This document shows, piece by piece, positions 1 to 64,000 of a stretch of DNA of 64,000 nt; positions within the stretch are counted from its first letter, which is position 1, and each line of letters begins with the position of its first letter. Location of the stretch: contig JACAFG010000002.1 in NCBI GenBank assembly GCA_019352195.1, positions 19,120 through 83,119 of the forward strand, read 5' to 3'. The notes below the pieces were generated by a model. The model saw nothing but the letters and a program-made list of their open reading frames with translations. It was not told the origin of the DNA and made no database searches. The position numbers and the translations under genes are program-made. The stretch comes from Candidatus Saccharimonadota bacterium (GTDB taxonomy: Bacteria > Patescibacteriota > Saccharimonadia > UBA4664).

Positions 1-15
1 AATCCCGATGGGGGC

Positions 16-987
16 ATGGCGCTGCAAACGAAAGCGTGGGGCGACTTTAAAGGTCGCTGGGGCTGGAAGCCGCACCGGTTCGTCTACGAATTAGCGGACG
101 GGCGCCGGGTAGCCGCGCAGTGGCTGGAGCGGCGCATTGGGGCTGGCCAAAGGATTTGGTACTGCCCCAAAGGACCTGGCGTAATCACGCCGGCCGATTA
201 CGCTGAAGTTGTTAGTCAGACTCGCGATCATTTGCCGGGCGTGTTCGCTCGGTTTGAGAGTGAAGTTTTAGCTGATAATGCTAAAGCCAGTGATCTGATC
301 GGGCTGGGTCTTGTTAAGGGCACGCGCGAGCCGGGGTCAAAATCGACCATATTCATGAACTTATCGCTCGGTGAAGCGGCGCTCCTGGCGAGTTTTAGCC
401 AGAGCGCGCGCCGTAATATCCGCAAAGCCGAGGCGGGCGGAGTAGTTGTATCACCGATGGAAGCGACGGCCGATAACCTCGATACGATGTTTGAGCTGAT
501 GAAAGCGACCGAGAAACGCGCCCATTACGGTTTGCGGCCCAAAGCTTACTTTTTGGACTATTGGCGAGCTCAAATTGAGGCCGGTCAGGGTCAACTGTTG
601 TTTGCGAGTGCCGGTCGGGAAATGCTGGCGGGGATTTTTGTGACATTTGTTGGCAAGCGAGCTTGGTATAAAGACGGCGGTTCCTTTGATAAGCGACGCG
701 AGCTGAATGCAACGTATTTGATGCAATGGGAAGTGATGCGCTGGCTGATGGCGCGCGGAATTACCAGCTATGATCTGGTAGGTGTGCCTAACCGCGATCA
801 AGTTGGCACGGGTGATTCTCGCGACGGCCTGTATGAATTTAAGGCTAAATTTAACCCTGAAATTACGGAATTTATTGGTACGTACGATCTGCCGGGCTCC
901 AATTTTGCTTATAAACTGTGGCTCAAAGGCGGAGAGCGCGTGGCTGGCAAATTAGCAAACAGCCGTCCCGAGCGCTTTCTATACTAA
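16..987 (+). CDS. FemAB-family peptidoglycan interpeptide-bridge aminoacyltransferase (FemX-like). Reading frame is open to position 1, so the true N-terminus may lie upstream of the window.
   Basis: 323-aa ORF. Motif pattern (KSTIFMNL, TATYLMQWE, YDLVGVP, FKAKF) matches the FemABX GNAT-like transferase fold. No in-frame stop between position 1 and the ATG at 16. Confidence 0.6.
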   Translation: MALQTKAWGDFKGRWGWKPHRFVYELADGRRVAAQWLERRIGAGQRIWYCPKGPGVITPADYAEVVSQTRDHLPGVFARFESEVLADNAKASDLIGLGLVKGTREPGSKSTIFMNLSLGEAALLASFSQSARRNIRKAEAGGVVVSPMEATADNLDTMFELMKATEKRAHYGLRPKAYFLDYWRAQIEAGQGQLLFASAGREMLAGIFVTFVGKRAWYKDGGSFDKRRELNATYLMQWEVMRWLMARGITSYDLVGVPNRDQVGTGDSRDGLYEFKAKFNPEITEFIGTYDLPGSNFAYKLWLKGGERVAGKLANSRPERFLY

Positions 988-1053
988 ATTGAGCCCAAAA
1001 TGAAGCGACCCCCGACTGGCTTGTCGGAGGTCGTTGCTTCAGGTGAAGCCTGG

Positions 1054-1596
1054 TCAGCTAGCCGGGGGCGTTGGCTGCTGAATGCGATCGTTCGCCTGTG
1101 GCAGGTGGTCGACCAGCCACGCGAAACCGCGCTTAGTGGGCTCGATGATGAGATCGTAATCGCAGGCGACTTCCTGGTGCTGTGGGGTGCCACTGAAGTC
1201 CAAGGACACTTCGACCAGATGATCACTCTGAAGCGCATAGATCAGTCGGTCGATGGCTCGAAGATCTTTACCGGTGAACTCGGCCAGATCCCACTTGGTT
1301 TGACCACGCAGGTTGCAGATTACCGTCATGACTATGAGCTTGATCTGGTCGTACTCGTAGTCTTCGGTCCGGTACGTGGACGGTGGTCGGTCTACTTGGT
1401 ACTGCGGGATGTAGACGGGAGTCCACGACAGACGGCTGAGCGTGTTGGTGATCAGGTCGAGAAGCTTGCGGCGACGGTCGAGCAGGTTTTGATGCTGGCC
1501 GACGGGGTAGACGATGGCGGCCCATAATACTCCGAGCGCTACGATGAATCCGGCGATGATGAGGCTCGTGAAAACGGGTGATAGATTGGCGAGCAT
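1054..1596 (-). CDS. hypothetical membrane-anchored protein (N-terminal TM helix; possible winged-helix-like C-terminal region)
   Basis: 180-aa ORF with a hydrophobic N-terminus (IIAGFIVALGVLWAAIV). Lies 24 bp downstream of the 1621..1941 ORF on the same strand. The antisense + ORF 1000..1527 looks like Arg-rich noise. Confidence 0.4.
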   Translation of the reverse strand: MLANLSPVFTSLIIAGFIVALGVLWAAIVYPVGQHQNLLDRRRKLLDLITNTLSRLSWTPVYIPQYQVDRPPSTYRTEDYEYDQIKLIVMTVICNLRGQTKWDLAEFTGKDLRAIDRLIYALQSDHLVEVSLDFSGTPQHQEVACDYDLIIEPTKRGFAWLVDHLPQANDRIQQPTPPAS

Positions 1597-1620
1597 GGCC
1601 GTCCTTTTCGAAGTGGGGAG

Positions 1621-1941
1621 CTACAGGATTGAGCCTATGGGGTGCTTGAGGGCGGAGATGCCGGCGTCGGTGATTGTCAGGACGAACGGGCCGTCGGCGT
1701 TGTTGTGATTGATCTGGCCCTGACTGATGAGGGCGTTGGTGGCGCGATTGAACCGGCGGCGAGGTCCGGCGAGACGGTCACGAGCAAACTGCTCGGTGCA
1801 CGTACCGTGGTGGTCATGGATTACGACCAGGATGGCACGCTGATCCATATTGCTGTGGTGCCGACCAACAACATAGGCGACGATTGAAGCTGCAACCACC
1901 AAACCAGCGGCCCACAACATGGCCGTGACGATGAGGGACAT
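1621..1941 (-). CDS. hypothetical small membrane-anchored protein
   Basis: 106 aa with an N-terminal TM segment (IVTAMLWAAGLVVAASIVAYVVG). Forms a two-gene minus-strand unit with 1054..1596. AT-rich divergent promoter region 1942..2075. Confidence 0.4.
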   Translation of the reverse strand: MSLIVTAMLWAAGLVVAASIVAYVVGRHHSNMDQRAILVVIHDHHGTCTEQFARDRLAGPRRRFNRATNALISQGQINHNNADGPFVLTITDAGISALKHPIGSIL

Positions 1942-2075
1942 AATTACCTGCTTTCAAGCTGCGGGGCGACGTTGCCGCCGATGATATCCAGGAATTTTCA
2001 CATAATACCATCAAATGTTATTTTAGGCAACCATTTAAGCGTGTGGCATACTAAATGTATTAACCGGATATCTTC

Positions 2076-3383
2076 ATGTTTCGCAAAGGTGTAAAACGAC
2101 TCATTCCCGCCCAACTATTTCGTACAATTGAGCCGTTTGGGCATTTGTTGGAAGCCATGATGTGGAACGTGGTGGAAGGCTTCCCGGCACGGGGACTGAA
2201 GGTGATTGGTGTGACTGGTACGGATGGTAAGACGACGACCGCTACCATGATATATACGCTTTTGAATGATGCCGGCATGAAGACTGGGCTCATGACAACG
2301 ATTGGCTATGGCGTGCCCGAGAACTGGCATGACAATAAAGTCCACATGACGACGATGGCAACGCGGCCGATGCTGAAGCGAATAAAAGAGCTGCGGGCTG
2401 AAGGGATTGAGTGGTTGGTGCTGGAAACTACTAGTCATGCGTTGGCGCAGTACCGCGTGTGGGGAATTCCCTACAGTCTGGCAGTGATGACCAACATTAC
2501 GCACGAGCATCTTGATTATCACGGTACCTTTGAGCGCTATCGTGACGCTAAACGCCGTTTGTTTAAGCTAGCCGCTGCCAACGTGCATGGTTTGCAGACG
2601 GGAGTGGTAAATGCCGATGATCCCAGTGCCCACTTGTTTTTGAAGGATGTGCCGCGCGAGGTGAGTTATGGCTCGGATCACGGCGCCGATCTCACGCCGC
2701 ACAACATTGTGAGCACTCCAGCAGGGAGTACTTACACGGTTAAGACGGATGCCGGTGAGCTACACGTTAAGGTGAATTTGCCAGGCACGTTTAATGTGAG
2801 CAATTCGCTGGCGGCCATAGGTGTCGGCTTAGTACTGGGACTGAAGGCCAAGCAACTGGAGCACGGTATTGCGGCCCTGAAAACGGTTGAAGGACGAATG
2901 AATAGTATTGATGAAGGTCAGGACTTTGGGGTGATTGTAGATTTTGCCCATACCCCAGATAGCTTTGACAAAATTCTGAGCAGTTTTAGAGCTCTGAGCA
3001 CGGGGCGACTTATTGTTGTCTTTGGGTCGGCTGGGCGACGTGATGAGGCTAAACGAGGTCAGCAAGGTGCCAGCGCTGGTAAATACGCTGATCTGGTAGT
3101 CGTAACCGAAGAAGATGACCGTGATGCTGACGGGCAAATAATTATGAATCAGATAGCCGCTGGGGCAAAGACGAGTGGCAAAGTGCGTGGCACCGATCTG
3201 ATTCTGATTGCGGATAGGACAGAGGCCATTAACCATGCCATAAATGAGGCCAAAGCTGGTGATACCGTGCTTTTACTTGGTAAAGGCCACGAAAAGACCA
3301 TTGAGCGAGCTGATGGCGAGCATCCGTGGGACGAAATTGGGACGGCGCGAGCGGCAGTTCGGGCTCGATTACGCAAAAAGTAA
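2076..3383 (+). CDS. murE: Mur ligase family protein, MurE-like (UDP-N-acetylmuramoyl-tripeptide synthetase) with a short N-terminal domain
   Basis: GVTGTDGKTTT P-loop, DFAHTPDS (MurE DYAHTPDAL-like), FGSAGRRDEAKRG (GCGGdRDkgKR-like). 435 aa. Confidence 0.6.
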   Translation: MFRKGVKRLIPAQLFRTIEPFGHLLEAMMWNVVEGFPARGLKVIGVTGTDGKTTTATMIYTLLNDAGMKTGLMTTIGYGVPENWHDNKVHMTTMATRPMLKRIKELRAEGIEWLVLETTSHALAQYRVWGIPYSLAVMTNITHEHLDYHGTFERYRDAKRRLFKLAAANVHGLQTGVVNADDPSAHLFLKDVPREVSYGSDHGADLTPHNIVSTPAGSTYTVKTDAGELHVKVNLPGTFNVSNSLAAIGVGLVLGLKAKQLEHGIAALKTVEGRMNSIDEGQDFGVIVDFAHTPDSFDKILSSFRALSTGRLIVVFGSAGRRDEAKRGQQGASAGKYADLVVVTEEDDRDADGQIIMNQIAAGAKTSGKVRGTDLILIADRTEAINHAINEAKAGDTVLLLGKGHEKTIERADGEHPWDEIGTARAAVRARLRKK

Positions 3384-3534
3384 GCGTAAGAACTTGGAGG
3401 GACGCACCCTAGCGACAGATAGACGGATGAGCTAGATCTATGCTATAAAACCTTAACTTTGAGCGTTGGATACGCTCAGGTGGTACTTTGGTTGCGTGAA
3501 AGTCACGCAGCGCCCGTCCGAAGGGGTGATTGGC

Positions 3535-4197
3535 ATGACGCAGACGTGGGAGCGGTTTGTTGTTACGATCGACGGCCCATCGGGCGTCGGGAAGCGGAGT
3601 TTGCGTAGAGGAATGGCGAATACCCTCGACATGCGCCAACTTGATACCGGTACGCTTTACCGGGCGGTAGCAATTATGTGCCGAAATAACGGAGTCGATA
3701 CGGCTGATCCGATTGCCACCGGTGCGCTGGTAGGTGAGGCGGTGTTTGAGCTGGATGATGGCGAAGTGGCTTACGCCAACGGTATCTATATCGCGTTTGA
3801 TATGCGTTCCGCGTACGCCGATAAGCACTCGGCAATTGTCTCGCAGCATCCATCCGTGCGAGCGGCCCTCATGGACTTTCAGGTCAACTTTGCACGAGGA
3901 GGCGGTATTCTCGATGGACGGGACACCGGTGTAAGTGTTTGGCCCGCTGCTCAGCTAAAGCTGTTTCTCACGGCCGATCCCGAAGAGCGGGCGAAGCGTC
4001 GGGCAGCAGACATTGGGACGAGTGATGTGGCCGGAGTAGCGGCCGAGCTTGCTCTACGTGACTACAGCGACGCCAACCGAGCCACGTCGCCAACAGCGGC
4101 AGCCCCCGATGCGCACTTCATTGACTCCACGAGCCTCTCAATTGACGAGGTGTTGGCTCTGGCGTTGACGATGTGGTACGAACGACGGTCGGCCTAA
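3535..4197 (+). CDS. cmk: cytidylate kinase
   Basis: VTIDGPSGVGKRS P-loop and RDYSDANR motif. Six-frame ORF starts at 3466, but the ATG at 3535 is preceded by aagggg and sits directly before the P-loop. Confidence 0.7.
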   Translation: MTQTWERFVVTIDGPSGVGKRSLRRGMANTLDMRQLDTGTLYRAVAIMCRNNGVDTADPIATGALVGEAVFELDDGEVAYANGIYIAFDMRSAYADKHSAIVSQHPSVRAALMDFQVNFARGGGILDGRDTGVSVWPAAQLKLFLTADPEERAKRRAADIGTSDVAGVAAELALRDYSDANRATSPTAAAPDAHFIDSTSLSIDEVLALALTMWYERRSA

Positions 4198-4212
4198 GCA
4201 GATCACAACGGT

Positions 4213-4250
4213 GCCCGGTAGGAACTCAAGTGGGTTCCTACCGGGCACGT
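4213..4250. terminator. bidirectional intrinsic terminator hairpin between convergent cmk and arginase-family genes
   Basis: gtgcccggtaggaac-N8-gttcctaccgggcac, a perfect 15-bp stem. Confidence 0.6.
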
Positions 4251-4368
4251 AGTCGTTTGAAGAAGGTTGTAAGTCGGTGGGCGGATGAGAAATTGCTGGT
4301 TTCTAGGGACTGAGTCGGTAGACTCAGGCAGAGGAGTACGCTGGTTAAGTCGTCGGACCGCACGCGCG

Positions 4369-5322
4369 CTAAAGCTGATTTTGATCCATATAGCCCGTGT
4401 ACCAGGAATAATTGTGGCCGAGGAATTTAGCGATTAACTCGATGCCGAGTTCGGCTGTCTTGCCGAGCTGGTCTTGCAGTGGATTGTACTCAACCACATC
4501 CACGCCAATGACGTTACAGTGATGGCCAATGTACTCGGCTACCGTGGCAATTTCGCGGTACGTCATACCCTTGGCGTTGGGCATGCCGGCGCCGGGAGCG
4601 TAAATTTGGTCGATACAGTCAAGATCGAGGCTAATCCAGATAGCGGGAACGCGGGAATTTAGCTCGTCGATAGCCGTAATAAGCCCGCCCAGACCTTGGG
4701 TTAAGAGATCAAACAGCGTGAAGGCGTGTAGGTTTTCGCGCTTGATGAGGTCGAGCTCGGCTTGATCCCAGTCACTGCCGCCCACATGAAGGAGCTGGTC
4801 GGTAGCAAGTTTCGTCTGCTCGCCGTGCACATGCGCGAGCTCAGGCGCACCGAAGCCCATGAGGCTGGCTAGGTGCATGCCATGGATGTTACCTGATAGG
4901 GTAGTGTCAGCCGTGTTCATGTCGCCATGGGCGTCGAAGTAGATGAGGCCAATATTGCCATTTTGGGAGGCGCTGGCGCCGGACATGGCGCCAAGATTAA
5001 CCGAGTGGTCGCCGCCAATGACAACAACTTTATGGCCGGACGTAATAGCGGCCTCGGTTTGGGCTGCAAGTTTGGTGTTGACGCGGACGATCTCGTCTAG
5101 ATAGCGTAAATTGGGCAGTCCCGGATCTAGCTCAGTGCGGTCGCCGACAGCAATATTGCCGCTATCGCTGAGACTTAGCCCGCTTTTACGCAGCTTGGTG
5201 ACGATATTTTGATGCCGAAATGCTTCGGGGCCAATGTTAACGCCTAAGTTTTTGGCGCCGAGGTCGAGAGGTACGCCAATGAGGGTAATTGGATGGTCGC
5301 TAGATTGATGGCTCATTGGCAT
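4369..5322 (-). CDS. arginase/agmatinase/formimidoylglutamase-family ureohydrolase
   Basis: GGDHS, DAHGD and SLDLDCID manganese-binding motifs. Six-frame ORF runs to 5400, but the likely start is M27 or M29 (5322 or 5316). A TATACT -10 box lies immediately upstream on the minus strand, which may indicate a leaderless mRNA. Confidence 0.65.
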   Translation of the reverse strand: MPMSHQSSDHPITLIGVPLDLGAKNLGVNIGPEAFRHQNIVTKLRKSGLSLSDSGNIAVGDRTELDPGLPNLRYLDEIVRVNTKLAAQTEAAITSGHKVVVIGGDHSVNLGAMSGASASQNGNIGLIYFDAHGDMNTADTTLSGNIHGMHLASLMGFGAPELAHVHGEQTKLATDQLLHVGGSDWDQAELDLIKRENLHAFTLFDLLTQGLGGLITAIDELNSRVPAIWISLDLDCIDQIYAPGAGMPNAKGMTYREIATVAEYIGHHCNVIGVDVVEYNPLQDQLGKTAELGIELIAKFLGHNYSWYTGYMDQNQL

Positions 5323-5374
5323 TAGTATACTCGACCCCTGGGGTCTGCGCTCAAAATCTTGTACCATAAGAGGC

Positions 5375-6721
5375 ATGAACATTGCACCGAATCTCTTCAA
5401 AGCTTACGATATTCGCGGTCTCGTGGGGTCAGAATTAACCTCACCAATTGCTGAAGCGGTTGGACGCGGCTTAGCAGACTGGCTGCCGAGTATGGGGCCC
5501 GTGGCAGTGGGCTACGATATGCGGCCGGATTCGCGCGAGCTAGCGGCAGCCGTTCGGCATGGCCTAACACTTCAGGGCCGAGACGTTATAGATATCGGTG
5601 AGGTGGCTTCGGACATGATTTATTACGCTGTGGGATCGTTGAAGGCGGCGGGCGGCGCAATGGTGACCGCTAGCCACAATCCAGGCCAATATAACGGCAT
5701 CAAGATGTGTGCTGAAGCGGCGCGTCCAATTAGTATCGAGACGGGCCTAGCGGATATTCGAGACGCTATCGAGGCGGATGATTACAAGGTGGTGGATCGC
5801 CGCGGCGAGATAACAAAACGCAATATTATGGATGCTTGGGTAACGCACGCTTTGTCTTTTGTCGAGCCAAAATCCTGGCCCGCGTATCATATTGCCGTGG
5901 ATACGGGGAATGGCATGGGCGGCGAGGTGATGCCTCATTTGGATGATAAAACGCCGCTCGTGATTGAACCGATGTTTTACAAGCTCGATGGGACCTTCCC
6001 AAACCACCCTGCAAATCCGTTAGTGGCCGCTAATTTGGTTGACGAGGTGGCCGAAATTAAGGCTGATCGCCTCGATTTTGGGATTGCCTTTGATGGTGAT
6101 GGCGATCGGGCCTTCTTGGTGGACGAAACGGGTCGGATTGTACCGGGCAATATCATGTCGGCGTTTTTGGCCAAACACTTTTTGAAGCAATTTCCGGGCT
6201 CTAATATTATCTATGACGCTCGTAACAGCCGCCTGGTGGTAGATGTCATTACCGAAAATGGCGGCATCCCGATAAAAAGTCGGGTGGGTCACTCGTTTAT
6301 TAAACAGGCGATGCGCGAAAACGATGCGCCGTTCGGCGGCGAATTCTCGGGTCACTTTTATTTTCGCGACAATTACTACGCTGATTCGGGTTTAATTGCG
6401 GCTCTCGTCGGTGTGCAAGTGGTGGCAGATTCGGGTAAGACGTTATCTGGTTTAGTAGATGAATACGCCAGTCGATATGCCCGTAGCCAGGAAAACAATT
6501 TTAAGGTAGCTGATAAAGCGGCGATGCTCGCGCGACTCGAGCGTACTTTTGCTGATGGCGAGGCCGATCATTTTGATGGGTTGACCGTGAACTATGCGGA
6601 TTGGTGGTTTAACGCCAGACCAAGCAATACCGAGCCATTTTTACGCTTGAACGTAGAAGCAACAACACCCCAAAGGCTCGACGAAAAGCTTGATCAACTC
6701 ACCCAAATCCTAAACGGCTAA
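5375..6721 (+). CDS. phosphomannomutase/phosphoglucomutase (alpha-D-phosphohexomutase)
   Basis: TASHNPGQYNGIK active-site serine loop and FDGDGDR metal-binding loop. 448 aa. Confidence 0.8.
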   Translation: MNIAPNLFKAYDIRGLVGSELTSPIAEAVGRGLADWLPSMGPVAVGYDMRPDSRELAAAVRHGLTLQGRDVIDIGEVASDMIYYAVGSLKAAGGAMVTASHNPGQYNGIKMCAEAARPISIETGLADIRDAIEADDYKVVDRRGEITKRNIMDAWVTHALSFVEPKSWPAYHIAVDTGNGMGGEVMPHLDDKTPLVIEPMFYKLDGTFPNHPANPLVAANLVDEVAEIKADRLDFGIAFDGDGDRAFLVDETGRIVPGNIMSAFLAKHFLKQFPGSNIIYDARNSRLVVDVITENGGIPIKSRVGHSFIKQAMRENDAPFGGEFSGHFYFRDNYYADSGLIAALVGVQVVADSGKTLSGLVDEYASRYARSQENNFKVADKAAMLARLERTFADGEADHFDGLTVNYADWWFNARPSNTEPFLRLNVEATTPQRLDEKLDQLTQILNG

Positions 6722-6749
6722 TCTGTAGATAGCCTATGGAGGCTTATAT

Positions 6750-6776
6750 TTGGCACTCACTAATTTAGAGTGCTAG
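6750..6776 (+). promoter_or_regulatory. CIRCE (HrcA operator) inverted repeat placed between the -35 (TTGGCA 6750..6755) and -10 (TAGAAT 6774..6779) of the groES promoter
   Basis: TTGGCACTC-actaattta-GAGTGCTAG versus consensus TTAGCACTC-N9-GAGTGCTAA (2 mismatches). Confidence 0.75.
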
Positions 6777-6829
6777 AATAAATGTAACGAGTCGCTTTCG
6801 AGCGGCTCCTTAAGTGGAAAAAGGAGTTT

Positions 6830-7111
6830 GTGATGAAGCTTATACCAGCTGATGACCGAATTATTGCTTTGCAGACTAAGCCGGAGACGAAGACAAATTC
6901 GGGATTGTTATTGTCGACGGGAGTAGAAATTAAGCCCCCAACCTGTACGGTGGTATCGGTGGGTAAGGACATTCATACTTACAAGCCAGGTGACATCATT
7001 ATGTTTGCTGAGCCCCACTCGAGCGACTCAACATTTCGCAAATTCGTGATTGATGATGAAGAGTACGTGTTTCTCAAGCAGGCTGATGTAATGGCTAAAG
7101 TAGAGGGTTAA
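6830..7111 (+). CDS. groES: co-chaperonin GroES
   Basis: 93 aa, KLIPADDRIIALQ...GLLL N-terminus. aaggag RBS 6 nt upstream. Confidence 0.9.
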   Translation: MMKLIPADDRIIALQTKPETKTNSGLLLSTGVEIKPPTCTVVSVGKDIHTYKPGDIIMFAEPHSSDSTFRKFVIDDEEYVFLKQADVMAKVEG

Positions 7112-7120
7112 GGAGGAAAT

Positions 7121-8791
7121 ATGGCAAAGAAGATTTTTTATGATGATGATGCTCGCGGCCGAGTGTTGGCTGGCGCCAAAGAACTCTATGACGCCGTTAA
7201 GGTAACAATGGGACCAAAGGGCCGTAACGTGGTGATTCAGCGCAGCTATGGCGGACCGGCCGTAACTCATGATGGCGTGACGGTTGCAAAAGCTGTCGAA
7301 ATCAACGAGTCAGTAAAAGACGATGCCTCATTGGGTAAGAGCGTGGGGGCAGAGCTAATTAAGAGTGCAGCTTCAAAGACGGCTGATAACGTTGGTGACG
7401 GTACAACCACTTCGACGGTACTGGCTTATCACATTTTGAATGAGGCTAATAAACTGGTTGCTGCCGGTCATAACCCGATGGACCTAAAAAAGGGCCTAGA
7501 TGAGGCGGCAGCGCTGGTTTTGGGCGCGGTTGGCAGTATGACCGAGCAAATTGCCGGTAAACGGGACAAAGTGGCTCAGGTAGCGACGGTATCGGCCGGA
7601 GACGCCGAAATTGGTGATTTAATTGCTGACGTGATTGAAGCTGTAGGTAACGATGGCAGTGTCACGGTTGAGCAGAGTCAAACTTTGGGTCTGGAGAAGG
7701 AAATTGTTGAAGGCTTCCAGATTGATCGCGGTTACATTAGTGCTTACATGTCGACTGATATGGTGCGAATGGAAGCCAGCTATGAAAAGCCGTTGATTTT
7801 GGTGACCGACAAGAAGATCGGTAATATTCAGGAAATCTTGCCGCTGCTCGAGAAGATCGCTCAGGGCGGTAAGAAAGAACTGGTGATTATTGCCGAAGAT
7901 GTTGAAGGCGACGCTTTGGCAACGCTTATTTTGAACCGGCTAAAGGGCGTTTTTAATACGCTAGCCATTAAGGCGCCTTCGTTTGGTGATCGCCGCAAAG
8001 CGACACTTGAAGATATTGCGATTCTTACGGGCGCAACCGTGATTAGCGAAGAAATGGGCTATTCATTTGAGAATGCCACGATCGAGATGCTGGGAACGGC
8101 CCGCAAAGTAATTTCGGATAAAGATTCGACCACAATTATTGAAGGCTCTGGTGATGCCAAAACCGTAGCCGAGCGTATGACCCAAATCAAAGCGCAGGCT
8201 GAAGATGCGACGAGCGAGTACGACAAGGAAAATCTTGAGAAGCGTTTGGCGGCTCTGGCTGGCAAAGTGGCGGTAATTAAGGTTGGCGGGGCTACCGAGA
8301 CCGAAATGAATGAGAAGAAAGACCGCGTTGATGATGCAGTGGCGGCTACGAAAGCAGCTGTGGCCGAGGGAATTGTTCCTGGCGGCGGGGTAACACTGGT
8401 CGATTTGAGTAAGAAGCTGGAAGTCGCGGCGACGACTGTTTCGAGCTCGGCACATGCAGGTCAATTGATTTTGAAAAACGCGCTAATGCAGCCGTTTAAG
8501 CAATTGATGCTAAACGCCGGTTTGAACGCCGAAGAGAAGCTGTCTAAGGTAATGGAATCGTCCGCCACCGGTATGGGTTTTGATGTGAACCAGGCAGATA
8601 AGTTGGTTAACCTTAAGGCGCAGGGAATTGTCGACCCGGCTAAAGTTACTCGTGAAGCGATTCAAAATGCCGTTTCGGTGGCCGGCACGGCTATGACTAT
8701 GGGCGCGCTGATCGTCGAGTTGCCAGAAGAAAAAGCGGCTCCATCGGCTGGTGGTGGCATGCCCGGCGGCATGGGCGGAATGGACTATTAA
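7121..8791 (+). CDS. groEL: chaperonin GroEL
   Basis: 556 aa. AKKIFYDDDAR...TMGPKGRNVV N-terminus, C-terminal GGM repeat (GGGMPGGMGGMDY). Confidence 0.95.
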   Translation: MAKKIFYDDDARGRVLAGAKELYDAVKVTMGPKGRNVVIQRSYGGPAVTHDGVTVAKAVEINESVKDDASLGKSVGAELIKSAASKTADNVGDGTTTSTVLAYHILNEANKLVAAGHNPMDLKKGLDEAAALVLGAVGSMTEQIAGKRDKVAQVATVSAGDAEIGDLIADVIEAVGNDGSVTVEQSQTLGLEKEIVEGFQIDRGYISAYMSTDMVRMEASYEKPLILVTDKKIGNIQEILPLLEKIAQGGKKELVIIAEDVEGDALATLILNRLKGVFNTLAIKAPSFGDRRKATLEDIAILTGATVISEEMGYSFENATIEMLGTARKVISDKDSTTIIEGSGDAKTVAERMTQIKAQAEDATSEYDKENLEKRLAALAGKVAVIKVGGATETEMNEKKDRVDDAVAATKAAVAEGIVPGGGVTLVDLSKKLEVAATTVSSSAHAGQLILKNALMQPFKQLMLNAGLNAEEKLSKVMESSATGMGFDVNQADKLVNLKAQGIVDPAKVTREAIQNAVSVAGTAMTMGALIVELPEEKAAPSAGGGMPGGMGGMDY

Positions 8792-8812
8792 CAAAGTCTA
8801 GCCTGATCTATA

Positions 8813-8842
8813 AAGAGGCTCCTGCGGGAGCCTCTTTCTTGT
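8813..8842 (+). terminator. intrinsic terminator of groESL
   Basis: aagaggctcc-tgcg-ggagcctctt followed by tctt. Confidence 0.75.
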
Positions 8843-8865
8843 TGGTTAAGCCACGACTGATGTAA

Positions 8866-8895
8866 TTGACGACAACTTTTGTGATGTGGTACTGT
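8866..8895 (+). promoter_or_regulatory. putative sigma70-type promoter P1 (TTGACG, 18-nt spacer, extended -10 TGgTACTGT) at the start of the GC-rich non-coding locus
   Basis: aaTTGACGacaacttttgtgatgTGgTACTGTctg. Near-identical architecture to P2 at 9938..9966. Confidence 0.4.
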
Positions 8896-9937
8896 CTGTT
8901 CCATCACGTGGCGTTTATAGCCATAAGAATTTTGACACTTCGGTTAGATTTCTGCCTCGATTGTTCGGCTGATAGCTTCGGTAGTACCGCGGTTGCCAGC
9001 CGAACAAACGAGTGCACCGTTTGTTTTGCCTTTGTCTGCGCGCGCTCGATTTTTGAACGAACGGCGGATAGAGTCCACGCCAGCAATTTCATAGTGAACC
9101 GGGCAACCGGGCCGCTTGAGTTAGTTGGCTGTGAGCTGAGTCGGTGGGCATGTCCATCGGCGTTCATTGACGGGCTGCCTGTAGCTCGCGAAGTCCTCGG
9201 AACAGATACCGAGGCAATCGAACAGCCCCGCACGTAAGTCTGCGCGGCAAAAGGCGCCGGCCGATCATCATATCGGCGGCAAACCGTTGTGCCTCAAGAA
9301 CGTCGGGCGTCATGAAGTAACGTCCCGAAACGGCTTGAGTTCATGTCCTGCGATGGTGTTAGGAGTGAACGGCTTGAACGCTCGTGACCCGACCTTGTAG
9401 TTTGTCCTGGCCCTTCGACCCTGTCCATGTCACTGCGAGGGGCGCTCAGCGCTCAACCAAACCTCCGGCCCGCCGCGGCCACCTGATCCCGTCGATCGCC
9501 GCGAACATGGGATCAATGCAACATTGATTCGCGGCAACTGCTATGTGGATGCGGCGTCGAAGCTGCCGTGTCCTCGGTTGGTGTTGGTTCTCGTTCACAC
9601 CAAGTGCTGTTCGCAGGGCGGACAACACATGATTTCAGCACTGTGCCGAGGCTCTGTCATGCGGCGTATCTTTGCGGCCTGGCCGCGTCTGTGGGACTCA
9701 GACGGGCGAGCCGAACAATTACGGATGGCGCCAAAGATCACGAACAGCGCACGAGAAGTGCTGATTGGCATTGTTGATTAAAGTTAGTACTACGGCCGCC
9801 AGGGCCGGCCCTGCGATAGGGCAAAATTTGGACCGCGCGGTTGGCGGACGGGGTTCGCAAGACCCTCGTCCGCCAACTGACCGCCATTGTGGGCGTTTGT
9901 ACAATTGTACGAGCGCCCTTTTGCTTAACAAAAGTTG

Positions 9938-9966
9938 TTGACAAAGTTAGACTAATATGCTACTGT
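9938..9966 (+). promoter_or_regulatory. putative promoter P2 (TTGACA, 17-nt spacer, extended -10 TGcTACTGT) internal to the non-coding locus
   Basis: gTTGACAaagttagactaataTGcTACTGTtttt, embedded in a local AT-rich patch inside roughly 60 % GC sequence. Confidence 0.4.
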
Positions 9967-10634
9967 TTTTCTCATCTGCCGCTATGGCAGCCCTTTGACA
10001 CCAATCAAGAAACGTTGTTGCCCGACTGCGAGCTACGCAACCTGCGTGGTTTACAGTCGGGCAACACGCAGGTTGCCGACATTGAGATCGCGGTTCGGGA
10101 AGGCCACTGACTGGCCTCAGCTGCGATCCACCACCACCACTTCCACATTCGCCGGCGACTCGACGGGCGTCCCCGTCTACCGGGACACCGGTAGACGGGT
10201 GGCCGGCAGCGCGGCCAGCGGGTTCATGCCCGCGGCCGGCTGATCGGTCTCGCGGCCCAAAAGAATTACGCCTCCTTGGCGTAGCGAGCAAGCAATTCGT
10301 CGGTACTCAGATAAGCAGACAACTGGCCGCTAGGCTGGTCTGATGAACTACTGAGATACGAACGGCGATTTGATCTCGCGTTGTTTGAGCGTCCCTCAGG
10401 TCGGCGGACCTTACTCGCGGCTTGGCACAGTCGACGGTTGCATGACCGTTCATTGCCGGCTGGCTGGAATATAACGGACTCCTCTGAGAGCCATATTCCG
10501 GCCAGTCCCAAACTTCCGCCTCCGGGCGATTCGAAACGCTCGTTGATGAACGCATGTGGCGCTGATCTGGTCCGACGCCTCGGCCGTGGAGGATCGGGCC
10601 GACTAGGCTGCCGTTTGTTTGATCTCAACGAGTG

Positions 10635-10677
10635 CCGGACCGGAGCACACTCCCTGTGATGGGGTGCTCCGGTCCGG
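10635..10677 (+). terminator. long perfect hairpin (14-bp stem): first of two tandem terminator-like structures at the 3' end of the non-coding locus
   Basis: ccggaccggagcac-N15-gtgctccggtccgg. Confidence 0.5.
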
Positions 10678-10718
10678 ACTAGCTTCTTGATTGGTACGTT
10701 TGTACCTCGTTCACCCTC

Positions 10719-10748
10719 GCGGGACCATCTGGTCCCGCTTTTGCGTGT
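10719..10748 (+). terminator. intrinsic terminator (8-bp GC stem plus U-tract)
   Basis: gcgggacc-atct-ggtcccgc followed by ttttgcgtgttttg. Confidence 0.65.
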
Positions 10749-10784
10749 TTTGCGGCAATTATTTTAAAATGCTAGGCTTAGAGT

Positions 10785-11570
10785 ATGGAAATGCCTTCAT
10801 TGTTGAATCAACGTGCCGAAGAGATCTTAACGTTTATTGAGTCCTACCGGGCAGAATATGGTTGGGCGCGGGTCGTTGAGTTGGCGCGTGAGAAGTTTGT
10901 TGAAAATGAAGCTCAGCCGGCGCAGCAAGCCTTGGGCGATTTGCTGCTGCAGGCACGGACCTTGGCGCTGGTTCAAGGGCAGCTCGACGATGATCGGCAC
11001 GCCTTGCACTCGGGCCGGCTGAATCATGAGCAAGACATCAGCATCGGGCATCATTACGAGATGCTGCGCCAGGAAGCGTGTACCTACAACCATCAGTTGC
11101 GCGGTTTTATTGAATCGCACCGCGACAGCGTTGATAGGTATGACCTCACGAGATGGTTGGCGACGGCGAGCGGTGGCCGTCACGCTTGGGCTGAAAGCGA
11201 AATTACCGGGGCGGTGAGTGAAATTGCGCTTCATGCAGCACTGATGGGGTTGCCTGAGCTGGTAGATTTGCGCTACGGCAGCTTGGGTGAAGATTTGCAC
11301 GGCTATGACTTTGTGGCCACATGGCAGGGACGGCTGTTAACGGTTGACGCCAAAACCGGTTATTTTCACCCTTTGACCGAGGAAAAGCATGGTCATGAGC
11401 ATCTGGAAATTCATGTGCCGAGGGATGTAGTGCAGGGCTTTCGGCTAACGAGGAGCGGTTTAGACGATTTACGCCGCGATGTTCGCGGGGCGTTGCGGTT
11501 TAAAGTTGGTGTCGAGCCCCATGCTTCGCACAAGCACTACGCCTTTAAACCGATTGTCGCAACGGCGTAA
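10785..11570 (+). CDS. hypothetical protein (261 aa), no recognisable domain
   Basis: Long ORF with protein-like composition, flanked by GC-rich non-genic sequence on both sides. Confidence 0.5.
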   Translation: MEMPSLLNQRAEEILTFIESYRAEYGWARVVELAREKFVENEAQPAQQALGDLLLQARTLALVQGQLDDDRHALHSGRLNHEQDISIGHHYEMLRQEACTYNHQLRGFIESHRDSVDRYDLTRWLATASGGRHAWAESEITGAVSEIALHAALMGLPELVDLRYGSLGEDLHGYDFVATWQGRLLTVDAKTGYFHPLTEEKHGHEHLEIHVPRDVVQGFRLTRSGLDDLRRDVRGALRFKVGVEPHASHKHYAFKPIVATA

Positions 11571-11581
11571 CTCTTGGGCGG

Positions 11582-11821
11582 GTGCGCGGTTCGGTGCCCG
11601 CGTCTGAGCTGGGTGACCGGCTCCTGGGCCTGGCCCGGCTCCTCCAAACAGAGGTGGGAGTGCGGTTACCGGAGGCATTCACTAGCCTCATGATCACGGC
11701 TTCGTCGGCGGCCTTTCCCGACATCAGCCTCGAGCTCGTTCGGCCGGCCATAAGTGCCATCCGTGACTACCTCGAGGTCGCCAAGGCCGCCGTGTCAGCG
11801 GCACCAACGGTGACTGTCTGA
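11582..11821 (+). CDS. possible small protein (79 aa, GTG start) in a 62 % GC spacer; may be non-coding
   Basis: Amphipathic sequence, but no RBS and a GTG start 12 nt after the preceding stop. Confidence 0.2.
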   Translation: MRGSVPASELGDRLLGLARLLQTEVGVRLPEAFTSLMITASSAAFPDISLELVRPAISAIRDYLEVAKAAVSAAPTVTV

Positions 11822-11932
11822 TCTGGACGCAATCCGCATTTGAAGACCGTTTGGCTCCTCACCAGAGCCACAGCGCCCTCGGCTAACGCAGGGGGCGTCT
11901 TCATGCCATAATGGTTGTAACATGGAGGTGAA

Positions 11933-12991
11933 ATGCTCGATTCTAGTGAATTTATTGCTAAATATGATCAACACGATGCGCTCGGAGTGATTGCTGGTCA
12001 GCCCGATCAGCTTCTGCAGGCTTATGGGGAGCTCGACTTGCCATCGGCTGATGGTCTGAGCTCAATCGTACTCACTGGCATGGGCGGATCAGCGCTGGAT
12101 GCGGAATTTGTCAAAAACTGGCTGGGTGATCGACTGAAACTGCCGTTTGAGATTATTCGAGGCTACGAATTGCCGGCATTTGTTGGCAAAGACACGCTCG
12201 TGATTGCCTCAAGCTATTCGGGAAATACCGAGGAAACAGTTTCGGCGCTGGCTGACGCCGAGGCGCGTGGGGCCCGTATTATCGTTATCGCTTCAGGCGG
12301 GAAGCTAATTGAGGCTGCCAAAACGCGCGGTCATGCTCATGTTAGAACTCTGCCTGAAGGCCACCCTCATTTTGATTTGCCAGCTGGCCTGCAGCCGCGT
12401 TTAGCGGTTCTCTACGGCGTCAAAGCTTTGGTAAGCCTAATTGAGCACTTGGGACTGCTAACGGGCCTCTCCGACGAGCTACAGGCCGCTAGCGCATGGG
12501 TGAAGACCAAGCAACCGGCCTGGCAAGCAGCTAGCCCCATGGCCGACAATCCAGCTAAGCGGATTGCGACCGCTTTGCACGGGCACCCAGTGGTGGTTTA
12601 CGGCGGCCCCACGCTTAGTTTGCCGACGATGAAGTGGAAGATCGATATTAACGAAAATTCAAAGCAGCTGGCGTTTTATAACAACTTCTCGGAACTTGAT
12701 CATAACGAGTTTAATGGCTGGTCGCATCCAGTACCCAACAATTTTCGAGTGGTTGAACTGCGTAGTGACCTGGACCATCCGCAAATTCAGAAGCGGTTTG
12801 ATGTTACCAATAAGCTACTGGCTGATCGGTTTGCGCCTATAGAAGTGGTAGCCGATGGTGAAACCAAGCTGCAGCAGATGTTATACACGCTGCTGCTCGG
12901 AGATTATGTGAGTGCCTATTTGGCCTTTTTAAATGAGATTGATCCGACCCCCGTGGATCTGATTGAGGAACTCAAGCGCGAGTTGGCCTAA
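11933..12991 (+). CDS. bifunctional phosphoglucose/phosphomannose isomerase (archaeal-type, SIS domain)
   Basis: SIVLTGMGGSALDAEF and IASSYSGNTEET SIS motifs. ggaggtgaa RBS. 352 aa. Confidence 0.7.
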   Translation: MLDSSEFIAKYDQHDALGVIAGQPDQLLQAYGELDLPSADGLSSIVLTGMGGSALDAEFVKNWLGDRLKLPFEIIRGYELPAFVGKDTLVIASSYSGNTEETVSALADAEARGARIIVIASGGKLIEAAKTRGHAHVRTLPEGHPHFDLPAGLQPRLAVLYGVKALVSLIEHLGLLTGLSDELQAASAWVKTKQPAWQAASPMADNPAKRIATALHGHPVVVYGGPTLSLPTMKWKIDINENSKQLAFYNNFSELDHNEFNGWSHPVPNNFRVVELRSDLDHPQIQKRFDVTNKLLADRFAPIEVVADGETKLQQMLYTLLLGDYVSAYLAFLNEIDPTPVDLIEELKRELA

Positions 12992-13033
12992 ACTTGTCTG
13001 AGCTCGAATCCCACCGTATACTGATTTGGTCGC

Positions 13034-13123
13034 GGAGGGGTCGCATAGTGGCCTAGTGCGCTCGCTTGGAAAGCGAGTAAGGGGGCAACTCCTTCGAGAG
13101 TTCGAATCTCTCCCTCTCCGCCA
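13034..13123 (+). tRNA. tRNA-Ser (anticodon GGA), class II with long variable arm, CCA encoded
   Basis: Hand-folded: acceptor GGAGGGG/CCUCUCC (one G.U), D-stem gca/tgc, anticodon stem ctcgc/gcgag with loop ttGGAaa, variable stem-loop, T-arm gagag-ttcgaat-ctctc, discriminator G plus CCA. Confidence 0.8.
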
Positions 13124-13169
13124 GCAATTATTGCCGAAAATGCTGATCAAGAAGGCGTAAACTAGCAGT

Positions 13170-13343
13170 ATGCATGTCGTCGCCTTGTTGGTGCTAGTCA
13201 TACTGCTCGTCATTGGTGTGACGATTGTGGTGTTTTTATGTTTTAACGCTCGCTATAGGATTGGCTATGTGGGAATGCCGCAAGTAACGATGGTAGCGGT
13301 GGTGGTGGCTGGCAAAACTGACATAACGCCACTGGCGCCATGA
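13170..13343 (+). CDS. possible small hydrophobic membrane protein (57 aa)
   Basis: ATG ORF MHVVALLVLVILLVIGVTIVVFLCF... in the tRNA-to-msrB spacer. Below the 60-aa ORF-track cutoff. No clear RBS. Confidence 0.25.
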   Translation: MHVVALLVLVILLVIGVTIVVFLCFNARYRIGYVGMPQVTMVAVVVAGKTDITPLAP

Positions 13344-13586
13344 GAAACACTAACTAAATAGATTCCGGTTGCTACCACTAGGGCAACAACGGCCGCCAAG
13401 ATTGGGAGCCTGATGCCACCTCTTTTTATGAGCTTGAGCTTTATGCTTTACCATTGCGTCCTATACCACTTATGCTTGAACTATAGAAGGCTTTGAGATC
13501 AAAGTCTAGCAACTAGGCCGAATATTCACTGTGCTTTTTGTTGTCTTGCCAGATACGGTAAACTTGAATAAGTAAGGAGACGAGTT

Positions 13587-14021
13587 ATGGCAGACAACGA
13601 GAACTTGAAAGCCAAGCCGGATGCGTTTTGGCGTGAGAAACTAACACCCGAGCAATATCGGGTGATGCGCGAGCGGGGAACCGAGCGTCCTTATACCGAA
13701 ACTTATGCCGACAACACGTCAGCCGGCGTCTACAAGTGTGCTGCTTGTGGCAACGACTTATTTTCAAGTGACACTAAGTTTGAGAGTACTGCTCCGGGGC
13801 TAGCCGGCTGGCCGGCCTTTAGCGCCGAACTGAGTCAAGGAAAAGTTGAGCTCGTCGAAGATCGTTCTTTGGGTATGAGCCGCACCGAAATAACGTGTGG
13901 TCGGTGTGGTGCTCATTTGGGGCACCTGTTCACAGACGATCCCGCCTCGACCAATGGCATGCATTACTGCGTAAATTCGGTGGCGCTGGCGTTTGATCCT
14001 AAGGAGACCGGTAAGGCGTGA
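13587..14021 (+). CDS. msrB: peptide-methionine (R)-S-oxide reductase MsrB
   Basis: SelR fold with two CxxC zinc motifs (CAACGND..., CGRCGAHLGHLF). aaggagacgagtt RBS. Confidence 0.85.
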   Translation: MADNENLKAKPDAFWREKLTPEQYRVMRERGTERPYTETYADNTSAGVYKCAACGNDLFSSDTKFESTAPGLAGWPAFSAELSQGKVELVEDRSLGMSRTEITCGRCGAHLGHLFTDDPASTNGMHYCVNSVALAFDPKETGKA

Positions 14022-14329
14022 TGTATTCGGAGCTGGTTGAGGAAGCTCAGGCGGCTTATCCGCACATTGAAGCCGGCGAGATGTTTAGCATGGCGTGTTT
14101 GAAACTGGACGACAAAGTGCTGGGCGGCGATTGGCACGGCGATTTTGTGGTCAAATTAAGTGAGGATGGGGCTAAAAAAGCACTGGAAATTACCGGAGCG
14201 GTGCAATTTTCGCCCGCAACAGGGCACGTAATGAAGCAATGGATTGTGGTCCCGGCGGCCGTGAGCGATCGCTGGTTTAAGTTGCTCGAGCAAGCTGTCG
14301 AGTATCGGATGTCGCATGAATACAAGTAA
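14018..14329 (+). CDS. hypothetical protein, TfoX N-terminal-domain-like
   Basis: 103 aa. ATGA overlap with msrB. EMFSMACLKLDDKVLGG...VVKL pattern resembles the TfoX_N fold. Confidence 0.4.
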   Translation: MMYSELVEEAQAAYPHIEAGEMFSMACLKLDDKVLGGDWHGDFVVKLSEDGAKKALEITGAVQFSPATGHVMKQWIVVPAAVSDRWFKLLEQAVEYRMSHEYK

Positions 14330-15086
14330 ACCTTGGGCTTTAATTACGGGAGCATCAGGCGGTATTGGGCTTGAGCTCACTCGGCTGGAGGCGGCTGATG
14401 GTTATAATCTGTTGTTGGTCGCGCGTGATGGGGCCGGTTTATCCAAAGTAGCAGCTGATTTAGCGGCCCATGACCGCCAAATTGATGTACTGGCGGTGGA
14501 TTTGGGTTTGCCGGGTGCCGCGGCCAAGGTAGCCGCGTGGGTGGGTGAGCGTCCGGTGGAGCTGTTGATTAATAATGCTGGTTTTGCCACTCACGGGGCC
14601 GTAGCCGAGATGGATCAAGCTGAGCTAGCGAGCGAAATTGGGGTCAATGTAACTACGCTCACTGAATTGTCACGCTTGATGCTGCCGGGGATGTAGCTCC
14701 GAAAGCGGGGTAAAATTCTCAATTTGGCATCAACGGCCGGTTTTCTGCCGGGTCCAGTGATGGCGGTTTACTATGCTACGAAAGCCTACGTGTTGTCATT
14801 TTCAGTGGCGTTGGCGGATGAGGTTAAACCAGATGGTGTTACGGTAACGGTGTTGTGTCCCGGGCCAACAAGAACCGGCTTTGCGGCGCGTGCCCAGGTG
14901 GAATCGTCACGCTTATTTAGGGGGCATGTGATGGAGGCATCGGTGGTTGCCAAAGCCGGCTACGACGGGTTAAAAAACGGCAAAGTAATAGTGGTGCCGG
15001 GTATCGGCAACAAACTTAATACCTGGGGCATCCGGTTAGTGCCACGAGTGCTAGCGGCCAAAGTGGCGCGACGAGAGCAATCATGA
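14316..15086 (+). pseudogene. short-chain dehydrogenase/reductase (SDR) interrupted by a single in-frame TAG at 14694..14696
   Basis: ORFs 14316..14696 and 14724..15086 are in the same frame. Reading through gives ...[38 protein letters not shown], a canonical SDR core (TGASGGIG glycine loop, YxxxK). Confidence 0.6.
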
Positions 15087-15502
15087 AGGCCTGGATTGGG
15101 GTCGTGGCACGTAGTCATGTCGAGCAGGGAATTCGAGAAAAGATTGCCCAACTGGGGCACGGTACACGAGCGCCATTGGCGCGCCTCAGCCCAGGAGACT
15201 GGCTGATCTACTATTCGTCGCAGTCCGAATATCCCGATGGTGAGCCGGTGCAAGCCTTTACGGCGATCGGACGAGTGCCCGATGATGAAATTTATGAGCA
15301 GGTAACCGAAAGTGGTTTTCACCCGTTTCGACGTCGGGTTGAGTATGTGGAGGCGAAAGAGGCGCCGATTAAACCGTTGTTACCCTATCTGTCGTTTAGT
15401 CGCAACACGTCCAATTGGGGCATGGTGATGCGGCGGGGATTGGTGGAGATTACCATAGAGGATGTGAAGCTGATTGCTGAAGCCATGGGCGCGACAGTTT
15501 AA
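15083..15502 (+). CDS. EVE/PUA-like domain protein (putative modified-base reader)
   Basis: 139 aa. GDWLIYYSS...AIGRV core and C-terminal RRRVEYVEAKEAPIKPLLPYLSF resemble the EVE (PF01878) pattern. Confidence 0.4.
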   Translation: MKAWIGVVARSHVEQGIREKIAQLGHGTRAPLARLSPGDWLIYYSSQSEYPDGEPVQAFTAIGRVPDDEIYEQVTESGFHPFRRRVEYVEAKEAPIKPLLPYLSFSRNTSNWGMVMRRGLVEITIEDVKLIAEAMGATV

Positions 15503-15519
15503 CAATCGGAAGGCCCAAA

Positions 15520-15546
15520 AAACGAGCCATTATGGCTCGTTTTTTA
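15520..15546. terminator. intrinsic terminator (A-tract, hairpin, T-tract; potentially bidirectional)
   Basis: aaaaaacgagccat-tat-ggctcgttttttag. Confidence 0.7.
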
Positions 15547-15810
15547 GTTACCTGAAGGCTCAAATAATTGAGCACTCGGGTAGTGGCCTCATCGAGTCGC
15601 CTGAAGGCGGCCCAGTGAGGCTATCATCACTTTTCCCGGTGATGAACTGTCGGGTGGTGGGCCGGACTACTCGCCCATGAGGGCTAGCTCGCGCGAGGTG
15701 AAGAGGCCGTACCGACTGAGGTCGGTGTTATCTTGTGGTAGTTCTGCGGGGATCCCGATCGGATCGGGGTCGGTCTCTCCCCGGGGAAGCTCGAAGGCGA
15801 GCTCGCTGGA

Positions 15811-15845
15811 TTGACGCATGTGCCTGCACCGCATACACTGTATGC
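15811..15845 (+). promoter_or_regulatory. promoter (TTGACG, 17-nt spacer, TACACT) with an overlapping perfect palindrome operator for the vapBC-like operon; the transcript is predicted leaderless
   Basis: The -10 box lies 6 nt before the ATG. GCATACA-C-TGTATGC palindrome at 15831..15845 straddles the -10 box. Confidence 0.5.
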
Positions 15846-16097
15846 ATGACAAATATTCAATACACCATTCGTAATATTCCCCCCGCGTTGGATCAGGTGA
15901 TCCGTAAGCGCGCGCAGCAATCGGGCAAGTCGTTTAATAAGACGGTTGTCGATTTGTTGGTGCAACAGGCCTTTGGAACGAAGGAGGTGCCGGTTGATGA
16001 TAATTTTGATTGGTTATTCGGGGTTAATACACTTGATCCGTCGTTTGATGAAGCGATTGCGGAACAATCGAAGCCCGATCCAAAGATGTGGGCGTGA
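15846..16097 (+). CDS. type II antitoxin, VapB/ribbon-helix-helix-like (84 aa)
   Basis: Small acidic protein MTNIQYTIRNIPPALDQVIRKRAQQSGKSFNK... Overlaps the downstream PIN-domain gene by 10 nt. Confidence 0.6.
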   Translation: MTNIQYTIRNIPPALDQVIRKRAQQSGKSFNKTVVDLLVQQAFGTKEVPVDDNFDWLFGVNTLDPSFDEAIAEQSKPDPKMWA

Positions 16098-16483
16098 AAT
16101 ACGTTCTCGACACGAGTGCTTTCTCGGCGTTTAATCGGGGCGATGTGCGCTTGGAGCGGTATCTTAGGAGTGAACATGAGATTTTGGTGCCGCTGGTGGT
16201 AATAGCCGAGCTGCGGGCCGGGTTTGCGCTGGGGAGTCGGCGGGCGGAAAATGACCGAATTTTGGAACGGTTATTGAATTCGTCCAATGTAACGGTGGTG
16301 AGCTTAAACGACGAAACGGCTAACGTCTATGCCGATGTTTTTTTACGCCAACGCGAGGTAGGCCGGCCGGTGGGGGCGAATGATATGTGGATTGCGGCTT
16401 CCGCGATTGAGCGTGATTTACCTGTGCTGACGCTTGACCATGATTTTGATGGAATTGTCGGCCTGAAAGTAGTGGAATTGTGA
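16088..16483 (+). CDS. vapC: PIN-domain toxin VapC
   Basis: VLDTSA...D motif and ...ND.WIAA. 131 aa. GTG start overlapping the antitoxin stop. Confidence 0.7.
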   Translation: MGVKYVLDTSAFSAFNRGDVRLERYLRSEHEILVPLVVIAELRAGFALGSRRAENDRILERLLNSSNVTVVSLNDETANVYADVFLRQREVGRPVGANDMWIAASAIERDLPVLTLDHDFDGIVGLKVVEL

Positions 16484-17184
16484 GCGTGACGGCGGTTCAA
16501 GATGAGCTACGTGAGCAAGGCTCACCTCAAAAGGCCCTTGGTTCGGGCGTGTTCTTTAAAACTGGGCCAGGCCAATATGGTGAGGGCGACGTGTTTTTGG
16601 GGGTGACGGTGCCGGAGCAGCGGATTATCGCAAAACGCCATCTGGATTTGAGTGTGAATCAGGTAGAAGAGCTGCTGCAATCCCCGGAGCACGAATTTCG
16701 GATGATGGCGCTGCTCATTTGGACATATCAGTTTGCTAGAGGCGACCTTAGCCAACGTAAAGCAATTTATGACGCTTATCTGGAAAATACGCGCTGGATT
16801 AATAATTGGGATCTGGTCGATGCCAGTGCCGAAATTGTCGGCCAATACATTGAGACCCATGAACGCACGATATTGGACAAGCTGGCCAGGTCGGGCGATA
16901 TCTGGGAGCGGCGGATTGCCATTGTGGCGCCATATTGGTTGATCAAGCAGGGTCAACCTGAGGATACGCTACGGATTGCGGCTCTATTACTGCACGATAA
17001 GCATGATCTTATCCACAAAGCCACCGGCTGGATGCTGCGCGAAGTGGGCAAACGTTGTTCGCAGGCGGTAGAGGAGGGATTTTTACGTGAGCATTACCAC
17101 ACTATGCCGCGGACGATGCTGCGCTACGCCATTGAACGATTTGAGCCGGAACTGAAGCGGGCCTACATGACAGGCGCCGTATGA
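16480..17184 (+). CDS. DNA alkylation repair protein (AlkD/AlkC-like HEAT-repeat glycosylase family)
   Basis: FFKTGPGQYGEGDVFLGVTVPEQR signature of PF08713. 234 aa. ATGA overlap with vapC. Confidence 0.65.
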   Translation: MSVTAVQDELREQGSPQKALGSGVFFKTGPGQYGEGDVFLGVTVPEQRIIAKRHLDLSVNQVEELLQSPEHEFRMMALLIWTYQFARGDLSQRKAIYDAYLENTRWINNWDLVDASAEIVGQYIETHERTILDKLARSGDIWERRIAIVAPYWLIKQGQPEDTLRIAALLLHDKHDLIHKATGWMLREVGKRCSQAVEEGFLREHYHTMPRTMLRYAIERFEPELKRAYMTGAV

Positions 17185-17576
17185 GCATGCGTCCAGCGGC
17201 GTTTGCCATTATTGTGCGGGGCCGAAAAATATTGATGGTACGGCTCGGGTACTACTCTCATTTCGCCGGCCGATGGAATTTTCCAGGCGGCTTTGTTGAT
17301 TGGAGCGAATCAATGGCGCGAACGGCTATTCGTGAAGTGCGAGAGGAAACGGGGCTTGAGCTGATAATAGAGCGGTCGTTTTGGCGCGGTCATGAATCAG
17401 CTAGTCAGCGATCAGTGGAGATGTTCGTGGGACAAGCAGTCGGCAATCTGAAGCTGCAGGCCTCAGAGATCGATGAGGCGGCGTGGTTTGAAATTGATGA
17501 TGCCATTGCGCTAGATCTAGCGTATCGGTGTAAGGACCGCTTGATGGAGCTCAAAGCCGAACGGGAGACAGCATGA
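17181..17576 (+). CDS. NUDIX hydrolase
   Basis: Nudix box GGFVDWSESMARTAIREVREETGL. Confidence 0.75.
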   Translation: MSMRPAAFAIIVRGRKILMVRLGYYSHFAGRWNFPGGFVDWSESMARTAIREVREETGLELIIERSFWRGHESASQRSVEMFVGQAVGNLKLQASEIDEAAWFEIDDAIALDLAYRCKDRLMELKAERETA

Positions 17577-17908
17577 TAAACGTCGCTGAATATTGCTTGG
17601 AAAAGCTGGGGGCTGAAGAAACCTATCCGTTTGATGCCACTACTACCGTTATGAAGGTGCACGGGAAGATGTTTGCTCTCATGGCGGCGGTCGAAAATCC
17701 GCCGAGTATCAATCTTAAATGCGATCCCACGCGATCGATATTGCTGCGGCAGGAGTATCCCGAGATTGCGGCGGGGTATCACATGAATAAGGTACATTGG
17801 AATACCCTAGATCTCACGGGTAACTTGCCCGATGCACTGGTTCGTGAACTTATTGATCATTCGTACGATCTCGTGGCCAAGACGAAACCAGCCAAAAATC
17901 CGGAATAA
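17573..17908 (+). CDS. MmcQ/YjbR-family DNA-binding protein
   Basis: KMFALM...INLKCDP...GYHMNKVHWNTL...SYDLV matches the PF04237 pattern. Confidence 0.65.
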   Translation: MINVAEYCLEKLGAEETYPFDATTTVMKVHGKMFALMAAVENPPSINLKCDPTRSILLRQEYPEIAAGYHMNKVHWNTLDLTGNLPDALVRELIDHSYDLVAKTKPAKNPE

Positions 17909-17998
17909 TTAGCTGTTATAAGCGAAAACCCCGCTGGCCGGTGAAGGCGAGCGGGGTGTCCGATGTGGCGGTCCATCGGAAGGGAGCGGCGGCGTTTG

Positions 17999-18433
17999 TT
18001 AGTTTGAAGCGGTTGAAGTCTGCGGTGGTACCGACACAGTAGTACTGCTGGTGGCTGGTGACTCGCCGGCGCTGCAGACCTTTGGAACCATTACTGTGGT
18101 CCCAATTGGCAGAATGGTAGCATCGTCACCGGCAAAGCCGTTGCGCAGACGAACCAATTGGGCCCAGCTGCTGGTACTGTCAGAACGACTCCAATCGAAG
18201 CCGGCTTCGCCAACTTCGGCTGGTTGCATGCCGGTCACGAAGTTGATCCAGCTGACCGGTTGGCCGTTGACTTTGATTGGGCCGTTGCAGGCGTACACTG
18301 CCTCCTGCTTTCCAACCGAACTGGTGTCAGGAGAGCAGGCCGACAATCCCAGGGTGAGACTGACGGCTGCGGCCGCTGCCAGGATGAAGCGGACGAAGGG
18401 ACGGTGGGCGGGTCGTGCGGGGGCGATTCTCAT
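17999..18433 (-). CDS. putative secreted lipoprotein
   Basis: Likely start at M48 of the 191-aa six-frame ORF: MRIAPARPAHRPFVRFILAAAAAVSLTLGLSAC with an LSAC lipobox. Confidence 0.45.
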   Translation of the reverse strand: MRIAPARPAHRPFVRFILAAAAAVSLTLGLSACSPDTSSVGKQEAVYACNGPIKVNGQPVSWINFVTGMQPAEVGEAGFDWSRSDSTSSWAQLVRLRNGFAGDDATILPIGTTVMVPKVCSAGESPATSSTTVSVPPQTSTASN

Positions 18434-18545
18434 CGCGGGGCTCCAAGTTGTGGGGTGCGGAATGTACCTTGCTGAGCCTGTGACGGGTGTCGCAGGCTCA
18501 GTGGGGTGCCGGAGATATCGCTCTCCGGCAGGCGTCGAACGCTTA

Positions 18546-18923
18546 CTAGCAAATGACCTCGATATGACCGTCATCGTAGGCTACCAGGAAGACCGGTGGC
18601 TCGATGCCATATTCGTCGGCCAAATCCAAGACAACATCGCGGAGTATCACATTGCCGAACTGCGTTCTCATCCAGGCGTCTTCGGACAAGACAACGGCGG
18701 CCATGGTGCGTTCAGTCCTGTCCAAGATGGACGTGGCCATAATTTGGGCTGTCTGGTCTTGCTTGTGTAGCGGGACGTCGGCGCAAGTCCATTGCTCAAT
18801 GGTCATTGATACTACGTATGTAATCACGACGTCATCTTCCTTGAGGAAGGTGACGAGCTGGGGTAGCTGGTCGGCGTTGATGCCAACTGCTATAAGTCGG
18901 ATGGACGTGGTGGTTGTCTTCAT
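18546..18923 (-). CDS. hypothetical protein (125 aa)
   Basis: Protein-like composition (MKTTTTSIRLIAVGINADQLPQLVTFL...). Upstream AT-rich divergent promoter region 18930..19090. Confidence 0.4.
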   Translation of the reverse strand: MKTTTTSIRLIAVGINADQLPQLVTFLKEDDVVITYVVSMTIEQWTCADVPLHKQDQTAQIMATSILDRTERTMAAVVLSEDAWMRTQFGNVILRDVVLDLADEYGIEPPVFLVAYDDGHIEVIC

Positions 18924-19091
18924 AACGGATCCTTAAGCTGCGTTCGTCGGGCGGCTCCCGATCGATTGCGACACATCATACTGCTTTTGCTCAATTATGT
19001 CAATATTAATATAGTTAATTTTGCAATTTGAATTCAATATTCTGTCACAATTTAACTTTACAAACATATTAAAACGTGCTAAATTTCAGTC

Positions 19092-19901
19092 ATGTCACCC
19101 GATTTACTCATCAAAATGGGGCTCACGCCTGCTCAGGCGCAAACGTATCTCGAACTTGTAAAAGCTGGCAGTTTGACGCCACCCAAGCTCGCGGTCGCCA
19201 TTAATGAGAGCCGGACGACGGCTTATATGGCGTTGGCTAGGTTGGAAGAAGTTGGCTTAGCCATTAAACAAAATGGTGCCAAAAAACAGACCTACGAACC
19301 GGCGAGCCCGTCGGCGCTAGAGAAGTTCTTATCTGATCGCCAACGCGATTTGGCCGAGACGGAGCGGGCCTATCGCGAGGCGCTGCCCAATTTGCTCAGC
19401 TATTACTACACCTATCGCGGTAAGCCCGGCGTACGATTTTTTGAGGGCGGTGATGGATTGGAAAAGCTGTATGAGGACATTTTGCGTACCCGAGCCGAGG
19501 TTGATATTGTTCGCACCCCGGCGGATGAGCTATATTTCGGTGATGGTCGTGATGGCAATACGATTCTCGGTAAATATCTCAACGCGCGGGCAGCATTAGG
19601 GATTGAGTCGCAACTCTTGGCGCCAGTGTTGCCGGGGCCAATGGTGTGGGCGAAGAGCAATGATGAACGGCTGAAGCGGGTGGTTACCTGGTATCCGCCA
19701 AAGGCCTATGAGTCGCCGGTTGAGGTCAATATTTATGGCAATAAAGTGTCGCTTATCTCATTTGGTGACGAGACGATTGGGACGATTATTGAAAGTCCCC
19801 AGATAGCGGCGGCGATGCGAGAGTTGTACGCTATGGCGCAGGTTGGGGCGCGGGCTTTGATGGCTGCGGCCGAATTGGATCAGAAAAGCTCGGATAAATA
19901 G
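19092..19901 (+). CDS. TrmB-family transcriptional regulator
   Basis: N-terminal wHTH (LGLTPAQAQTYLELVKAGSLTPPKLA) plus a C-terminal TrmB-like domain. 269 aa. Confidence 0.5.
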   Translation: MSPDLLIKMGLTPAQAQTYLELVKAGSLTPPKLAVAINESRTTAYMALARLEEVGLAIKQNGAKKQTYEPASPSALEKFLSDRQRDLAETERAYREALPNLLSYYYTYRGKPGVRFFEGGDGLEKLYEDILRTRAEVDIVRTPADELYFGDGRDGNTILGKYLNARAALGIESQLLAPVLPGPMVWAKSNDERLKRVVTWYPPKAYESPVEVNIYGNKVSLISFGDETIGTIIESPQIAAAMRELYAMAQVGARALMAAAELDQKSSDK

Positions 19902-19904
19902 CAA

Positions 19905-19950
19905 AAGGCCCACCGAATGTCCGCGCGGATGCGGAACAAATCGGTGGGCC
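19905..19950 (+). terminator. terminator-like hairpin after the TrmB-family gene
   Basis: ggcccaccga-N24-tcggtgggcc, a 10-bp stem. Confidence 0.45.
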
Positions 19951-19962
19951 CGTGAGAGCGAG

Positions 19963-20385
19963 GTGGTGTCGGCATGGCAGGGGCTGGGGTATAACCGACG
20001 TGGGTTGTGGCTCCATCGGGCGGCTGGGCAGATTGTAGGCCAGTTTGGTGGAGTGATACCGCGCGATCCGGCCGAACTCGTTACGTTACCGGGAATTGGG
20101 CCCAATACAGCTGGTTCGATCGCAGCATTTGCGTACAATTTGCCCGTAGTATTTATAGAAACCAATATTCGGCGCGTGTTTATCCACGAGTTTTTCCCGA
20201 ATGTCGATCATGCTCCGATGGGTCGTGTGGCGACGGTTACCCGCCCGATCTCGACTACACGGAATCTGCGGCGCGACCCAGAGCCCTCTTTGGTTGTATC
20301 CGGAGTCACGGGCGTACGCGACGATCAATTATTACCGTTAATTGAGGCTAGCTTAGACCCCGATGAGCCGAGACAGTGGTACTAG
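19963..20385 (+). pseudogene. remnant of an A/G-specific adenine glycosylase (MutY/HhH-GPD); only the central HhH segment is intact
   Basis: AWQGLGYNRRGLWLHRAAGQIVGQFGGVIPRDPAELVTLPGIGPNTAGSIAAFAY aligns to MutY WSGLGYYARARNLH...LPGVGRSTAGAI. No N-terminal roughly 45 aa. Downstream sequence loses similarity and the 4Fe-4S Cys loop is absent in all frames. Confidence 0.5.
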
Positions 20386-20391
20386 GCTCTC

Positions 20392-20643
20392 ATGGATTAC
20401 GGGAGCTGGCTGGCTTCCCAAGTGCCTAATCCCAACCGCCGTAGCCAGCATTACGCGGTGCAGAGCACGTTTGAAGGCTCGGCGAGGCAGGTACGAGGTG
20501 AACTGTTGCGTCGGGTACTGGTGGGGCCGATGACAACCGCTGAAATTGAGGCTATTGATACGAGAGCGCCGGCCTTGGCCGCCCAACTTGTGAAAGAGGG
20601 CTTTTTGATGGTAGCAGCCGGTTGCTTCCAGATGGTACGATGA
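20392..20643 (+). CDS. hypothetical small protein (83 aa)
   Basis: ORF with winged-helix-like segment LRRVLVGPMTTAEIEAID. Uncertain. Confidence 0.3.
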   Translation: MDYGSWLASQVPNPNRRSQHYAVQSTFEGSARQVRGELLRRVLVGPMTTAEIEAIDTRAPALAAQLVKEGFLMVAAGCFQMVR

Positions 20644-20647
20644 ATCA

Positions 20648-21052
20648 ATGGCTGGATACTCTACGCGCAGTTTGCGCGACAAATTGGGACTCAAAAGTGG
20701 CATGCGGGCAGCGCTTGTGCGGCTACCTGAGGCGGTAAAAACCGAACTTGGTGAACTGGATGATGTAAAACCACTAAAACAGGTGGGCGGCGTCCCGTTT
20801 GATTTTATTTTGACGTTTATTTCAAGCGTGGAGCAATTGGAAGCAGTCTTGCCCAATCTCAAACTGCATCTGAAATCTGATGGTCAGCTGTGGTTGGCCT
20901 GGGCTAAACGGACGTCACCGCTGCACTCTGGGATTGATGAAAACCTTATCCGTCGGCACGGTTTGGCGGTTGGCCTGGTGGACGTTAAAGTGGCGGCTCT
21001 TACTAGTGATTGGAGTGGATTGAAGTTTGTTTACCGGGTGAGCGACCGGTAA
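20648..21052 (+). CDS. DUF3052-family protein
   Basis: MAGYS...LGLKSGMRAALV...FDFILTFISS...LWLAWAKRTS...DENLIRRHGLAVGLVDVKVAALTSDWSGLKFVYR matches the DUF3052 signature. Confidence 0.65.
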   Translation: MAGYSTRSLRDKLGLKSGMRAALVRLPEAVKTELGELDDVKPLKQVGGVPFDFILTFISSVEQLEAVLPNLKLHLKSDGQLWLAWAKRTSPLHSGIDENLIRRHGLAVGLVDVKVAALTSDWSGLKFVYRVSDR

Positions 21053-21774
21053 TTAGACGACGGCAGCATGGCGAAATTGCCGATTGAGCAAGCAGACAGT
21101 GGCTATAAGGATCATGGCAAACATGAGGATGATAAACGGAGCTACGCCAGGAATGAGGCCAACGGCAACAAGGGCGCCACTAGCGTAGGTTAAGGCGCGA
21201 CCTGAATACGCTGGTCGGGTGGTAGTTTGACGTAAGCCTAGCAAGAGAGCGGCAACAGCCGCGCCCCCAAACAGCAGTGATGGCCCCGGGGCGGCGATAA
21301 CCGTGGCGGCGAGTCTTGTGAGGCCAAAGCTGGGTGAAAATGACACCAGGACGAGACCAACCGCCAGCCAGCCGATGACGGGGCTACTCGAGGGGGCTGC
21401 GGCGGCGTTGGAACTAGCCGGCGCAAGAGATGGAAAGCAAAAACTGGATACAGGCTACACTGAAGCCGGATAAGGCTCGTAATGAGGTCGTCTTGTGGTC
21501 GAATAACGTAACTTGCTAGCTCTCCGTGGAGTAAGCCGGTAATCAAAACTGAATAGAGCGCAAAATTAACGAGGATAAGTCCGGTATTACTTAGGTGGTA
21601 ACGGTGGCTCAAACTGTCGAGCAAGCGGAAATAACCGAGATACAGAAAGGCCAAAACGATGAAGCCGGGCACGGTATATAAGCCGTTGCTCGCACCGACC
21701 GTTACTTCACCGACCAAAATGAGTAATAATGCCGCACCGAGAAGGTTGTACTTGGAAAAGAGGCGCGCTAGCAT
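21053..21774 (-). pseudogene. polytopic membrane protein, apparently disrupted by a frameshift
   Basis: Two overlapping minus-strand ORFs (21238..21774 and 21053..21346) each carry hydrophobic helices in part of their length and compositional noise elsewhere. The junction lies near 21350..21460. Confidence 0.35.
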
Positions 21775-21839
21775 GCGGTTATTATAGCGTAGCGAGGCGG
21801 GTGATTGTTTGATCGACGGTAGACCGGTAAAATTCCCCC

Positions 21840-22844
21840 ATGTATGAAAGTCTCCACAACCACACGCTGATTTCCGACGGCTCGCAAACTCATTTGGAGG
21901 TATTGGCCAGCGCTCAGGCGGCTGGTTTCGGGGTGATCGCCTTTACTGATCATGACGTGTTTCCTGATACGGCGACGCAAAAACAGCTCCATGATTATGT
22001 CGGGCCAGTGAAGTGGCTCTTGGGGATTGAGTTGTCATGTGGATTGCCAACTGAGCTGGGCGGGAGCGATAAGGGTAATTTGCACGTGCTGGGGTACTTT
22101 TGTGATCCAGACGAGCCCACTTTGAAGGCTTATCTTAAGAATTTGAGCGAGAGCCGGTACGTGCGCATGCGGCGCCAACTTAAGCAAATTAATGAACTTG
22201 GTTTTGATTTAACCGAGAAACAGGTATTGGATGTAGCCGGAATCAGCGCCCCGGGGTCGTTCCATGTGGTGAAGGCATTACTGCAGCTGCCAACGAGCGC
22301 GGGCTTGATCGAACAGCTGCGCCAACAGATGGAGGTAGCGGCTGAGACTGATCCGGAAGTGGCCAAACGCTATAGCAAAATGATGGCCAGTGGGCCGGTT
22401 CAATATCCCTATACGCTGTTTATGCAGTCGAGCTCGTTTATTCCGATGCCACAGGATACGCAGGGTAACGCCATGGTGGATATGGACGCGGCAGTAAAAC
22501 TCATCCGAGGGGCGGGAGGCGTGGCAATGGTGGCCCACTGGTACTTTCAGGAGGATAAATTCTCGCGTTCATATCTGGAGCGGGCGTTGGCGGACGGTCG
22601 TTTGGACGGCGTGGAAACGGCGGTTTTTAACACTCAAAATGGTGACGCCGACTGTACTGACGCCATCAACTATCTGGTAACATTGGCCGAGACGAATAAT
22701 TACGCTCAGGTTATGGGGATCGATGGCCATTATGAGCGTGATTTTGAGATCTTTAAGGCCTCAGGCCAGGCCGAACGGTCAATTGGTCAAACTAAGGCCT
22801 TAATTAAGCGATTTTCACCTAATTTAACCGAAAGCAATTATTGA
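21840..22844 (+). CDS. PHP-domain phosphoesterase, TrpH/YciV (RNase AM)-like, paralog 1
   Basis: MYESLHNHTLISDGS...AFTDHD PHP motifs. 334 aa. Confidence 0.65.
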   Translation: MYESLHNHTLISDGSQTHLEVLASAQAAGFGVIAFTDHDVFPDTATQKQLHDYVGPVKWLLGIELSCGLPTELGGSDKGNLHVLGYFCDPDEPTLKAYLKNLSESRYVRMRRQLKQINELGFDLTEKQVLDVAGISAPGSFHVVKALLQLPTSAGLIEQLRQQMEVAAETDPEVAKRYSKMMASGPVQYPYTLFMQSSSFIPMPQDTQGNAMVDMDAAVKLIRGAGGVAMVAHWYFQEDKFSRSYLERALADGRLDGVETAVFNTQNGDADCTDAINYLVTLAETNNYAQVMGIDGHYERDFEIFKASGQAERSIGQTKALIKRFSPNLTESNY

Positions 22845-23854
22845 TGTACGAATCGCTTCACAATCACACTATTACGTCCGACGGCAGCCAAACTTATCTG
22901 GAGGTGCTGGAAACGGCGCACGAATTTGGCTTTAAGGTGGTAGCTTTTACCGACCACGACGCGTTACCGGACGAAGCGGGACTTAAAGCCTTGGCCTATT
23001 ACGATGGACCGGTAAAGTGGCTATTGGGGTGCGAAATCTCGAGTGGATTGCCTAAAGAACTGGGCGGTGGACCAACAGGATCGCTGCACGTGTTGGGTTT
23101 GTTTACGGATCCCGATAACGAAGCGCTGCGCGAACACTGCCGCCGGGCACAAGAAGCACGTACCGAACGTATGGAGCAAATGGTAGCTAACTTGCAGCGT
23201 GTCGGACTAACGATTAGTGTGAAGGATTGTTTGGCACAGTCGGGCGGTGAAAGTGTCGGTAGGCTTCATATTGCCACCGCCATTTTGGCCAACGAGGAAA
23301 ACGGTCCGGTAATCGACCAAATGGTGGCTGACATGGCAGAAGCCGCCAAGTCCGATCCAGCGGTCGCGATGCACTACATGCGCCTGATGGAACGTGATCG
23401 CACCGATTACCCGTTCCAGCTGTTTTTGTCGCAGGATTCATTTATCCAGGGCGTGTATGTTGATTATCTGTATAACGTCGATTTTGATGATTCGGTTAAG
23501 CTGATTCGTGATGCCGGCGGGGTGGCAGTCATTGCGCACTGGTTTACGATTGCGAACTCGATTGATTTGGCGATGCTTGAGGGCATGTTAAAAGACGGCC
23601 GTATCGACGGCATCGAAATTATGGGCAAGCCCAACAACGGCGATGCCCAAAAAGCTGCACCTAAGCTACGTGAGCTGGCCGCTAAAACTGGGTGCCTGGC
23701 CACGTACGGGGTAGACGGCCATAGTTTTGGGCAAATGCGAACCTTTAGCTCCGATCGTAATTTGTGCGATGAAACAATTGGTCAGACGCAGGACCTCATA
23801 AAACGCTTTAAGCCCGACTTGGGCTGGACCAACTTCGAAGACGGCCTGAAATAA
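22841..23854 (+). CDS. PHP-domain phosphoesterase, TrpH/YciV-like, paralog 2 (tandem duplicate)
   Basis: MMYESLHNHTITSDGS...AFTDHD; collinear with paralog 1. ATGA overlap. Confidence 0.65.
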   Translation: MMYESLHNHTITSDGSQTYLEVLETAHEFGFKVVAFTDHDALPDEAGLKALAYYDGPVKWLLGCEISSGLPKELGGGPTGSLHVLGLFTDPDNEALREHCRRAQEARTERMEQMVANLQRVGLTISVKDCLAQSGGESVGRLHIATAILANEENGPVIDQMVADMAEAAKSDPAVAMHYMRLMERDRTDYPFQLFLSQDSFIQGVYVDYLYNVDFDDSVKLIRDAGGVAVIAHWFTIANSIDLAMLEGMLKDGRIDGIEIMGKPNNGDAQKAAPKLRELAAKTGCLATYGVDGHSFGQMRTFSSDRNLCDETIGQTQDLIKRFKPDLGWTNFEDGLK

Positions 23855-23956
23855 TTCGCTAGTTTTAATCTAGTAATATTAAGTAACATATATGCTATAA
23901 TCGAGTCTACGGCTGGCCCATAGGGGGTTAGTCGACGTTCTTTGTGAGGAGGATAT

Positions 23957-24142
23957 ATGCTTGACGATTCCCTGCATGTGGCAACCGTCCTAGAGGCGAA
24001 AGCTGCTTACGACGAGGCCATGCGCCGCCACGACGGCGATTTTGGCCATGATGATGTGTTGGTAGCTGCGGCACAGCTGAGGCGCGCACGCGATGCTGCC
24101 AACTCGTCATCGGGCCAGCGGTCAGTAGATTGCCTGATGTAG
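23957..24142 (+). CDS. hypothetical small protein (61 aa)
   Basis: GAGGAGG RBS 4 nt upstream and a TATAAT -10 at 23896..23901. Alanine-rich helical peptide. Confidence 0.4.
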   Translation: MLDDSLHVATVLEAKAAYDEAMRRHDGDFGHDDVLVAAAQLRRARDAANSSSGQRSVDCLM

Positions 24143-24453
24143 CACCCCAAAGATTGCGGGCAATCCGGTCCGTAATTCGTTTTTCTCGTACATCACGAAG
24201 GATGTGACCGGAAGTGGCTCGCTCGCCCAAATGCTCCATGTGCGGTACCGTGCTTGATCAAGCATCACGGCAACGATTGAGGCCGCTGGTGTATTTAGCG
24301 GTCGACAATTCAATCGCCTCCACGGTCCGTGCTGGCATGAAGTGGACCAAATCAATTGCACGAAAACATGACCGGCAAAGCCCTCGCACTGTAATGGTGC
24401 GGGGGTTCGCCTTTTGTTCGCATATATCAGATGGAGAGTAGTATAATTAGGGT

Positions 24454-26238
24454 ATGGATGAGCGGACAGAAATAAAGGAACGGCTGTCGATTACCGAGGT
24501 GGTGTCAGCTTATTTGCCGCTCAAGCAAGCCGGACGCAGCCTGAAAGCGCCGTGCCCGTTTCATCAGGAAAAGTCAGCTAGCTTCATGGTTAATCCCGAG
24601 CGGGGAATTTATCACTGCTTCGGGTGCAATGAGGGCGGAGATATCTTTAGTTTTGTCATGAAGATGGAAGGGCTCAGTTTTCCTGAGGCGCTCGAAAAAT
24701 TGGCAAGACAGGCTGGAGTTGAGCTGAAAGCCAAGCGTCCGGAAGACACGGCGGCCTCGGCCAAGCGGGTGAGATTATATACCGCGCACGAGTTAGCGGT
24801 GCGGTACTTTCAGGCTTCGCTCGTCAAGAACCCTAAAGCCCTCGAATACATCATAAAAAAGCGCGGCCTGACACGTCAGACGGTGAAGGATTTTCAGATC
24901 GGTTATGCACCCGACTCGTGGAATGCACTAACTGATTTCTTGGCCAGTAAGGGTTATACATATTCTGAACTGTTGGAAGCGGGTTTGGCGGGTCAGAAAG
25001 AAGGACGTCAAACAGTTTACGACTTGTTTCGCGGGCGAATTATGTTTCCTATTACGGATCGCGACGGCCGCCCGATTGGCTTCACGGCGCGCGTACTCGA
25101 CGACAGTTTGCCGAAATATCTTAATACTCCCCAGACACCGCTGTATGATAAAAGTCGGGCTATTTTTGGACAGTTTTTGGCGCGAGATGCGATTCGGGCC
25201 AATGATGAAGTAGTGCTCGTAGAAGGCAATATGGACGTGGTGGCGAGCCATCAGGCCGATGTGAAGCAAGTGGTGGCGGCTAGCGGTACGGCGCTGACCT
25301 TGGACCAGCTGCGCACGCTTAGTAAACTGACCAAAAATATTAAGCTGGCCTTTGACACCGACCGCGCGGGTCTCGCCGCTACCGAACGCGCCATTGAGCT
25401 CGGGGGCCAGTTGGGTCTAACGCTGCGGATGGTGGTGATTGAGGGCGCTAAAGACGCCGATGAACTCATTAGTAAAGATGTGAGTGCTTGGTCGGCGGCC
25501 ATAGCTAATGCCAAGTATATTGTTGACTATTTATTTGACCGCTTTGCCACTGATTACGACCTTACTTCGGCGATTGGTAAGCGCCAGTACACCGATCGGC
25601 TAGCTATTACGTTGCGTCGCTTGGGCGATCCAGTGGAGCAAAACCATTATGTAAGGCGGCTGGCTGAAGCAACCGACACGAGCGAAGAAGCGATTCGCGC
25701 CAAAATGGAGCAAGCCCAGGAGCGGCCATCGTCGAGCCGCACACCAAAAACTGCGGTCACGTCAAACGCTGCTGGGTCGTTACCGGCAACGGGTGCTCCG
25801 GTACGTCTAACTAAGGCGCATAAAAATCGTAACCAGCGCGAAGACGAATTGTTGGCCATTTGTTTGTATGAGCCGCTGGCGCGGATTGCGCTGGAAGATC
25901 TCACTAGCGAGCATTTTAGCCGACCAGAGAGCCAAGAGCTGTACCTAATGCTGTCTGAGCACACGCACGATAATCCAGATCAAATAATTGGTGCGCTGGG
26001 TGACCCGGCCTATGGGTCGCAGTGCATTTTTTATGCGGAGCGCATGTTTGGCGGGTACGAACGGCGTGAATTGCCGGAGAAAGCTTTTAAATCAGCCGAC
26101 CGTTTGCAAGACGTGGTGGAAGAAGTCTGGCGCGAAGAAATTAACCGCGAGCTCGAAACAGCCGAGCGTGACGGTGACGAGGCGGCTTGGACCCGCCTGA
26201 TGACACGGTTAAACGCGATGAATCAGCGCAAAGCGTAG
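24454..26238 (+). CDS. dnaG: DNA primase
   Basis: CHC2 zinc finger (CPFHQEKSASF...HCFGCNEGGD), TOPRIM (VLVEGNMDV). 594 aa. Confidence 0.9.
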   Translation: MDERTEIKERLSITEVVSAYLPLKQAGRSLKAPCPFHQEKSASFMVNPERGIYHCFGCNEGGDIFSFVMKMEGLSFPEALEKLARQAGVELKAKRPEDTAASAKRVRLYTAHELAVRYFQASLVKNPKALEYIIKKRGLTRQTVKDFQIGYAPDSWNALTDFLASKGYTYSELLEAGLAGQKEGRQTVYDLFRGRIMFPITDRDGRPIGFTARVLDDSLPKYLNTPQTPLYDKSRAIFGQFLARDAIRANDEVVLVEGNMDVVASHQADVKQVVAASGTALTLDQLRTLSKLTKNIKLAFDTDRAGLAATERAIELGGQLGLTLRMVVIEGAKDADELISKDVSAWSAAIANAKYIVDYLFDRFATDYDLTSAIGKRQYTDRLAITLRRLGDPVEQNHYVRRLAEATDTSEEAIRAKMEQAQERPSSSRTPKTAVTSNAAGSLPATGAPVRLTKAHKNRNQREDELLAICLYEPLARIALEDLTSEHFSRPESQELYLMLSEHTHDNPDQIIGALGDPAYGSQCIFYAERMFGGYERRELPEKAFKSADRLQDVVEEVWREEINRELETAERDGDEAAWTRLMTRLNAMNQRKA

Positions 26239-26491
26239 ACATTTTTTGTCGGTGCTGGCCAAAGCTCCAACAGATTGACGAGCGGTAAATAATTAGGTAA
26301 GATAGGTTCATTGGGGCGGCATCGGCTGTGCTCCAGCAGACCACGGTTACGAGGCTTCGAACCGAATTGACGGCTGCAAACGTTACCCTCGCCCGAAATG
26401 TTAAATACATGTGCGACCCGATCCACACGAAGTCAGTCTAGCTGGCGGAGTGTTTTTGTGCGTAAATGTATGTAAATGCAGGAGAAGTATT

Positions 26492-27595
26492 TTGCCCAGA
26501 AAAGCTGTTGAAACCGAAGAAACTGCTGACCAAAGTAGCGTATCGCCCGAAGTTGCTCGCTTAATTGCCAAAGGCAAAGAGCAGGGTTACGTTACGCAGC
26601 AAGAAATTGCCTCTGTTTTGCCCGAAGCCGAAGAGAACCTCGAAGAGCTCGACGAGCTCTATGCGGCGTTGCTCGAGCAAGGTGTTGAAATCACCGACCA
26701 GAAAGATTCGCTCATCTGGGACAAAGAAGAAGAAGAAGCCGATACCGGCGATGACTATATAAAAGATATCGCCGACGACTCGGTACGATTGTACTTGCGC
26801 GAGATTGGTAAAATCCCGTTGCTTACTGGTGAACAGGAAGTGATGCTGGCCAAGCGCATTGAAGCGGGCGACAAGGGTGCCAAAGACGCCATGGCTGAGG
26901 CCAACATGCGTCTTGTGGTGTCGATTGCCAAAAAGTACATTGGCCGCGGCTTGGACTTGTTGGACTTAATCCAAGAAGGTAACACCGGCCTGCTCCGCGC
27001 TGTGGAGAAGTTTGACTATACCAAGGGCTACAAGTTCTCGACGTATGCCACCTGGTGGATTCGTCAGGCTATTACGCGCGCCATTGCCGACCAAGCTCGC
27101 ACCATCCGTATTCCCGTGCACATGGTTGAAACCATTAATAAGCTCATTCGTACCCAGCGCCGCTTGGTTCAGGAACTAGGCCGCGAACCGCTGCCGGAAG
27201 AAATTGCGGCCGAGATGGAAATGGATGTTGAGAAAGTTAATCACATCCTCAAGATCAAGCAGGACATCGTGTCGCTTGAGGCGCCGGTGGGCGAAGAGGA
27301 AGACTCTCAACTGGGCGACTTTATTGCCGACGAAGATAGTTTGACGCCGGAAGAAGCCGCCACGCACCAGTTGCTTAAAGAGCACGTCAATCAGGTGTTG
27401 GCTTTGCTGACGCCGCGCGAGCAAAAGATTTTGCGTATGCGATTTGGTCTCGAAGATGGCCGTAGTCACACGCTTGAAGAAGTTGGTCAGGAATTTGGCG
27501 TGACGCGCGAGCGCATTCGCCAGATTGAGGCTAAAGCTTTGGCGAAACTGCGTAAGCACCGCGAAAGCAAGAAACTCAAGGATTACCTGCGGTAA
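26492..27595 (+). CDS. rpoD: RNA polymerase sigma factor RpoD (sigma-70)
   Basis: Regions 1.2 to 4.2 ([55 protein letters not shown]). Six-frame ORF begins at 26411. TTG at 26492 follows a GGAGAAG RBS; start uncertain. Confidence 0.85.
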
Positions 27596-27603
27596 TCTGA
27601 GCG

Positions 27604-27649
27604 ATATAATATCAAAAAGAGCCCAGTGGGGCTCTTTTTGATATTATAT
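27604..27649. terminator. bidirectional intrinsic terminator (21-bp perfect palindrome with A- and T-tracts)
   Basis: atataatatcaaaaagagccc-agtg-gggctctttttgatattatat. Confidence 0.75.
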
Positions 27650-27668
27650 CTGTTAGGAGATCACGTAA

Positions 27669-28299
27669 GTGGGAAATGACGCATACAAATGGGTCCGTAA
27701 GAATGATGAGGAAATTATTCTCCGTTTTGCTGATCCAAGGATAATAAGGCCAGTTGAAAATCCAATTACTTTTTTATGGCTGGCTCGCCCGGCGCCGGTA
27801 AGACTGAATGGGCACGTTCATTGATCGTCAACCTCGCAAATGACAAAGAAGAACCGACAGAGTTTGTTCACATAGACCCTGACGAAATAAGAAAGCTATT
27901 TGATGGCTATAATGGCACAAATGTTTCGGAATTTACTCGAGCAACTAGTACTGCGGTAGGACGTATTCTTGATCGGACAAATCGTCTTGGACAAAACGTC
28001 ATTGTCGACGGGACCTTATCCAGGTATGATGCCGTGGCGAAAGACGTTGATTCTTATATAGGAAACATGGTCGGAGCACAGTAATTTTCTTTGTATACCA
28101 AAAGCCGGAATTAGCTTGGTATTTCACGAAGGCAAGGGCAGCTGACCCTGAAGACGGGCGCGTTGTTGATAAGCTGACATCGATTGCCGCATACGTGTAG
28201 TCTATCCAAAATGCCAACGCCTTAAAGCGTAAATACGGATCACATATACAACTTCATATCATTGAAAAAGATGCGTTGAATAGGGTAAAAAAGGTTTAA
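27669..28299 (+). pseudogene. zeta-toxin-like / AAA_33-type P-loop kinase gene, degraded by two frameshifts and one in-frame TAG
   Basis: GTG at 27669 after an aggaga RBS gives MGNDAYKWVRKNDEEIILRFADPRIIRPVENPITF. A T6 run at 27770..27775 shifts frame into MAGSPGAGKTEWARSLIV... (Walker A), continuing to 28084. Protein-like continuation lies in a third frame from 28087 (FFVYQKPELAWYFTKARAADPEDGRVVDKLTSIAAYV). An in-frame TAG at 28198 is followed by SIQNANALKRKYGSHIQLHIIEKDALNRVKKV, ending at 28299. Confidence 0.5.
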
Positions 28300-28316
28300 T
28301 TTTAATAAACACACTA

Positions 28317-28345
28317 TTGACAACTATGTTGAAAAAGTCTATAGT
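28317..28345 (+). promoter_or_regulatory. near-consensus sigma70 promoter (TTGACA, 17-nt spacer, TATAGT) for the small basic-protein gene
   Basis: TTGACAactatgttgaaaaagtcTATAGT. Confidence 0.6.
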
Positions 28346-28370
28346 ATTAATTAATTGGAGGAACTAATTA

Positions 28371-28544
28371 ATGTTTAATCTCTTGAAAAAAGATAAACCA
28401 AAAAAGAAGAACCTTCTGGAATTGCCAGCAGCTAAACAAAAGAAGAGTTACAAAGAAGCAGCCGATAGATCAATAGACATGCAAGTGGAGGTTGTGAACA
28501 AATATAAAAATGCGCTTGGCGAAAAAATCGAGCGTAATAGATAG
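28371..28544 (+). CDS. small lysine-rich basic protein (57 aa), unknown function
   Basis: Complete expression unit: promoter 28317..28345, GGAGG RBS (28357..28361), ATG, intrinsic terminator 28552..28573. MFNLLKKDKPKKKNLLELPAAKQKKSYKEAADRSIDMQVEVVNKYKNALGEKIERNR. Confidence 0.5.
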   Translation: MFNLLKKDKPKKKNLLELPAAKQKKSYKEAADRSIDMQVEVVNKYKNALGEKIERNR

Positions 28545-28551
28545 CTAAACT

Positions 28552-28573
28552 AGAGTCCTACGGGGCTCTTTTT
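28552..28573 (+). terminator. intrinsic terminator after the small basic-protein gene
   Basis: agagtcc-tacg-gggctct (one G.U) followed by ttttg. Confidence 0.6.
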
Positions 28574-28648
28574 GAATCAAAAACCAATCTGTTTCAGGTT
28601 GTGCTTCATGGCTACGCGATCTACGATAGAACCAACAAGAGAGTGCGA

Positions 28649-30043
28649 ATGGAACGTGAACTAACTGAGAAATGTGCCGTGTTTGGTGCGCTCACGACGA
28701 GCCGCTATGCTACGCGTCTGAGGTATTATGGACTGTTTGCACTGCAGCATCGCGGTCAGGAGAGCTCAGGAATTGCGAGCTCAATTGAAGGCGGCTTGAA
28801 GCGCCACGCCGGGGAAGGCCTGGTAGCGCATGTGTACCGCGCCGAAGATTTGGACGATCTGAAAAGCAGTTTAGCGATTGGTCATAATAGATATGCGACT
28901 TCTGGCGGTAATCCTGGTGACCAAGTACAGCCAATTGTGGACTCTACCCTTGGATTTGCGTTTGCCCACAACGGAAATTTGCCAGAAACCGTGAAGCTGG
29001 AGAAGTTTCTATCGGAGCACGGTATTCGTCATGATGATGTTAGTGATTCGCGCATGATGGCGCTAGCCATTGGATGTTACATGAGTGAGGGTAATAGCCT
29101 AACGGCAGCGATAGAACTGGCATGGCCCTTATTTACCGGCGCTTTTTTATGTGTCGCCATGACTGAAGATACGATAGCTGGGTTTAGGGACGCTTACGGC
29201 ATCCGGCCCTTGTCGTTAGGTAAGCTTGATGATGGATACGCCATTGCTTCGGAGACGTGCGCCTTTGATACCGTAGGGGCGGCGTTCTTGCGCGATATTA
29301 AGCCCGGCGAGCTCGTGACAGTGACGGCGCAAGGGGTGAAGTATAAGCAAGTGGTAGTCTCGCCGCGGACGGCGCTCGACGTGTTTGAATATGTTTATTT
29401 TGCTCGTCCTGACAGCATGATCATGGGCCGGCGCGTAAACGAGGTTCGTCGCAAACTGGGCGAAAATTTGGCGCGTGAATTCAAAATTGAAGCTGATGTG
29501 GTGGTGCCGGTGCCCGATTCAGCGATTCCGGCGGCCCTTGGCTACGCGGCGGCGACGGGGATACGGTTTGACCATGGCTTCATCAAAAATCGGTATATTC
29601 ACCGGACGTTTATTAAGCCAACCCAGGAAATGCGTGAGTGTGATGTTAAAACCAAGCTCAATCCGGTGCCTGAGGCGGTGATGGGTAAGCGGGTGATTGT
29701 GATCGATGACTCAATTGTGCGCGGTACGACCACGGCGCAGATCGTCGATATGCTTTATGGCGCGGGTGCTACCCAGGTGCACGTGCTCGTGAGCTCGCCG
29801 CCAGTTAAGTTTCCCGATTTTTACGGTATTAATACACCCGATCCGCGCGAACTTATTGCCTCATATATGACTGAGGACGAAATCCGCGATCAAATGGGGG
29901 CAGGTTCACTCGGGTATTTGTCGATGGATGGAATGATTTCAGCCACCGGCTGGCCCAAAAATAAGCTCAATACCAGTAGTTTTGACGGTGAATATCCGAT
30001 TGATATTGGTGACCGGGCTCGGGTCATTTTACGCTCCCGCTAG
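28649..30043 (+). CDS. purF: amidophosphoribosyltransferase
   Basis: Ntn Cys in (M)ERELTEKCAVFGAL and PRTase motif VIVIDDSIVRGTT. Six-frame ORF begins at 28601 (GTG). ATG 28649 gives a short propeptide before Cys. Confidence 0.85.
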   Translation: MERELTEKCAVFGALTTSRYATRLRYYGLFALQHRGQESSGIASSIEGGLKRHAGEGLVAHVYRAEDLDDLKSSLAIGHNRYATSGGNPGDQVQPIVDSTLGFAFAHNGNLPETVKLEKFLSEHGIRHDDVSDSRMMALAIGCYMSEGNSLTAAIELAWPLFTGAFLCVAMTEDTIAGFRDAYGIRPLSLGKLDDGYAIASETCAFDTVGAAFLRDIKPGELVTVTAQGVKYKQVVVSPRTALDVFEYVYFARPDSMIMGRRVNEVRRKLGENLAREFKIEADVVVPVPDSAIPAALGYAAATGIRFDHGFIKNRYIHRTFIKPTQEMRECDVKTKLNPVPEAVMGKRVIVIDDSIVRGTTTAQIVDMLYGAGATQVHVLVSSPPVKFPDFYGINTPDPRELIASYMTEDEIRDQMGAGSLGYLSMDGMISATGWPKNKLNTSSFDGEYPIDIGDRARVILRSR

Positions 30044-30126
30044 TGATTTTCTTTACTAATTTCTAACAAGCTATCATTCTTTCTTACAGCCGGCTTAGCG
30101 CCGGATGACCTCGAGATAGGACTAGC

Positions 30127-30978
30127 ATGATCGTGACTGATATCTCGCCTGCTCGGTGGGCGACGCTGATTGACGTTCTTGGCATGACCACCGCGCCGGA
30201 TCGTACGCGATTGGTTCAGATGCTTGAAGGAGACAAGCCTTTGGGCGTCATTGGGGCCGGCTCGGATAGCGGCCAACTGCTCCTCGTCCTCATGTCGATG
30301 CGCAAATACCGCGAACTCGTGCGTACCGCTGATGTCGACATTCCGCTGTTTGTGCCGGTATCACTGAGCGATCTGGCTCCCGAGGCGTTATCGCGGCTAG
30401 AAACGTTTGGCATGGTCGATGCCGACGGTAACCCGCGGTGCGATATTTCCACCGTAGAACTGGCCGGCTGGTTTCGTAACCGGACGTACGCCCGAGCGCG
30501 TAAGGACAACGACAATCTGGTCTTGCCGGAGAATTGTCCGGATACGTGGGCGCCGGCATCAGGGGTGTCGCGTGCTCATGTCGCAATGGCGGGTGATGTC
30601 GGGATGTGCCGTCACTCAACTCGCGATGTCCGTGCCATTGGCAACGTGTATAAGTGGTTCGACCTCGACCTCGTGCCGGTCGGGGGTTCGGTGTGGCGAC
30701 TGAGCCATAACCGCACGCTATGGCACTTCACCCGCTGCTCCCACGGTTGGTCGGTGCTGTGTGTGCCACATGCCTATTGGCCGGAGCCGCCTAGCAAGTG
30801 CAGCAATATTGGATCGCGTTGGTCTCGGAAGAATGGCACAGGCCGTTCTTCCGAGACCAATTGTCGTAATAAAGGTATAATTAAGATCTATGGCACAAGC
30901 AAAAGAGCGACTAGTACTAGTAGATGGGTCGGCGGTGTTTTACCGCGGCTATTACGCGATTCCGCATTTATCAAATAA
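30127..30978 (+). CDS. hypothetical protein in a GC-rich segment; the C-terminal part is probably not real because it overlaps the polA start by 89 nt
   Basis: The first roughly 140 aa are protein-like. The tail is Trp/Cys/Arg-rich and runs across the polA RBS and start. Confidence 0.3.
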   Translation: MIVTDISPARWATLIDVLGMTTAPDRTRLVQMLEGDKPLGVIGAGSDSGQLLLVLMSMRKYRELVRTADVDIPLFVPVSLSDLAPEALSRLETFGMVDADGNPRCDISTVELAGWFRNRTYARARKDNDNLVLPENCPDTWAPASGVSRAHVAMAGDVGMCRHSTRDVRAIGNVYKWFDLDLVPVGGSVWRLSHNRTLWHFTRCSHGWSVLCVPHAYWPEPPSKCSNIGSRWSRKNGTGRSSETNCRNKGIIKIYGTSKRATSTSRWVGGVLPRLLRDSAFIK

Positions 30979-33670
30979 AGACGGTTTGGCTACCAACGCG
31001 GTTTATGGGTTTACCACGATCTTTCTTAAAATGCTGCAAGATCTCAAGCCAAAGTACGTGATTGTAACGTGGGATAAGAGCGCAAAAACGTTTCGAAAAG
31101 ACATGTATGAGGGCTACAAAGCCACGCGTAAGCCGATGCCAGATGATTTACGAGAGCAGATCCCGCTGCTTAAGGAACTGGTTGAGGGGCTTAAACTGCC
31201 CTTTGTGGAGCTGGAAAACTTTGAAGCCGATGACATCATCGGAACGCTCGCGTATGAGGCTGAGAAGCGGGGCGATCTGGAGACAATCATTGTAACTGGC
31301 GACCTCGATGAGCTACAGCTCGTTGATGAGAACACGGTGGTGCGGATTGCCAAAACAGCGAGCGAGGCCATGAGCTACGACATTGCGGCCGTGAAGGATC
31401 GTTATAAGGTGACGCCGAAGCAGTTTATTGACGTCAAAGCTCTCAAAGGAGATGCCAGTGACAATATTCCGGGTGTGCCTGGAATTGGTGAAAAGGGCGC
31501 AGTCGATTTAATCGTTAAATACGGCTCGCTGGATGAAGTTTATCAGCACGTTGATGAGCAATCGAAAGGAGTGGCAAAGAAGCTCGCCGATGGCAAAGAA
31601 TTAGCTTACTTGAGCCAAAAACTCTCGACGATTGTGCTTGACGCGCCGGTAAAGTTAGATCTAGCGGCCGCCGAGATTGGCCAGTATGACAATGAGCATG
31701 TGGCCAAACTGTTTCACCGACTCGATTTTCGTAGTTTGCTGCCAAAATTGCCGCCGCAACTTGATCCGGCAACCGTGGAAGCGGCAGTTCAAAATCCGGC
31801 TGAGGGACCGCTAACGCTGTTTGGCGGTGATGCCCCCGTTAAGAGTCGTAAACATCTGGAAACGGCTAAATATGAGGCAATTACGACGACTGAACGGCTC
31901 GATTGGCTGGTCAAGCAATTAACCAACCTAGAGGTGTTCGCGTTTGATAGTGAAACGACCGGCGTTGATACCGAGACAGCCGAGCTGGTTGGATTATCAT
32001 TCGCCTGGAAGGAGACTGAGGCGTATTACGTCCCGGTAGCCCACAACGCGGGCGTGCAGCTTGGTTGCGAAGAGGTGATTGCTGCCTTAAAACCCGTATT
32101 TGAGGACGACAAAATTGGCAAAGTTGGCCACAATATCAAATTTGATATTAAGATGGTGGCTAAATACGGTGTTGACGTTGTTAATGTGGCGTTTGACACG
32201 ATGGTGGCCGCCTTCTTGCTGAACTCGCTGGGCCGATCGCAGTCGTTGGATGGTCTGGCCTATGACGAATTTGGTATTGAGATGATTCCGATTAGCGAAA
32301 TGATTGGATCCGGTAAAACCCAGACGACCTTTGACGCGGTTCTCATTGAGGACGCGACGACATACGCGGCGGAGGATGCCGACATCACGTGGCGATTATA
32401 TGAGGTCTTGAGTAAGCGCCTGTATTCTAAGGAGGCTCCCAATGACTATGGCTGGACGCTTGAGCGCCTAGCGCGAGAGATTGAATGGCCGGTAATTACG
32501 GTACTAGCCGATATGGAAAGAGCGGGTATCGAGCTAGATAGTGCAATGCTTGAGCGTTTTGGAAAGCGTCTGCGTGAACGTCTCAATGAGCTCAAAACGC
32601 AGATTTATGATGCTGCGGGTGAAGAGTTTAACTTGGGATCGCCAGCCCAGATGGCGCAAATATTGTATGGCCGGCTGGGATTGTCGACGGTGGGGCTGAA
32701 AAAAGGCAAAACGGGCTTTTCAACCGCGGCGGGCGAACTCGAAAAGCTTCGGGACGCCCACCCGATCGTGAATCTGATAATGGAAAACCGTGAGCTCGAT
32801 AAGTTGATGAGTACCTATGTGGAGGCGCTACCAGGTTTGGTGGCGGCCGATGGACGGATTCATACCAGCTTTAATCAGACTATCGCTCAAACGGGACGGC
32901 TCAGCTCAACGAACCCCAATTTGCAAAACATTCCGGTACGCACTCAACTTGGCCGAGAAATTCGCCAGGCGTTTGTGGCGCCGAAAGGCCGCGTGCTGGT
33001 GAGCGCCGATTACTCCCAGATTGAGCTCCGCGTAGCGGCGGCGCTGGCCAAAGATGAAGCTATGATCAAAACTTTTACCGATGGTATCGATTTGCACGCA
33101 CAAACGGCAGCCGAACTGTACCAGGTAGATTTGGAAGACGTCACCAAGGAGCAGCGATCAGCCAGTAAGACTATAAACTTTGGCGTGCTTTACGGTATGA
33201 GCGCGCATGGGCTGAGTGTAGCCACGGGGATGGACCGGGATCAGGCGCAGGCGTTCATTGATCGTTACTTTGAGGTACGGCCTAAGCTGGCGGCTTACAT
33301 TGAGGCTACCAAAAAATTTGCTTACGACAATCAATACACGGCAACAGTCTTTGGCCGTCGGCGGCCGTGTCCTGAAATTCGCAGCAGTGTGTATATGCTC
33401 AGGCAAGGCGCTGAACGTATGGCCGTAAACGTGCCTATCCAAGGTACGGCGGCTGATATCTATAAGCTAGCAATGATTCACTTAGCCGCCAAATTGGAAC
33501 CAGCCGATAAACTATTGCTGCAAATTCATGACGAACTGATTGTGGAGACCGATGAAGCGCGGGCCAATGATGTGGCCGAGCTCATGCGTATGGTGATGGA
33601 AAATGCGATTGATATTGGTGTGCCACTAGCGGTAGATACGGCAATTGGGACCAACTGGGGCGAGCTTTGA
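30890..33670 (+). CDS. polA: DNA polymerase I (5'-3' exonuclease, 3'-5' exonuclease and polymerase domains)
   Basis: LVLVDGSAVFYRGYYA, FAFDSETTG, KVGHNIKFD, motif A DYSQIELR, motif B and motif C (QIHDELIVE) all present. 926 aa. Confidence 0.95.
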   Translation: MAQAKERLVLVDGSAVFYRGYYAIPHLSNKDGLATNAVYGFTTIFLKMLQDLKPKYVIVTWDKSAKTFRKDMYEGYKATRKPMPDDLREQIPLLKELVEGLKLPFVELENFEADDIIGTLAYEAEKRGDLETIIVTGDLDELQLVDENTVVRIAKTASEAMSYDIAAVKDRYKVTPKQFIDVKALKGDASDNIPGVPGIGEKGAVDLIVKYGSLDEVYQHVDEQSKGVAKKLADGKELAYLSQKLSTIVLDAPVKLDLAAAEIGQYDNEHVAKLFHRLDFRSLLPKLPPQLDPATVEAAVQNPAEGPLTLFGGDAPVKSRKHLETAKYEAITTTERLDWLVKQLTNLEVFAFDSETTGVDTETAELVGLSFAWKETEAYYVPVAHNAGVQLGCEEVIAALKPVFEDDKIGKVGHNIKFDIKMVAKYGVDVVNVAFDTMVAAFLLNSLGRSQSLDGLAYDEFGIEMIPISEMIGSGKTQTTFDAVLIEDATTYAAEDADITWRLYEVLSKRLYSKEAPNDYGWTLERLAREIEWPVITVLADMERAGIELDSAMLERFGKRLRERLNELKTQIYDAAGEEFNLGSPAQMAQILYGRLGLSTVGLKKGKTGFSTAAGELEKLRDAHPIVNLIMENRELDKLMSTYVEALPGLVAADGRIHTSFNQTIAQTGRLSSTNPNLQNIPVRTQLGREIRQAFVAPKGRVLVSADYSQIELRVAAALAKDEAMIKTFTDGIDLHAQTAAELYQVDLEDVTKEQRSASKTINFGVLYGMSAHGLSVATGMDRDQAQAFIDRYFEVRPKLAAYIEATKKFAYDNQYTATVFGRRRPCPEIRSSVYMLRQGAERMAVNVPIQGTAADIYKLAMIHLAAKLEPADKLLLQIHDELIVETDEARANDVAELMRMVMENAIDIGVPLAVDTAIGTNWGEL

Positions 33671-34203
33671 TCGGCGTAGCGTTGGCCGATGGCGACTTGA
33701 AGCTGGTTGCTCCAAATGTTGAACGCGATGCGCTGCTGGGTGTGGGCTGGGTGAATGGCGAAGTAGGGCACGAAACCATGCGGCTCATGGGGAATAACCC
33801 AAAATCGATTACGGATACAACGCTCAAACAGCAGCAAAAACTGATCCAAAGCTTTATTGATGATCAACATGCGATTTATTGGATGCTTGAGTTAAATCAG
33901 AGGGTTGTCGGCGCAATTTGGATTCAACTAAACGATGAAGAGTATTTGCCTGGTCCGTCTGTTTCGATAATGATTGGCGATGTAATTGCGCGCGGACACG
34001 GTATTGGCAAACGCGCGATGATATTGGTACTTGGCTGGGCACGTCTGCACGTGACTAATCTAAAGCAGCCATTACGGGTTAGGGCACTGGCTGACAATGC
34101 CGCCAGTAATGCTTTGATTAAGAGTTTTAGTGCATTGCTCGATGGCAAACAGTATACCGATAGTGATGGTTTGGTTTGGCAGAATTATCAACTCAAGGGC
34201 TAA
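33667..34203 (+). CDS. GNAT-family N-acetyltransferase
   Basis: VVGAIWIQL...IGDVIARGHGIGKRAM acetyl-CoA-binding motif. TTGA overlap with polA. Confidence 0.6.
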   Translation: MIGVALADGDLKLVAPNVERDALLGVGWVNGEVGHETMRLMGNNPKSITDTTLKQQQKLIQSFIDDQHAIYWMLELNQRVVGAIWIQLNDEEYLPGPSVSIMIGDVIARGHGIGKRAMILVLGWARLHVTNLKQPLRVRALADNAASNALIKSFSALLDGKQYTDSDGLVWQNYQLKG

Positions 34204-35126
34204 TTGAGGGGCTTTTCGGATCGAATCATAATCGTGAGGCCGGTGTAGGTATTGGAAGCGAGGCCTGCGATTGTCGTTGATTCTTGCGCGGGTAGCAGCT
34301 CGACTGAGATGGTAGTTGGGCCTTTGTAAAAGCTAAATCCGGAAATGTACGCTGGCTTATATTGGGCGTTGGTAATGCCTTCGTAGGGCGAAGCGTTGGC
34401 GGAGTTGTAGCCCAGTGGTGCCAACTGGCTACTGATATCTGAATAAACGGCGGTAGCAGAAACTGATGGGCACGAATAGGTGATTTCGCGCCAATATGCC
34501 ACCGTATCAACGCCTTCGGAGTTATCGGTTTGGCTAGTAACCGTGCAATTCGCTGGTGCGTGCAAACTGGCAGCGGCAGCGAGCACCTTGGCTTTATAAG
34601 GTGCAATCGACTTGGTAACTCCTGATGAAAACGAGCCGAGAACGAAAATAGCTAATAGCGCGCTCAATATTCCAGCCGCACCGATGAGGGCAATGATGAT
34701 AAGGCCAATGGATTTCAGCTTGCTCTTGGGCTGTTCGATCGGTTTTTGAGGCATAGCTGACGGACTAGTCGGCTGGTCTGGCTGCTCGGCTGGCCGCGGG
34801 GCTGGTGCAGGCTCAATGGTAACGGCTTGGGTGGGTGGCATTGCCTCCGGCTGTTGAGCGCGGACAACGGGAGTGGCTTGGTCTGTTTGAGGCGCAGCTG
34901 CCAATGGATTGACGGATATTGGTGTTGCTACCTGTTCGTGCTCGGCGACGGGCGCAGGATTGGTTTGCGAATCTCTCGGCGCTACTTCAGTTGTGGAGGT
35001 CGGAATGGGTTCGGGCGCACGGTGGACCGAGCTTGAGGCTCCAGGAGTTAGGGGATACGACGCATGCTGCGGCGTGATCATTGGAACTGGATTACCGGAT
35101 TCATCGAAGTCATCTACTCGTGGCAT
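34200..35126 (-). CDS. single-pass membrane protein with a proline-rich cytoplasmic N-terminus and a Cys-containing extracytoplasmic domain (paralog A)
   Basis: MPRVDDFDESGNPVPM... Pro/Ala/Gln-rich 130 aa, TM (IGLIIIALIGAAGILSALLAIFVLG), C-terminal domain with ...CTVTSQ...YSCPS. Confidence 0.55.
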   Translation of the reverse strand: MPRVDDFDESGNPVPMITPQHASYPLTPGASSSVHRAPEPIPTSTTEVAPRDSQTNPAPVAEHEQVATPISVNPLAAAPQTDQATPVVRAQQPEAMPPTQAVTIEPAPAPRPAEQPDQPTSPSAMPQKPIEQPKSKLKSIGLIIIALIGAAGILSALLAIFVLGSFSSGVTKSIAPYKAKVLAAAASLHAPANCTVTSQTDNSEGVDTVAYWREITYSCPSVSATAVYSDISSQLAPLGYNSANASPYEGITNAQYKPAYISGFSFYKGPTTISVELLPAQESTTIAGLASNTYTGLTIMIRSEKPLN

Positions 35127-35136
35127 GGTTTTCTCG

Positions 35137-35799
35137 CTAGTTTACCGATACGGTTAGTCTGTAATGAGTAAAGCGGCGGGCTTGGGCCGTTGCCTTATCG
35201 GGTGCGTAATACGTTTTTCCGGGGGCGTCTTCGAGCAAGTACGTTAAATTGGTGAAAGAATGGTCCCGATAGTCAATTTGGTTCATATAGCCTTCGGCCC
35301 CAGAATTAAGGGTTACGCTCGTAGGCTGAGGGGCAGATTCTTGAGCGGCTTGGTACGGGGTTGGGACAAGTGAGGTGGCGATGGCAGCGAGGTAATTATC
35401 GGCTGTGGCGGGCGAACAGGTGTACTCGATAACCGACATTGCTTCAACGGTATCGATGCTGGCACTGCGCGAATTAAGCTGTGAGTCTTGCGTACAGCCC
35501 GGGAGGGTTTGAATGCCGGCGACGGCTGCTTTGAGGGCGTTGGCGTTTTTTAGGCTTGAGGCTTGAACACCAATGATAAGCGCTGCCGAAATACCTGCGA
35601 TGACTACGACTGGTAGGCCAATGAGGCACAATACAATGATAAACGGGGTACTCAGACCTCGTTTTTTGGATGTTTTAGCCCCAGGGGACGCATATTGAGG
35701 TGACACGGGTGGGGTAGTTGATGCTCCTATTGAGGCCGAAGCTGGAGATGTTACAGGTAGCGGCTTTCCGCTCGCATCGAGCACATCAGCGCGTGGCAT
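35137..35799 (-). CDS. single-pass membrane protein, paralog B of 34200..35126
   Basis: Start moved to M20 (MPRADVLDASGKPLPV, which parallels MPRVDDFDESGNPVPM). TM (FIIVLCLIGLPVVVIAGISAALIIG). C-terminal domain with ...GCTQDSQ...YTCSP. Confidence 0.55.
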   Translation of the reverse strand: MPRADVLDASGKPLPVTSPASASIGASTTPPVSPQYASPGAKTSKKRGLSTPFIIVLCLIGLPVVVIAGISAALIIGVQASSLKNANALKAAVAGIQTLPGCTQDSQLNSRSASIDTVEAMSVIEYTCSPATADNYLAAIATSLVPTPYQAAQESAPQPTSVTLNSGAEGYMNQIDYRDHSFTNLTYLLEDAPGKTYYAPDKATAQARRFTHYRLTVSVN

Positions 35800-35800
35800 G

Positions 35801-36145
35801 TTAGCCGGCGCAAACTGTCGAGCGGATAAACATGTAGGCGAGCAGTCCTTGGCCAATCAGTAGGGCAAAGATAGCCAAGTTGTAGGCGGAAATACCGACG
35901 TCCCAGCCTTTGCGTAAGCGTAACGCGCCGAGTAAGAACACCAGATACGCGGCCGCCGCGATGCCGAGCTCGAGCATGGCTACTTGGAGGCTGTCAGTTG
36001 CCTTAAGCGGCGGCAGGCCGCAAGGACGGTAGCCACTGACGGTGAGGCCGCCTTGCATGAGGGCTAAAAAGGCCACGAGTCCAGCGCTTGCAACCGTAAG
36101 AAAACGGTTAAAGGGAACCGGAGCTAAATTTCTAGTACGTGCCAT
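35801..36145 (-). CDS. small polytopic membrane protein (3 predicted TM)
   Basis: 114 aa. Stop abuts the start of paralog B. Confidence 0.45.
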   Translation of the reverse strand: MARTRNLAPVPFNRFLTVASAGLVAFLALMQGGLTVSGYRPCGLPPLKATDSLQVAMLELGIAAAAYLVFLLGALRLRKGWDVGISAYNLAIFALLIGQGLLAYMFIRSTVCAG

Positions 36146-36187
36146 AATATCTTGATTATACCAGCAAAATGCTTAGGCGAAAGAGGG

Positions 36188-36484
36188 TTATTCGCTGATT
36201 TCGACGCCGCGCCAGAAAGCCACGTAGCCAGCAAAATCTTGGCCAACTTTTTCGGCTGCGCCTTCTTTGGGGTGTTCGTAGGAAAAAGCGGCGTCTTTGA
36301 GCTCCTGCCCTTCGACCATCAGGGAGTAGTAGGTACAGACACCTTTCCAGGGGCAGGTGTAGGGCGTGTCGGACGGTACAAAAAACTCGCGGTGAACACT
36401 TGCCGGCGGAAAGTACTCGTTGCCTTCGATAGTGATAGTCTCGGGTGCTTCGGCAATTACTTCGCCGTTCCATACTGCTTTCAT
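36188..36484 (-). CDS. DUF427-domain protein
   Basis: MKAVWNGEVIAEA...IEGNEYFPPASV...CPWKGVCTYYSL...VAFW pattern of PF04248. Confidence 0.55.
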   Translation of the reverse strand: MKAVWNGEVIAEAPETITIEGNEYFPPASVHREFFVPSDTPYTCPWKGVCTYYSLMVEGQELKDAAFSYEHPKEGAAEKVGQDFAGYVAFWRGVEISE

Positions 36485-36578
36485 GATATGCCTTTTTAGT
36501 TGGTTCTATCTTACCTGAGAACAGATAATAATTCAGCCCGAGCAACGAATTGCTCGGGCTGAATGGACTGCGGACTGA

Positions 36579-37496
36579 CTAGAGCTGGTGGCGGTGGACT
36601 GCACGTGTCCAGAGTTCCTGGAGGTGCTGGTACGCATCCCAGGTGGGATTTATACCATATCTTACCGCCACAACGCCCCGCGGAAGACTAGGATCTAAGG
36701 CGGCGACTTGCGCGAACCACTGCTGAACTTGGCTAACGGACATCGGTTCGTGAATCGACAATACGGGTCGTCTGCTAACCGCGTGCCGGGCTATAACCTC
36801 GGCATCCATTTGTACGACCCGTCGGGCGGCCAGCGCCTGACCCATCTCCGAGAGCGGTCGATGTTTCGCCGCCCTTTTGTGCCGCTTGGTGCTACGGGAG
36901 TAGTGCATCCGAGCCGATCTTGGAGACCGGTGATGAGTGTCATTGGTCTCTTGCTGGCCAGTCATGATGAGACGGACCATGAAGTCGTAGATGGCCGTGA
37001 CGAGTATGAGGAGCATTGATCTCATCGCGTCCGACCGGTCAAGCCACATGTTTGATGCACGGGCCATGGCCGAATTGTCTTCATCCACGCGCGCGTGGCG
37101 TCCAGGTGCGGGCGGCCAAACGAGATGCTCGGGTTGGGGCAGACCTGGGAACGGACCGTCGAAGTAGTTGTGCTCGACGATAGCCGTCCGGATCAGCCTA
37201 GCCCGTCTCATCTGGCGGGGACTCGGCACATGGTCGAAGATTTGCCCTGCTCGGAAGATGGTGGTCCTGAAGATCACCCAACCTAGTGCTATCAGATCCA
37301 TGATGATGAAGATGGGGCTGAACCGGAACAGCGGAATAGCCTCGCCAACACCGCCAAAGATGTAGAATCCGGACAGAACTACGACCAGAATGGCGAAATT
37401 GCGCCGGGCTTCGTGGTAGTGGGTCAAGATGCTCTTGGCCCACAAGGCAGGGTAGTCGGCTTCGGTCGGGAGTTCATCCCGGTAGGAGATTTTCAT
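36579..37496 (-). CDS. hypothetical membrane protein (2 N-terminal TM helices plus a soluble C-terminal domain)
   Basis: Start taken at M16 (MKISYRDEL...). Hydrophobic segments ILVVVLSGFYIFGGV and IFIIMDLIALGWVIF. Confidence 0.45.
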   Translation of the reverse strand: MKISYRDELPTEADYPALWAKSILTHYHEARRNFAILVVVLSGFYIFGGVGEAIPLFRFSPIFIIMDLIALGWVIFRTTIFRAGQIFDHVPSPRQMRRARLIRTAIVEHNYFDGPFPGLPQPEHLVWPPAPGRHARVDEDNSAMARASNMWLDRSDAMRSMLLILVTAIYDFMVRLIMTGQQETNDTHHRSPRSARMHYSRSTKRHKRAAKHRPLSEMGQALAARRVVQMDAEVIARHAVSRRPVLSIHEPMSVSQVQQWFAQVAALDPSLPRGVVAVRYGINPTWDAYQHLQELWTRAVHRHQL

Positions 37497-37628
37497 ATTG
37501 GTCCTTTGGTCGCAGGTAGGTGCAGGAGAGCAGTAAAGCATTTATATCATGTATTGAGTAATAATACAATGTCTGGCTGCCGAACATGTCCTGTTTGAGC
37601 TATAATTACCAGATAGAAGGATGGCGTT

Positions 37629-38513
37629 ATGCCTGAAGGACCGGAGGTAGAAACAATTCGGCGTGGACTCGAGCTGGGGATTGTTGGGGAAACAATCGCC
37701 GGAGTTGAGGTGCTGTGGCAAAAAAGCTTTGATGTACCAATAGTGTTTACCGAGCAGTATGTGGTGGGCGCCCAGGTTACGCATTTGGCGCGTCGTGCCA
37801 AAGTGCTGATGATTGAGCTATCGAGTGGCTATACCATGCTGGTTCATCTTAAAATGACGGGGCAAATGGTGCTGGTCAAACGTGACGGCGAGCGGTTTGC
37901 CGGCGGTCACCCTAGTGAGAGTACGCGTTCGGAATTACCCGACCGATCAAGCAAAGTGGTGTTTGACTTTGCCTCGGGTGACAAGCTGTTTTTTAATGAC
38001 TTTCGCAAATTTGGCTGGATCAAGCTCGTTCTTACTAGCGAAGTTGAATTGGACCCGTTGGTGGCGCGGCTGGGGCCTGAGGCGCTGAGCCCAGAGTTTA
38101 CGCCCGAATATTTTCAATCTCAACTTGATCGTCATAAGCGGGCGCCAATAAAACCCGTGATTTTGGATCAGAGTACGGTGGGCGGAATTGGCAATATTTA
38201 TGCTGATGAAAGTTTGCATTTAGCCCGAATTCACCCTCAAAGACTCGCGGGTAGCCTCACTAAGACCGAATCAAGTCGGCTGCATGCTGCCATCCGCGAA
38301 ATTATTGCTTTAGGTATAGAGCACGGGGGCACGAGCTTTTCGCGCTATGTAAACGCTTTGGGCGGCAAGGGCGATTATTTGGAGCATGCCAGAGTTTTTC
38401 GGCGTGACGGCGAGACATGCCCGGTGCATCCAGAAATCGAGATCATTAAGTTTAAAGTTGCCGGTCGGGGGACTCACATCTGCCCGAAATGTCAGAAGCT
38501 GACGGCGATATGA
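37629..38513 (+). CDS. mutM: formamidopyrimidine-DNA glycosylase (Fpg/Nei family)
   Basis: N-terminal MPEGPEVET and C-terminal zinc finger CPVHPEIEIIKFKVAGRGTHICPKCQ. Confidence 0.85.
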   Translation: MPEGPEVETIRRGLELGIVGETIAGVEVLWQKSFDVPIVFTEQYVVGAQVTHLARRAKVLMIELSSGYTMLVHLKMTGQMVLVKRDGERFAGGHPSESTRSELPDRSSKVVFDFASGDKLFFNDFRKFGWIKLVLTSEVELDPLVARLGPEALSPEFTPEYFQSQLDRHKRAPIKPVILDQSTVGGIGNIYADESLHLARIHPQRLAGSLTKTESSRLHAAIREIIALGIEHGGTSFSRYVNALGGKGDYLEHARVFRRDGETCPVHPEIEIIKFKVAGRGTHICPKCQKLTAI

Positions 38514-39451
38514 CCTTCTTTTTTTATGGGTCAAACGTCTACGCGCTGCGCCAACAGCTTACCAAAATGATGGCCGAGTACCGCAAGCGTACGGGTAGCG
38601 ATTTTGGCCTTGAGCGGTTCGATGGTTCAACCATCAAGCCAAGGGAACTCACGGCTAGTCTGCAGGCCGCGCCGTTTTTGGCGACGAGCCGGCTCGTGAT
38701 TGTTGAAAACCTGGGCGCAAATAGAGCCAATTTCAAGATTGATGAGCTGTTTGGTTCGGTGCCAAACTCGACCGTCGCCATCTTTGTAGAGTCGCAGGTC
38801 GACCGGCGGACAAATTTATTCAAAGATTTGGGGGCGGCCGACCGAGTGGTGGAATTTAAGCCGCTCACCGGCTCCGCGCTTGCCAGCTGGATTGCGTCCG
38901 AGGCCAAACGGCTCGACGGGACCATTGACCGGGCGGCCACCCAGGAGTTAATTGAACTCGTCGGCGAGGATCAGTGGCGCTTGGCTGAAGAATTAAATAA
39001 ACTCGTCAATTACAAACCTGATATCAGCAAAGATACGGTGCGTCAGTTAGTGGTGGCAGGCGTGGAGCAATCTATTTTTGATTTAGTCGACGCTATGGCG
39101 AGTGGCCGGACGGCGGCGGCGCTGGCGGCGTATCGAAATCTCCTTGATCGGCGAGAGAATGAAATTTATATCTTAACGATGGTTCAGTGGCAGCTGCGTA
39201 ACCTGCTGTGGGGTGTTATGGCGCCGCCTGAGCTTACCCAAGGCGAACTAGCTAAGGCGGCAGGCCTGAGTCCGTTTGTGGCCGGAAAAGTGCTCGGAGC
39301 GCGAAATCGGCATCCTGGTGGCCGTATTGAGGCGGCCTACATTGCGGCCAGTGAGGCCGAGTTTGACGTTAAAACCGGTCGTACCAAGGCTGAAACGGCC
39401 GTTGAGCAGCTTATTTATCGGGTGTCTGAGTCAGTAGCCCAAAAGCGGTAA
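38510..39451 (+). CDS. holA: DNA polymerase III delta subunit
   Basis: Start MTFFFYGSNVYALRQ (ATGA overlap with fpg), delta N-terminal domain, 313 aa. Six-frame ORF starts at 38489. Confidence 0.6.
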   Translation: MTFFFYGSNVYALRQQLTKMMAEYRKRTGSDFGLERFDGSTIKPRELTASLQAAPFLATSRLVIVENLGANRANFKIDELFGSVPNSTVAIFVESQVDRRTNLFKDLGAADRVVEFKPLTGSALASWIASEAKRLDGTIDRAATQELIELVGEDQWRLAEELNKLVNYKPDISKDTVRQLVVAGVEQSIFDLVDAMASGRTAAALAAYRNLLDRRENEIYILTMVQWQLRNLLWGVMAPPELTQGELAKAAGLSPFVAGKVLGARNRHPGGRIEAAYIAASEAEFDVKTGRTKAETAVEQLIYRVSESVAQKR

Positions 39452-39478
39452 TAGTTACTTGCGACGCTGGCGGACGGT

Positions 39479-39694
39479 TTAGTAGCCATTTTCTTGGTCG
39501 GCTTCTTGGATTTCTTCGAGGAGCATTTCCAAATCACTGGCCTGTTGTGTCACCTGACGTAGTTCGCCTTTGGCCAGCCAGGCGTTGCCCGGCACGGTGG
39601 CGTGGTCGCGCAAACGACTGAGCCGGTTGCTCATATCTTCGAGCAAATCGACAAGTTTTGCGCGTAGAGGATCAATGGGAGGTGGTTTAGCCAT
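39479..39694 (-). CDS. hypothetical small protein (71 aa)
   Basis: Helical, acidic C-terminus. No RBS seen. Confidence 0.3.
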   Translation of the reverse strand: MAKPPPIDPLRAKLVDLLEDMSNRLSRLRDHATVPGNAWLAKGELRQVTQQASDLEMLLEEIQEADQENGY

Positions 39695-39738
39695 GGTTTA
39701 AGATTGCCACGTTGTGGAGCCCGGAGCAATGAGAACGG

Positions 39739-40350
39739 CTAAAGTTTGGTGGCGCTGGCGGCGGTGTAGGTACGATTTTGGCCGAGCTTATGATAATTAC
39801 CGAACCTTTGGGTGAGATGGCGTTTCATGTAGTCTTTGAGGCCCGCAATGGTGACGACAACCAGAGTGCCGCCTGGTTTTAGTTGGGCATCGGCGTCTTC
39901 GAGAAAGATCTGCAACTGTTCAGAGCCAATTTTGGCAGGAATATTAGACACAATAAGGTCGAATTTGAGATCGGACGCGACATTGCTAAATCCGTTTGAA
40001 AGGTAGGCCCTAGCATTGGGGAGGTGGTTGAGCTGGGCATTCTTGTTGGCATATTCAACCGCCACAAAATCCTTATCCACGAGGTGCGTTTGACCCTGTG
40101 GCGCTAATTTTGCGAGTAATAAGCCTAATGGGCCGTAGCCACAGCCGAGGTCGAGGCAATCATCGGTTGGTTTTACGTCCAGGTTATTGGCCAGCAAATA
40201 CGTACCTTCATCAACCCCGCGAGGGCTAAAAAGGCCCCAAGTACTCGTAAAGTTCAACAGTTGATCCTGTAACGTGGCATCAAAAACCAGATCGGCGCGG
40301 ATAGCACCGTCTGGTGTTTTGAGGGCTTGGCGTTTTGCGTTGGTAGCCAT
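39739..40350 (-). CDS. class I SAM-dependent methyltransferase, MTS (RsmC/RsmD-like rRNA N2-G methyltransferase) family
   Basis: FSPRGVDEGTYLL, LDLGCGYGPLG, VSNIP motifs. Confidence 0.55.
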   Translation of the reverse strand: MATNAKRQALKTPDGAIRADLVFDATLQDQLLNFTSTWGLFSPRGVDEGTYLLANNLDVKPTDDCLDLGCGYGPLGLLLAKLAPQGQTHLVDKDFVAVEYANKNAQLNHLPNARAYLSNGFSNVASDLKFDLIVSNIPAKIGSEQLQIFLEDADAQLKPGGTLVVVTIAGLKDYMKRHLTQRFGNYHKLGQNRTYTAASATKL

Positions 40351-40381
40351 ACAGCAAGAGAGGCTCTCGGCGAGCCTCTAG

Positions 40382-40801
40382 TTACTTCTTGTCGTCGGTC
40401 TTGGCAGCAGCTTTAGGAGCAGCTTTTTTGGCTGGGGCTTTTTTAGCTACTGGAGCCTTGGCGGCGGGGGCTTTCTTAGTCGTGGCCTTTTTGGCACCGG
40501 CACCAGCACCCTTGGTGGTTTTGGCTTCGACTACAGGAGCATCACCGGTAATCTTGGCAACAGCCGCGGCGAGCTGACTCTTACGCCTAGCAGCAGTATT
40601 TTTGTGCAAGGTGTGCTTTTTTACAGCACGATCGATCTCGGAGTAGGCAGCGGCTAACATTTCGTCGACGTGCTCACCGGTTTCGATAGCGTTGTGTACG
40701 GCCAGAACATCGGCCTTCACGGCGCGCTTGGTCTGAAGGTTGCGGCTGCGGCGTGTGAGCGACTGCTTAGCTCGCTTAATAGCTGATTTGATGATGGGCA
40801 T
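40382..40801 (-). CDS. rpsT: 30S ribosomal protein S20 with a roughly 55-aa Ala/Lys/Pro-rich C-terminal extension
   Basis: MPIIKSAIKRAKQSLTRRSRN... S20 core (about 85 aa) followed by KGAGAGAKKATTKKAPAAKAPVAKKAPAKKAAPKAAAKTDDKK. Confidence 0.85.
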   Translation of the reverse strand: MPIIKSAIKRAKQSLTRRSRNLQTKRAVKADVLAVHNAIETGEHVDEMLAAAYSEIDRAVKKHTLHKNTAARRKSQLAAAVAKITGDAPVVEAKTTKGAGAGAKKATTKKAPAAKAPVAKKAPAKKAAPKAAAKTDDKK

Positions 40802-41004
40802 AGAAAACCTTTAGGATTAGTTGCTATCTGGTAACTTAGATACAGATCGGCGCACCTGGCGCCAAATACCCTAGGACTATACCTGAAACTGAGCTTGGTG
40901 TAAAGCAAATATAAGAGATTATATCCTAAGCATAAGCGTAACTATTGACTTTTTAGGTTAAACAGTGTATATTCATACATTGATTAACTATTAAAGGGTA
41001 CTGC

Positions 41005-42168
41005 GTGGACCTAACTCCCAAACAACAGACGTCTGAGGCGATTCGCCAAGCCGAAACGATTCTTATCACTACTGGACAGCGCCCAAATGTTGACCAGGTA
41101 GCCGCGACGTTGTCGATGGCCGCTATTTTGCGTAAATTCGGCAAAAAGGTAAGTGTTATTATCTCCGATCAGCTGCCGGGCCCGGCTCAGTGGCTTGATA
41201 CCAAAGGTGTAGATTCGCGCCTCAGCGGCTTGCGAGATTTTATCCTAAAGGTAAATACTACTAAGGTTGAAGTCGATAGCCTCCGTTATGAGCCCGATGG
41301 CGATCATCTCAAAATTTACATAACGCCGTTTGCGGGTGGTTTTGCACCGAGCGACGTGACGTTTGATTATGGCGATTTCCATTACGATTTGGCGATTATT
41401 TTGGGTGTGCCGCAGCGCAACCGAATTGATAAGGTCTATACCGAGCACGCCGCTATTTTTGCGAGCATTCCGGTCGTTAACATCGATTTTCATCGTATCA
41501 ACGAGAGCTATGGAGCCATCAACTTAATTGAGCCAACGGCTTCGAGTATTTCGGAAATGCTGGTTGCAACGAGCGAAAGCTTACAAACTGGCCTGATTGA
41601 TGCTGACATTGCTACCATGATGCTTGGCGGAATTATGGCCGCGACTGATCGTTTTACGGCGCCCCACACGACGAGCAAAAGTCTAACAGTGGCGGCTCAG
41701 ATGATGGCCGCTGGTGCCGATCAGCAGGCAGTGGTTCGTGGTCTGTACGGCGGCCGTGCCGACGGCCCGCGGAGCAATGATTCTAATCGTCCAACGCGAC
41801 CCGACGGCGCGAGTGGTCCGTTTCCGGCCAAAACTCCGGCCGCAGCTCCCTCGGCTCCTGCTGCCCAAAGTCAGCCAGTAGTAGCCCCAGCACCGGCTCC
41901 AGCTTCAGTCCCGGCCCAAGCGCCTACCGAAGCTAAACCAAGCGACGAAGTACGTTTGCCACAGGATTATCAGCCGAGCGACGAATCGGCGCCGGTAGAA
42001 CCGTTGATTGAGCCCGATCATATTGAGCTGATGAGCGCGGCAATGGCCCACGACGAATCGGCGGACGTCGAGCTGCCAACCGCCGCTCCGGTACTGCCAA
42101 TGGCAGATTTCTCGGCGGCCGCTGAAATCTTGCGTAACCGAATTGAGCCCGAGCCAACTCAGGCCTAA
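41005..42168 (+). CDS. DHH/DHHA1-fold (NrnA-like) protein with degenerate catalytic motifs and a Pro/Ala-rich C-terminal tail
   Basis: Collinear with NrnA, but DHH motifs are altered (ILITTGQRPNVDQVAATLS for HxxPDgDalGS, IDFH for DHH, LGGI for GGGH). C-terminal roughly 130 aa low-complexity PAAAPSAPAAQ... Confidence 0.4.
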   Translation: MDLTPKQQTSEAIRQAETILITTGQRPNVDQVAATLSMAAILRKFGKKVSVIISDQLPGPAQWLDTKGVDSRLSGLRDFILKVNTTKVEVDSLRYEPDGDHLKIYITPFAGGFAPSDVTFDYGDFHYDLAIILGVPQRNRIDKVYTEHAAIFASIPVVNIDFHRINESYGAINLIEPTASSISEMLVATSESLQTGLIDADIATMMLGGIMAATDRFTAPHTTSKSLTVAAQMMAAGADQQAVVRGLYGGRADGPRSNDSNRPTRPDGASGPFPAKTPAAAPSAPAAQSQPVVAPAPAPASVPAQAPTEAKPSDEVRLPQDYQPSDESAPVEPLIEPDHIELMSAAMAHDESADVELPTAAPVLPMADFSAAAEILRNRIEPEPTQA

Positions 42169-42199
42169 CAATTTGCTAATCCGCGCTATACTGGAGGCC

Positions 42200-42868
42200 A
42201 TGAACGGCCTCCTTTTAGTTAATAAACCAATTGGCATAACCAGCTTTGATATCATCCGGACACTGCGCCGGGTTGGACCAGAGCAAAAAATTGGCCATGC
42301 CGGTACGCTCGATCCGTTAGCAAGCGGGCTGATGCTGTTGCTATTTGGTACGGCGTGTAAGCAGGCCCAGACTTTGAGCGGACTTGATAAGCGTTATGTG
42401 GCACAAATTACCTTGGGTGCTACGTCGACGACGGGCGACAATGAAGGCGAGAAAACTCCTGTTTCTAGTTTAGTTCCCGATCTGGCAGCGGTCCAAGAGG
42501 TGGTAGCCAAGCTACAAGGGGTACTGCGGCAGACGCCGTCTCAGTATTCGGCCATAAAAATTGATGGCAAAGAAGCTTATAAGTACGCTCGAGCTGGAAA
42601 AATTGTCGAAATGCCGAGCCGGGAAGTGACGATTTATGAGTCAATTATTGAAAAGTATAACTATCCAGTTATTGAACTAAATGCCAAAGTATCGAGCGGA
42701 ACCTATATTAGGAGCTTAGCGGAAGATATGGGGACTGAGCTCGCCTCCGGAGCCTATTTAAGCGGGTTGGTACGGGTTGAAGTGGGCAAGTACCATTTGG
42801 ACGAGGCCCTGACGCTCGATGAATTTGATGCGCCAGCGGTAATTGAGCAGCATTTGCTCGAGTTGTAA
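42200..42868 (+). CDS. truB: tRNA pseudouridine(55) synthase
   Basis: MNGLLLVNKPIGITSFD...GHAGTLDPLASG. Six-frame ORF starts at 42143 (TTG). ATG 42200 matches the canonical TruB N-terminus. Confidence 0.8.
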   Translation: MNGLLLVNKPIGITSFDIIRTLRRVGPEQKIGHAGTLDPLASGLMLLLFGTACKQAQTLSGLDKRYVAQITLGATSTTGDNEGEKTPVSSLVPDLAAVQEVVAKLQGVLRQTPSQYSAIKIDGKEAYKYARAGKIVEMPSREVTIYESIIEKYNYPVIELNAKVSSGTYIRSLAEDMGTELASGAYLSGLVRVEVGKYHLDEALTLDEFDAPAVIEQHLLEL

Positions 42869-43004
42869 ATTGACTTTTGAGCTTAAATCTTCTATTTTCA
42901 TCATTAACTCCAACTGCTGATTCAAAAATTCACCAGCGGGAGTTGCATAAAATTTGCCCGTGTTCACGCCTAGTGATCTCCGCCGATTGGTGGAAAGGCA
43001 ATTC

Positions 43005-43315
43005 ATGAGTGAAATATCGGAGCCTCCTGGGGCGAGCTCATCTCGCCGCCTAAGAGGCAGGTTTGGCGTTGGTACGTCGGGATAGCGCTGGTGCTAGCAG
43101 CAGCGGCGTTCATCGTCTTGATGCGAATGTATTCGGTCACGGCCGGGCGTTGGGCTACGGTGGTGGTGTTTGCACAGCTCACGTTGCTCGCCTGGCATTG
43201 GTTTGCCACCACATCTCGGCCCCATTACGGTCGCCTGGTGGCGTTTCTGAGCTTATTCATCATGAGCGCTGTGTTGGCGCTTATTGCAGGGTTCAGCTTG
43301 CTCGGGGTAATTTAG
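43005..43315 (+). CDS. possible small membrane protein; the start region may contain a frameshift
   Basis: The hydrophobic ORF 43091..43315 lacks an ATG. An upstream ATG at 43005 with a ggaaagg RBS is in another frame. Confidence 0.25.
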
Positions 43316-43470
43316 GCCGAGACGTTCGGGCAACAAATTGTCGTCGGCCGGAGTGAAAACTTCGGCCGACGGCCTCACATTTGTTCCATTATCTGATAAT
43401 GTGGCTGGTGCGAGGTTTTTTGACCTCCGAGTTCACTCATCGATCTTCGACAACCTAGATAGGACTAGCT

Positions 43471-43785
43471 GTGACCGACCCATTAGATGATTGGCGTTTT
43501 ATCCTTGCTAGCACCGAGCATGTCAGCGTCGTGCTTGGGACCGACCGTGTCACCCTGACCTATTCACCGGCCAGGAAAATATTGGTGGTGGCCATCGATT
43601 CGGACAGCCGTAATGCTGTGACGGTGAGGGTATACTCCACCTTTCCAAGCGCAAAAACCCCGACCGAGCCGATCGCGACCGGCGTGGTGGATAATCGCAT
43701 GACGCGATTGACGCTGCCCTCAGATTTCGGGCGACGTCATATCGAGCACCTGAAACTTGTGATAGGCGCAGACGAAATCGAGTAG
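43471..43785 (+). CDS. hypothetical protein (104 aa)
   Basis: Protein-like ORF. No motif recognised. Confidence 0.4.
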   Translation: MTDPLDDWRFILASTEHVSVVLGTDRVTLTYSPARKILVVAIDSDSRNAVTVRVYSTFPSAKTPTEPIATGVVDNRMTRLTLPSDFGRRHIEHLKLVIGADEIE

Positions 43786-43807
43786 TGTCCTCGCGCTTTC
43801 AGCGAGT

Positions 43808-44170
43808 TTGGCCTACCAATCAGATTGGAGTTACCAGATGGACAAAACAAGCTCCCAAGCGAGTCCTGCACCTGTCAAAGCCGAGAAAGCTCCCATTTGG
43901 TGGCCCAAAGAGCGCTCGCTGCGGGCGCGTAATGTGCTGATGGCCATGTGGCTGCTGCTTTGGCTGACGGCGTGTCTTGCTAGCCGGCAGACGCTCGTTG
44001 AGGCATGGCTCGTGGTAGCGCTGTTTGCCGGCGTTATTCCGCCATTTTTGCTTGAACGGCACAACCAAACGTTGGCATCTCAGCGGCGCGCGACCTTGTG
44101 GTACGTCTCGGTGTGCGGTCTCGTGGCCGTGGCGGGGAGCGTGCTGATTGTTGCGGTTTCGCATAGGTAA
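43808..44170 (+). CDS. hypothetical membrane protein (2 TM)
   Basis: LMAMWLLLWLTACLA and WLVVALFAGVIPPFLL helices. Followed by terminator hairpin ccgccgacc-N15-ggtcggcgg (44189..44221). Confidence 0.45.
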   Translation: MAYQSDWSYQMDKTSSQASPAPVKAEKAPIWWPKERSLRARNVLMAMWLLLWLTACLASRQTLVEAWLVVALFAGVIPPFLLERHNQTLASQRRATLWYVSVCGLVAVAGSVLIVAVSHR

Positions 44171-44309
44171 GAGCCGCTTGTTTTACCGCCGACCGAGGCT
44201 AAATACCTTGGTCGGCGGGCCCGACTTTCATTTCAAGCGTAAACGGTTTGAAGTAAGAGCAGGGTAGTGACTTGCATATGTTGCTCAAATCTGATAGTAT
44301 TCTGGAGTT

Positions 44310-44576
44310 ATGTTGAAACCAGAAGCCAAAACTAAGGTTATCAATGGGTTGCAGACCCACAAGCAGGACACCGGATCACCGGAAGTTCAGGTTGGTATTT
44401 TTACGGCCCAAATTAAGAGCCTCACTACGCACCTACAAGAGCACAAGAAAGACGAGCACTCTCGTCGCGGTTTGCTGAAGATGGTAAGTAAGCGTCGTCG
44501 TTTGCTCGACTACTTGGCTAAGAAAGATATCAACCGTTATCAGGAAGTGCTGAAGAAGCTCGAACTTCGCCGCTAA
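44310..44576 (+). CDS. rpsO: 30S ribosomal protein S15
   Basis: 88 aa. [21 protein letters not shown]...[18 protein letters not shown]. Confidence 0.9.
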
Positions 44577-44705
44577 TTTCTGCCAGAGGGTCGGCTGTAA
44601 GGTCGGCCCTTCTGCTTTTGCGCAATTACTTCACGCCTCGGATCCGGTAGGTTGATCCAAAGCGCGAGGCAATTGCCCCGCGTTCCTAGTGATTGGACCT
44701 TTGAG

Positions 44706-45007
44706 ATGACTGACGCCAGTGCGTTCGTAACCGTTACGCCGCTACAGCAATACCCCGGATTTATCGTGCTCAAGTCAGGTGTGAAGTAGTCCACGCTATT
44801 TGGAGCGGCGATACGGCGGACGCGGACTTTTCCAGAGGAATTGGGGGTATCAACTACAAGCTGCGGCTCGCAGCTAAGCGTGCCGGTGGTAATGCAGTTC
44901 TGGGCGTCAACTACAGCTTTACGATCGCCGCCTTTAGATTGCGAGTCGTGGGCTACGGCGCGGCCGTATGGCTGGATGAGATCACGCCGATCCCCAGTGC
45001 GACATAA
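44706..45007 (+). pseudogene. YbjQ/UPF0145-family gene with an in-frame TAG (44787) and a downstream frameshift
   Basis: MTDASAFVTVTPLQQYPGFIVLKSGVK* aligns to the YbjQ N-terminus. The remainder (…GIGGINYKLRLAAKRAGGNAVLGVNYSFTIAAF…VVGYGAAVWL) lies in another frame. Confidence 0.45.
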
Positions 45008-45052
45008 CCTTTCGTCAACCGATAACCCTTCGAACCCGAGACGGGGTAAAGG

Positions 45053-45337
45053 ATGAGTAACAGTGTGGTGATATTACCCGACGTCCGGGGTGTCGTGGTA
45101 ACCAAACTGCAACAACTGCCCGGTCGGGCGGTATTCGCGGTTTTTGACCCGCTGCTTATGGTGCATGTCCACAACTTCCACGATCCCGTAGCGGGGTTGA
45201 AGAAGATGATGGACGAGCTCAAACGCGAAGTTGTGCGCCTCGGCGGCAACGCGGTACTGGGCTTCACCCACGAAATCGTGGTACACCGCGGCAACATCGA
45301 CTATTTTGGTTCGGGCGTGGTGGTGACGCTTGACTGA
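45053..45337 (+). CDS. YbjQ/UPF0145-family protein (intact paralog)
   Basis: …ELKREVVRLGGNAVLGFTHEIVVHRGNIDYFGSGVVVTLD matches the YbjQ C-terminal half (GANAVVG…GTAV). Confidence 0.5.
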   Translation: MSNSVVILPDVRGVVVTKLQQLPGRAVFAVFDPLLMVHVHNFHDPVAGLKKMMDELKREVVRLGGNAVLGFTHEIVVHRGNIDYFGSGVVVTLD

Positions 45338-45572
45338 TCGTTCGTGATTTTCGTCCCATTCTGTCGCTGACGCCTCAGGATGGGACGCCCACCCAAGGCC
45401 GCAAGCTCGTGCTTATTGCCTTAGGTAGGTCGACAGTCTGTTATAATTACTGCGCAACACATCCAGGTAACTGGTGTGACCGAACTCGTGAGTGTTAGAG
45501 CGAGAGTAATCGATAAAAAATCGATTATTTTACCCTGGTACGAACTTTCGTCACATCATAGAAGGACAATTT

Positions 45573-47684
45573 ATGGAACATGAGATCATTAACCCCTTTG
45601 GGAACAAGATCCGCCAGTTTACGACGGAGTTTTGTGGCCGCGAACTAACTATTGAAACTGGCAAAATGGGCTTTTTGGCCGATGGCGCGGTAACCGTTCG
45701 CTACGGCGACACGGTGGTACTTGGTACGGCCGTGGTGAGCAATCAGCCTCGCGAAGGCATGGATTTCTTTCCACTGCTCGTCGATTATGAAGAGCGATTT
45801 TATGCGGGCGGCAAAATTAGCGGCAGTAGGTTTATTAAGCGTGAAGGCCGAGCGAGCGAGCACGGCACGCTGAGCGCGCGTCTTATTGACCGTCCGGTGC
45901 GTCCGCTGTTTCCTAAAGGCTATCGTCACGACGTGCAAACCGTCGCGATGGTGCTGAGTATTGATAACGAGCTGGCGCCAAACATTGTAGCCATGACGGC
46001 GGTTTCGACGGCCTTGATGCTAAGCGGCGCGCCATTTGACGGCCCGATTGCCGGTGTTCGCATTGGCCTGATTGACGGCGAACTCGTGGCCTTTCCCAGC
46101 GAAGAGCAAATGGCTCAGTCGAAGCTGGATCTGACGGTGGCTGGCACCAAAGACGCCATTATGATGGTGGAAGCTGGCGCGGATGAAGTCGATGAAGCTA
46201 CGATGGTTGAAGCCATCGAACTGGCGCACAAAAGCATCCAGCCGCTCATTGAGCTGCAACTTGAGGCGGTAAAGGCTCTCGGCGTAAAAGAGAAGCCCTA
46301 CGAGTTGTTCTTGGCTGATACCGATTTGATGAGCGCGATTACCGAATTTCTCACCGGCAAACTCGGGCCGGCTATCCGTCACCAAGATCACTACATTCGC
46401 CACGACGCCATAAAGAGCCTGGAACAAGAGGTGGTAGCGCAGTTTAGCGGCGACTACGAGCACGCTGACATTGAAGTGGCATACCGCAAAGTTATTGATT
46501 ATGAAATCCGCCGCGGCATTGTCGAAGACGGCGAACGGCCTGACGGCCGCAAGACCACCGAGGTGCGACCAATTTCGGCCCAGGTCGGTTTACTGCCGCG
46601 TACGCACGGCTCGGCGTTGTTTACCCGCGGGACTACGCAGGTATTGAACGTTACTACGGTGGCTTCTACCAGCTACGCGCAACTCATCGACACCATGGAA
46701 GAAAACACCACCAAGCGCTACATGCATCATTACAATGCACCTGGCTACAGTAGTGGTGAAGTTCGCCCTATGCGTACCCCGGGCCGGCGCGAAATTGGTC
46801 ATGGCGCGTTAGCGGAACGGGCTTTGCTGCCGGTAATTCCGAGCGTCGAAGATTTTCCGTACACCATTCGTACGGTCAGTGAAGTCTTAAGCCAAAACGG
46901 CTCGAGCTCCATGGCGTCGGTGTGCGGCTCTACTTTGAGCCTGATGGACGCGGGTGTCCCAATTGTAAAACCAGTCAGCGGTATTGCGATGGGCCTTATT
47001 ACCAATGTTGATAAGCCGCCGGTGATTCTCACCGACATTCAGGGTGCGGAAGATTTTGCGGGTGATATGGACTTTAAAGTAGCAGGTACTACCGACGGCA
47101 TTACCGCTCTTCAAATGGATATCAAGGTAAAAGGTATTACGCCCGGCATCATGAAGGACGCTTTGGCGCAGGCGAAAGTCGGTCGCGCGCATATTTTGAG
47201 CGAGATGATGAAAGTCTTGGATTCGCCTCGCGAAGAGATGAGTCCGTTTGCCCCGCGGATTTACAAAGTGATGATTAAGCCCGAGAAGATCGCCTTAGTA
47301 ATTGGTAAGGGTGGCGAGACTATCAACAAGATTATCGCTGAAACCGGAGTCGAGATTGATATTGAAGATAGCGGTTTGGTAATGATTAGTGCGACGGAGC
47401 CCGAGGGCGCGGAGCGTGCTATGGCGATGGTTCGCGGCCTCACCGAAGATCCTGAAGTAGGTGCGGTGTATAGCGGACGCGTCGTTAAGCTTATGGAGTT
47501 TGGCGCCTTCGTTAACATCATGCCGGGACGAGACGGCCTCGTGCATGTCTCACAAATGGCAGATCACCGCGTGGAAAAGGTGAGTGATATCGTTGAAGTC
47601 GGCGATATTGTGAAGGTGAAATTGACCGAGATTGATTCGGCGGGTAGACTGAATCTTAGTATGAAGGCGGTTGCACAAGACTAG
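45573..47684 (+). CDS. pnp: polyribonucleotide nucleotidyltransferase (PNPase)
   Basis: Two RNase PH domains, KH and S1 domains. 703 aa. Confidence 0.95.
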   Translation: MEHEIINPFGNKIRQFTTEFCGRELTIETGKMGFLADGAVTVRYGDTVVLGTAVVSNQPREGMDFFPLLVDYEERFYAGGKISGSRFIKREGRASEHGTLSARLIDRPVRPLFPKGYRHDVQTVAMVLSIDNELAPNIVAMTAVSTALMLSGAPFDGPIAGVRIGLIDGELVAFPSEEQMAQSKLDLTVAGTKDAIMMVEAGADEVDEATMVEAIELAHKSIQPLIELQLEAVKALGVKEKPYELFLADTDLMSAITEFLTGKLGPAIRHQDHYIRHDAIKSLEQEVVAQFSGDYEHADIEVAYRKVIDYEIRRGIVEDGERPDGRKTTEVRPISAQVGLLPRTHGSALFTRGTTQVLNVTTVASTSYAQLIDTMEENTTKRYMHHYNAPGYSSGEVRPMRTPGRREIGHGALAERALLPVIPSVEDFPYTIRTVSEVLSQNGSSSMASVCGSTLSLMDAGVPIVKPVSGIAMGLITNVDKPPVILTDIQGAEDFAGDMDFKVAGTTDGITALQMDIKVKGITPGIMKDALAQAKVGRAHILSEMMKVLDSPREEMSPFAPRIYKVMIKPEKIALVIGKGGETINKIIAETGVEIDIEDSGLVMISATEPEGAERAMAMVRGLTEDPEVGAVYSGRVVKLMEFGAFVNIMPGRDGLVHVSQMADHRVEKVSDIVEVGDIVKVKLTEIDSAGRLNLSMKAVAQD

Positions 47685-47892
47685 CTTTCGTGGGACTTTC
47701 GTCCCACTCAGCATGCGATTTCTCGTAGAAATGGTGTCCTGGGAACGGCGAAAACGTGCCTGTCTAACTTTGGTAACGAGTGAAGCAGATGACTTTATTT
47801 ATTCGAATAAAGCCCTCTTCCTTGCTCGGGACTTCTCTCGAACAAACTAATTTTAAGGCTCTCAATTTTTGAGCCACCGATAAAGGAAATAT

Positions 47893-50004
47893 ATGGAACC
47901 TAATCCATCAAACAAACCAAACGATCAGCCATCAGATCAACCGCGCCCCGCGACGCAGACTCAAAATAGCAACGCGCCGCAGGGCGAACGTCAGCAGGGA
48001 CAAAACCGCAATAATAACCAGCGCGGCCGCGGCAACGGTGGCGGTAATCGCAACCCGCAAAACAATGGTCCGCGACCAGCCGGTGCCGAGGGCCAAAACC
48101 CTCAGCAGCCGCGTCCGCCGCGTGAAAATGGGGTAAGCAACGCAGTTAGCCGCCAACGCCGCCGTATTGCGCAGCAAGGTCCCCAGCACACCGATTTGCT
48201 GCCGTCGCTTGATTTTATGCCGGTTAACAAGAGCCTGTTTAATGGTGCCGCCGGTACACAACAAGCCAAAAAAGGCGCGCAAAACCGTGGTCCGGCCAAC
48301 CAACTTAGTCGTGAGCCCAAGTTGCGCATAATCCCGTTGGGTGGACTCGGCGAAGTAGGCAAGAACATGATGGCAATAGAGTATGGCGACGACATCATTA
48401 CTGTCGACATGGGCTTTATGTTCCCTAACCCAACTAAGCAGCCGGGCGTCGATTACATGATTCCGGATGTAACTTACCTGATAAAAAACAAGCACAAGAT
48501 CCGTGGTCACATTCTCTCTCACGCTCACGAAGACCACATGGGTGGTATTCCGTTTATTTTGCCACAACTGCCAGCCCCAATTTTTACGGCTCGTTTTTCG
48601 GCCGGCATGGTTGAAAAGAAGCTCGTTGAGTATCACCTGCAAACGCAGCCACAAATTCGGGTGCTCGATCCCGATATTCATGAGCGCGTGCAACTGGGCG
48701 TCTTCAATATTGAGCTGGTGCGTGTGACGCACGCTATTCCTGATGCTTGCGCGGTGGTGATTTCAACTCCGGTTGGTAAGATCATCAACACCGGCGATTG
48801 GCGCTTTGATCCAACCCCCGTCGACAACAAAGTGGCCGATAAGCCGCGTCTCGAAGAACTCGGTCGGGAGGGTGTATTGCTCCTTATGGGCGACTCAACC
48901 TCATGCGAACTCCCGGGTCGCTCGATGTCCGAGATGGCGATTGCCGATAGTTTTGATGACGTCTTTGGACGTGCCGAAGGCCGCATTATTTTGGCCAGTT
49001 TCTCGAGTCAGATTAACCGTATCCAGCTTGTAATCGATTCAACCGCGCGAGCTGGTCGTAAGATCGCTTTTGTGGGCCGCTCGATGCTTGCTAACGTAGA
49101 GCTCGCGGTAAAACTGGGCTACCTCAAGGTACCTGCCGGTATCGTGATGAAGGTACAGGAAATTGTTAACCAGCCCGACAACAAAGTTGTGGTGATGTGT
49201 ACCGGTTCGCAGGGTGAAGAAAACTCGGCCCTCACACGCATGGGTAACGGTGAGCACCAGAACATCAAGATTAAGGCTGGCGACAGCATTATCTTCAGTT
49301 CATCGATTATTCCGGGTAACGACCGCTCTGTCACCAGTTCAATGGATGGCCTTATGCGTGAAGGTGCCCGCGTTTATCACCACATTTTCCGCGACCTCGA
49401 CCACGTAGGTCCCTTGCACGTTGGTGGTCACGGTCACCGCGAAGAGGTGATTGAGATGGTTCAGCTCGTGAAGCCGAAGTTCTTTGTGCCAATTCATGGT
49501 GAGTTCCATATGCTCGTTCGTAACGCTGAAGCGGCTATCGAAGCTGGTATTCCGCAGAGCAACGTGTTTGTGATGGACAACGGTGACGTGCTTGAACTGA
49601 CAGCTGACTCGGCCGCCAAAGCTCCACGTGTTCAGGCTGGGATCGTAATGATTGACGGTGCCGGCATTGGTGACGTCGAAGGCGTAGTATTGCGCGACCG
49701 CGTTGCCTTGGCGAGTGAAGGCGTCTTCATGATTATTGCGACGGTAAGCCGCAAAACCGGTAAACTTATCTCAAGCCCAGATATCATTTCGCGCGGGTTT
49801 ATTTACATGAAAGATAACGAAGATCTTATCAATAAAACGCGGGCCGAAGTACGCCGTGCGTTTGAGAAGAAATCCAATACTGGTCCGATGACCCGTGAAG
49901 ACTGGACGAAGTTCAAGCTTAATTTGCGTGATGATGTGGCCGACTATCTGTACTCGCAAACAAAGCGCAATCCAATGGTGTTGCCGGTAGTAAACGAAGT
50001 TTAA
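47893..50004 (+). CDS. rnj: ribonuclease J with a roughly 140-aa disordered Gln/Asn/Gly/Arg-rich N-terminal extension
   Basis: HAHEDHMGG metallo-beta-lactamase motif, beta-CASP and C-terminal domain. N-terminal MEPNPSNKPNDQPSDQPRPATQTQNSNAPQGERQQGQNRNNNQRGRGNGGGNRNPQNNGPRPAG... Confidence 0.9.
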   Translation: MEPNPSNKPNDQPSDQPRPATQTQNSNAPQGERQQGQNRNNNQRGRGNGGGNRNPQNNGPRPAGAEGQNPQQPRPPRENGVSNAVSRQRRRIAQQGPQHTDLLPSLDFMPVNKSLFNGAAGTQQAKKGAQNRGPANQLSREPKLRIIPLGGLGEVGKNMMAIEYGDDIITVDMGFMFPNPTKQPGVDYMIPDVTYLIKNKHKIRGHILSHAHEDHMGGIPFILPQLPAPIFTARFSAGMVEKKLVEYHLQTQPQIRVLDPDIHERVQLGVFNIELVRVTHAIPDACAVVISTPVGKIINTGDWRFDPTPVDNKVADKPRLEELGREGVLLLMGDSTSCELPGRSMSEMAIADSFDDVFGRAEGRIILASFSSQINRIQLVIDSTARAGRKIAFVGRSMLANVELAVKLGYLKVPAGIVMKVQEIVNQPDNKVVVMCTGSQGEENSALTRMGNGEHQNIKIKAGDSIIFSSSIIPGNDRSVTSSMDGLMREGARVYHHIFRDLDHVGPLHVGGHGHREEVIEMVQLVKPKFFVPIHGEFHMLVRNAEAAIEAGIPQSNVFVMDNGDVLELTADSAAKAPRVQAGIVMIDGAGIGDVEGVVLRDRVALASEGVFMIIATVSRKTGKLISSPDIISRGFIYMKDNEDLINKTRAEVRRAFEKKSNTGPMTREDWTKFKLNLRDDVADYLYSQTKRNPMVLPVVNEV

Positions 50005-50022
50005 GAATCTAGACTACTAAAA

Positions 50023-50057
50023 AACTGCCGCCCCCATGGGGGCGGCAGTTTTTGGTA
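50023..50057 (+). terminator. intrinsic terminator after rnj
   Basis: aaaaactgccgccccc-atg-ggggcggcagttttt. Confidence 0.8.
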
Positions 50058-50259
50058 GAGGAAGTTATCCAGTTTTATAGGTGTCCACGGTCATTTCTGA
50101 TATCTGTATGCCTCAAATTATCGAAGTAGTGCAACCGAAACAAATAATTGACAAATTACTAATTAATCAGTATACTAGTACTACTTTCACGATTGTGAGA
50201 ACCTTGATCTTTGAATCGGCCAAACGGCCGATTAACTATTTTTCGACCTGGAGGCTGAC

Positions 50260-50658
50260 ATGAAAGATATCAATGATGTTGACCACGACGACAGCTACCA
50301 TGCAGAGATCGCGGCTGATACCACGACCGGCCCGAAGCGCAAGTTCCGCTGGCGCCTCTGGCTCGTAGCTGCAATTGTTTTGCTCGTGCTGGTGGCGATG
50401 GCCATCGAGACGGCCAATCCGGCGACGCTAAAGGCTATCAATGGTGACCAGGCGAGCGGGTCGGCCGAGACGAGCATGACTTTTCTGCATGTACTGGGCT
50501 ACGCTTTCATTGCGCTATCGGCGCTTGCCATTGTGGGCGGAGCTTTGATCAGGGTGATTACCGGCATTCGGAGCCAGCGTAGCAAAGTGGTTCGCGCGAC
50601 ATATGGCGTGGCCGTAGTGGTTGTCTTGGCGTCGGGGATTCTACTCGTTTCGTCGTGA
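50260..50658 (+). CDS. hypothetical membrane protein (3 TM)
   Basis: 132 aa with hydrophobic helices. Confidence 0.45.
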   Translation: MKDINDVDHDDSYHAEIAADTTTGPKRKFRWRLWLVAAIVLLVLVAMAIETANPATLKAINGDQASGSAETSMTFLHVLGYAFIALSALAIVGGALIRVITGIRSQRSKVVRATYGVAVVVVLASGILLVSS

Positions 50659-50955
50659 GTTGGCACCAGATAAGAAACCGATTGCCAGCCTGTGGCAGGG
50701 CCGTTATGTAGCCTAGGCCATGATCACGCGAGTGGCCTTGTTAAGTCGACATGACTGGTTTGTGCATAATATGCGCTCCGCGTCAGAATGGGCTTGATTG
50801 ATCGCCGCTGGTGATCAATTTCCCGAGCTAGGGGGTAGTTGTTTTCGGTTCGCTGTTGCGGTCCTGCGGAGATTTTTTCCGCGGGGCCGCTTTTGCTTTT
50901 AAGCCGTATGGCTCACTTAGGGGTGAAATTGCTATCTTATCTGGAGCTTTAGCGT

Positions 50956-50970
50956 TATAATAGGTCCGAT
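50956..50970 (+). promoter_or_regulatory. -10 box TATAAT followed by AGGTCC, 9 nt before the ftsK ATG (near-leaderless); same motif upstream of the rodZ-like gene at 54087..54098
   Basis: gtTATAATAGGTCCgatATG versus ctTACAATAGGTCCATG. Confidence 0.35.
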
Positions 50971-53211
50971 ATGGCGACAAAACGCAAAACCAAACGAACT
51001 ACGAAGTCCCGAACTACTGCCTCGCGTGCGAAGTCGCGTTCACGCAAGAAAATGCCGTTGCTGTCGCCCGAAGCAAAAGGCGAAATTTTTGGCGTAGTGC
51101 TGGCGGTGCTCGCAGTACTCCTGATTTTTGCGGATTTTAATTTTGGTGGCACGCTCGTAATCGGCCTTTTCCACGACCTAAAAGTAGTCTTTGGTAATGC
51201 GGCTTTGGTGCTACCGATTATTTTTGCCGTTTTGGCTTGGCGGCTATTTCAGCCAGCCAAATACCAAGTCCGAGCTTGGCACTATTTGGCACTGGCCGTA
51301 TTCATGGCGGCCTTTTCGGGACTGTGGCAGCTCAGCGTAGATCCGGCTAATGGGATGGTGCTCGCGAAGGCGGGAGAGGGTGGGGGCATGCTGGGCTACA
51401 GTATCGCAAACATGATGCTGCCCGTGATTAATAAAGCTGCCTCAATAATTGTCTTATTAGCCCTAATGCTGATTTCGCTCATTGTGGCCTCGGGCATTAA
51501 GCTGTCCGAGCTTTTTGGCGGTTTGGGATCAATCTTTAAACGTGAACCCAAGGACGAAGTGTTAACGGTAAATGATGCGACAGCGATTGGCGTCGTACCG
51601 GAACTTAAGGTAAATGATAACTCTGGTGCACCTGTGCTGCCCATTCGCGGTACGATTGGTGGTGCGGCGGAGCCTATGCCCAAGCCGGTGATGAAAGAAG
51701 AGGCCAAGGAGGCCCTAACGACTGGCGTGGATGTGGACTGGAAGAAGCCGGAGATGACGCTGCTGAGCCAAGCCTCGAGCAAAGCTGACGCTGGCGATGT
51801 GAAGGCTAACGCTGCGATTATTAAGAGTACATTGGACAGCTTTAATATTGCGGTACAGATGGGCGAAGTTAACGTGGGTCCAACTGTTACTCAATATACC
51901 TTTACCCCGCCGAGCGGCGTAAAGTTGAACAAAATTACTACTCTAGATACCAACTTAGCGTTGAGTTTGGCGGCTCACCCTATTCGCATTGAGGCCCCTA
52001 TTCCGGGAAAATCTGCGGTGGGCGTCGAGATTCCGAACAAGAGTATTGCGACCGTTCGGCTGCGTAGTGTGCTTGAAACGCCCGAATGGAAAAAGGAAGA
52101 TGGCCCGCTGACGTTTGTTTTGGGTCGGGACGTAAGTGGTATTCCCATGTTTACCGATCTAGCTAAAATGCCGCACATGCTCATTGCCGGTGCGACCGGT
52201 TCGGGTAAATCAGCCATGATTAACTCGTTTCTCACGAGCTTGCTGTTTCGCAATTCGCCCAATGATTTGAAACTAATCTTGGTGGATCCGAAGCGCGTCG
52301 AACTTGGTTTGTATAACGGTATTCCGCATTTGCTGGCCGAAGTTATTAATGATCCCGAGAAGGCGATTTCAGCGCTCAAATGGGCAGTGGCGGAAATGGA
52401 GCGCCGGTATAAATTGTTGGCCGATGTTGGTAATCGCAACATTATTGAATACAACAAAGCTCATCCCGATGATCGCTTGCCCTACATTGTGGTGGTAATC
52501 GATGAGATGGCCGACCTTATGATTGTGGCGGCTAAAGACGTGGAAACCTTGATTGTGCGCTTGGCACAAATGGCGCGCGCCATTGGTATTCACTTGGTAC
52601 TCGCAACCCAGCGGCCGAGTGTGGACGTTATTACCGGTGTTATTAAGGCAAACGTACCGGCGCGCTTGGCGTTTAGTGTGGCGTCGCAGATTGACTCACG
52701 GACCATCTTGGATCAAATGGGCGCCGAAAAGCTTTTGGGTAAGGGCGATATGCTCTTTGCTAGCCCCGAAATGATGAAGCCGCGCCGTATTCAGGGCGCG
52801 TTCCTCGAAGAGAGCGAAGTAAAAGCGGTTACCGATTTCTTACGTGAACAAACGCCGACCGACTTTGCTTACAATGATGATGTCCTGGCTCAAAAAGTGA
52901 ATATTGGCGGCAGATCCAGTGGGGGAGGCGGTGGCGGTGACGGCGAAATTGATGATGATTTGTTTGCCGAAGCGGCCGATGCTGTGATTCGTGCCGGCAA
53001 GGCATCAACTTCAATGCTGCAGCGCCGGTTGCGAGTTGGTTACGCGCGGGCCGCGCGTCTGATTGACCTGCTTGAAGAACAAGGCGTTGTGGGTCCAGCA
53101 GACGGTGCCCGGCCGCGCGACGTGCTCGTTAGTAGTATCGACCAGGTGCGCGGTGCTGGCGGCCCCTCAAGCGTCGAAGAGATGCGCCCTGCCGAACCTT
53201 ACGATGACTAG
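50971..53211 (+). CDS. ftsK: DNA translocase FtsK
   Basis: N-terminal TM helices, motor domain with Walker A GATGSGKS, C-terminal gamma (wHTH) domain. 746 aa. Confidence 0.9.
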   Translation: MATKRKTKRTTKSRTTASRAKSRSRKKMPLLSPEAKGEIFGVVLAVLAVLLIFADFNFGGTLVIGLFHDLKVVFGNAALVLPIIFAVLAWRLFQPAKYQVRAWHYLALAVFMAAFSGLWQLSVDPANGMVLAKAGEGGGMLGYSIANMMLPVINKAASIIVLLALMLISLIVASGIKLSELFGGLGSIFKREPKDEVLTVNDATAIGVVPELKVNDNSGAPVLPIRGTIGGAAEPMPKPVMKEEAKEALTTGVDVDWKKPEMTLLSQASSKADAGDVKANAAIIKSTLDSFNIAVQMGEVNVGPTVTQYTFTPPSGVKLNKITTLDTNLALSLAAHPIRIEAPIPGKSAVGVEIPNKSIATVRLRSVLETPEWKKEDGPLTFVLGRDVSGIPMFTDLAKMPHMLIAGATGSGKSAMINSFLTSLLFRNSPNDLKLILVDPKRVELGLYNGIPHLLAEVINDPEKAISALKWAVAEMERRYKLLADVGNRNIIEYNKAHPDDRLPYIVVVIDEMADLMIVAAKDVETLIVRLAQMARAIGIHLVLATQRPSVDVITGVIKANVPARLAFSVASQIDSRTILDQMGAEKLLGKGDMLFASPEMMKPRRIQGAFLEESEVKAVTDFLREQTPTDFAYNDDVLAQKVNIGGRSSGGGGGGDGEIDDDLFAEAADAVIRAGKASTSMLQRRLRVGYARAARLIDLLEEQGVVGPADGARPRDVLVSSIDQVRGAGGPSSVEEMRPAEPYDD

Positions 53212-53269
53212 CCTTAGTTAATTGCGAGAGGACGGGATCCAAGCGGATCCCGGCCTTGTTGATCGCGGG

Positions 53270-54082
53270 CTAAATCTGATGCAAATCGGAAACGTTCATC
53301 CACCTGGGTTTGAGCAACGGATCAGATTTGTACAGCGTTGGATGGGTGGAATGCGCAGCGGGCGTAGGACGCGGATTGTTCACCATCACCAGTCGCCACA
53401 GCAACGGGACAATGTCCCAGACGGCGCTGTTAGTGCGCTGCCAACTCGGCCAGCGTTTGTAGACGGTATCAAGACCGGTAACCATGCCCGCGAGCTCCAT
53501 GGTTTGCAGACTGCCTCGACAGCTGACAAATGAGTATTCGGACCAGAAGGGCTGGGGCCACCGGTAACACCGAATAAGGAGGCTGAGGTGACCGACGCCG
53601 CCAGCAAATAACATACTGCTGCGCTTATTGAGTCGATCGCGCCACCATGGCTTAGGCGGAAAGCCGAGTGCTGGATCTAAGGCCGGAAACGTGGCCGGTT
53701 TGTCGTGCCAAGCCCGGTCGAAACACCCTGGCAACATTTCGGCTAGTTCCCAAACGGTGCCGCCGCGGCTCGAGCAGACATAGAGCGATGGACCCCGCAG
53801 CCTCACGCGCTCGATGAGCCCCCAGCGCGATAGACGTCCGAGAGCGGGCAGCAACGTGACGCGATCAAGACCAAGATCTCGAGCGAAAAACTCGGACTGG
53901 CCTAGCCTCACAATGGCGAGCAGCGCTGGCAAAACGTGATAGCTGCCAACGAGCGCCAAACTGGCTCGTTCGGCCAGGTAATGGGGAGTGTCCAGATCGT
54001 CAGGTATTAAGGGTTGAGGGTGCACTTGTACTCCTATCAGAGGGCAAACGGATAAAACAAGCTGGCACGTATTACAGCACAC
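53270..54082 (-). CDS. hypothetical Trp-rich protein (270 aa)
   Basis: Long ORF divergent from the rodZ-like gene. No motif recognised. Real start uncertain. Confidence 0.35.
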   Translation of the reverse strand: MCCNTCQLVLSVCPLIGVQVHPQPLIPDDLDTPHYLAERASLALVGSYHVLPALLAIVRLGQSEFFARDLGLDRVTLLPALGRLSRWGLIERVRLRGPSLYVCSSRGGTVWELAEMLPGCFDRAWHDKPATFPALDPALGFPPKPWWRDRLNKRSSMLFAGGVGHLSLLIRCYRWPQPFWSEYSFVSCRGSLQTMELAGMVTGLDTVYKRWPSWQRTNSAVWDIVPLLWRLVMVNNPRPTPAAHSTHPTLYKSDPLLKPRWMNVSDLHQI

Positions 54083-54098
54083 CCGCTACAATAGGTCC

Positions 54099-55061
54099 AT
54101 GTCTGATGAAGTTAAATTAGTTGGTAAGGTGGGACCGCAACTTAAAGCGAGGCGGCAGGCGCTGCGGTTGAGCTTGGCTCAAGTGGAACTTGATACCAAG
54201 ATTCGCGGTAAATTTCTCACAGCGCTCGAGAGCGGCAATTACGATAAGCTGCCCCACGACATATACTCGCGCGGATTTGTACAACAGTATGCGGGTTACT
54301 TAGGCCTAAATGGCTCTGAAGTAGCCACTGCCTATGTGGCTGAACGTGGTGGCCTCGAAGCGGGGGATACCAAACGCCCCACCCTGGAGCGTCAACGCAG
54401 ACTCGTCTTTACGGGGCCAATTTTGGCGGCCTTTGCGGCCATTGTGGTGGTTAGTGCGATTGCATCGTATTTGGTGTATCAATTTAGTGCCTTGGCAGCC
54501 CCGCCTCATTTGGTGGTTACGAGCCCGGCTGCCGACACCACGGTTACCGGATCGGTCATTGAGGTGGTAGGGCATACTACGCCTGGCGCCGACATAACCA
54601 TCAATAATTCGCCCATTTTGAGTGATACCGACGGCAGCTTTAGTGAAAAAGTGGCTTTAGGGGACGGGCTCAATACTATTCGGGTGAGTTCGAAGAGCAA
54701 GTTGGGCAAAAGCAGTACGGTAGTACGCAATGTTTTGGCGCATTTGCCTGAGGTTCAGGGAGCGACGGCGAGTGTACCGACGGCGCCGTTTAACGGCGTC
54801 GCGGCATCAATCAGTGTCAGCGCCACAACCTCCGTGGTCGTCGCGGTAGACGGCAAAGAGGCGTTTCGACAGACCGTTTTGCCGGGTTGGAGTCAGCTGT
54901 TCACGGGTGCCCAAAGCGTGGTTATAACTACTGGTAACGCTGGTGCGACCAACGTTGTTATCACCAACAGCGTGGTAGCGAACAAGAAATTTACTCCGCT
55001 TGGTGGGCAAGGAGAGATCCGACGCAATCAAGAGTTCGATAGTACTACGACTTTTCAATAA
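54099..55061 (+). CDS. RodZ-like cytoskeleton protein (XRE-type HTH, TM, C-terminal DUF4115-like domain)
   Basis: LGPQLKARRQALRLSLAQVELDTKIRGKFLTALESGNYDKLPHDIYSRGFVQQYAGYLGL is a RodZ N-terminal signature. TM ILAAFAAIVVVSAIASYLVY. Located next to ftsK. Confidence 0.55.
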   Translation: MSDEVKLVGKVGPQLKARRQALRLSLAQVELDTKIRGKFLTALESGNYDKLPHDIYSRGFVQQYAGYLGLNGSEVATAYVAERGGLEAGDTKRPTLERQRRLVFTGPILAAFAAIVVVSAIASYLVYQFSALAAPPHLVVTSPAADTTVTGSVIEVVGHTTPGADITINNSPILSDTDGSFSEKVALGDGLNTIRVSSKSKLGKSSTVVRNVLAHLPEVQGATASVPTAPFNGVAASISVSATTSVVVAVDGKEAFRQTVLPGWSQLFTGAQSVVITTGNAGATNVVITNSVVANKKFTPLGGQGEIRRNQEFDSTTTFQ

Positions 55062-55090
55062 TTTTGCTATACTAAGCCCGCAATGATCTG

Positions 55091-55495
55091 TTGAGTACCG
55101 AGACCGAGAGGCAAATGATGGTGATTAATTACTCGATTGATCCCAGTGACGCGGAGTATCGACAGCTGCGTTGGGGTATCTATGTGAACCACAAAGGCGG
55201 TCTGTATAACGTTGCCAAGGTAGTACGTGACATGACCAATGGACTCGACCAGGTGAAGGTCTATTACGACGCGGTCGTGCCAGATGTCTCCCAGCCCGGT
55301 CCGCACAGCTATGTACGAGAGTTTCGCGAGTTTTTGTTCGATTGGGTACATCGTGACGGCACTTTATGCGCGCGGATTGTCTCAATTAGCTACAATTGTC
55401 CTCATGATCATGCTGTCGCAGTACACCGATTTGCCTATGTTGGTCCGGTGTTTGTACCCAGCATGAAGCTGGTGGACCCTTGGGGCGGGCCGTAA
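55091..55495 (+). CDS. DUF1653-domain protein
   Basis: GIYVNHKGGLYNV...VKVYYDAV core resembles DUF1653 (YRHYKGGLY...VVY). Confidence 0.45.
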   Translation: MSTETERQMMVINYSIDPSDAEYRQLRWGIYVNHKGGLYNVAKVVRDMTNGLDQVKVYYDAVVPDVSQPGPHSYVREFREFLFDWVHRDGTLCARIVSISYNCPHDHAVAVHRFAYVGPVFVPSMKLVDPWGGP

Positions 55496-55593
55496 ATACG
55501 CCTCGCTCCTACCCCGGTTGGCGGCAGGTCTTCGGACTTGCTGCCAACTTTTGGATTATTAAGTGTTAAACTGAACTCGATAAGGAGGCTTTT

Positions 55594-56091
55594 ATGGCCA
55601 AAGATTTTTCATTCGATATTGTGAGTGATTTTGATCCAGCCGAAATGGCTAACGCGGTCGACCAGGCCCAGCGAGAACTGGGTACACGGTACGATTTTAA
55701 GGGCACGGCCGCTAAGCTTGAGTTTGGTGAGGGTAAGACCAGCGTCGAAATTGAAGGTGCGAGCCGTAACCAGCTGGACGCTATTTTGGACATGCTGCAA
55801 TCGAAGCTCATTAAGCGCGGTGTCTCGCTAAAGGTTCTCGACACGTCGAAAGATCCCGATCAGGGTGGTAAAGAAATGCGTTGGAGTGTTCCCTTTGTTA
55901 AGGGACTTGATCAAGATAAGGCCAAGCAAATTACTAAACTTATTCGCGACGAGTTTCCCAAGGCCAAAAGCCAAATTCAGGGCGACAGTGTGCGCGTAAG
56001 TTCGACCAGTAAAGATGATTTACAGGGCGTGATGAGTTTATTGCGCGCTAAGGATTTCGATTTCCCGGTGGAGTTTGAAAATTACCGCTAA
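55594..56091 (+). CDS. yajQ: YajQ-family (UPF0234) nucleotide/cyclic-di-GMP-binding protein
   Basis: MAKDFSFDIVSDFDPAEMANAVDQAQREL...RYDFKG signature. 165 aa. Confidence 0.7.
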   Translation: MAKDFSFDIVSDFDPAEMANAVDQAQRELGTRYDFKGTAAKLEFGEGKTSVEIEGASRNQLDAILDMLQSKLIKRGVSLKVLDTSKDPDQGGKEMRWSVPFVKGLDQDKAKQITKLIRDEFPKAKSQIQGDSVRVSSTSKDDLQGVMSLLRAKDFDFPVEFENYR

Positions 56092-56100
56092 GGAGGATTC

Positions 56101-56775
56101 TTGAAGTTACCCGATCTAATACTTGTTCGACATGGTGAAAGTCACGGGAATGTTATTAATGCGCGTTTACGGGGAGACGCATCGGAAGTGCCGCCGGCAG
56201 GTTTTCATGATACTCATAACAGTGCATGGGAGCTGACAGAGGCTGGTACACAGCAAGCAGTCCTAGCTGGTGAGTGGATCCGCTCCCACGCGAACGAGTC
56301 ACCTCATCTTGGCTTTGTTTCGGTATTTACTCGAACTTTGCAGACGGCCGAATGTTTGGCGCTCCCTGATACTCAGTGGCATCAGGAGCTGCTACTACGT
56401 GAACGTGAGGTATCAAACATCGCTCACCAGCCATCTGGTAAGCCCGACCCAGTAGGTGAACTCGATTATTTGTACCTGGCACCTTTAGGTGTCGATACTT
56501 TTGCTCAGCTGTCCGATCGGGTCCAGTTATTTATGACGAAACTCCGTTGCCTTCAGCTTGATCCGACCCGTCCGATCGTAATTGTGACCCACAGCAAAAC
56601 AATGTGGGCTTTCCGGTTCGTCTTGGAGAACATGACTCCGCAGCAATTTGTCGCGACGTTTCCGCCGCCTGATAAATCTCACGAGATCGGCTATGGCCAT
56701 ATTTTGCATTATTCTGGCAGTGACGAGCTTGGCTTGTCGTTTGAAAAGTTCGAACACGTTAGTGTCGGCCAATGA
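56101..56775 (+). CDS. histidine phosphatase family protein (phosphoglycerate-mutase-like)
   Basis: LILVRHGESHGN catalytic RHG motif. aggagg RBS. TTG start. Confidence 0.6.
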   Translation: MKLPDLILVRHGESHGNVINARLRGDASEVPPAGFHDTHNSAWELTEAGTQQAVLAGEWIRSHANESPHLGFVSVFTRTLQTAECLALPDTQWHQELLLREREVSNIAHQPSGKPDPVGELDYLYLAPLGVDTFAQLSDRVQLFMTKLRCLQLDPTRPIVIVTHSKTMWAFRFVLENMTPQQFVATFPPPDKSHEIGYGHILHYSGSDELGLSFEKFEHVSVGQ

Positions 56776-57377
56776 TTACGCTCGAAGAATCTAAACACAA
56801 TCAAGCCGAAATGCAGGCTCAGGGTCGGCGACTTATCAATACCACTCCTATCGTCAAGATATTCAGTCGATATGGGGATTACCGCCTAGGTGGTTCATAT
56901 CAACACGGAACTATGATTTTTGCCAAGCCTGATATTGACGGCTACATTGTGGTCGAAACAGTCGAGCTTGAAGCGGGAATGGCTTTGCTGGGCGAGCTCA
57001 TTCAGCAAGATAGCGTTCGACGTATCGCAATTGAGAAAGAGTCTCAGCGAGGAATTGGTCTGCAGGTGAAAGTTCCCTTTGAGGGTCGCATGTGGAATTT
57101 TGATGTTCACTTTGTTGTTCCGTCCGAACTAAAAGCTGTGGATTATCTAGGTCACGTGACATTTACGCAGTATCAAGCTGAAACGATGATGTTTCTGAAG
57201 GCGCAATTGTATGAACGGGGATTGTACCCGGGTTCCACAAAATTGCCCGGATCGTTTAGTTCATTTGATGTCTATAGCGCGGTTCTCGATGACAATGTCA
57301 CTTCGGTTGAAGAAATGATTGCGTGGGGTAAAGTTCGTGAGATGGCAGCTGATAAGTTCCGGCGGCAGAACTCTTAA
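56772..57377 (+). CDS. nucleotidyltransferase-fold (Pol-beta superfamily) protein, family unassigned
   Basis: GGSYQHGTMIFAKPDIDGYIV matches hG[GS]x9-13Dh[DE]h. ATGA overlap with the upstream gene. The stop abuts the helicase start. Confidence 0.45.
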   Translation: MITLEESKHNQAEMQAQGRRLINTTPIVKIFSRYGDYRLGGSYQHGTMIFAKPDIDGYIVVETVELEAGMALLGELIQQDSVRRIAIEKESQRGIGLQVKVPFEGRMWNFDVHFVVPSELKAVDYLGHVTFTQYQAETMMFLKAQLYERGLYPGSTKLPGSFSSFDVYSAVLDDNVTSVEEMIAWGKVREMAADKFRRQNS

Positions 57378-59231
57378 ATGGATCGCACCCAGCGACAACA
57401 TGAACTTGAACTCGCGCGTGAGCACTTAGCTGGAGTGGCCGAGCGAACACACGCGACGCTAAAACGGCGCGAGAGTGCACGGATGCGCGATCTGGAGGCA
57501 TATCAACTCATTGAGGGCGACACAGAGTATGAGGACCGCGAGCGGGCCAAGGTGGTGCGCCGATTGACGGAGCAAATTATTGATCAGCTGCAAAATCTCA
57601 CTGAGTCACCCTACTTTGCGCGCTGTGATTTGCGGTTCGACGATGAGCCGTTACGGCCGTACTACTTTGGCAAGTACGCCAATGCCGACGAAGCCATCTA
57701 TAGCTGGACATCGCCGCTGGCGACATTGCGGTTTGCCGAACCGGGCGACGTATCTTACCAAACTCCGCAGCTGGGGATCCGCGATGGCGTTTTGGAACGT
57801 AAGGATCAGTTTCTTATCGCCCAAAGCAAGCTGGTATTTATGGCCACCGAAGCGAGAGGGATGGAGCGACAGCTGATTCACCAGGAGCATCTAACCAACC
57901 GTAAAACCGGTTTTGTGCTGCCCGAAATTGTGGCGCAAATGGAGGCGGCGCAAGATAAGGTAATTCGTACGCATCATGTCGGGCCCTTGGTAATTAGCGG
58001 GCCGGCCGGATCGGGGAAAACCACCTTGGCATTGCACCGCATTGCGTACTTGTGCCAATCGACTGACCTTGCCCAAATTTTTAAACCAGCCAGTATTATC
58101 GTGTTTGTAAACGATTTCCTGACACAGGATTATTTCTCCCATTTGTTACCAGAACTCGGTATTAATGACGTCACCATTACGACCTTTCCGGTGTGGGCGA
58201 TTGCGCAGCTTGAACTGCGACAGTATTTTTACCGGTTACGTCCCGGTGCAACCGAGGCTGACCGCGACGAATATGAATGGGCTAAGCAGCGTGCTTTGGT
58301 TGAGGTTATGGCCGAATACGATGAGCGCCGGATACCAGAAATCCTCACGACAGCCTATGCGCCGTTTTTATCGCCGCGACAGCGCACACGGCTCGAGCAA
58401 GAACTTGATGACGGCGCGCTTGACCGTACTGATTTAACATTTTTGTTGAAGGCTAAGACATATCGTGATGACGGCCTAAAACGTAAATTAGAGCACCACA
58501 CTTTTTATCCCAAGGGCCGGGTTAAGACGCGCATTGAGTACAAACCGCTCACGTACTCGCTGATTTTGGTGGATGAATTTCAAAATTATTCCGCGGCGCA
58601 ACTTGAGCTGTTAGGCAGCACCGCTAGTCCGAGCACTGAAGCAGTTTTGTACGTGGGTGATATTGCTCAGCGTACCAACCTCGGAGCTATGACTGACTGG
58701 TCGGAAATTGGCGTAACTATGCCGCCCGAGCGTCTCATTCGGCTCGGTAAGGTGTATCGTAACCCCCGCCGGGTTTTGGAATATTTGCAGGAACTCGGAT
58801 ATGACGCTGCCATTCCCGATGGGGTAGAGCCGGGCGAGCGTGTAGGCGAGCACGATAATTTTGATACCAATCAAAACATCGCGTTTATTGCGGCGATGCC
58901 AAACATTGCGGGCACTATTGGCATCTTGGCGCGTGATGATGATGAACTTGAAGCGTACCGACAAGCCTTTGCTGGCCGTGATGAGATTAAGTGTCTCACC
59001 ATTCGCGAGGCACAGGGGGTGGAGTTTGATACGGTCTGCCTGGTAGGCCTGCGACCCTCAACATTTGCGCAAGCTGTCGGTGAGCCACATCTTATTGAGC
59101 AGCAGCGCCGGATTAATCGTGATTTGTTGTATGTGGCGTTAACGCGGCCGATTGTGGCTTTGCATATTTTTGCTCTTGGCATTGCGCGTGAGATCTTGCG
59201 CGCAGTAGTGGAGCGCGGCGCTACCGGGTAA
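57378..59231 (+). CDS. HelD-like UvrD-family helicase (helicase IV type) with an N-terminal coiled-coil/arm domain
   Basis: Walker [17 protein letters not shown], Walker B LILVDEFQN, motif VI VALTRPIVALHIF. The N-terminal roughly 200 aa precede the ATPase, with a HelD-like WTSPLATLRF element. Confidence 0.55.
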   Translation: MDRTQRQHELELAREHLAGVAERTHATLKRRESARMRDLEAYQLIEGDTEYEDRERAKVVRRLTEQIIDQLQNLTESPYFARCDLRFDDEPLRPYYFGKYANADEAIYSWTSPLATLRFAEPGDVSYQTPQLGIRDGVLERKDQFLIAQSKLVFMATEARGMERQLIHQEHLTNRKTGFVLPEIVAQMEAAQDKVIRTHHVGPLVISGPAGSGKTTLALHRIAYLCQSTDLAQIFKPASIIVFVNDFLTQDYFSHLLPELGINDVTITTFPVWAIAQLELRQYFYRLRPGATEADRDEYEWAKQRALVEVMAEYDERRIPEILTTAYAPFLSPRQRTRLEQELDDGALDRTDLTFLLKAKTYRDDGLKRKLEHHTFYPKGRVKTRIEYKPLTYSLILVDEFQNYSAAQLELLGSTASPSTEAVLYVGDIAQRTNLGAMTDWSEIGVTMPPERLIRLGKVYRNPRRVLEYLQELGYDAAIPDGVEPGERVGEHDNFDTNQNIAFIAAMPNIAGTIGILARDDDELEAYRQAFAGRDEIKCLTIREAQGVEFDTVCLVGLRPSTFAQAVGEPHLIEQQRRINRDLLYVALTRPIVALHIFALGIAREILRAVVERGATG

Positions 59232-59279
59232 TCTTTTAGTCAGCGCGATGTTGGCTCGATCGCAGTATAATAAGATGCA

Positions 59280-59480
59280 TTGGAGCAAGTGATGCTAGAA
59301 ATTCTACCAGTAGCAGTGGCGTTGATTGGTTTAATGTTTTGGGCGTGGATGCTGTGGGAGTTTGCCCACAGCGAAGCGGTGCCACCGAGCCAACGGTTTA
59401 TCTGGATCGTGGGATTTATTTTGTTTAGTGTCCCGGTAGCGCTTTATTACTACTTAACCATCTACCGAGAGCAGAACTAG
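59280..59480 (+). CDS. small membrane protein, PLDc_N-domain-like (66 aa)
   Basis: Two TM helices and a C-terminal ...YYYLTIYREQ motif typical of PF13396. Confidence 0.45.
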   Translation: MEQVMLEILPVAVALIGLMFWAWMLWEFAHSEAVPPSQRFIWIVGFILFSVPVALYYYLTIYREQN

Positions 59481-59606
59481 CAGTATCAAATCACCCTCCA
59501 GTTGACAGTACGGTTTTTGTTCACTAAGCTGTAAATATCGAACGTAAACCGAACAAATCGGTGACGGCCGACTCAGATTAGATGAATAAGATAGGGATCA
59601 GGTACA

Positions 59607-60686
59607 ATGGCTGTAGCAACAGTGGAGACAAACGTGGAAGACAAGACAGCGAAGCCGGCTAAAGCAGCCGCCGAAGATAAGAAAGTGCAATCTGAGCGAG
59701 CCGAGCGCCTTAAAGCGATCGATTTAGCGGTATCCCAGATCGAAAAGCAGTTTGGTAGCGGCTCAATTATGAAGTTGGGTGATAGCCATAAAATGGATGT
59801 CGCTACTATTCCAACCGGATCGCTTTCGCTCGATTTGGCACTCGGCGGCGGTATCCCTCAGGGTCGCATTGTCGAAATTTATGGGCCAGAGTCGAGCGGT
59901 AAAACTACGTTGGCGCTTCATGCCGTGGCCGAAGTCCAAAAGCGCGGTGGCGTGGCTGCTTTCGTAGACGCTGAGCACGCGCTGGATCCCGAATATGCCA
60001 AGCGAATCGGGGTAAGTCTCGATGACCTGTTGATTTCACAGCCTGATACAGGTGAGCAGGCGCTGGAAATCACCGAAACGCTCGTACGTTCAAGCGCGGT
60101 TGATATTGTGATCGTCGACTCGGTGGCCGCACTCGTGCCGCGTGCGGAAATTGATGGGGAAATGGGAGATTCACACATGGGTCTCCAGGCTCGCCTTATG
60201 AGTCAGGCACTGCGCAAACTAACGGGCGTGGTGTCAAAAAGCAACTGTACGGTCATCTTTATCAACCAGCTGCGGATGAAAATTGGTGTCATGTTTGGCA
60301 ACCCAGAAGTAACGGCTGGCGGCAACGCCCTCAAGTACTACGCGTCGGTTCGTATGGATATTCGTGGTACCGAGCAAATTAAAGATGGTGACGTCTCAAT
60401 TGGTAAGCACGTTAAAGTTAAGATTGTTAAAAACAAGATTGCGGCGCCGTTTAAGATTGCTGAGTTTGACCTCATGTTTAATGAAGGCATTTCTACTTCC
60501 GGTGACGTACTCGATTTGGCCGTAAAGTTTGCGCTCGTAGAAAAAGCGGGTGCATGGTACTCGTATAACGGCGATAAGATCGGTCAAGGTCGTGAGGCTG
60601 CCAAGCAGTATCTTAAAGATCACCAAGAGATTATTGCTACGCTTGATGCCAAAATTCGCGAACTGGCCAACCAAGAAGCTGCTTAA
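59607..60686 (+). CDS. recA: recombinase RecA with a roughly 28-aa Lys/Ala-rich N-terminal extension
   Basis: [12 protein letters not shown] Walker A, L2 loop. 359 aa. Confidence 0.95.
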
Positions 60687-60692
60687 GCTGCC

Positions 60693-61298
60693 ATGCCGGT
60701 AGTAACGACAATTACGCGGCAGAAAAAACGTGATACTCGCTATTCGATAAAGATTGATGGCGAGTATTCGTTCTCATTATCCGATCTCGATCTGAGTAAT
60801 AGTAGCCTGCGGGTCGGCACGCAACTTAGTGACGCAGAAGTGGTGGATTGGCAGCGCCGGTCGGGGGACAGTATGGCCTATGATCTGGCACTGCGATATA
60901 TCAGCATCAGGCGCCGGAGCACGGCTGAAATTGAGCGCTATCTGATACGCAAAGAATATGATGAGTCCGTCATTCGCGACATTATTTCGCGTCTCACTGA
61001 GATTGGATTGCTCGATGATGAGGACTTCGCGGCGGCTTGGATTAGAGACCGACAATTATTGCGTCCGCGCAGTGTGCAGGCGTTGAAATTTGAGCTAATG
61101 AGGTTGGGTTTGAGCCGTGACGTCATTGATTCCGCTCTGGCGAAAACTGGCGGTGATGAAATCGAAGTCGTCGCCAAACTTATTGAGCGTCGCCAGCGCC
61201 AATATCCCGAGCGAGAAAAACTCATGGCCTATCTAGCGCGACAGGGATTTCGCTACGACCAAATTAAATTGGCGTTCGAACGGATTAGTGAGCAGTAA
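60693..61298 (+). CDS. recX: RecA regulator RecX
   Basis: Three-helix repeat pattern (ALRYISIRRRSTAEIERYLIRKEY...). Located immediately after recA. Confidence 0.75.
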   Translation: MPVVTTITRQKKRDTRYSIKIDGEYSFSLSDLDLSNSSLRVGTQLSDAEVVDWQRRSGDSMAYDLALRYISIRRRSTAEIERYLIRKEYDESVIRDIISRLTEIGLLDDEDFAAAWIRDRQLLRPRSVQALKFELMRLGLSRDVIDSALAKTGGDEIEVVAKLIERRQRQYPEREKLMAYLARQGFRYDQIKLAFERISEQ

Positions 61299-61399
61299 CC
61301 AGGCGAAATGCCAAAATAAATGCTACGGCCCAAAGTAAAATTACAAACACAATACACCCTCTTATCTGTAGACAAGTGTAGCTTAAGTGGAATGCCAGA

Positions 61400-61924
61400 T
61401 CAACTAGATTCGTGGGCGCCGGCTTCAACAATGCTCGGAACTCCGAGGTAGGTATCGCTAACGATAATACGTGTTGGAGCAACATCGATGATTTGAGTTC
61501 GGTCAATAATGAGGCTTGAGCTGTACCAGGCGCGTAAGAACGGCGGCTTAACGTAGACTTTTTGAATGTCTTCGCTATCGAGATTGATGGTGTACTCTTC
61601 GACGGTTCCCAAATGATGACCTGATTCGGTTTGAACATGACTGCCGCTAGGATTGTAGGCCTCTTTGAGCAGTGGTTTAAACCGGACCACATCATCGGGC
61701 TCACTGAGCTCGTCGTCATCATTGACAATAATACAGTCGGTGGCTAGCTGCCTGACGCTCGTCATTACGAGTAGGGTACGGGGACTTCGTCCCGCGTCCA
61801 GCTGAAAACCCACCAAACGAAGCCGCCCAGAGTCAATAACAAGGCTCGAGACGGTAGCAATAGTTTCGCCGGTTTGCAGACTGATGACCGGCAAAGCGGT
61901 TAGATGACTGGCAAGAACAAACAT
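61400..61924 (-). CDS. PRC-barrel-like domain protein
   Basis: Start taken at M95 of the six-frame ORF (MFVLASHLTALPVISLQTGETIATVSSLVIDSGRLRLVGF...) so that it does not overlap the rpsF promoter. Confidence 0.4.
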   Translation of the reverse strand: MFVLASHLTALPVISLQTGETIATVSSLVIDSGRLRLVGFQLDAGRSPRTLLVMTSVRQLATDCIIVNDDDELSEPDDVVRFKPLLKEAYNPSGSHVQTESGHHLGTVEEYTINLDSEDIQKVYVKPPFLRAWYSSSLIIDRTQIIDVAPTRIIVSDTYLGVPSIVEAGAHESS

Positions 61925-61949
61925 AAGGCTATTGTAGCGCCTCACCTGA

Positions 61950-62072
61950 TTGACCAACAAGCCAAAATCACCTATAATTGGCAAGTTTACAACCATTAAC
62001 CTTTTTGCGCTGCGCCTTAGGCGCACCGTAACACCTCTGCCAAACACAGAGGGTTTCCATAGAAAGGAAGCG
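61950..62072 (+). promoter_or_regulatory. rpsF operon promoter (TTGACC, 17-nt spacer, TATAAT) plus a structured roughly 85-nt leader (candidate S6:S18 autoregulatory element)
   Basis: TTGACCaacaagccaaaatcaccTATAAT. Leader hairpins tgcgcc-ttag-gcgca and cctctg-ccaaaca-cagagg. aaggaag RBS. Confidence 0.5.
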
Positions 62073-62435
62073 ATGCAACCTACATACGAGCTCATGGTGC
62101 TCTTGCATCCCGATCTGGAGATTGACGTCGAAACGCCAATTAAGAAGATCGAGGGTCTGGTTGAAGCTGCTGGTGGCAAAATCACCAAACGCGACAACTG
62201 GGGCAAGAAACGCCTGGCCTATCGCATTAAACGGCAAGATTTTGCTGTGTACGTCTACTTCGAAGTGAAGATAGACCCGTCTAACGTCCGCGAACTTGAG
62301 AACACGGTTTTAATTACAGAGGAAGTGCTACGTCACATTCTGGTAGTTCATGAAGAGAATGAAAATCGTATCCCACGTCGCGACAGTGAAGACAAGAAAC
62401 CGTCCGAGACACCAGTTATCGAGGGGAGAAAGTAA
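62073..62435 (+). CDS. rpsF: 30S ribosomal protein S6
   Basis: MQPTYELMVLLHPDL... Six-frame ORF starts at 61950 within the leader. ATG 62073 follows the RBS. Confidence 0.85.
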   Translation: MQPTYELMVLLHPDLEIDVETPIKKIEGLVEAAGGKITKRDNWGKKRLAYRIKRQDFAVYVYFEVKIDPSNVRELENTVLITEEVLRHILVVHEENENRIPRRDSEDKKPSETPVIEGRK

Positions 62436-62437
62436 GA

Positions 62438-62902
62438 GTGGCAAAAAGCTTTAACCAAGCAATCATAATGGGTAATCTAACGCGTGATCCAGAACTGCGA
62501 TCGACGCCGGGCGGCCAGCAAGTAGCATCTTTTTCGGTGGCTACTAATAGGGTCTGGAATGATCCGAGCGGCGAACGTAAAGAAGCGGTTGAATATCACG
62601 AGATTGTAGCTTGGGGAAAGCTTGGTGAGCTGGCAGCTCAATACCTGGCCAAAGGCCGCAAGGTCATGGTTATTGGCCGGCTGCAGACCCGCCAATGGGA
62701 CGCGCAAGACGGCTCTAAACGTCAGCGAACTGAAATTGTTGCCACCGACGTTAACTTCTTAGATGCCCGAGGCGAAGCTGGCGCTCAGTCAGCTGCTCCG
62801 GCTCCTGCGCAGCGTTCAAATAACTCGCCGAAGAGTGATGATGTGGTAATTTCGGATCTTGATTCTGATTCCTCGATTAATCTCGACGACATCCCGTTTT
62901 AA
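62438..62902 (+). CDS. ssb: single-stranded DNA-binding protein
   Basis: OB-fold core plus acidic C-terminal tail ...DDIPF. Confidence 0.9.
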   Translation: MAKSFNQAIIMGNLTRDPELRSTPGGQQVASFSVATNRVWNDPSGERKEAVEYHEIVAWGKLGELAAQYLAKGRKVMVIGRLQTRQWDAQDGSKRQRTEIVATDVNFLDARGEAGAQSAAPAPAQRSNNSPKSDDVVISDLDSDSSINLDDIPF

Positions 62903-63100
62903 CGTAATTGTCTGAATGCTCGGGTTCACCTGAATCTGCGCTTCGCATACTACATACGTACCGTACGCCTTACTCCGATTCAATTCATCCTGCTAAAGCA
63001 TCGCTCAGCCAATCACTGAACCTTTGGACTTGAGATAATGTCCTGAACTCGTTAACAGCGGATAAAAATCCGTCACAATAAACTAAATGAGAGATTTAAA

Positions 63101-63319
63101 ATGGCTAATTTTTACTCAAAGAAAGTCTGCCGCTTTTGTGCAGAGAAGATCGATCACGTCGACTACAAAGATGTGAAGCTGTTGCAGCGTTTTCTTTCTA
63201 GCTACGGCAAGATTGAAACGCGCAAGCGCACTGGAAACTGCCTGCGCCATCAGCGCCGGGTTGCGATTGCCCTCAAGCGTGCCCGCCACATCGCTTTGCT
63301 GCCGTTCTTAGTACGCTAA
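63101..63319 (+). CDS. rpsR: 30S ribosomal protein S18
   Basis: [24 protein letters not shown]...[29 protein letters not shown]. Confidence 0.9.
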
Positions 63320-63521
63320 ACGGCGTAATGCGGCGATGGAGCTTATAATCCTTCTTCACGGCATGAATCTGTGCGGCTCATTCTCAGCTTAACCGCCACT
63401 TGGTATTGTAGGAGTGGAGCGTACTCAGCAATTACTTAAGGGTCAGTGAATGAGAGATGCCTCCGGCCGTAATTGGCCGTTTGGGCTATCCCATACCGCC
63501 TGATAATATAAGGAAAACCCC

Positions 63522-64000
63522 ATGATTCTCGGTCATACCGAAGTAAAAGTTGGCGTTCTCATCGAGCTCGATGGGGTGCCTTATCGCGTCACCGAATCCA
63601 CTCACAAAGCGTTGGGTCGGGGTGGCGCGGTCGTGCAGGCAAAAATTAAGAACCTTATAACCGGCAATGTGGTGGAAAAATCATTTCGTACGGCCGACAA
63701 AGTGAGCACCGCCGAAGTTAACCGTAGTAATATGCAGCTGCTGTACCGTGATGGCGCCAACTTGGTACTTATGAACACCGAGACCTATGATCAAGACACC
63801 GTTGCCGAGGACACTTTGGGTGATCAGGCTAAATATGTCGCCGATAGCGCCATTGTGCAGATAGTGGAGTTTAACGGCCGAGTCATAGGTATGGAGATGC
63901 CTAACGCCGTGGTGCTCAAGGTCGTTGCGACTGAGCCGGGCGTAAAAGGCGATACCGCTACGACGGCCCTTAAGCCGGCTACTCTCGAAACCGGCGTAAT
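63522..64000 (+). CDS. efp: elongation factor P (3' partial; continues beyond the window)
   Basis: MILGHTEVKVGVLIELDGVPYRVTESTHKALGRGGAVVQAKIKNLITGN... aaggaaaa RBS. Confidence 0.8.
   Translation, partial: MILGHTEVKVGVLIELDGVPYRVTESTHKALGRGGAVVQAKIKNLITGNVVEKSFRTADKVSTAEVNRSNMQLLYRDGANLVLMNTETYDQDTVAEDTLGDQAKYVADSAIVQIVEFNGRVIGMEMPNAVVLKVVATEPGVKGDTATTALKPATLETGV

Follow-up and report, generated by a model that had tools for sequence, protein, structure and literature searches.

What is the AT-rich DNA that follows rpoD in the 64-kb stretch of DNA analysed here (the window), where did it come from, and which of its genes are still open? An earlier note had described this islet as AT-rich and as carrying a decayed P-loop kinase gene of the zeta-toxin type, and both descriptions hold. 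The islet (27651-28575) has a GC content of 0.401, compared with a window mean of 0.525 (z = -4.3), and is the single lowest-GC 925-nt stretch in the 64 kb, no stretch elsewhere falling to 0.44 or below.

Terminator hairpins that share a 24-nt direct repeat lie at the two edges of the islet (Table 1). The rpoD terminator (27603-27650) has a folding energy of -38 kcal/mol (z -9.8), and the repeat has no further site within 64 kb, where 0.01 would be expected by chance. A search of 27400-28800 against Rfam returned only sub-threshold hairpin look-alikes, which sit on the terminator palindrome. Within the window, there is no second copy of either the kinase gene or the small partner gene that follows it.

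Table 1. Coordinates of the features in and around the islet (window numbering)
Feature	Position	Strand	Remarks
rpoD terminator, left edge of islet	27603..27650	+	Perfect palindrome, 22-nt arms, 4-nt loop, 100% complementary
Left copy of 24-nt terminator-hairpin direct repeat, AGAGCCCAGTGGGGCTCTTTTTGA	27618..27641	+	83% identity to 28552-28575
Shine-Dalgarno AGGAG	27654..27658	+	10 nt before GTG start of kinase pseudogene
Full-length Zeta_toxin-family kinase pseudogene, ~235 codons	27669..28378	+	Frames 0, 2, 1, 2; 3 frameshifts, 2 in-frame stops
Frameshift 1, T6 run	27770..27775	+	Inferred ancestor T7, one T lost
Walker A / P-loop GSPGAGKT	27782..27805	+	Invariant across family; MAGSPGAGKT = 27776-27805
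IDPDEIR motif	27875..27895	+	Aligned to IDGDSFR of PezT (site of the catalytic Asp); the two Asp are family-invariant and retained
Frameshift 2, TATATA	28055..28060	+	Inferred TA insertion; 1-nt loss has equivalent frame effect
In-frame stop 1, TAG	28198..28200	+	
Frameshift 3, A6 run	28287..28292	+	Inferred ancestor A5, one A gained; not in earlier note
Predicted sigma-70-type promoter, TTGACA-17 nt-TATAGT	28317..28345	+	11/12 match; in codons for IDNY....YS, kinase C-terminus
In-frame stop 2, TAA	28352..28354	+	Not in earlier note
Shine-Dalgarno GGAGG	28357..28361	+	9 nt before partner ATG
Partner gene, 57 aa, open; NCBI hypothetical protein HJC99_01595	28371..28544	+	Matches partner HMM
Terminator hairpin and T-run after partner gene; right copy of 24-nt repeat; right edge of islet	28552..28575	+	

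A full-length kinase pseudogene of the zeta-toxin family

The earlier note had stitched a product from several reading frames and proposed a profile search as a check on it. When the search was run, this product matched Pfam Zeta_toxin (PF06414) with E = 3.7e-32 and 111.8 bits over profile positions 13-188 of 199, the curated cut-off being 22.3. The middle ORF alone scores 62.2 bits, so the other frames contribute real signal. An HMM of the kinase family, built from 120 homologues, matches the locus in five collinear pieces distributed over three frames (HMM positions 9-42, 41-134, 136-177, 182-210, and 210-227), and five pieces falling in order at consecutive HMM positions exclude chance. Three minimal repairs bring the product to 251.8 bits (E 3.5e-79), and it then aligns end to end with the HMM (9-235 of 236); this score is just under the range of intact members (262-346 bits). 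The repaired gene has the full family length of 708 nt, and all 29 of the 29 family-invariant columns are retained, including Walker A, IDPD, DGT, and two Arg residues; we take the second Asp of IDPDEIR to be the counterpart of zeta D67 and PezT D66. Joining the frames was thus correct, but the extent given in the note (~210 codons in three frames, interrupted by one TAG) fell short of the gene as it now stands, and the uninterrupted frame of a Zeta_toxin gene is broken at all five lesions in Table 1.

In structural comparisons, the fold is closest to solved zeta toxins: the top three structural matches and the top sequence match are bona fide zeta toxins, aligned over ~200 residues, whereas other kinases align with the family fold over only ~150. 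Between the rpoD terminator and the start of the kinase gene, no promoter-like site was found. We also considered whether the 102-aa ORF at 27776-28084 could yield a functional product by itself and rejected this, since it begins only at the P-loop; the strand before that and the N-terminal helices of the fold are missing.

All three frameshifts sit at simple repeats. The first had been placed at the T6 run in the earlier note, and one extra T at this position indeed restores ..ITFFMAGSPG.., the family consensus. At the second, insertion of a TA is preferred, because deleting 2 nt removes the sole gap against the family. The frame entered after the A6 run reads KRFNFNKHTIDNYVEKVYSIN, a stop, LEELINV, and a second stop; this matches the family C-terminus, and the kinase gene therefore does not stop near 28300. 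The suggestion that the gene is in the process of deletion is not borne out: no length has been lost, and the lesions are point and slippage mutations rather than deletions.

The lesions are very probably present in the organism

Could the gene be intact in the organism and its frameshifts and stops be products of sequencing or assembly? On some platforms, indel errors typically arise in homopolymers and short repeats, and the three frameshifts fall at such places, two in homopolymers (T6 and A6) and one in a TA repeat. Such an explanation would nevertheless need five errors within 710 nt, each independent, including two substitutions that create stops. A second assembly (a Logan contig from SRR11551193) matches 24259-32084 at 100% identity and has a 101-bp indel elsewhere. 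Moreover, nine homopolymer runs of at least 6 bases occur inside 17 kb of long ORFs and none causes a frameshift, and the genes flanking the islet (594-926 aa) are intact. We regard error as very improbable; the broken kinase gene is not an assembly artefact.

A gene left functional as it is by programmed frameshifting, stop readthrough, or an alternative genetic code has a negligible chance of being correct. The homopolymers at two of the shift sites are slippery, but expression would require two shifts back by one, one shift forward by one, and readthrough of both TAG and TAA; the neighbouring genes translate normally under code 11, and among ~80 intact homologues, none needs recoding at these positions. 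Sequencing error, programmed recoding, and an alternative code were rejected on these grounds.

A small partner gene follows the kinase gene

The kinase gene had been described as lacking an epsilon-like antitoxin partner. This is accurate for the upstream side, where there is no epsilon- or PezA-like gene because only 18 nt separate the rpoD terminator, which ends at 27650, from the GTG at 27669. It does not hold downstream, where a conserved partner is open at 28371-28544 and has 8 nt (ATGTTTAA) in common with the end of the kinase gene. Wherever a homologous locus continues for 200 nt or more downstream, a partner ORF lies directly after the kinase gene and on the same strand (81/81); these ORFs encode 40-70 aa, and their starts fall between a point 14 nt inside the kinase gene and one 29 nt past its stop. 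The distinct partner products (74/74) fall in one family, and a profile search with this family recovered 364 clusters at 50% identity, almost all of 45-75 aa.

Searches of Pfam, NCBIfam, and PADLOC with the 57-aa ORF and 44 family members gave no match, and the partner profile, compared with all PDB chain sequences, gave no match below E = 1, nor did epsilon, PezA, or Arc1 chains appear among its matches. One family member is named "ribosomal protein S21" by JGI; we set this name aside, since the Pfam scan of the 44 members gave no Ribosomal_S21 match. Structure prediction suggests a single long helix at residues 20-56 (pLDDT 86) after an N-terminus that is basic and disordered. Against a family HMM from which it had been left out, the window partner reaches 30.8 bits (E 1e-11).

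A predicted promoter embedded in the kinase coding sequence

The sigma-70-type promoter in the 3' part of the kinase gene (Table 1) is predicted to drive the partner gene. Sites as good as this 11/12 match number 4 in the 64-kb window, compared with 0.16 expected. A match of at least 10/12 was found at 51/76 family loci, versus 0/76 and 2/76 in control segments of the same genes. Codon usage at the C-terminal motif, which reads (I/V)DNY....Y(T/N/S) across the family, is skewed: Asp is encoded by GAC in 77% of cases versus 31% in the background (p 2e-12), Ile by ATT in 86% versus 47% (p 2e-8), and Thr by ACT in 92% versus 32% (p 2e-16). Between TAT and TAC, which differ at a base occupying the weak third position of the -10 hexamer, there was no bias. 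We note that the test treats loci as independent; this is only partly corrected by a set of 43 representatives with <60% identity, among which the result holds. The bias in synonymous codons shows that the family conserves the nucleotides of the predicted promoter.

Is the partner still maintained, or is the whole module dead, the 57-aa ORF being a neutral leftover that has not yet been struck and the promoter-like site a fossil of the protein motif? At the lesion density of the kinase gene (5 per 710 nt), ~1.2 lesions would be expected in 174 nt, and the probability of finding none is ~0.29; the open partner ORF is thus weak evidence for selection. No member of the partner family is more divergent than the window copy, whose 30.8 bits lie under every leave-one-out score (range, 32.7-74.5), and conserved residues, hydrophobic positions among them, are altered (FF to LL, I to S, and N to I). 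From the low family scores of each, the kinase and partner genes may both be drifting. Such a partner has nevertheless retained its invariant Gln and an EKKK-type core, and the 11/12 promoter, GGAGG at 9 nt from the ATG, open frame, and terminator are preserved together. The avrRxo1:arc1 locus, in which arc1 stays intact behind a pseudogenised avrRxo1 (PMC4938570), offers an analogy that would speak for an antitoxin outlasting its toxin. Death of the entire module is a serious possibility, though we lean somewhat against it.

Origin and distribution of the module

The closest Saccharibacteria genomes have the order dnaG-rpoD-polA without the islet or the kinase gene. A comparison with relatives had been proposed in the earlier note, and in the nearest genomes (RpoD 72-78% identical), the gene is indeed absent after rpoD: the rpoD-polA gap measures 450-680 bp, and there is no zeta match. 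An islet beside rpoD was found in none of the 80 genomes searched. Genes of the family have a median GC content of 0.36. The four homologous loci with called genes each have different, unrelated neighbours, including directly upstream of the kinase gene, and one family member adjoins an IS110 transposase. On the basis of the low GC content, the absence from the nearest genomes, the unrelated neighbourhoods, and the IS110 element beside one member, the islet is probably of foreign or mobile origin, as the note had proposed. A closer intact homologue was not found, the best of 615 matches being ~45% identical, too distant for an estimate of donor or insertion age. The module of a kinase and a small partner is widespread in Patescibacteria (CPR).

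These distributions also bear on what kind of module this is. If the pair were an ordinary cellular kinase (a housekeeping or a nucleotide or sugar-nucleotide kinase, for example) with a small regulatory or substrate subunit, the window would record the loss of a dispensable enzyme. Family members are often found among housekeeping genes (rpoB, bipA, and mgsA-like), their names vary with the source ("predicted ABC-type ATPase," "UDP-N-acetylglucosamine kinase," and "adenylylsulfate kinase-like"), the PADLOC defence models do not include the module, and the kinase is a putative toxin. Yet the surroundings differ in each case, with a transposase beside one copy, the islet is low in GC relative to its host, and the best structural and sequence matches of the kinase are the zeta toxins described above. 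The partner is strictly paired as a tiny overlapping gene with an apparent internal promoter, an arrangement typical of reverse-order toxin-antitoxin systems (PMC6918082 and PMC4938570). Furthermore, the kinase gene is the only one disrupted here, and a single in-frame kinase stop is also found at loci L108 and L130, at both of which the partner is intact. We consider a cellular enzyme pair unlikely.

Relation to known systems

The best-known zeta-type systems are arranged differently. In epsilon-zeta and PezAT (PDB 1GVN and 2P5T; gonococcal zeta1, 6EPG), to which the kinase is ~15% identical, the antitoxin gene lies upstream of the toxin gene, whereas here the partner gene is downstream and no epsilon or PezA gene precedes the kinase gene. 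Epsilon and PezA are proteins of 90-158 aa that form three-helix bundles, while the partner is ~55 aa, is predicted to form a single helix, and has no sequence similarity to them. Transcription of the partner also appears to be uncoupled, unlike that in epsilon-zeta and PezAT, through the candidate promoter that the kinase gene contains. In 2023, a survey of PezT/zeta homologues sought novel antitoxins among upstream genes only and reported "orphan" toxins (PMC10532202).

Two other systems share the gene order. AvrRxo1:Arc1 consists of a zeta-like NAD kinase toxin (PDB 4Z8Q) followed by a small antitoxin/chaperone; its GC content is below that of the host, its flanks vary, and the toxin is often pseudogenised while arc1 is intact (PMC4938570). 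The module shows neither an affinity to AvrRxo1 above that to other zeta toxins nor the Arc1 motif KExFD...(Y/L)ExxYY. In mqsRA, the toxin gene likewise stands ahead of the antitoxin gene. The mqsRA antitoxin promoters reportedly lie inside the toxin coding sequence, while the promoter of the kinase-partner module is recognised from sequence conservation only. The mqsRA proteins are unrelated to those of the module, MqsR being an RNase and MqsA a zinc/HTH DNA-binding antitoxin. Separate promoters in mqsRA give the antitoxin its own constitutive transcription (PMC6918082). No account of the kinase-partner module emerged from literature searches that combined zeta toxins with CPR or Patescibacteria.

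A model for the islet

The islet is likely to have arrived by horizontal transfer as a toxin-antitoxin-like module of the zeta type with reversed gene order, in which the kinase gene is dead and the partner ORF is open; toxin and antitoxin are proposed roles. The module comprises a ~235-aa kinase with the zeta/PezT toxin fold and a ~55-aa basic partner, predicted to form a single helix, encoded directly downstream and overlapping or within ~30 nt; a sigma-70-type promoter of the partner's own would lie in the last ~60 nt that encode the kinase. As the proposed toxin, the kinase would act, like zeta/PezT, on a sugar nucleotide or a nucleotide, and the small helix would inhibit it directly, kept in excess by the internal promoter as in mqsRA. 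In the window, three frameshifts of the slippage type and two nonsense mutations have inactivated the kinase gene with no loss of length, and the partner gene keeps its open frame, predicted promoter, Shine-Dalgarno site, and terminator. On this reading, the islet would represent the usual end state, with the toxin dead and the antitoxin left over.

A broader proposal, which we put only narrowly short of an even chance, is that these loci form an undescribed, widespread family of reverse-order zeta-type toxin-antitoxin systems, in which the partner would be a new class of zeta inhibitor with at least 364 clusters, the promoter would be selected inside the toxin gene, and the window would hold an orphaned antitoxin.

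The pseudogene itself is a case of ordinary genome decay, and its value lies in the module that it revealed. For annotation, 27669-28378 should be given as one pseudogene rather than as a 102-aa "Zeta_toxin" gene, and HJC99_01595 should be linked to it. The family represents a Patescibacterial branch of the zeta toxins with an obligate downstream partner of a new sequence type, as opposed to the reported "orphan" toxins (PMC10532202). If the embedded promoter holds, the locus would be a testable case of dual coding, with a protein motif and a promoter on shared bases. If the broader proposal is true, the C-terminal IDNY...YT motif of the kinase would in part be a promoter in disguise, and the orphaned antitoxin of the window may still be expressed, for example, as an anti-addiction factor against incoming copies of the module. 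Confirmation of the toxin-antitoxin pair would add a new class of zeta inhibitors and a marker of mobile modules in bacteria that are ultra-small and depend on a host, a group with poorly charted toxin-antitoxin content.

A dead zeta-family kinase gene in an AT-rich islet

Between rpoD and purF, GC content drops from ~0.52 to 0.29-0.43 in 200-nt windows, and the islet, AT-rich as the earlier note had described it, has a GC content of 0.401, versus 0.525 across the window. No 925-nt stretch in the 64 kb has a lower GC content (z = -4.3), and a scan of the 64-kb window found no second stretch of this length at or below 0.44. A 24-nt terminator hairpin flanks the islet on both sides; its two copies are in direct orientation, are identical at 20 of 24 bases (83%), share 14 nt exactly (GGGGCTCTTTTTGA), and have no further copy in the 64-kb window. 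The pair may have been left by the insertion or may have arisen by duplication of a terminator. The terminator of rpoD forms a perfect palindrome of unusual length (22-nt arms, -38 kcal/mol) that could terminate transcription bidirectionally.

The P-loop kinase that the earlier note had stitched together from three frames matches both families it had named, Zeta_toxin (PF06414; E = 3.7e-32, 111.8 bits, profile positions 13-188 of 199) and AAA_33 (E = 1.3e-11). Because the sole long ORF (102 aa) alone scores 62.2 bits against Zeta_toxin versus 111.8 bits for the stitched product, the remaining frames carry real homology. When all stop-to-stop segments of 27560-28420 were searched with an HMM built from 120 homologues, five collinear pieces fit consecutive HMM positions. 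The three frames, the initial shift at a T6 run, and the TAG codon all stand; the complete inventory is three frameshifts and two nonsense codons, not two shifts and one stop. Deleting 2 nt at the TATATA sequence closes the only gap relative to the family alignment. Once the frame is restored by three minimal repairs and both stops are masked, the product of 235 residues can be aligned along its entire length (HMM positions 9-235 of 236, 251.8 bits, E = 3.5e-79), compared with 262-346 bits for intact family members left out of the HMM build. An alignment of 13 sequences has 29 invariant columns, and the pseudogene retains every one, among them GSPGAGKTE, IDPD, DGT, and the two Arg residues. 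The gene starts with GTG, has AGGAG 10 nt upstream, and comprises about 235 codons rather than the ~210 first estimated; no promoter-like site was found 5' of it in the window. Since the pseudogene keeps its full length, there is no support for the proposal that it is being deleted.

Features of the islet and its borders (window coordinates)
Feature	Position	Frame	HMM positions	Remark
rpoD stop	27595
rpoD terminator	27603-27650
Hairpin copy 1	27618-27641
Islet	27651-28575
Kinase pseudogene	27669-28378
Piece 1	27675-27776	0	9-42
Piece 2	27770-28057	2	41-134
Piece 3	28063-28194	1	136-177
Piece 4	28207-28293	1	182-210
Piece 5	28292-28345	2	210-227
Frameshift 1	27770-27775			one T lost, run now T6
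Long ORF	27776-28084			102 aa
Frameshift 2	28055-28060			2-nt gain in TATATA
Nonsense codon 1	28198-28200			TAG
Frameshift 3	28287-28292			one A gained, run now A6
Predicted promoter	28317-28345			TTGACA-17-TATAGT
Nonsense codon 2	28352-28354			TAA
GGAGG	28357-61			9 nt before partner ATG
Partner ORF	28371-28544			57 aa
Hairpin copy 2	28552-28575
purF	28601

A sequencing-error origin would demand five errors in 710 nt, including two stop-creating substitutions, which is not credible. The 102-aa and 57-aa products are recorded from two contigs, and a Logan contig (SRR11551193) matches window positions 24259-32084 with 100% identity. This contig departs from the window by a 101-bp indel upstream of the identical stretch and is therefore a separate assembly, though reads may be common to both. 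The window holds 38 homopolymer runs of at least 6 bases; 9 fall inside long intact ORFs, which together cover 17 kb, and none of these runs shifts the frame. The indel consists of 101 extra bases in the Logan assembly (locus L081, 383-483) at window 24258/24259, with "cttgat" repeats at both bounds, and falls within a small CxxC-rich ORF upstream of dnaG. Because 101 is not divisible by 3, one of the assemblies has a deletion or a frameshift, or else the population is heterogeneous.

An obligate downstream partner gene

The kinase homologues are "zeta toxin family" proteins of 230-246 aa from Parcubacteria, Moranbacteria, and metagenome contigs, the best of which is only about 40-45% identical to the window kinase. 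In all four genomic contexts fetched, the kinase gene is followed by an ORF of 53-60 aa that overlaps its stop codon or lies ~20 nt past it, and these small ORFs align with a 57-aa ORF of the window, with ..KK..FFELP..EKKKIIKKAV...N..Q..L..Y in common. Fetching 80 further metagenome loci gave 87 in all. In 81 of these the sequence extends 200 nt or more past the kinase, and each of the 81 has a same-strand ORF of 40-70 aa starting -14 to +29 nt relative to the kinase stop; the products, 74 of them distinct, belong to a single family. The downstream gene is obligate, and in the window it is still open. The earlier note, which reported no epsilon-like partner, overlooked this gene.

The window partner overlaps the pseudogene end by ATGTTTAA and is recorded at NCBI as hypothetical protein HJC99_01595 (Candidatus Saccharibacteria bacterium). 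Against a family HMM built without it, it scores 30.8 bits (E = 1e-11), the lowest in the family (32.7-74.5 bits, leave-one-out), and it may be drifting already; by our arithmetic, if lesions were as dense as in the kinase gene, a 174-nt ORF would stay open by chance in about 29% of cases. Searched with the family profile, 1.84 billion representatives yielded 364 partner-family clusters at E <= 0.001, nearly all of 45-75 aa. A few matches in longer proteins of 120-239 aa (P0203, P0226, P0262, P0270, P0295, P0298, P0299, and P0301) may be fusions or mis-called genes. The family has no relative in Pfam, NCBIfam, PADLOC, or PDB. The AlphaFold model has a disordered basic N terminus followed by a single long helix that spans residues 20-56 (mean pLDDT, 86). 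At two other family loci, the kinase gene is interrupted by one in-frame stop and the partner ORF is intact (L108, TGA at 2684-2686; L130, TAA at 629-631); the TGA could instead be a sign of a UGA-recoding lineage.

A predicted promoter within the kinase gene

Near the 3' end of the kinase gene is a sequence close to the sigma-70 promoter consensus, followed by GGAGG. Only four sites as good occur in the window versus 0.16 expected by chance; when placed on the ORF list, two of the remaining three fall in intergenic gaps, ahead of co-oriented ORFs. The -35 and -10 hexamers coincide with the codons for a conserved motif at the kinase C terminus, (I/V)-D-N-Y-x4-Y-(T/N/S). In 51 of 76 homologous loci, a match of at least 10/12 is present within 90 nt upstream of the partner ATG, compared with 0/76 and 2/76 for two control segments of the same genes. 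Synonymous codon usage at the motif is biased toward GAC for Asp (77% versus 31% background; p = 1.7e-12), ATT for Ile (86% versus 47%; p = 2.4e-8), and ACT for Thr (92% versus 32%; p = 1.6e-16), indicating that nucleotides are constrained here beyond the amino acids; TAT for Tyr, at the third and least conserved -10 position, is at background (68% versus 67%; not significant). The bias persists in 43 representatives below 60% identity. We read this conserved promoter-like element as a predicted promoter for the partner gene. The promoters of the mqsRA antitoxin are reportedly located within the toxin gene.

Classification and origin

In sequence searches, the family profile matches PezT (2P5T_B) at E = 4e-8 and also gonococcal zeta1, in an alignment that brings Walker A, IDxDxxR, and (E/D)GT into register. 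Fold comparison of the kinase gave scores of 19.7 for zeta (1GVN_B), 18.8 for PezT (2P5T_B), 16.4 for gonococcal zeta1 (6EPG_B), 15.5 for a polynucleotide kinase (4GP6_A), and 15.0 for AvrRxo1 (4Z8Q_A). Given the profile matches and the fold comparison, the kinase genuinely belongs to the zeta family and has the zeta fold. Its operon is neither epsilon/zeta nor PezAT, since these have an upstream antitoxin, whereas the islet module has none upstream and its partner is unrelated.

The host is a Saccharibacteria bacterium, and the closest of the available genomes (RpoD 72-78% identical) have the order dnaG-rpoD-polA with a rpoD-polA gap of 450-680 bp. A check of relatives, as the earlier note had proposed, found no zeta or partner match in any of 80 fetched rpoD loci. 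Family kinase genes have a median GC content of 0.36. Neighborhoods differ among the four contexts examined: one intact module (L085, 1018-1983) has an IS110-family transposase 1 kb away, and another (L083, 4175-6702) adjoins a gene with a TIR_2 domain and a large gene with HEAT repeats, which hints at a defense-island or mobile setting for some module copies. Horizontal acquisition is the best reading of the islet. The rpoD-polA gap of the window also contains, at 28601-30889, purF and a GC-rich stretch (GC, 0.57-0.62) holding a 283-aa ORF that overlaps the polA start and has no Pfam match; the whole 3.3 kb may be lineage specific. A lone purF also seems unexpected in this lineage.

A possible reverse-order toxin-antitoxin module

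The earlier observation is partly confirmed, and its interpretation is partly supported. We infer that kinase and partner form a reverse-order toxin-antitoxin module. The kinase would poison a nucleotide-sugar or nucleotide pool, like zeta/PezT or AvrRxo1; the partner helix would bind and block it, and the internal promoter would hold the inhibitor in excess. A precedent is avrRxo1:arc1, in which a zeta-like toxin gene lies upstream of a small antitoxin gene, GC content is below that of the host, and an intact arc1 follows each avrRxo1 pseudogene (PMC4938570). For a dedicated partner promoter, the precedent is mqsRA, whose antitoxin is described as driven by dedicated promoters (PMC6918082). 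A 2023 survey of PezT/zeta homologues sought the partners of "orphan" toxins among upstream genes only (PMC10532202), and our literature searches found no account of a module of a zeta-fold kinase and a small downstream partner. As a pseudogene, the kinase gene is ordinary. Its module, a zeta-fold kinase with a new single-helix downstream partner and a predicted promoter embedded in the kinase gene, appears to be undescribed.

Follow-up and report, generated by a model that had tools for sequence, protein, structure and literature searches.

An earlier sequence-only reading took the 57-codon gene in the window (the whole stretch of DNA analysed here, 64,000 nt) for a strong expression unit. 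The gene does not encode a core small protein; it is one half of a mobile cassette that has otherwise decayed. The cassette was probably a toxin-first, zeta-type toxin-antitoxin (TA)-like pair, with a small gene whose promoter is embedded in the kinase gene; in the window the kinase is dead and the small gene is an orphan. For the window itself, what follows in practice is modest.

Signals and reading frame of the small gene

The sequence-only reading had reported a promoter, a ribosome-binding site (RBS), an open reading frame (ORF) and a terminator within 28317-28573, and all four were located there:

28317-28345, + strand: sigma-70-type promoter TTGACA-17-TATAGT, on codons I-D-N...Y-S of the conserved kinase C-terminal motif IDNYVEKVYS
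28357-28361, + strand: Shine-Dalgarno sequence GGAGG, 9 nt 5′ of the ATG, within ancestral L-E-E codons of the kinase tail
28371-28544, + strand: small basic helical protein, 57 aa (HJC99_01595), candidate antitoxin, from a family encoded 3′ of a zeta-like kinase clade
28552-28575, + strand: intrinsic terminator hairpin and T-run, also copy 2 of a 24-nt direct repeat and the right cassette border

The −35 (TTGACA, 28317-28322) and −10 (TATAGT, 28340-28345) hexamers are separated by a 17-nt spacer and match the consensus at 11 of 12 positions. Four promoter-like sites with at least 11 of 12 matches were found in the 64-kb window, versus 0.47 expected from composition-preserving shuffles. The terminator hairpin (28552-28569) consists of a 7-bp stem and a 4-nt loop, followed by TTTTT; its centroid energy was −11.1 kcal/mol, with z = −2.5 relative to shuffles. 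An Rfam scan of 27500-29000 at permissive E-values gave only chance miRNA and snoRNA matches, all outside the unit, and no known RNA element.

The ORF starts with ATG at 28371. Its product is basic and lysine-rich as had been described (pI 9.9, net charge about +7.5), with 13 lysines rather than the 14 counted earlier. The ORF had been thought likely to be missed by default; GenBank already lists it as a hypothetical protein, HJC99_01595, in assembly GCA_017884045.1 of Candidatus Saccharibacteria bacterium. The genome is a metagenome-assembled one (MAG).

A dead kinase gene upstream

The 700 nt in front of the small ORF contain the remains of a kinase gene on the same strand:

27669-28370, + strand: zeta-toxin-family (PF06414) kinase pseudogene, readable only as a join of three frames
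near the T-run at about 27770-27775, + strand: frameshift 1
near 28080-28090, + strand: frameshift 2
28198-28200, + strand: in-frame TAG
28287-28292, + strand: 1-nt insertion in an A-run
28352-28354, + strand: in-frame TAA

With three frameshifts and two stop codons, this kinase gene is dead. The three-frame join matched Pfam Zeta_toxin (E = 1.7e-28, profile positions 13-188 of 199), aligned end to end with intact homologues of 233-251 aa, and has kept its motifs Walker A, IDPDEIR and DGT. Across the kinase clade, GSPGAGKTE and IDPDEIR are conserved; the nearest solved structure to this clade in a PDB profile search was PezT (E = 2e-9). Upstream of the pseudogene there is only the rpoD terminator, and no epsilon/PezA-type antitoxin gene. 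PADLOC, run on the small proteins and the kinases, matched no defence-system model.

The end of the reconstructed kinase reaches the start of the small ORF, and the ancestral ATGA stop/start overlap of the two genes has been lost in the window. Both the promoter and the RBS of the small gene fall within the final ~25 codons of the kinase. The unit had been taken for a complete, stand-alone one; two of its signals instead sit inside the degraded 3′ end of the pseudogene. That the promoter is former kinase coding sequence had been overlooked.

Selection on the embedded promoter

Most related loci have the hexamers at the corresponding position. In the commonest register, the family promoter TTGAC-N18-TAxxxT lies in the kinase motif ID.Y.K..Y[TNS], ~52-55 nt 5′ of the small ORF start; the window promoter lies at −54. 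Of 72 loci, 49 had a promoter-like pair with at least 10 of 12 matches 40-75 nt 5′ of the small ORF start, and the spacer was 17 nt in nearly all of them; comparable pairs were rare elsewhere in the 700 nt upstream.

Codon choice at the hexamers was analysed in 84 distinct loci. At the −35 site, the Ile codon was ATT in all 65 loci scored (46% gene-wide), and the Asp codon was GAC in 59 of 80 (74%, versus 29% gene-wide). At the −10 site, the Thr codon was ACT in 52 of 52 (31% gene-wide), and the last base of the hexamer was T in 83 of 84 loci. Control conserved columns (12 Ile, 5 Asp, 3 Thr) showed no comparable codon skew. These codon statistics demonstrated that synonymous-site selection maintains both hexamers of the predicted promoter. 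The function assigned to the hexamers is deduced from their conservation together with these statistics.

A small-protein family linked to the kinase

Homologues of the small protein were found when databases were searched, a check that had been proposed earlier. phmmer with the window protein against 1.84 billion representatives returned only four proteins (57-59 aa; E = 1.7e-7 to 7.7e-4), and a profile search of 5.8 billion proteins returned only 27 clusters (49-59 aa). A word-indexed search with the single window protein had retrieved itself alone; the family surfaced through exhaustive phmmer and context look-ups. Conservation of the reading frame, also put forward as a check, was borne out. 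The closest relative, P0126, is 65% identical to the window protein, with pN/pS of about 0.18; as synonymous sites have reached saturation (pS about 1), this ratio covers the whole history of the gene rather than the period since kinase death and does not date any relaxation. An HMM built from kinase-adjacent small ORFs, with the window protein and its close relatives left out, scored the window protein at 31 bits (conditional E = 1e-11). These findings support the view that the 57-codon gene is real and conserved, encodes a protein and has a promoter of its own.

The small gene is obligately linked to the kinase gene. All four small-protein homologues looked up lie directly 3′ of a gene that they overlap by 4-8 nt; this is a Zeta_toxin gene in three, and in the fourth locus (L053) a contig-cut fragment of 84 aa that aligns with the kinase C-terminus. 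Starting from the kinase side, three homologues were examined: in the two with an undisrupted locus (P0008 and P0006, both intact), a family member of 55 or 53 aa starts 4 nt before the kinase stop, and the third (P0013, L052) has its locus split by an IS element. Metagenome loci were gathered by kinase alignment alone, since the small-protein alignment was too diverse for search patterns. Among 80 such loci with intact kinase relatives, 72 matched the small-protein HMM immediately 3′ of the kinase; of the 8 misses, 5 were divergent members found by eye and 3 were cut by a contig end. A small-protein homologue was thereby encoded in 77 of the 77 loci with enough downstream sequence. An ATGA overlap was frequent, and the start-stop spacing was −4 in 26 loci. 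A metagenome scan with the three closest small-protein sequences gave no confirmed locus. The window protein itself has the profile match, the adjacent same-strand PF06414 gene (as a pseudogene) and the embedded promoter that characterize the family.

Family members are 44-68 aa long and share the core FF(D/E)L(S/P)xxEKKKIIKKAxxxANxxQxxLxxxY, with A or S before N. The window protein departs from this core at L15/L16 (for F), K22 (for E), S26 (for I) and I35 (for N). Gln38 is the only invariant residue after Met1; A30, A/S34, N35, Q38, L41 and Y45 make up a conserved face of the predicted helix. Pfam and NCBIfam searches with the window protein gave only a noise match (DUF6435, E = 5.7 over 13 residues). 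The AlphaFold model is one long helix (residues 20-56, pLDDT up to 98), and Foldseek against PDB returned nothing. PDB profile searches with the small family gave no match, and no epsilon, PezA or AvrRxo1-ORF2/Arc1 chain. A ribbon-helix-helix (RHH) fold of the omega/CopG/Arc type, suggested by the pattern LELPxxxxKK..A..S, was not backed by AlphaFold, Pfam or Foldseek.

The strict linkage would also suit a regulator or accessory subunit of the kinase: an omega-like DNA/RNA-binding repressor, a specificity or activator subunit, or a phospho-acceptor. The strongly basic, Lys-rich composition with its conserved EKKKII-KKA stretch and the lack of similarity to any known antitoxin point in the same direction. 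However, the predicted single helix has no second helix or turn and is neither RHH nor helix-turn-helix (HTH). Among 67 family members scanned, Pfam gave only scattered chance matches, with no DNA-binding family and no RHH at E ≤ 0.1. There is no invariant Ser, Thr or Tyr column that could serve a phospho-acceptor, and a promoter of its own would be of little use to an accessory subunit once its enzyme was lost. We regard a regulatory or accessory role as improbable.

Borders and distribution of the cassette

The cassette is an island of low GC content (28-43%, versus 52.5% in the window) at a variable spot between rpoD and purF. Its left border is formed by the following features:

27603-27650, unstranded: bidirectional terminator after rpoD, with a 22-nt perfect inverted repeat; left border of the low-GC cassette
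27618-27641: copy 1 of the 24-nt direct repeat, inside the post-rpoD terminator

In the window, the 24-nt direct repeat occurs only at the two cassette-border sites (0 expected by chance). Homology with the closest related cassette (L053) stops at the stop codon of the small ORF, just 5′ of the terminator, and the genes flanking the cassette vary from locus to locus. The kinase/small-gene modules are compact and occur on chromosomes and plasmids; one, comprising QXN27573.1 and QXN27572.1, is on the Shewanella putrefaciens plasmid pSA70-4, beside an integrase fragment. The distribution of the cassette is patchy and mobile-like. The phage collection yielded a single partial kinase match, in an unannotated Enterococcus phage record, and no evidence of a phage-borne cassette.

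Conservation in related genomes, proposed earlier as a check, was not seen at this locus: the small protein was found neither in the syntenic rpoD-purF interval nor elsewhere in the fetched loci of related Saccharimonadia, whose PurF is 60-73% identical. This absence bears on the earlier suggestion of a nucleoid-associated, ribosome-associated or stress protein. Such an independent housekeeping protein would fit the basic composition and the strength of the expression signals; however, a family of so few clusters, with members always beside a zeta-like kinase gene, no Pfam or NCBIfam match and no counterpart in these relatives, makes a housekeeping role very improbable.

The unit might also be a leader or attenuator by which promoter, short ORF and terminator control purF. 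The probable purF start, at 28649, is some 75 nt beyond the terminator, and no good promoter-like site lies between the two. Against this, the homologues of the ORF, promoter and RBS are in cassettes beside unrelated genes (a pilin-like gene in L053; others in L049, L051, L054 and L056), that homology ends at the small ORF stop codon, the purF genes of relatives have no such leader, and Rfam gave no match. Because homology tracks the cassette and not purF, a leader was rejected, and we give it almost no chance. Read-through from the embedded promoter could add to purF transcription as a side effect.

Loss of the kinase and retention of the small gene

A broken kinase beside a retained small gene recurs independently in the window and in three other loci:

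L052: IS element inserted just 5′ of the −35 hexamer
L122: in-frame deletion of about 45 aa in the kinase
L138: in-frame stop in the kinase

The ratio of broken kinase to broken small gene was 4:0, which is not significant given the four-fold difference in gene length; such an excess is what a target four times as large leads one to expect. Five disabling lesions in about 700 nt of kinase sequence correspond to ~1.2 expected in 174 nt, with a probability of about 0.3 of finding none. The intact 57-codon ORF is weak evidence for present-day selection.

The small ORF may accordingly be read in another way, as a non-functional relic of the same cassette that has drifted since kinase death and has had no disabling mutation so far. 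The lesion density just given leaves room for this, and the whole cassette is a low-GC insert absent from relatives. At position 26, the window protein has Ser in place of the I, L, V or F found in 65 of 67 family members, and this residue may be a sign of relaxed constraint. On the other side, the promoter, RBS, start codon, reading frame and terminator are all intact beside ~700 nt with five lesions, the same combination of broken kinase with intact promoter and small gene is found in the three loci above, and arc1 genes beside avrRxo1 pseudogenes have been reported in a like state (PMC4938570). A drifting relic is in our view rather unlikely, and the leading one among the alternatives to an orphan from a TA-like pair.

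Discussion

An intact cassette consists of a zeta-toxin-family P-loop kinase gene (about 235 aa) followed by a gene for a basic, mostly single-helix protein (about 45-68 aa), which abuts or overlaps the kinase stop, often as ATGA. Because the small gene has its own promoter and Shine-Dalgarno sequence, both within the final ~25 codons of the kinase gene, its product could be made independently of the kinase, and probably in excess. We propose that its helix would bind the kinase and neutralise it, as in a toxin-first type II TA module, and that expression from the internal promoter would ensure an excess of antidote. In the window, the promoter-RBS-ORF-terminator unit of the small gene is the only intact remnant; such an orphan antitoxin-like gene may still be useful, for example against incoming homologous cassettes, or may simply have yet to decay.

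The antitoxin role is deduced from the logic of the gene neighbourhood, and three observations run counter to it. The small protein is strongly basic, and many direct-binding antitoxins are acidic. The gene order is the reverse of that in classical epsilon/zeta and PezAT. No similarity of the protein to epsilon, PezA or Arc1 could be detected.

Zeta/PezT kinases form one of the major toxin families. Many members have been reported as "orphan", without an antitoxin (PMC10532202). In the present analysis, one whole clade of zeta-like kinases of 233-251 aa is invariably followed by a tiny, predicted helical protein undescribed in current databases, and these proteins are concrete candidates for a new family of antitoxins, a role that can be put to the test. 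A broader proposal, which we find plausible but hold only tentatively, is that the family is an undescribed class of antitoxins; that many "orphan" PezT/zeta-like kinases of Patescibacteria/CPR and of proteobacterial plasmids would, with it, be complete toxin-first TA or defence modules; that, in an unusual design, the antitoxin promoter and RBS would lie in the conserved C-terminal motif of the toxin and be held there by synonymous-site selection; and that the Saccharibacteria copy would be an orphan antitoxin kept, after the death of the toxin, as immunity against re-invading cassettes. The dual use of the sequence, visible in codon choice, provides a clean case of overlapping coding and regulatory constraint. 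To our knowledge, little is known experimentally about TA biology in Patescibacteria; the presence of the pair on pSA70-4, a plasmid of a cultivable host, makes experiments feasible.

Comparison with known systems

In epsilon/zeta and PezAT (PF06414), the toxin phosphorylates UDP-GlcNAc and inhibits growth, and its partner neutralises it by direct binding. The kinase here belongs to the same Pfam family, with PezT as the nearest solved structure, and these systems are likewise compact, patchily distributed modules on chromosomes and plasmids. They differ in that their antitoxin gene lies upstream, whereas the cassette here has nothing conserved upstream and its partner downstream; it also lacks any epsilon/PezA similarity and any omega or HTH repressor. 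In a 2023 survey of orphan PezT/zeta toxins, new antitoxins were sought only among upstream genes (PMC10532202).

MqsR-MqsA resembles the cassette in having the toxin gene before the antitoxin gene. The RNase MqsR and the zinc/HTH DNA-binding protein MqsA are unrelated to the proteins of the cassette. Antitoxin-specific promoters inside the toxin gene of mqsRA allow independent expression of the antitoxin (PMC6918082). The embedded promoter here, which is predicted from conservation and synonymous-site statistics, follows the same regulatory logic.

AvrRxo1-Arc1 (AvrRxo1-ORF1:ORF2) of Xanthomonas and Acidovorax has a toxin-family kinase gene first and a short helical partner directly 3′, as here. 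AvrRxo1-like proteins are 378-421 aa long, whereas the kinases here are 233-251 aa and closer to PezT. Arc1 has 81-98 aa, 3-4 helices and the motif KExFD(x25-27)(Y/L)ExxYY, whereas the small family has 44-68 aa, one long predicted helix and no Arc1 motif. Distant avrRxo1-like/arc1-like pairs have been reported in Parcubacteria and Candidatus Saccharimonas (PMC4938570). arc1 remains intact downstream of avrRxo1 pseudogenes (PMC4938570); in both systems, the partner gene is retained beside an inactivated toxin-family gene.

Expression unit and kinase pseudogene in the window

The 57-codon unit at 28371-28544 is a real gene, the remaining half of a decayed zeta-type cassette. Its elements are as follows.

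28317-28322, + strand: -35 hexamer TTGACA, 17-nt spacer to the -10
28340-28345, + strand: -10 hexamer TATAGT (-35/-10 pair, 11 of 12 matches)
28357-28361, + strand: GGAGG RBS, 9 nt 5′ of the ATG at 28371
28371 to 28544, + strand: small ORF, 57 codons
28552-28569, + strand: terminator hairpin, 7-bp stem, 4-nt loop, then TTTTT

Near-consensus promoter, RBS, ORF with its stop at 28544 and intrinsic terminator (hairpin energy -11.1 kcal/mol, z = -2.5) were all present as the sequence-only reading had described them. The protein has a pI of 9.9, and its lysines number 13, not 14. The ORF had been thought to escape default annotation; GenBank carries it as hypothetical protein HJC99_01595 (Candidatus Saccharibacteria MAG, GCA_017884045.1).

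Promoter sites with at least 11 of 12 matches are rare in the window: four were found, versus 0.47 expected from shuffles. The other three sigma-70-like sites were:

50148-50176, + strand
61950-61978, + strand
19003-18975, - strand

At least two of these lie just 5′ of ORFs (starts 50260 and 18923). The organism therefore appears to use that consensus, and near-consensus sites in this Saccharibacteria genome seem to be genuine working promoters.

The low-GC stretch around the unit opens with pieces of a zeta-toxin-family gene that are spread over three reading frames. Conceptually joined, they matched Pfam Zeta_toxin (PF06414; E=1.7e-28, profile positions 13-188 of 199) and aligned over their full length to intact homologues (233-251 aa). 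The lesions of this kinase gene were:

near 27770-27775, + strand: frameshift
near 28080-28090, + strand: frameshift
28198-28200, + strand: in-frame TAG
28287-28292, + strand: 1-nt insertion in an A-run
28352-28354, + strand: in-frame TAA

Because two of the five are stop-creating substitutions, homopolymer sequencing errors cannot explain all the damage.

The closest relative of the window protein (P0126, 65% identity) is encoded on L053, a JGI contig of 1080 nt with an intact kinase 3′ end that meets the small ORF in an ATGA overlap. The DNA alignment of the two loci covers the C-terminal part of the kinase together with the small ORF, ending at the latter's stop codon. In L053, ATT GAC AAT TAC GTT GAA AAA GTC TAT AGT encodes kinase residues I-D-N-Y-V-E-K-V-Y-S; residues and hexamers are identical in the window, whose GGAGG lies within L-E-E codons. 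The expression signals first read from the sequence are thus the 3′ end of the defunct kinase gene. A nucleoid-, ribosome- or stress-related role, as first proposed, was not supported.

Genomic context of the cassette

dnaG and rpoD are followed in turn by a bidirectional terminator (27603-27650), low-GC DNA of ~930 bp (28-43%, versus 52.5% for the window), purF and polA. A second assembly (Logan) yielded gene calls for mostly the same neighbouring proteins. The rpoD-purF interval varies among related Saccharimonadia genomes, with the linkage itself preserved: it holds the zeta cassette in the window (27596-28648), MarR-like and MFS transporter genes in locus L002 (3628-5988) and unrelated ORFs in locus L003 (3013-6000).

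A 24-nt direct repeat (27618-27641 and 28552-28575; 83% identity, 934 bp start to start) comprises the rpoD terminator and the small ORF terminator. Its copies flank the low-GC cassette, have identical 3′ halves (GGGGCTCTTTTTGA) and occur nowhere else in the window. The rpoD terminator of L003 is of the same type. The repeat could be a terminator duplicated upon insertion, or merely a lineage-typical terminator style.

The longest purF ORF begins at GTG 28601, and the likely start is ATG 28649 (MERELTEKC...; region 28601-28672), which leaves a short propeptide ahead of the catalytic Cys. No good promoter-like site was found between purF and the small ORF terminator; part of purF transcription may therefore come from read-through. 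Between purF and polA, a 283-aa ORF (30127-30978) of unusually high GC (58-62%) had no Pfam match and overlaps the start (30890) of the longest polA ORF.

A family of small proteins linked to zeta-like kinases

A word-indexed search with the window protein recovered the query alone. Exhaustive phmmer returned four proteins (57-59 aa; E=1.7e-7 to 7.7e-4), and a profile search enlarged the family to 27 clusters of 49-59 aa. The four homologues whose context was retrieved each sit immediately 3′ of a gene that they overlap by 4-8 nt. That gene is Zeta_toxin in three and, in L053, a contig-cut fragment aligning with the kinase C-terminus. Conversely, downstream of the intact kinases P0008 and P0006 lie ORFs of 55 and 53 aa that share the motif and overlap the kinase stop, with start points 4 nt ahead of it.

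Among 80 metagenome loci retrieved by kinase alignment alone, 72 had a small-family ORF directly downstream on the same strand. The eight misses were five divergent members, recognized on inspection, and three loci cut by the contig end; the pair is therefore present in 77 of 77 testable loci. A 4-nt overlap was the commonest stop/start spacing (26 loci). An HMM built only from neighbour-derived ORFs gave the window protein a score of 31 bits (conditional E ~1e-11), and the window protein almost certainly belongs to this family. No member matched Pfam, NCBIfam, PADLOC or PDB sequences.

Named kinase sources include Moranbacteria, Uhrbacteria, Parcubacteria, Curtissbacteria and Pseudomonas. A pair is also carried on Shewanella putrefaciens plasmid pSA70-4 (CP078041.1; locus L139, 2073-2984), where the 54-aa QXN27572.1, annotated "hypothetical protein" and fitting the family motif, comes after QXN27573.1, a zeta toxin family protein. 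This pair adjoins an integrase fragment, its embedded promoter is weak or absent, and it offers a cultivable system. Small ORFs of six loci (L066, L067, L083, L100, L105 and L109) share a conserved C-terminal tail, FGxLQTNxCK, with its Cys; other small proteins end in different Cys-containing tails, and the window protein lacks FGxLQTNxCK.

An AlphaFold2 model from the 27-member alignment (mean pLDDT 82.8) predicted a flexible Lys-rich N-terminus (1-14), a short LLELP turn and a single continuous helix (20-56; central pLDDT 97-98). The conserved positions A30, A/S34, N35, Q38 (invariant), L41 and Y45, which recur at 3-4-residue intervals and are largely small, share one face of the modelled helix, from which we infer a candidate protein-binding face. 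Foldseek found no match to the model, as expected for a single helix.

Selection on the predicted promoter within the kinase gene

In the first seven loci, a promoter-like pair (10-11 of 12 matches, 17-nt spacer) lay 54-55 nt 5′ of the small ORF start. Of the 72 metagenome loci, 49 had a pair with at least 10 of 12 matches at -75 to -40 of that start; such pairs were rare elsewhere across the upstream 700 nt. The hexamers are encoded by a conserved kinase protein motif, ID.Y.K..Y[TNS]. Protein conservation alone could mimic a promoter, so codons were tallied in 84 distinct loci to separate the two effects.

Codon usage at the embedded promoter, with gene-wide share
Ile at -35: ATT 65/65; gene-wide 46%
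Third position of the -35 Ile codon: T 83/84
Asp at -35: GAC 59/80; gene-wide 29%
Thr closing -10: ACT 52/52; gene-wide 31%
Asn closing -10: AAT 21/21; gene-wide 75%
Third position of the codon closing -10: T 83/84

At control columns of the same genes, ATT was used in 37-62% of loci (twelve other conserved Ile columns), GAC in 29-40% (five Asp columns) and ACT in 17-43% (three Thr columns). The skew was limited to the bases defining TTGAC and to the closing T of the -10. Although the loci are related, protein identity of 45-65% makes synonymous sites effectively independent. This pattern is strong evidence of nucleotide-level selection for a predicted promoter inside the kinase gene.

Proposed function and state of the window copy

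These findings demonstrated that the kinase gene and, after it, the gene for the small helical protein form an obligate pair; as read from sequence, the small gene has a dedicated promoter of its own within the kinase gene. Stop/start overlap is frequent, distribution is patchy, neighbours differ by locus and one copy is on a plasmid; the window module is a low-GC insert in an interval that carries other genes in relatives. The pair may be a toxin-first type II toxin-antitoxin-like system, in which the small helix would neutralise the PezT-like kinase and the internal promoter would maintain the neutraliser in excess. We somewhat favour an antitoxin mechanism for the small protein. An intact small gene beside a dead kinase is incompatible with the small protein acting as a toxin restrained by the kinase.

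In the window, the small gene retains promoter, RBS and terminator beside the dead kinase, a state that fits either an antidote or a protein that does no harm. A broken kinase with a kept small gene was also found in three other loci. In L052 (1114-3060), an IS (rve-family transposase, 1825-2823) sits in the 3′ end of the zeta-like gene just 5′ of the -35; past it, TTGATA-17-TATAAT and a small ORF identical to P0136 are intact. In L122 (1489-2242), the kinase has an in-frame deletion of ~45 aa, with TTGAAA-17-TATACT remaining and the small ORF intact. L138 (2-789) has an in-frame kinase stop and an intact small ORF. The 4:0 asymmetry of broken kinases to broken small genes would be expected from gene length alone.

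Intactness of the 57 codons is a weak sign of current selection (P ~0.3 for zero lesions at the neighbouring lesion density). dS is saturated between the window protein and its nearest relative, and window Ser26 replaces a hydrophobic residue conserved family-wide. Whether the window copy still functions is evenly balanced; significance comes mainly from the family-wide finding, not from this relic.

Comparison with known systems

Full-text literature searches found no zeta toxin work in Saccharibacteria (a Patescibacteria match was unrelated) and no mention of COG4185. In a 2023 zeta toxin survey (PMC10532202), "orphan" members were noted and partners were sought among upstream genes only. 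As in epsilon/zeta-PezAT, the kinase here is in PF06414, nearest PezT; unlike those systems, the module has no upstream antitoxin, and its small protein shows no homology to either epsilon or PezA. The architecture is common to AvrRxo1-Arc1, which differs in both protein sizes, in the partner motif and in detectable homology. Promoters within mqsR drive mqsA (PMC6918082), and in avrRxo1-arc1 the downstream antitoxin gene is intact beside toxin pseudogenes (PMC4938570); both are precedents for the proposed module logic.

What the first reader, a model, noticed from the sequence alone, without database searches (positions are those of the whole stretch)
55594..59231. Tightly coupled four-gene unit: YajQ nucleotide-binding protein, histidine phosphatase, small nucleotidyltransferase, HelD-like helicase
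The four genes are linked by an RBS-only gap (yajQ to phosphatase), an ATGA overlap (phosphatase to NTase) and a stop-start abutment (NTase to helicase), implying co-translation. HelD-type helicases act on RNA polymerase. The upstream trio has nucleotide-handling potential (a binder, a phospho-histidine phosphatase and a Pol-beta-fold NTase of unassigned family). This arrangement is not a described operon to my knowledge and could be a nucleotide-signal-linked RNAP-recycling or defence-like module.
Basis: partly seen in the sequence, partly recalled or inferred. Interest (0 to 1): 0.6.

Follow-up and report, generated by a model that had tools for sequence, protein, structure and literature searches.

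The report
Mosaic yajQ–helD operon in Saccharibacteria
The four tightly packed genes are real, but relatives show they are not a fixed module: a conserved yajQ–HelD-like–recA backbone has picked up two accessory genes, an orphan phosphatase and a small, fast-evolving nucleotidyltransferase.

Summary
Four same-strand ORFs sit at 55594-59231, with a 9-nt GGAGG gap, an ATGA overlap and a TAA|ATG abutment. They encode YajQ, a branch-1 histidine phosphatase, a 201-aa Pol-beta-superfamily NTase with no Pfam or NCBIfam family, and a HelD-like SF1 ATPase. The genome is a Candidatus Saccharibacteria MAG.

The closest relative (helicase 72% identical) has yajQ overlapping helD directly, with neither middle gene. 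Three relatives have yajQ-NTase-recA with no helD. The phosphatase has no relative above 35% identity anywhere.

Tight junctions are the norm in this genome. About 46% of same-strand junctions are 15 nt or less, and a chain of unrelated genes at 13587-17908 overlaps in the same way.

Three things remain mildly interesting:
- The mini-NTase sits immediately after yajQ in six genomes, although it has diverged to 32-55% identity.
- The yajQ-to-recA slot is a variable cargo site. It holds an HD_4-like hydrolase, MazEF or a UDG-like gene in relatives.
- The roughly 610-aa HelD-like family is widespread in Patescibacteria. It has a half-length clamp arm and SW[T]xP in place of the "absolutely conserved" DWR[A/S]P motif.

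The parts
55516..55549 (+). Terminator-like hairpin (15-bp stem, 8 GC pairs, loop of 4, T-rich tail). It ends the upstream unit, so the string probably starts a new transcript at yajQ.
   Evidence: sequence
55594..56091 (+). yajQ (165 aa), YajQ/DUF520 family nucleotide-binding protein. AAGGAGG lies at 55582-55588. This is a conserved backbone gene.
   Evidence: Pfam DUF520 2e-58. NCBIfam YajQ equivalog 193 bits against a 146-bit cutoff. 70-89% identical in syntenic relatives.
56101..56775 (+). Branch-1 histidine phosphatase (224 aa, TTG start, GGAGG 4 nt upstream). RHG at residues 10-12 and the distal His in VTHS are present. It is an orphan accessory gene found only in this genome.
   Evidence: His_Phos_1 1e-12. 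phrog_12933 2.6e-14. Only 3 other homologues at E<=1e-5, the best 35% identical. No PDB sequence hit. None in the phage or viral collections.
56772..57377 (+). Mini Pol-beta-superfamily nucleotidyltransferase (201 aa), with an NTase core plus a helical lobe. It is an accessory gene that recurs right after yajQ in relatives.
57378..59231 (+). HelD-like SF1 ATPase (617 aa). It has an N-terminal antiparallel coiled coil (residues 3-76, acidic tip), a beta domain carrying S109-W110-T-S-P, Walker A at 208-215, a helical insertion at about 270-392 (short clamp arm), DEFQN at 399-403 and a 2A domain. This is a backbone gene of the clade.
   Evidence: NCBIfam HelD_BACSU 9e-36, below its cutoff. B. subtilis HelD 6wvk_H 9e-25. 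AF2 pLDDT 86. The Foldseek top 7 are all HelD (1e-23 to 4e-20), against UvrD at 8e-13.
59280..59480 (+). 66-aa ORF with two hydrophobic stretches (my reading of the translation; no topology prediction was run) in the enlarged helD-recA spacer. It is specific to this genome and may or may not be expressed.
   Evidence: No family hit. No tblastn hit in syntenic relatives. The helD-recA spacer is 375 nt here, against 60-114 nt in L004, L005 and L007.
59607..61298 (+). recA (59607-60686) and recX (60693-61298). They are the conserved downstream neighbours that define the slot.
   Evidence: Pfam labels

Best explanation
This is a lineage-specific mosaic operon, not a dedicated system. In this clade of Saccharibacteria the order ftsK - rodZ-like - yajQ - helD-like - recA - recX - ... 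- rpsF - ssb - rpsR - efp is conserved. The space just downstream of yajQ is a variable slot.

In the window genome two accessory genes occupy that slot: an orphan histidine phosphatase and a small Pol-beta-type NTase. They use the yajQ promoter and stop-start coupling for expression, as most genes in this compact genome do.

The four proteins most likely act independently:
- YajQ is a nucleotide- or RNA-binding regulator.
- The HelD-like protein is an ATP-driven RNA-polymerase recycling factor. It would insert a Gre-like coiled coil into the secondary channel and a shortened helical arm into the main channel.
- The NTase is an active nucleotidyl transferase on an unknown acceptor, either an RNA 3' end or a nucleotide.
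- The phosphatase is an active phosphomonoesterase of unknown substrate.

What is shown: gene identities, junctions, presence and absence across relatives, and conserved catalytic residues. What is inferred: co-transcription, RNAP binding by the HelD-like protein, all substrates, and independent action.
For: Backbone without the insert:
- L004 (helD 72%, yajQ 89%, recA 90% identical) has yajQ overlapping helD by 17 nt.
- L007 has yajQ-52 nt-helD.
- L005/6 have yajQ-HD_4-like-helD.

NTase without helD:
- L031, L034 and L036 are yajQ-NTase-recA.
- L002/3 have yajQ, a frameshifted NTase, MazE/PemK, a UDG-like gene, then recA.

NTase elsewhere: L001, L030, L032 and L037.

Other points:
- The phosphatase is an orphan.
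- Outside this clade, 19 Patescibacteria helD-like loci share no neighbour with the window.
- Tight junctions are generic here. The chain MsrB / TfoX_N / split SDR / EVE / RHH-PIN / AlkD-like / NUDIX / YjbR overlaps in the same way.
- HelD assignment.
- NTase fold and motifs.
Against: - The NTase lies immediately after yajQ, often with a 4-nt overlap, in six genomes. It has diverged to 32-55% identity while the flanks stay at 70-90%. Linked and unlinked NTases interleave in the tree. This hints at more than passive synteny.
- All the slot cargo is nucleotide- or nucleic-acid-related: NTase, phosphatase, HD_4-like, UDG-like, MazF and HelD.
- No expression data exist.
- The sampling is small, about 12 informative loci, many on short contigs.
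- The HelD-like protein lacks the D and R of the DWR motif, so RNAP recycling is inferred, not shown.
Confidence: 0.6

Rival explanations
1. YajQ and the mini-NTase are a functional pair. Either the NTase makes a nucleotide signal that YajQ binds (YajQ belongs to a family annotated as cyclic-di-GMP-binding), or YajQ (reported as an RNA binder) presents RNA 3' ends to the NTase. helD and the phosphatase would be bystanders or optional accessories.
For: - yajQ lies immediately upstream of the NTase in the window (with the phosphatase intervening), L008/L035, L003, L031, L034 and L036. The stop and start overlap in L008, L034 and L036.
- The association spans NTases only 32% identical, in two distant branches of the NTase tree.
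- YajQ family annotation. YajQ as a c-di-GMP effector and RNA-interactome hit: PMC4199771 and PMC10201417 (titles and abstracts listed).
Against: - All linked cases lie in one syntenic clade, so shared ancestry with differential loss explains them.
- yajQ is retained without the NTase in L004, L005 and L007.
- Four NTase relatives (32-50% identical) are not next to yajQ.
- No CD-NTase or SMODS model hits the protein.
- The fold match does not discriminate between tailing enzymes and signal synthases.
Confidence: 0.2
2. One reading: all four genes form one dedicated nucleotide-signal-linked RNAP-recycling or anti-phage defence module.
For: - The junctions are tight.
- All four proteins handle nucleotides or NTPs.
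- The phosphatase matches a phage protein family, phrog_12933.
- The helicase has weak GajB-type PADLOC hits.
Against: - The four-gene combination was seen only in this genome.
- Every sub-combination occurs in relatives.
- The phosphatase is an orphan.
- No defence-system partner such as GajA or a CBASS effector is present.
- The PADLOC hits are weaker than the HelD hits.
- Nothing was found in the phage or viral collections.
Confidence: 0.04
3. The HelD-like protein works with RecA/RecX in recombination or repair, like E. coli helicase IV or UvrD/PcrA acting on RecA filaments, rather than on RNA polymerase. The yajQ-helD-recA-recX string would then be a DNA-repair operon.
For: - helD directly precedes recA-recX in the window, L004, L005/6, L007 and L027.
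- The D and R of the HelD-defining DWR motif are replaced.
- The score is below the NCBIfam HelD cutoffs.
Against: - Outside this clade the same family is never next to recA.
- The model has a Gre-like N-terminal coiled coil with an acidic tip and a helical arm in place of domain 1B. These are HelD hallmarks (PMC7749167).
- HelD structures beat UvrD/PcrA by 10 orders of magnitude in E-value.
- The NCBIfam helicase IV model scores only 6e-5.
Confidence: 0.15

Closest known systems
HelD, the RNA-polymerase recycling motor (class I B. subtilis, PDB 6WVK/6ZCA; class II M. smegmatis, 6YXU; class III Myxococcus)
   Same: - SF1 1A/2A ATPase core with Walker A GPAGSGKT and a DEFQN motif.
- An N-terminal antiparallel coiled coil followed by a beta domain with a conserved Trp.
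- A helical insertion splitting domain 1A where helicases carry 1B, and no 2B domain.
- It is the best sequence and fold match.
   Different: - 617 aa, against 774 (B. subtilis) and 736 (M. smegmatis).
- The clamp-arm insertion is about 120 aa, against 247 aa (alignment; PMC7749167).
- The motif is SW[T/I/V/A][S/A/T/V]P instead of DWR[A/S]P in all 25 Patescibacteria homologues examined.
- It scores below the NCBIfam HelD cutoffs.
- It occurs in Patescibacteria, a group not covered by the class I-III survey (PMC8655204).
Bilobal Pol-beta-superfamily NTases: non-canonical poly(A)/poly(U) polymerases (GLD-2, TUT7, Cid1), class I CCA-adding enzyme, OAS1, and cGAS/DncV-like CD-NTases
   Same: - The G-S ... 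DxD ... D catalytic signature.
- An NTase core followed by a helical lobe.
   Different: - It is only 201 aa, against 290-470 aa or more for these enzymes.
- The window protein has no HMM match to NTP_transf_2, PAP-associated or CD-NTase models. Only 7 of 76 family members touch NTP_transf_2 weakly.
- The substrate is unknown.
- It has family-specific invariant W108 and conserved K143 and Y168.
YajQ (E. coli YajQ / Xanthomonas XC_3703 family)
   Same: Full-length match above the NCBIfam equivalog cutoff.
   Different: The context is different: here it heads an operon followed by helD-like/recA. The LysR-partner and phi6-related roles described in Proteobacteria (PMC4199771, PMC10747372, listed) have no visible counterpart here.
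Branch-1 histidine phosphatases (dPGM / cobC / SixA / PhoE type)
   Same: RHG motif, downstream Arg, Glu and second His; Pfam His_Phos_1 above the gathering score.
   Different: No equivalog comes near its cutoff; the best is 20 bits against 305. There is no PDB relative by sequence. The closest homologue is 35% identical.

Membership tests
HelD (RNAP recycling motor) | SF1 ATPase core (Walker A, Walker B/DExx, 1A + 2A domains) | tested here: met
   GPAGSGKT at 208-215 and DEFQN at 399-403 are invariant in 25 homologues. UvrD-helicase, AAA_19 and UvrD_C Pfam hits.
HelD (RNAP recycling motor) | HelD-specific N-terminal domain with a long antiparallel alpha-helical secondary-channel arm | tested here: met
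   The AF2 model has H3-43 and H50-76 with tip E46-G-D-T-E-Y-E-D53, pLDDT 84-93. Query residues 54-273 align to B. subtilis HelD 78-296. This rests on a predicted structure only.
HelD (RNAP recycling motor) | Absolutely conserved DWR motif, usually DWR[A/S]P (Trp cage) (PMC8655204) | tested here: not met
   The window has S109-W110-T111-S112-P113. In 25 of 25 Patescibacteria homologues the first position is S, not D. The third is T, I, V or A, never R. W is kept in 25/25 and P in 23/25.
HelD (RNAP recycling motor) | Clamp-arm insertion in place of helicase domain 1B; no 2B domain | tested here: inconclusive
   A helical insertion is present at about 270-392 (H293-364), but it is only about half the length of the 247-aa B. 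subtilis arm. Whether it can open the clamp is unknown.
HelD (RNAP recycling motor) | NCBIfam HelD/HelR model above its curated cutoff | tested here: not met
   HelD_BACSU scores 123 bits against a 419-bit cutoff. HelD_MYCSM scores 71 against 1051. It is still the best-scoring family.
HelD (RNAP recycling motor) | Binds RNAP and releases nucleic acids in an ATP-dependent way | not testable with these tools
   Needs biochemistry or cryo-EM.
Pol-beta-superfamily nucleotidyltransferase | hG[GS] x9-13 Dh[DE]h plus a third carboxylate on a later strand | tested here: met
   G41-S42 ... D54-I-D56 ... D111. Across 76 family members G41 and D56 are invariant, and S42, D54 and D111 are conserved in at least 90%.
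Pol-beta-superfamily nucleotidyltransferase | alpha-beta-alpha-beta-alpha-beta NTase fold | tested here: met
CD-NTase / SMODS (CBASS signal synthase) | Match to CD-NTase HMMs and an adjacent effector gene | tested here: not met
MNT antitoxin of HEPN-MNT / MenT-type NTase toxins | Minimal NTase paired with a HEPN or cognate partner gene | tested here: not met
Aminoglycoside/lincosamide nucleotidyltransferases (ANT, Lnu) | Sequence or fold closest to ANT or Lnu enzymes | tested here: not met
YajQ family | NCBIfam equivalog PRK05412 above its cutoff, full length | tested here: met
   193.1 bits against 146, residues 3-165 of 165.
YajQ family | Binds c-di-GMP or other nucleotides | not testable with these tools
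   Needs a binding assay.
Histidine phosphatase superfamily, branch 1 | Pfam His_Phos_1 above the gathering score, with the RHG catalytic motif and a second His | tested here: met
   48.5 bits against 21.7. R10-H11-G12 and the His in V-T-H-S are read from the translation.
Gabija (GajA/GajB) or another known defence system | Complete gene set of the system | tested here: not met
   Only GajB-type UvrD hits (4e-14), weaker than the HelD hits. There is no GajA, and the other three proteins have no significant PADLOC hit (the phosphatase has a chance-level Csx3 match, E 0.011).

The most novel reading that the evidence does not exclude
The region downstream of yajQ is a signalling cassette. The mini-NTase, a stripped-down relative of the cGAS/DncV/OAS-type bilobal enzymes, would synthesise a nucleotide messenger read by the adjacent YajQ. 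The slot would collect enzymes that make or destroy that messenger: the NTase, the histidine phosphatase, and the HD_4-like hydrolase in L005. Output would flow to transcription or repair through the HelD-like motor and RecA.
Probability: 0.07. Interest if true: 0.75.

Novelty: new variant of a known kind. Interest (0 to 1): 0.3.

Why it matters
As a four-gene system it does not matter much. It is an ordinary operon mosaic in a compact genome, and it shows that stop-start coupling in Patescibacteria is weak evidence of shared function.

Three by-products could be useful:
1. Patescibacteria carry a widespread, short HelD-like protein that breaks the motif said to be universal in HelD. This bears on how small an RNAP-recycling motor can be, and on transcription in reduced genomes.
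2. A roughly 470-cluster family of 200-aa bilobal NTases with intact catalytic residues has no assigned function.
3. The NTase's repeated position right after yajQ gives a cheap, testable lead to the still unclear function of YajQ.

Tried and rejected
- Sequence HMMs for the NTase (Pfam, NCBIfam, PADLOC, PHROGs) gave nothing. PDB phmmer and profile searches gave only E of about 0.04 to yeast PAP over the G-S/DxD stretch.
With A1 the single metagenome scan returned only one locus, a duplicate of L008.
It yielded only 21 loci, mostly non-Saccharibacteria. This was enough to show no conserved neighbours outside the clade, but it is not a census.
- A phage or viral origin for the insert found no support. 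There were no hits in IMG/VR or INPHARED for the phosphatase or the NTase, and only a PHROG family-level hit for the phosphatase.
- Composition gives weak evidence at best of foreign origin. GC3 is 0.48 and 0.45 for the two insert genes, against 0.52-0.56 for their neighbours.
- No Rfam element lies in 53000-60000. No convincing sigma-70 promoter was found upstream of yajQ.
- Considered and rejected: Gabija or other PADLOC systems, HEPN-MNT, ANT-type resistance enzymes, and E. coli helicase IV identity (6e-5 against 9e-36 for HelD).


Full report
**What is there.**

The window comes from a Candidatus Saccharibacteria MAG. The third ORF is 100% identical to NCBI "hypothetical protein HJC99_01750".

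Four + strand ORFs sit at the reported coordinates:
- 55594-56091, 165 aa
- 56101-56775, 224 aa, TTG start
- 56772-57377, 201 aa
- 57378-59231, 617 aa

- TAA, then GGAGG, then ATTC, then TTG.
- ATGA overlap.
- TAA followed directly by ATG.

A strong terminator-like hairpin (15-bp stem) at 55516-55549 closes the preceding gene. No comparable terminator follows the helicase. A single transcript starting before yajQ is therefore plausible, but this is inferred.

**Gene identities.**

*ORF1* is a full-length YajQ. It matches Pfam DUF520 at 2e-58 and the NCBIfam equivalog at 193 bits against a 146-bit cutoff.

*ORF2* is a branch-1 histidine phosphatase (His_Phos_1, 1e-12).
- It has RHG at residues 10-12 and the distal His.
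- No equivalog comes near its cutoff.
- It has no PDB relative by sequence.
- It has a family-level hit to phrog_12933, of unknown function.

*ORF3* has no hit in Pfam, NCBIfam, PADLOC or PHROGs. An exhaustive profile search nevertheless finds 471 cluster representatives of about 190-205 aa.
- Across 76 of them, G41, D56 and W108 are invariant. S42, D54, D111, K143 and Y168 are conserved in at least 90%. This is the classical Pol-beta NTase signature.
- Seven members touch NTP_transf_2 weakly.
- An AF2 model reaches pLDDT 85. The caveat is that only one of five models was confident, from a 4-sequence alignment.
- It is thus a miniature bilobal NTase. The fold match does not separate RNA-tailing enzymes from nucleotide-signal synthases.

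*ORF4* is HelD-like.
- Its best NCBIfam family is HelD_BACSU (9e-36, below the cutoff). Helicase IV scores only 6e-5.
- Its best PDB sequence match is B. subtilis HelD 6wvk_H (9e-25). The alignment includes the HelD-specific N-terminal domain.
- The AF2 model (pLDDT 86) shows an antiparallel coiled coil (3-43 and 50-76) with an acidic tip, a beta domain, a helical insertion splitting domain 1A, and a 2A domain.
- The top seven Foldseek hits are all HelD (1e-23 to 4e-20). UvrD follows at 8e-13.

**Comparative test of the module idea.**

They are separated.

| Locus | Similarity to the window | Arrangement |
|---|---|---|
| L004 (1.09-Mb contig) | helicase 72%, YajQ 89%, RecA 90% | ftsK-rodZ-yajQ-helD-recA-recX; helD's TTG start overlaps the last 17 nt of yajQ; no phosphatase, no NTase |
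| L007 | helicase 50% | yajQ-52 nt-helD-recA |
| L005/L006 | helicase 52% | yajQ, a 247-aa HD_4-like protein, helD |
| L031, L034, L036 | NTase 47%, 38%, 32% | yajQ-NTase-recA, no helD |
| L002/L003 | NTase 51% | yajQ, frameshifted NTase, MazE, PemK, UDG-like gene, recA |
| L008/L035 | NTase 55% | yajQ overlapping the NTase, then the contig ends |
| L001, L030, L032/33, L037/38 | NTase 32-50% | NTase in unrelated contexts |

The phosphatase has only three other homologues at E<=1e-5 among 5.8 billion clusters. The best is 35% identical and comes from a eukaryotic transcriptome.

Outside this Saccharibacteria clade, 19 loci from other Patescibacteria carry the same helicase family (38-44% identity). 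None shares a neighbour with the window. Two other Saccharibacteria loci (L021, L028) also lack yajQ upstream.

The four-gene combination is therefore unique to this genome.

**Is tight spacing informative here?**

It is not. With rough ORF calls, 26 of 57 same-strand neighbour pairs in the window overlap or are 15 nt or less apart. At 13587-17908, eleven ORFs are chained mostly by overlaps:
- MsrB
- TfoX_N
- a split short-chain dehydrogenase
- EVE
- an RHH antitoxin and a PIN toxin
- an AlkD-like DNA-alkylation repair protein
- NUDIX
- YjbR

Apart from the antitoxin-toxin pair and the split dehydrogenase, these are unrelated in function. Stop-start coupling is simply how this compact genome packs its genes.

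**Best explanation.**

This is a mosaic operon.
- The backbone yajQ-helD-recA-recX belongs to a 12-kb syntenic block running from ftsK to efp.
- The position after yajQ is a variable slot.
- In this genome the slot acquired an orphan phosphatase and a member of the mini-NTase family.
- Compared with L004, this genome also carries three more inserts: an orphan 134-aa ORF before yajQ, a 66-aa hydrophobic ORF before recA, and an 887-nt spacer between ftsK and rodZ.
- GC3 of the two insert genes is slightly low, 0.48 and 0.45 against 0.52-0.56. This is weak evidence.

I infer that the proteins act independently and that the HelD-like protein recycles RNAP as HelD does.

**What keeps it from being entirely dull.**

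1. The NTase follows yajQ in six genomes, although the NTases are only 32-55% identical. The flanks stay at 70-90%. Linked and unlinked NTases interleave in an NJ tree. Possible causes are an old association with repeated loss and relocation, rapid evolution, or repeated replacement at one site. A functional YajQ-NTase link remains possible; I put it at about 0.2.
2. The slot cargo is consistently nucleotide- or nucleic-acid-related.
3. The HelD-like family is widespread in Patescibacteria at about 610 aa (970 hits at E<=1e-10).
 - It has a clamp-arm insertion of about 120 aa, against 247 aa in B. subtilis.
 - It carries S-W-[T/I/V/A]-x-P where the literature reports an "absolutely conserved" DWR motif (PMC8655204). 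S and W are invariant in 25 of 25 homologues.
 - The class I-III survey does not mention Patescibacteria.
 - I did not find yajQ and helD discussed together.

**Comparison with known systems.**

- It works like HelD, but it fails two membership tests: the DWR motif and the NCBIfam cutoff. I therefore file it as a HelD-like variant, not a class I-III member.
- The NTase belongs to the Pol-beta superfamily (motifs and fold met). It is not a member of the CD-NTase, MNT or ANT families by any test I could run.
- No known defence system is present.

**Verdict.**

- The interpretation as a dedicated module is not supported, although the gene calls are right.
- Novelty lies only in the variants: the short HelD-like class, the unassigned mini-NTase family, and the yajQ-adjacent variable slot.
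- Interest is 0.3.

Noticed in passing
window 57378-59231; homologues P0006-P0124; loci L009-L029: A roughly 610-aa HelD-like family is widespread across Patescibacteria (Saccharibacteria, Magasanikbacteria, Paceibacterota, Uhrbacteria, Taylorbacteria, Moranbacteria). It has an invariant S-W in place of the D-W-R said to be absolutely conserved in HelD, and a clamp arm about half the usual length. It may be an undescribed fourth HelD class.
   Followed up: partly
L005:7046-7789, L002:561-1849, L003:75-611: The slot between yajQ and recA carries different cargo in relatives. One has a 247-aa HD_4-like (RelA/SpoT-type HD) protein. Another has MazE/PemK plus a 214-aa UDG-superfamily protein, with a frameshifted copy of the mini-NTase.
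   Followed up: partly
window 13587-17908: Eleven small + strand ORFs are chained mostly by stop-start overlaps, although most are functionally unrelated: MsrB, TfoX_N, EVE, an RHH-PIN toxin-antitoxin pair, an AlkD-like DNA-alkylation repair protein, NUDIX and YjbR. I used this as an internal control for tight spacing.
   Followed up: partly
window 14316-15086: A short-chain dehydrogenase (adh_short) is split into two ORFs. 14316-14696 covers profile positions 2-123 and 14724-15086 covers positions 134-189. This is a likely frameshift, pseudogene or assembly error.
   Followed up: no
window 53212-54098: The ftsK-rodZ spacer is 887 nt here, against 52 nt in the closest relative L004. It holds only an unassigned 270-aa minus-strand ORF (GTG start; weak DUF6622 hit, 4e-4) and no Rfam element. 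It may be a degraded insertion.
   Followed up: partly
window 55091-55495 and 59280-59480: Two more genome-specific small ORFs flank the unit: a 134-aa orphan between rodZ and yajQ, and a 66-aa ORF with two hydrophobic stretches between helD and recA. Neither has a family hit or a counterpart in syntenic relatives.
   Followed up: partly
L036:882-1770: recA in this relative appears interrupted. tblastn covers residues 1-265 and then 323-353, and the translation ends in XXX. This is probably an assembly gap.
   Followed up: no
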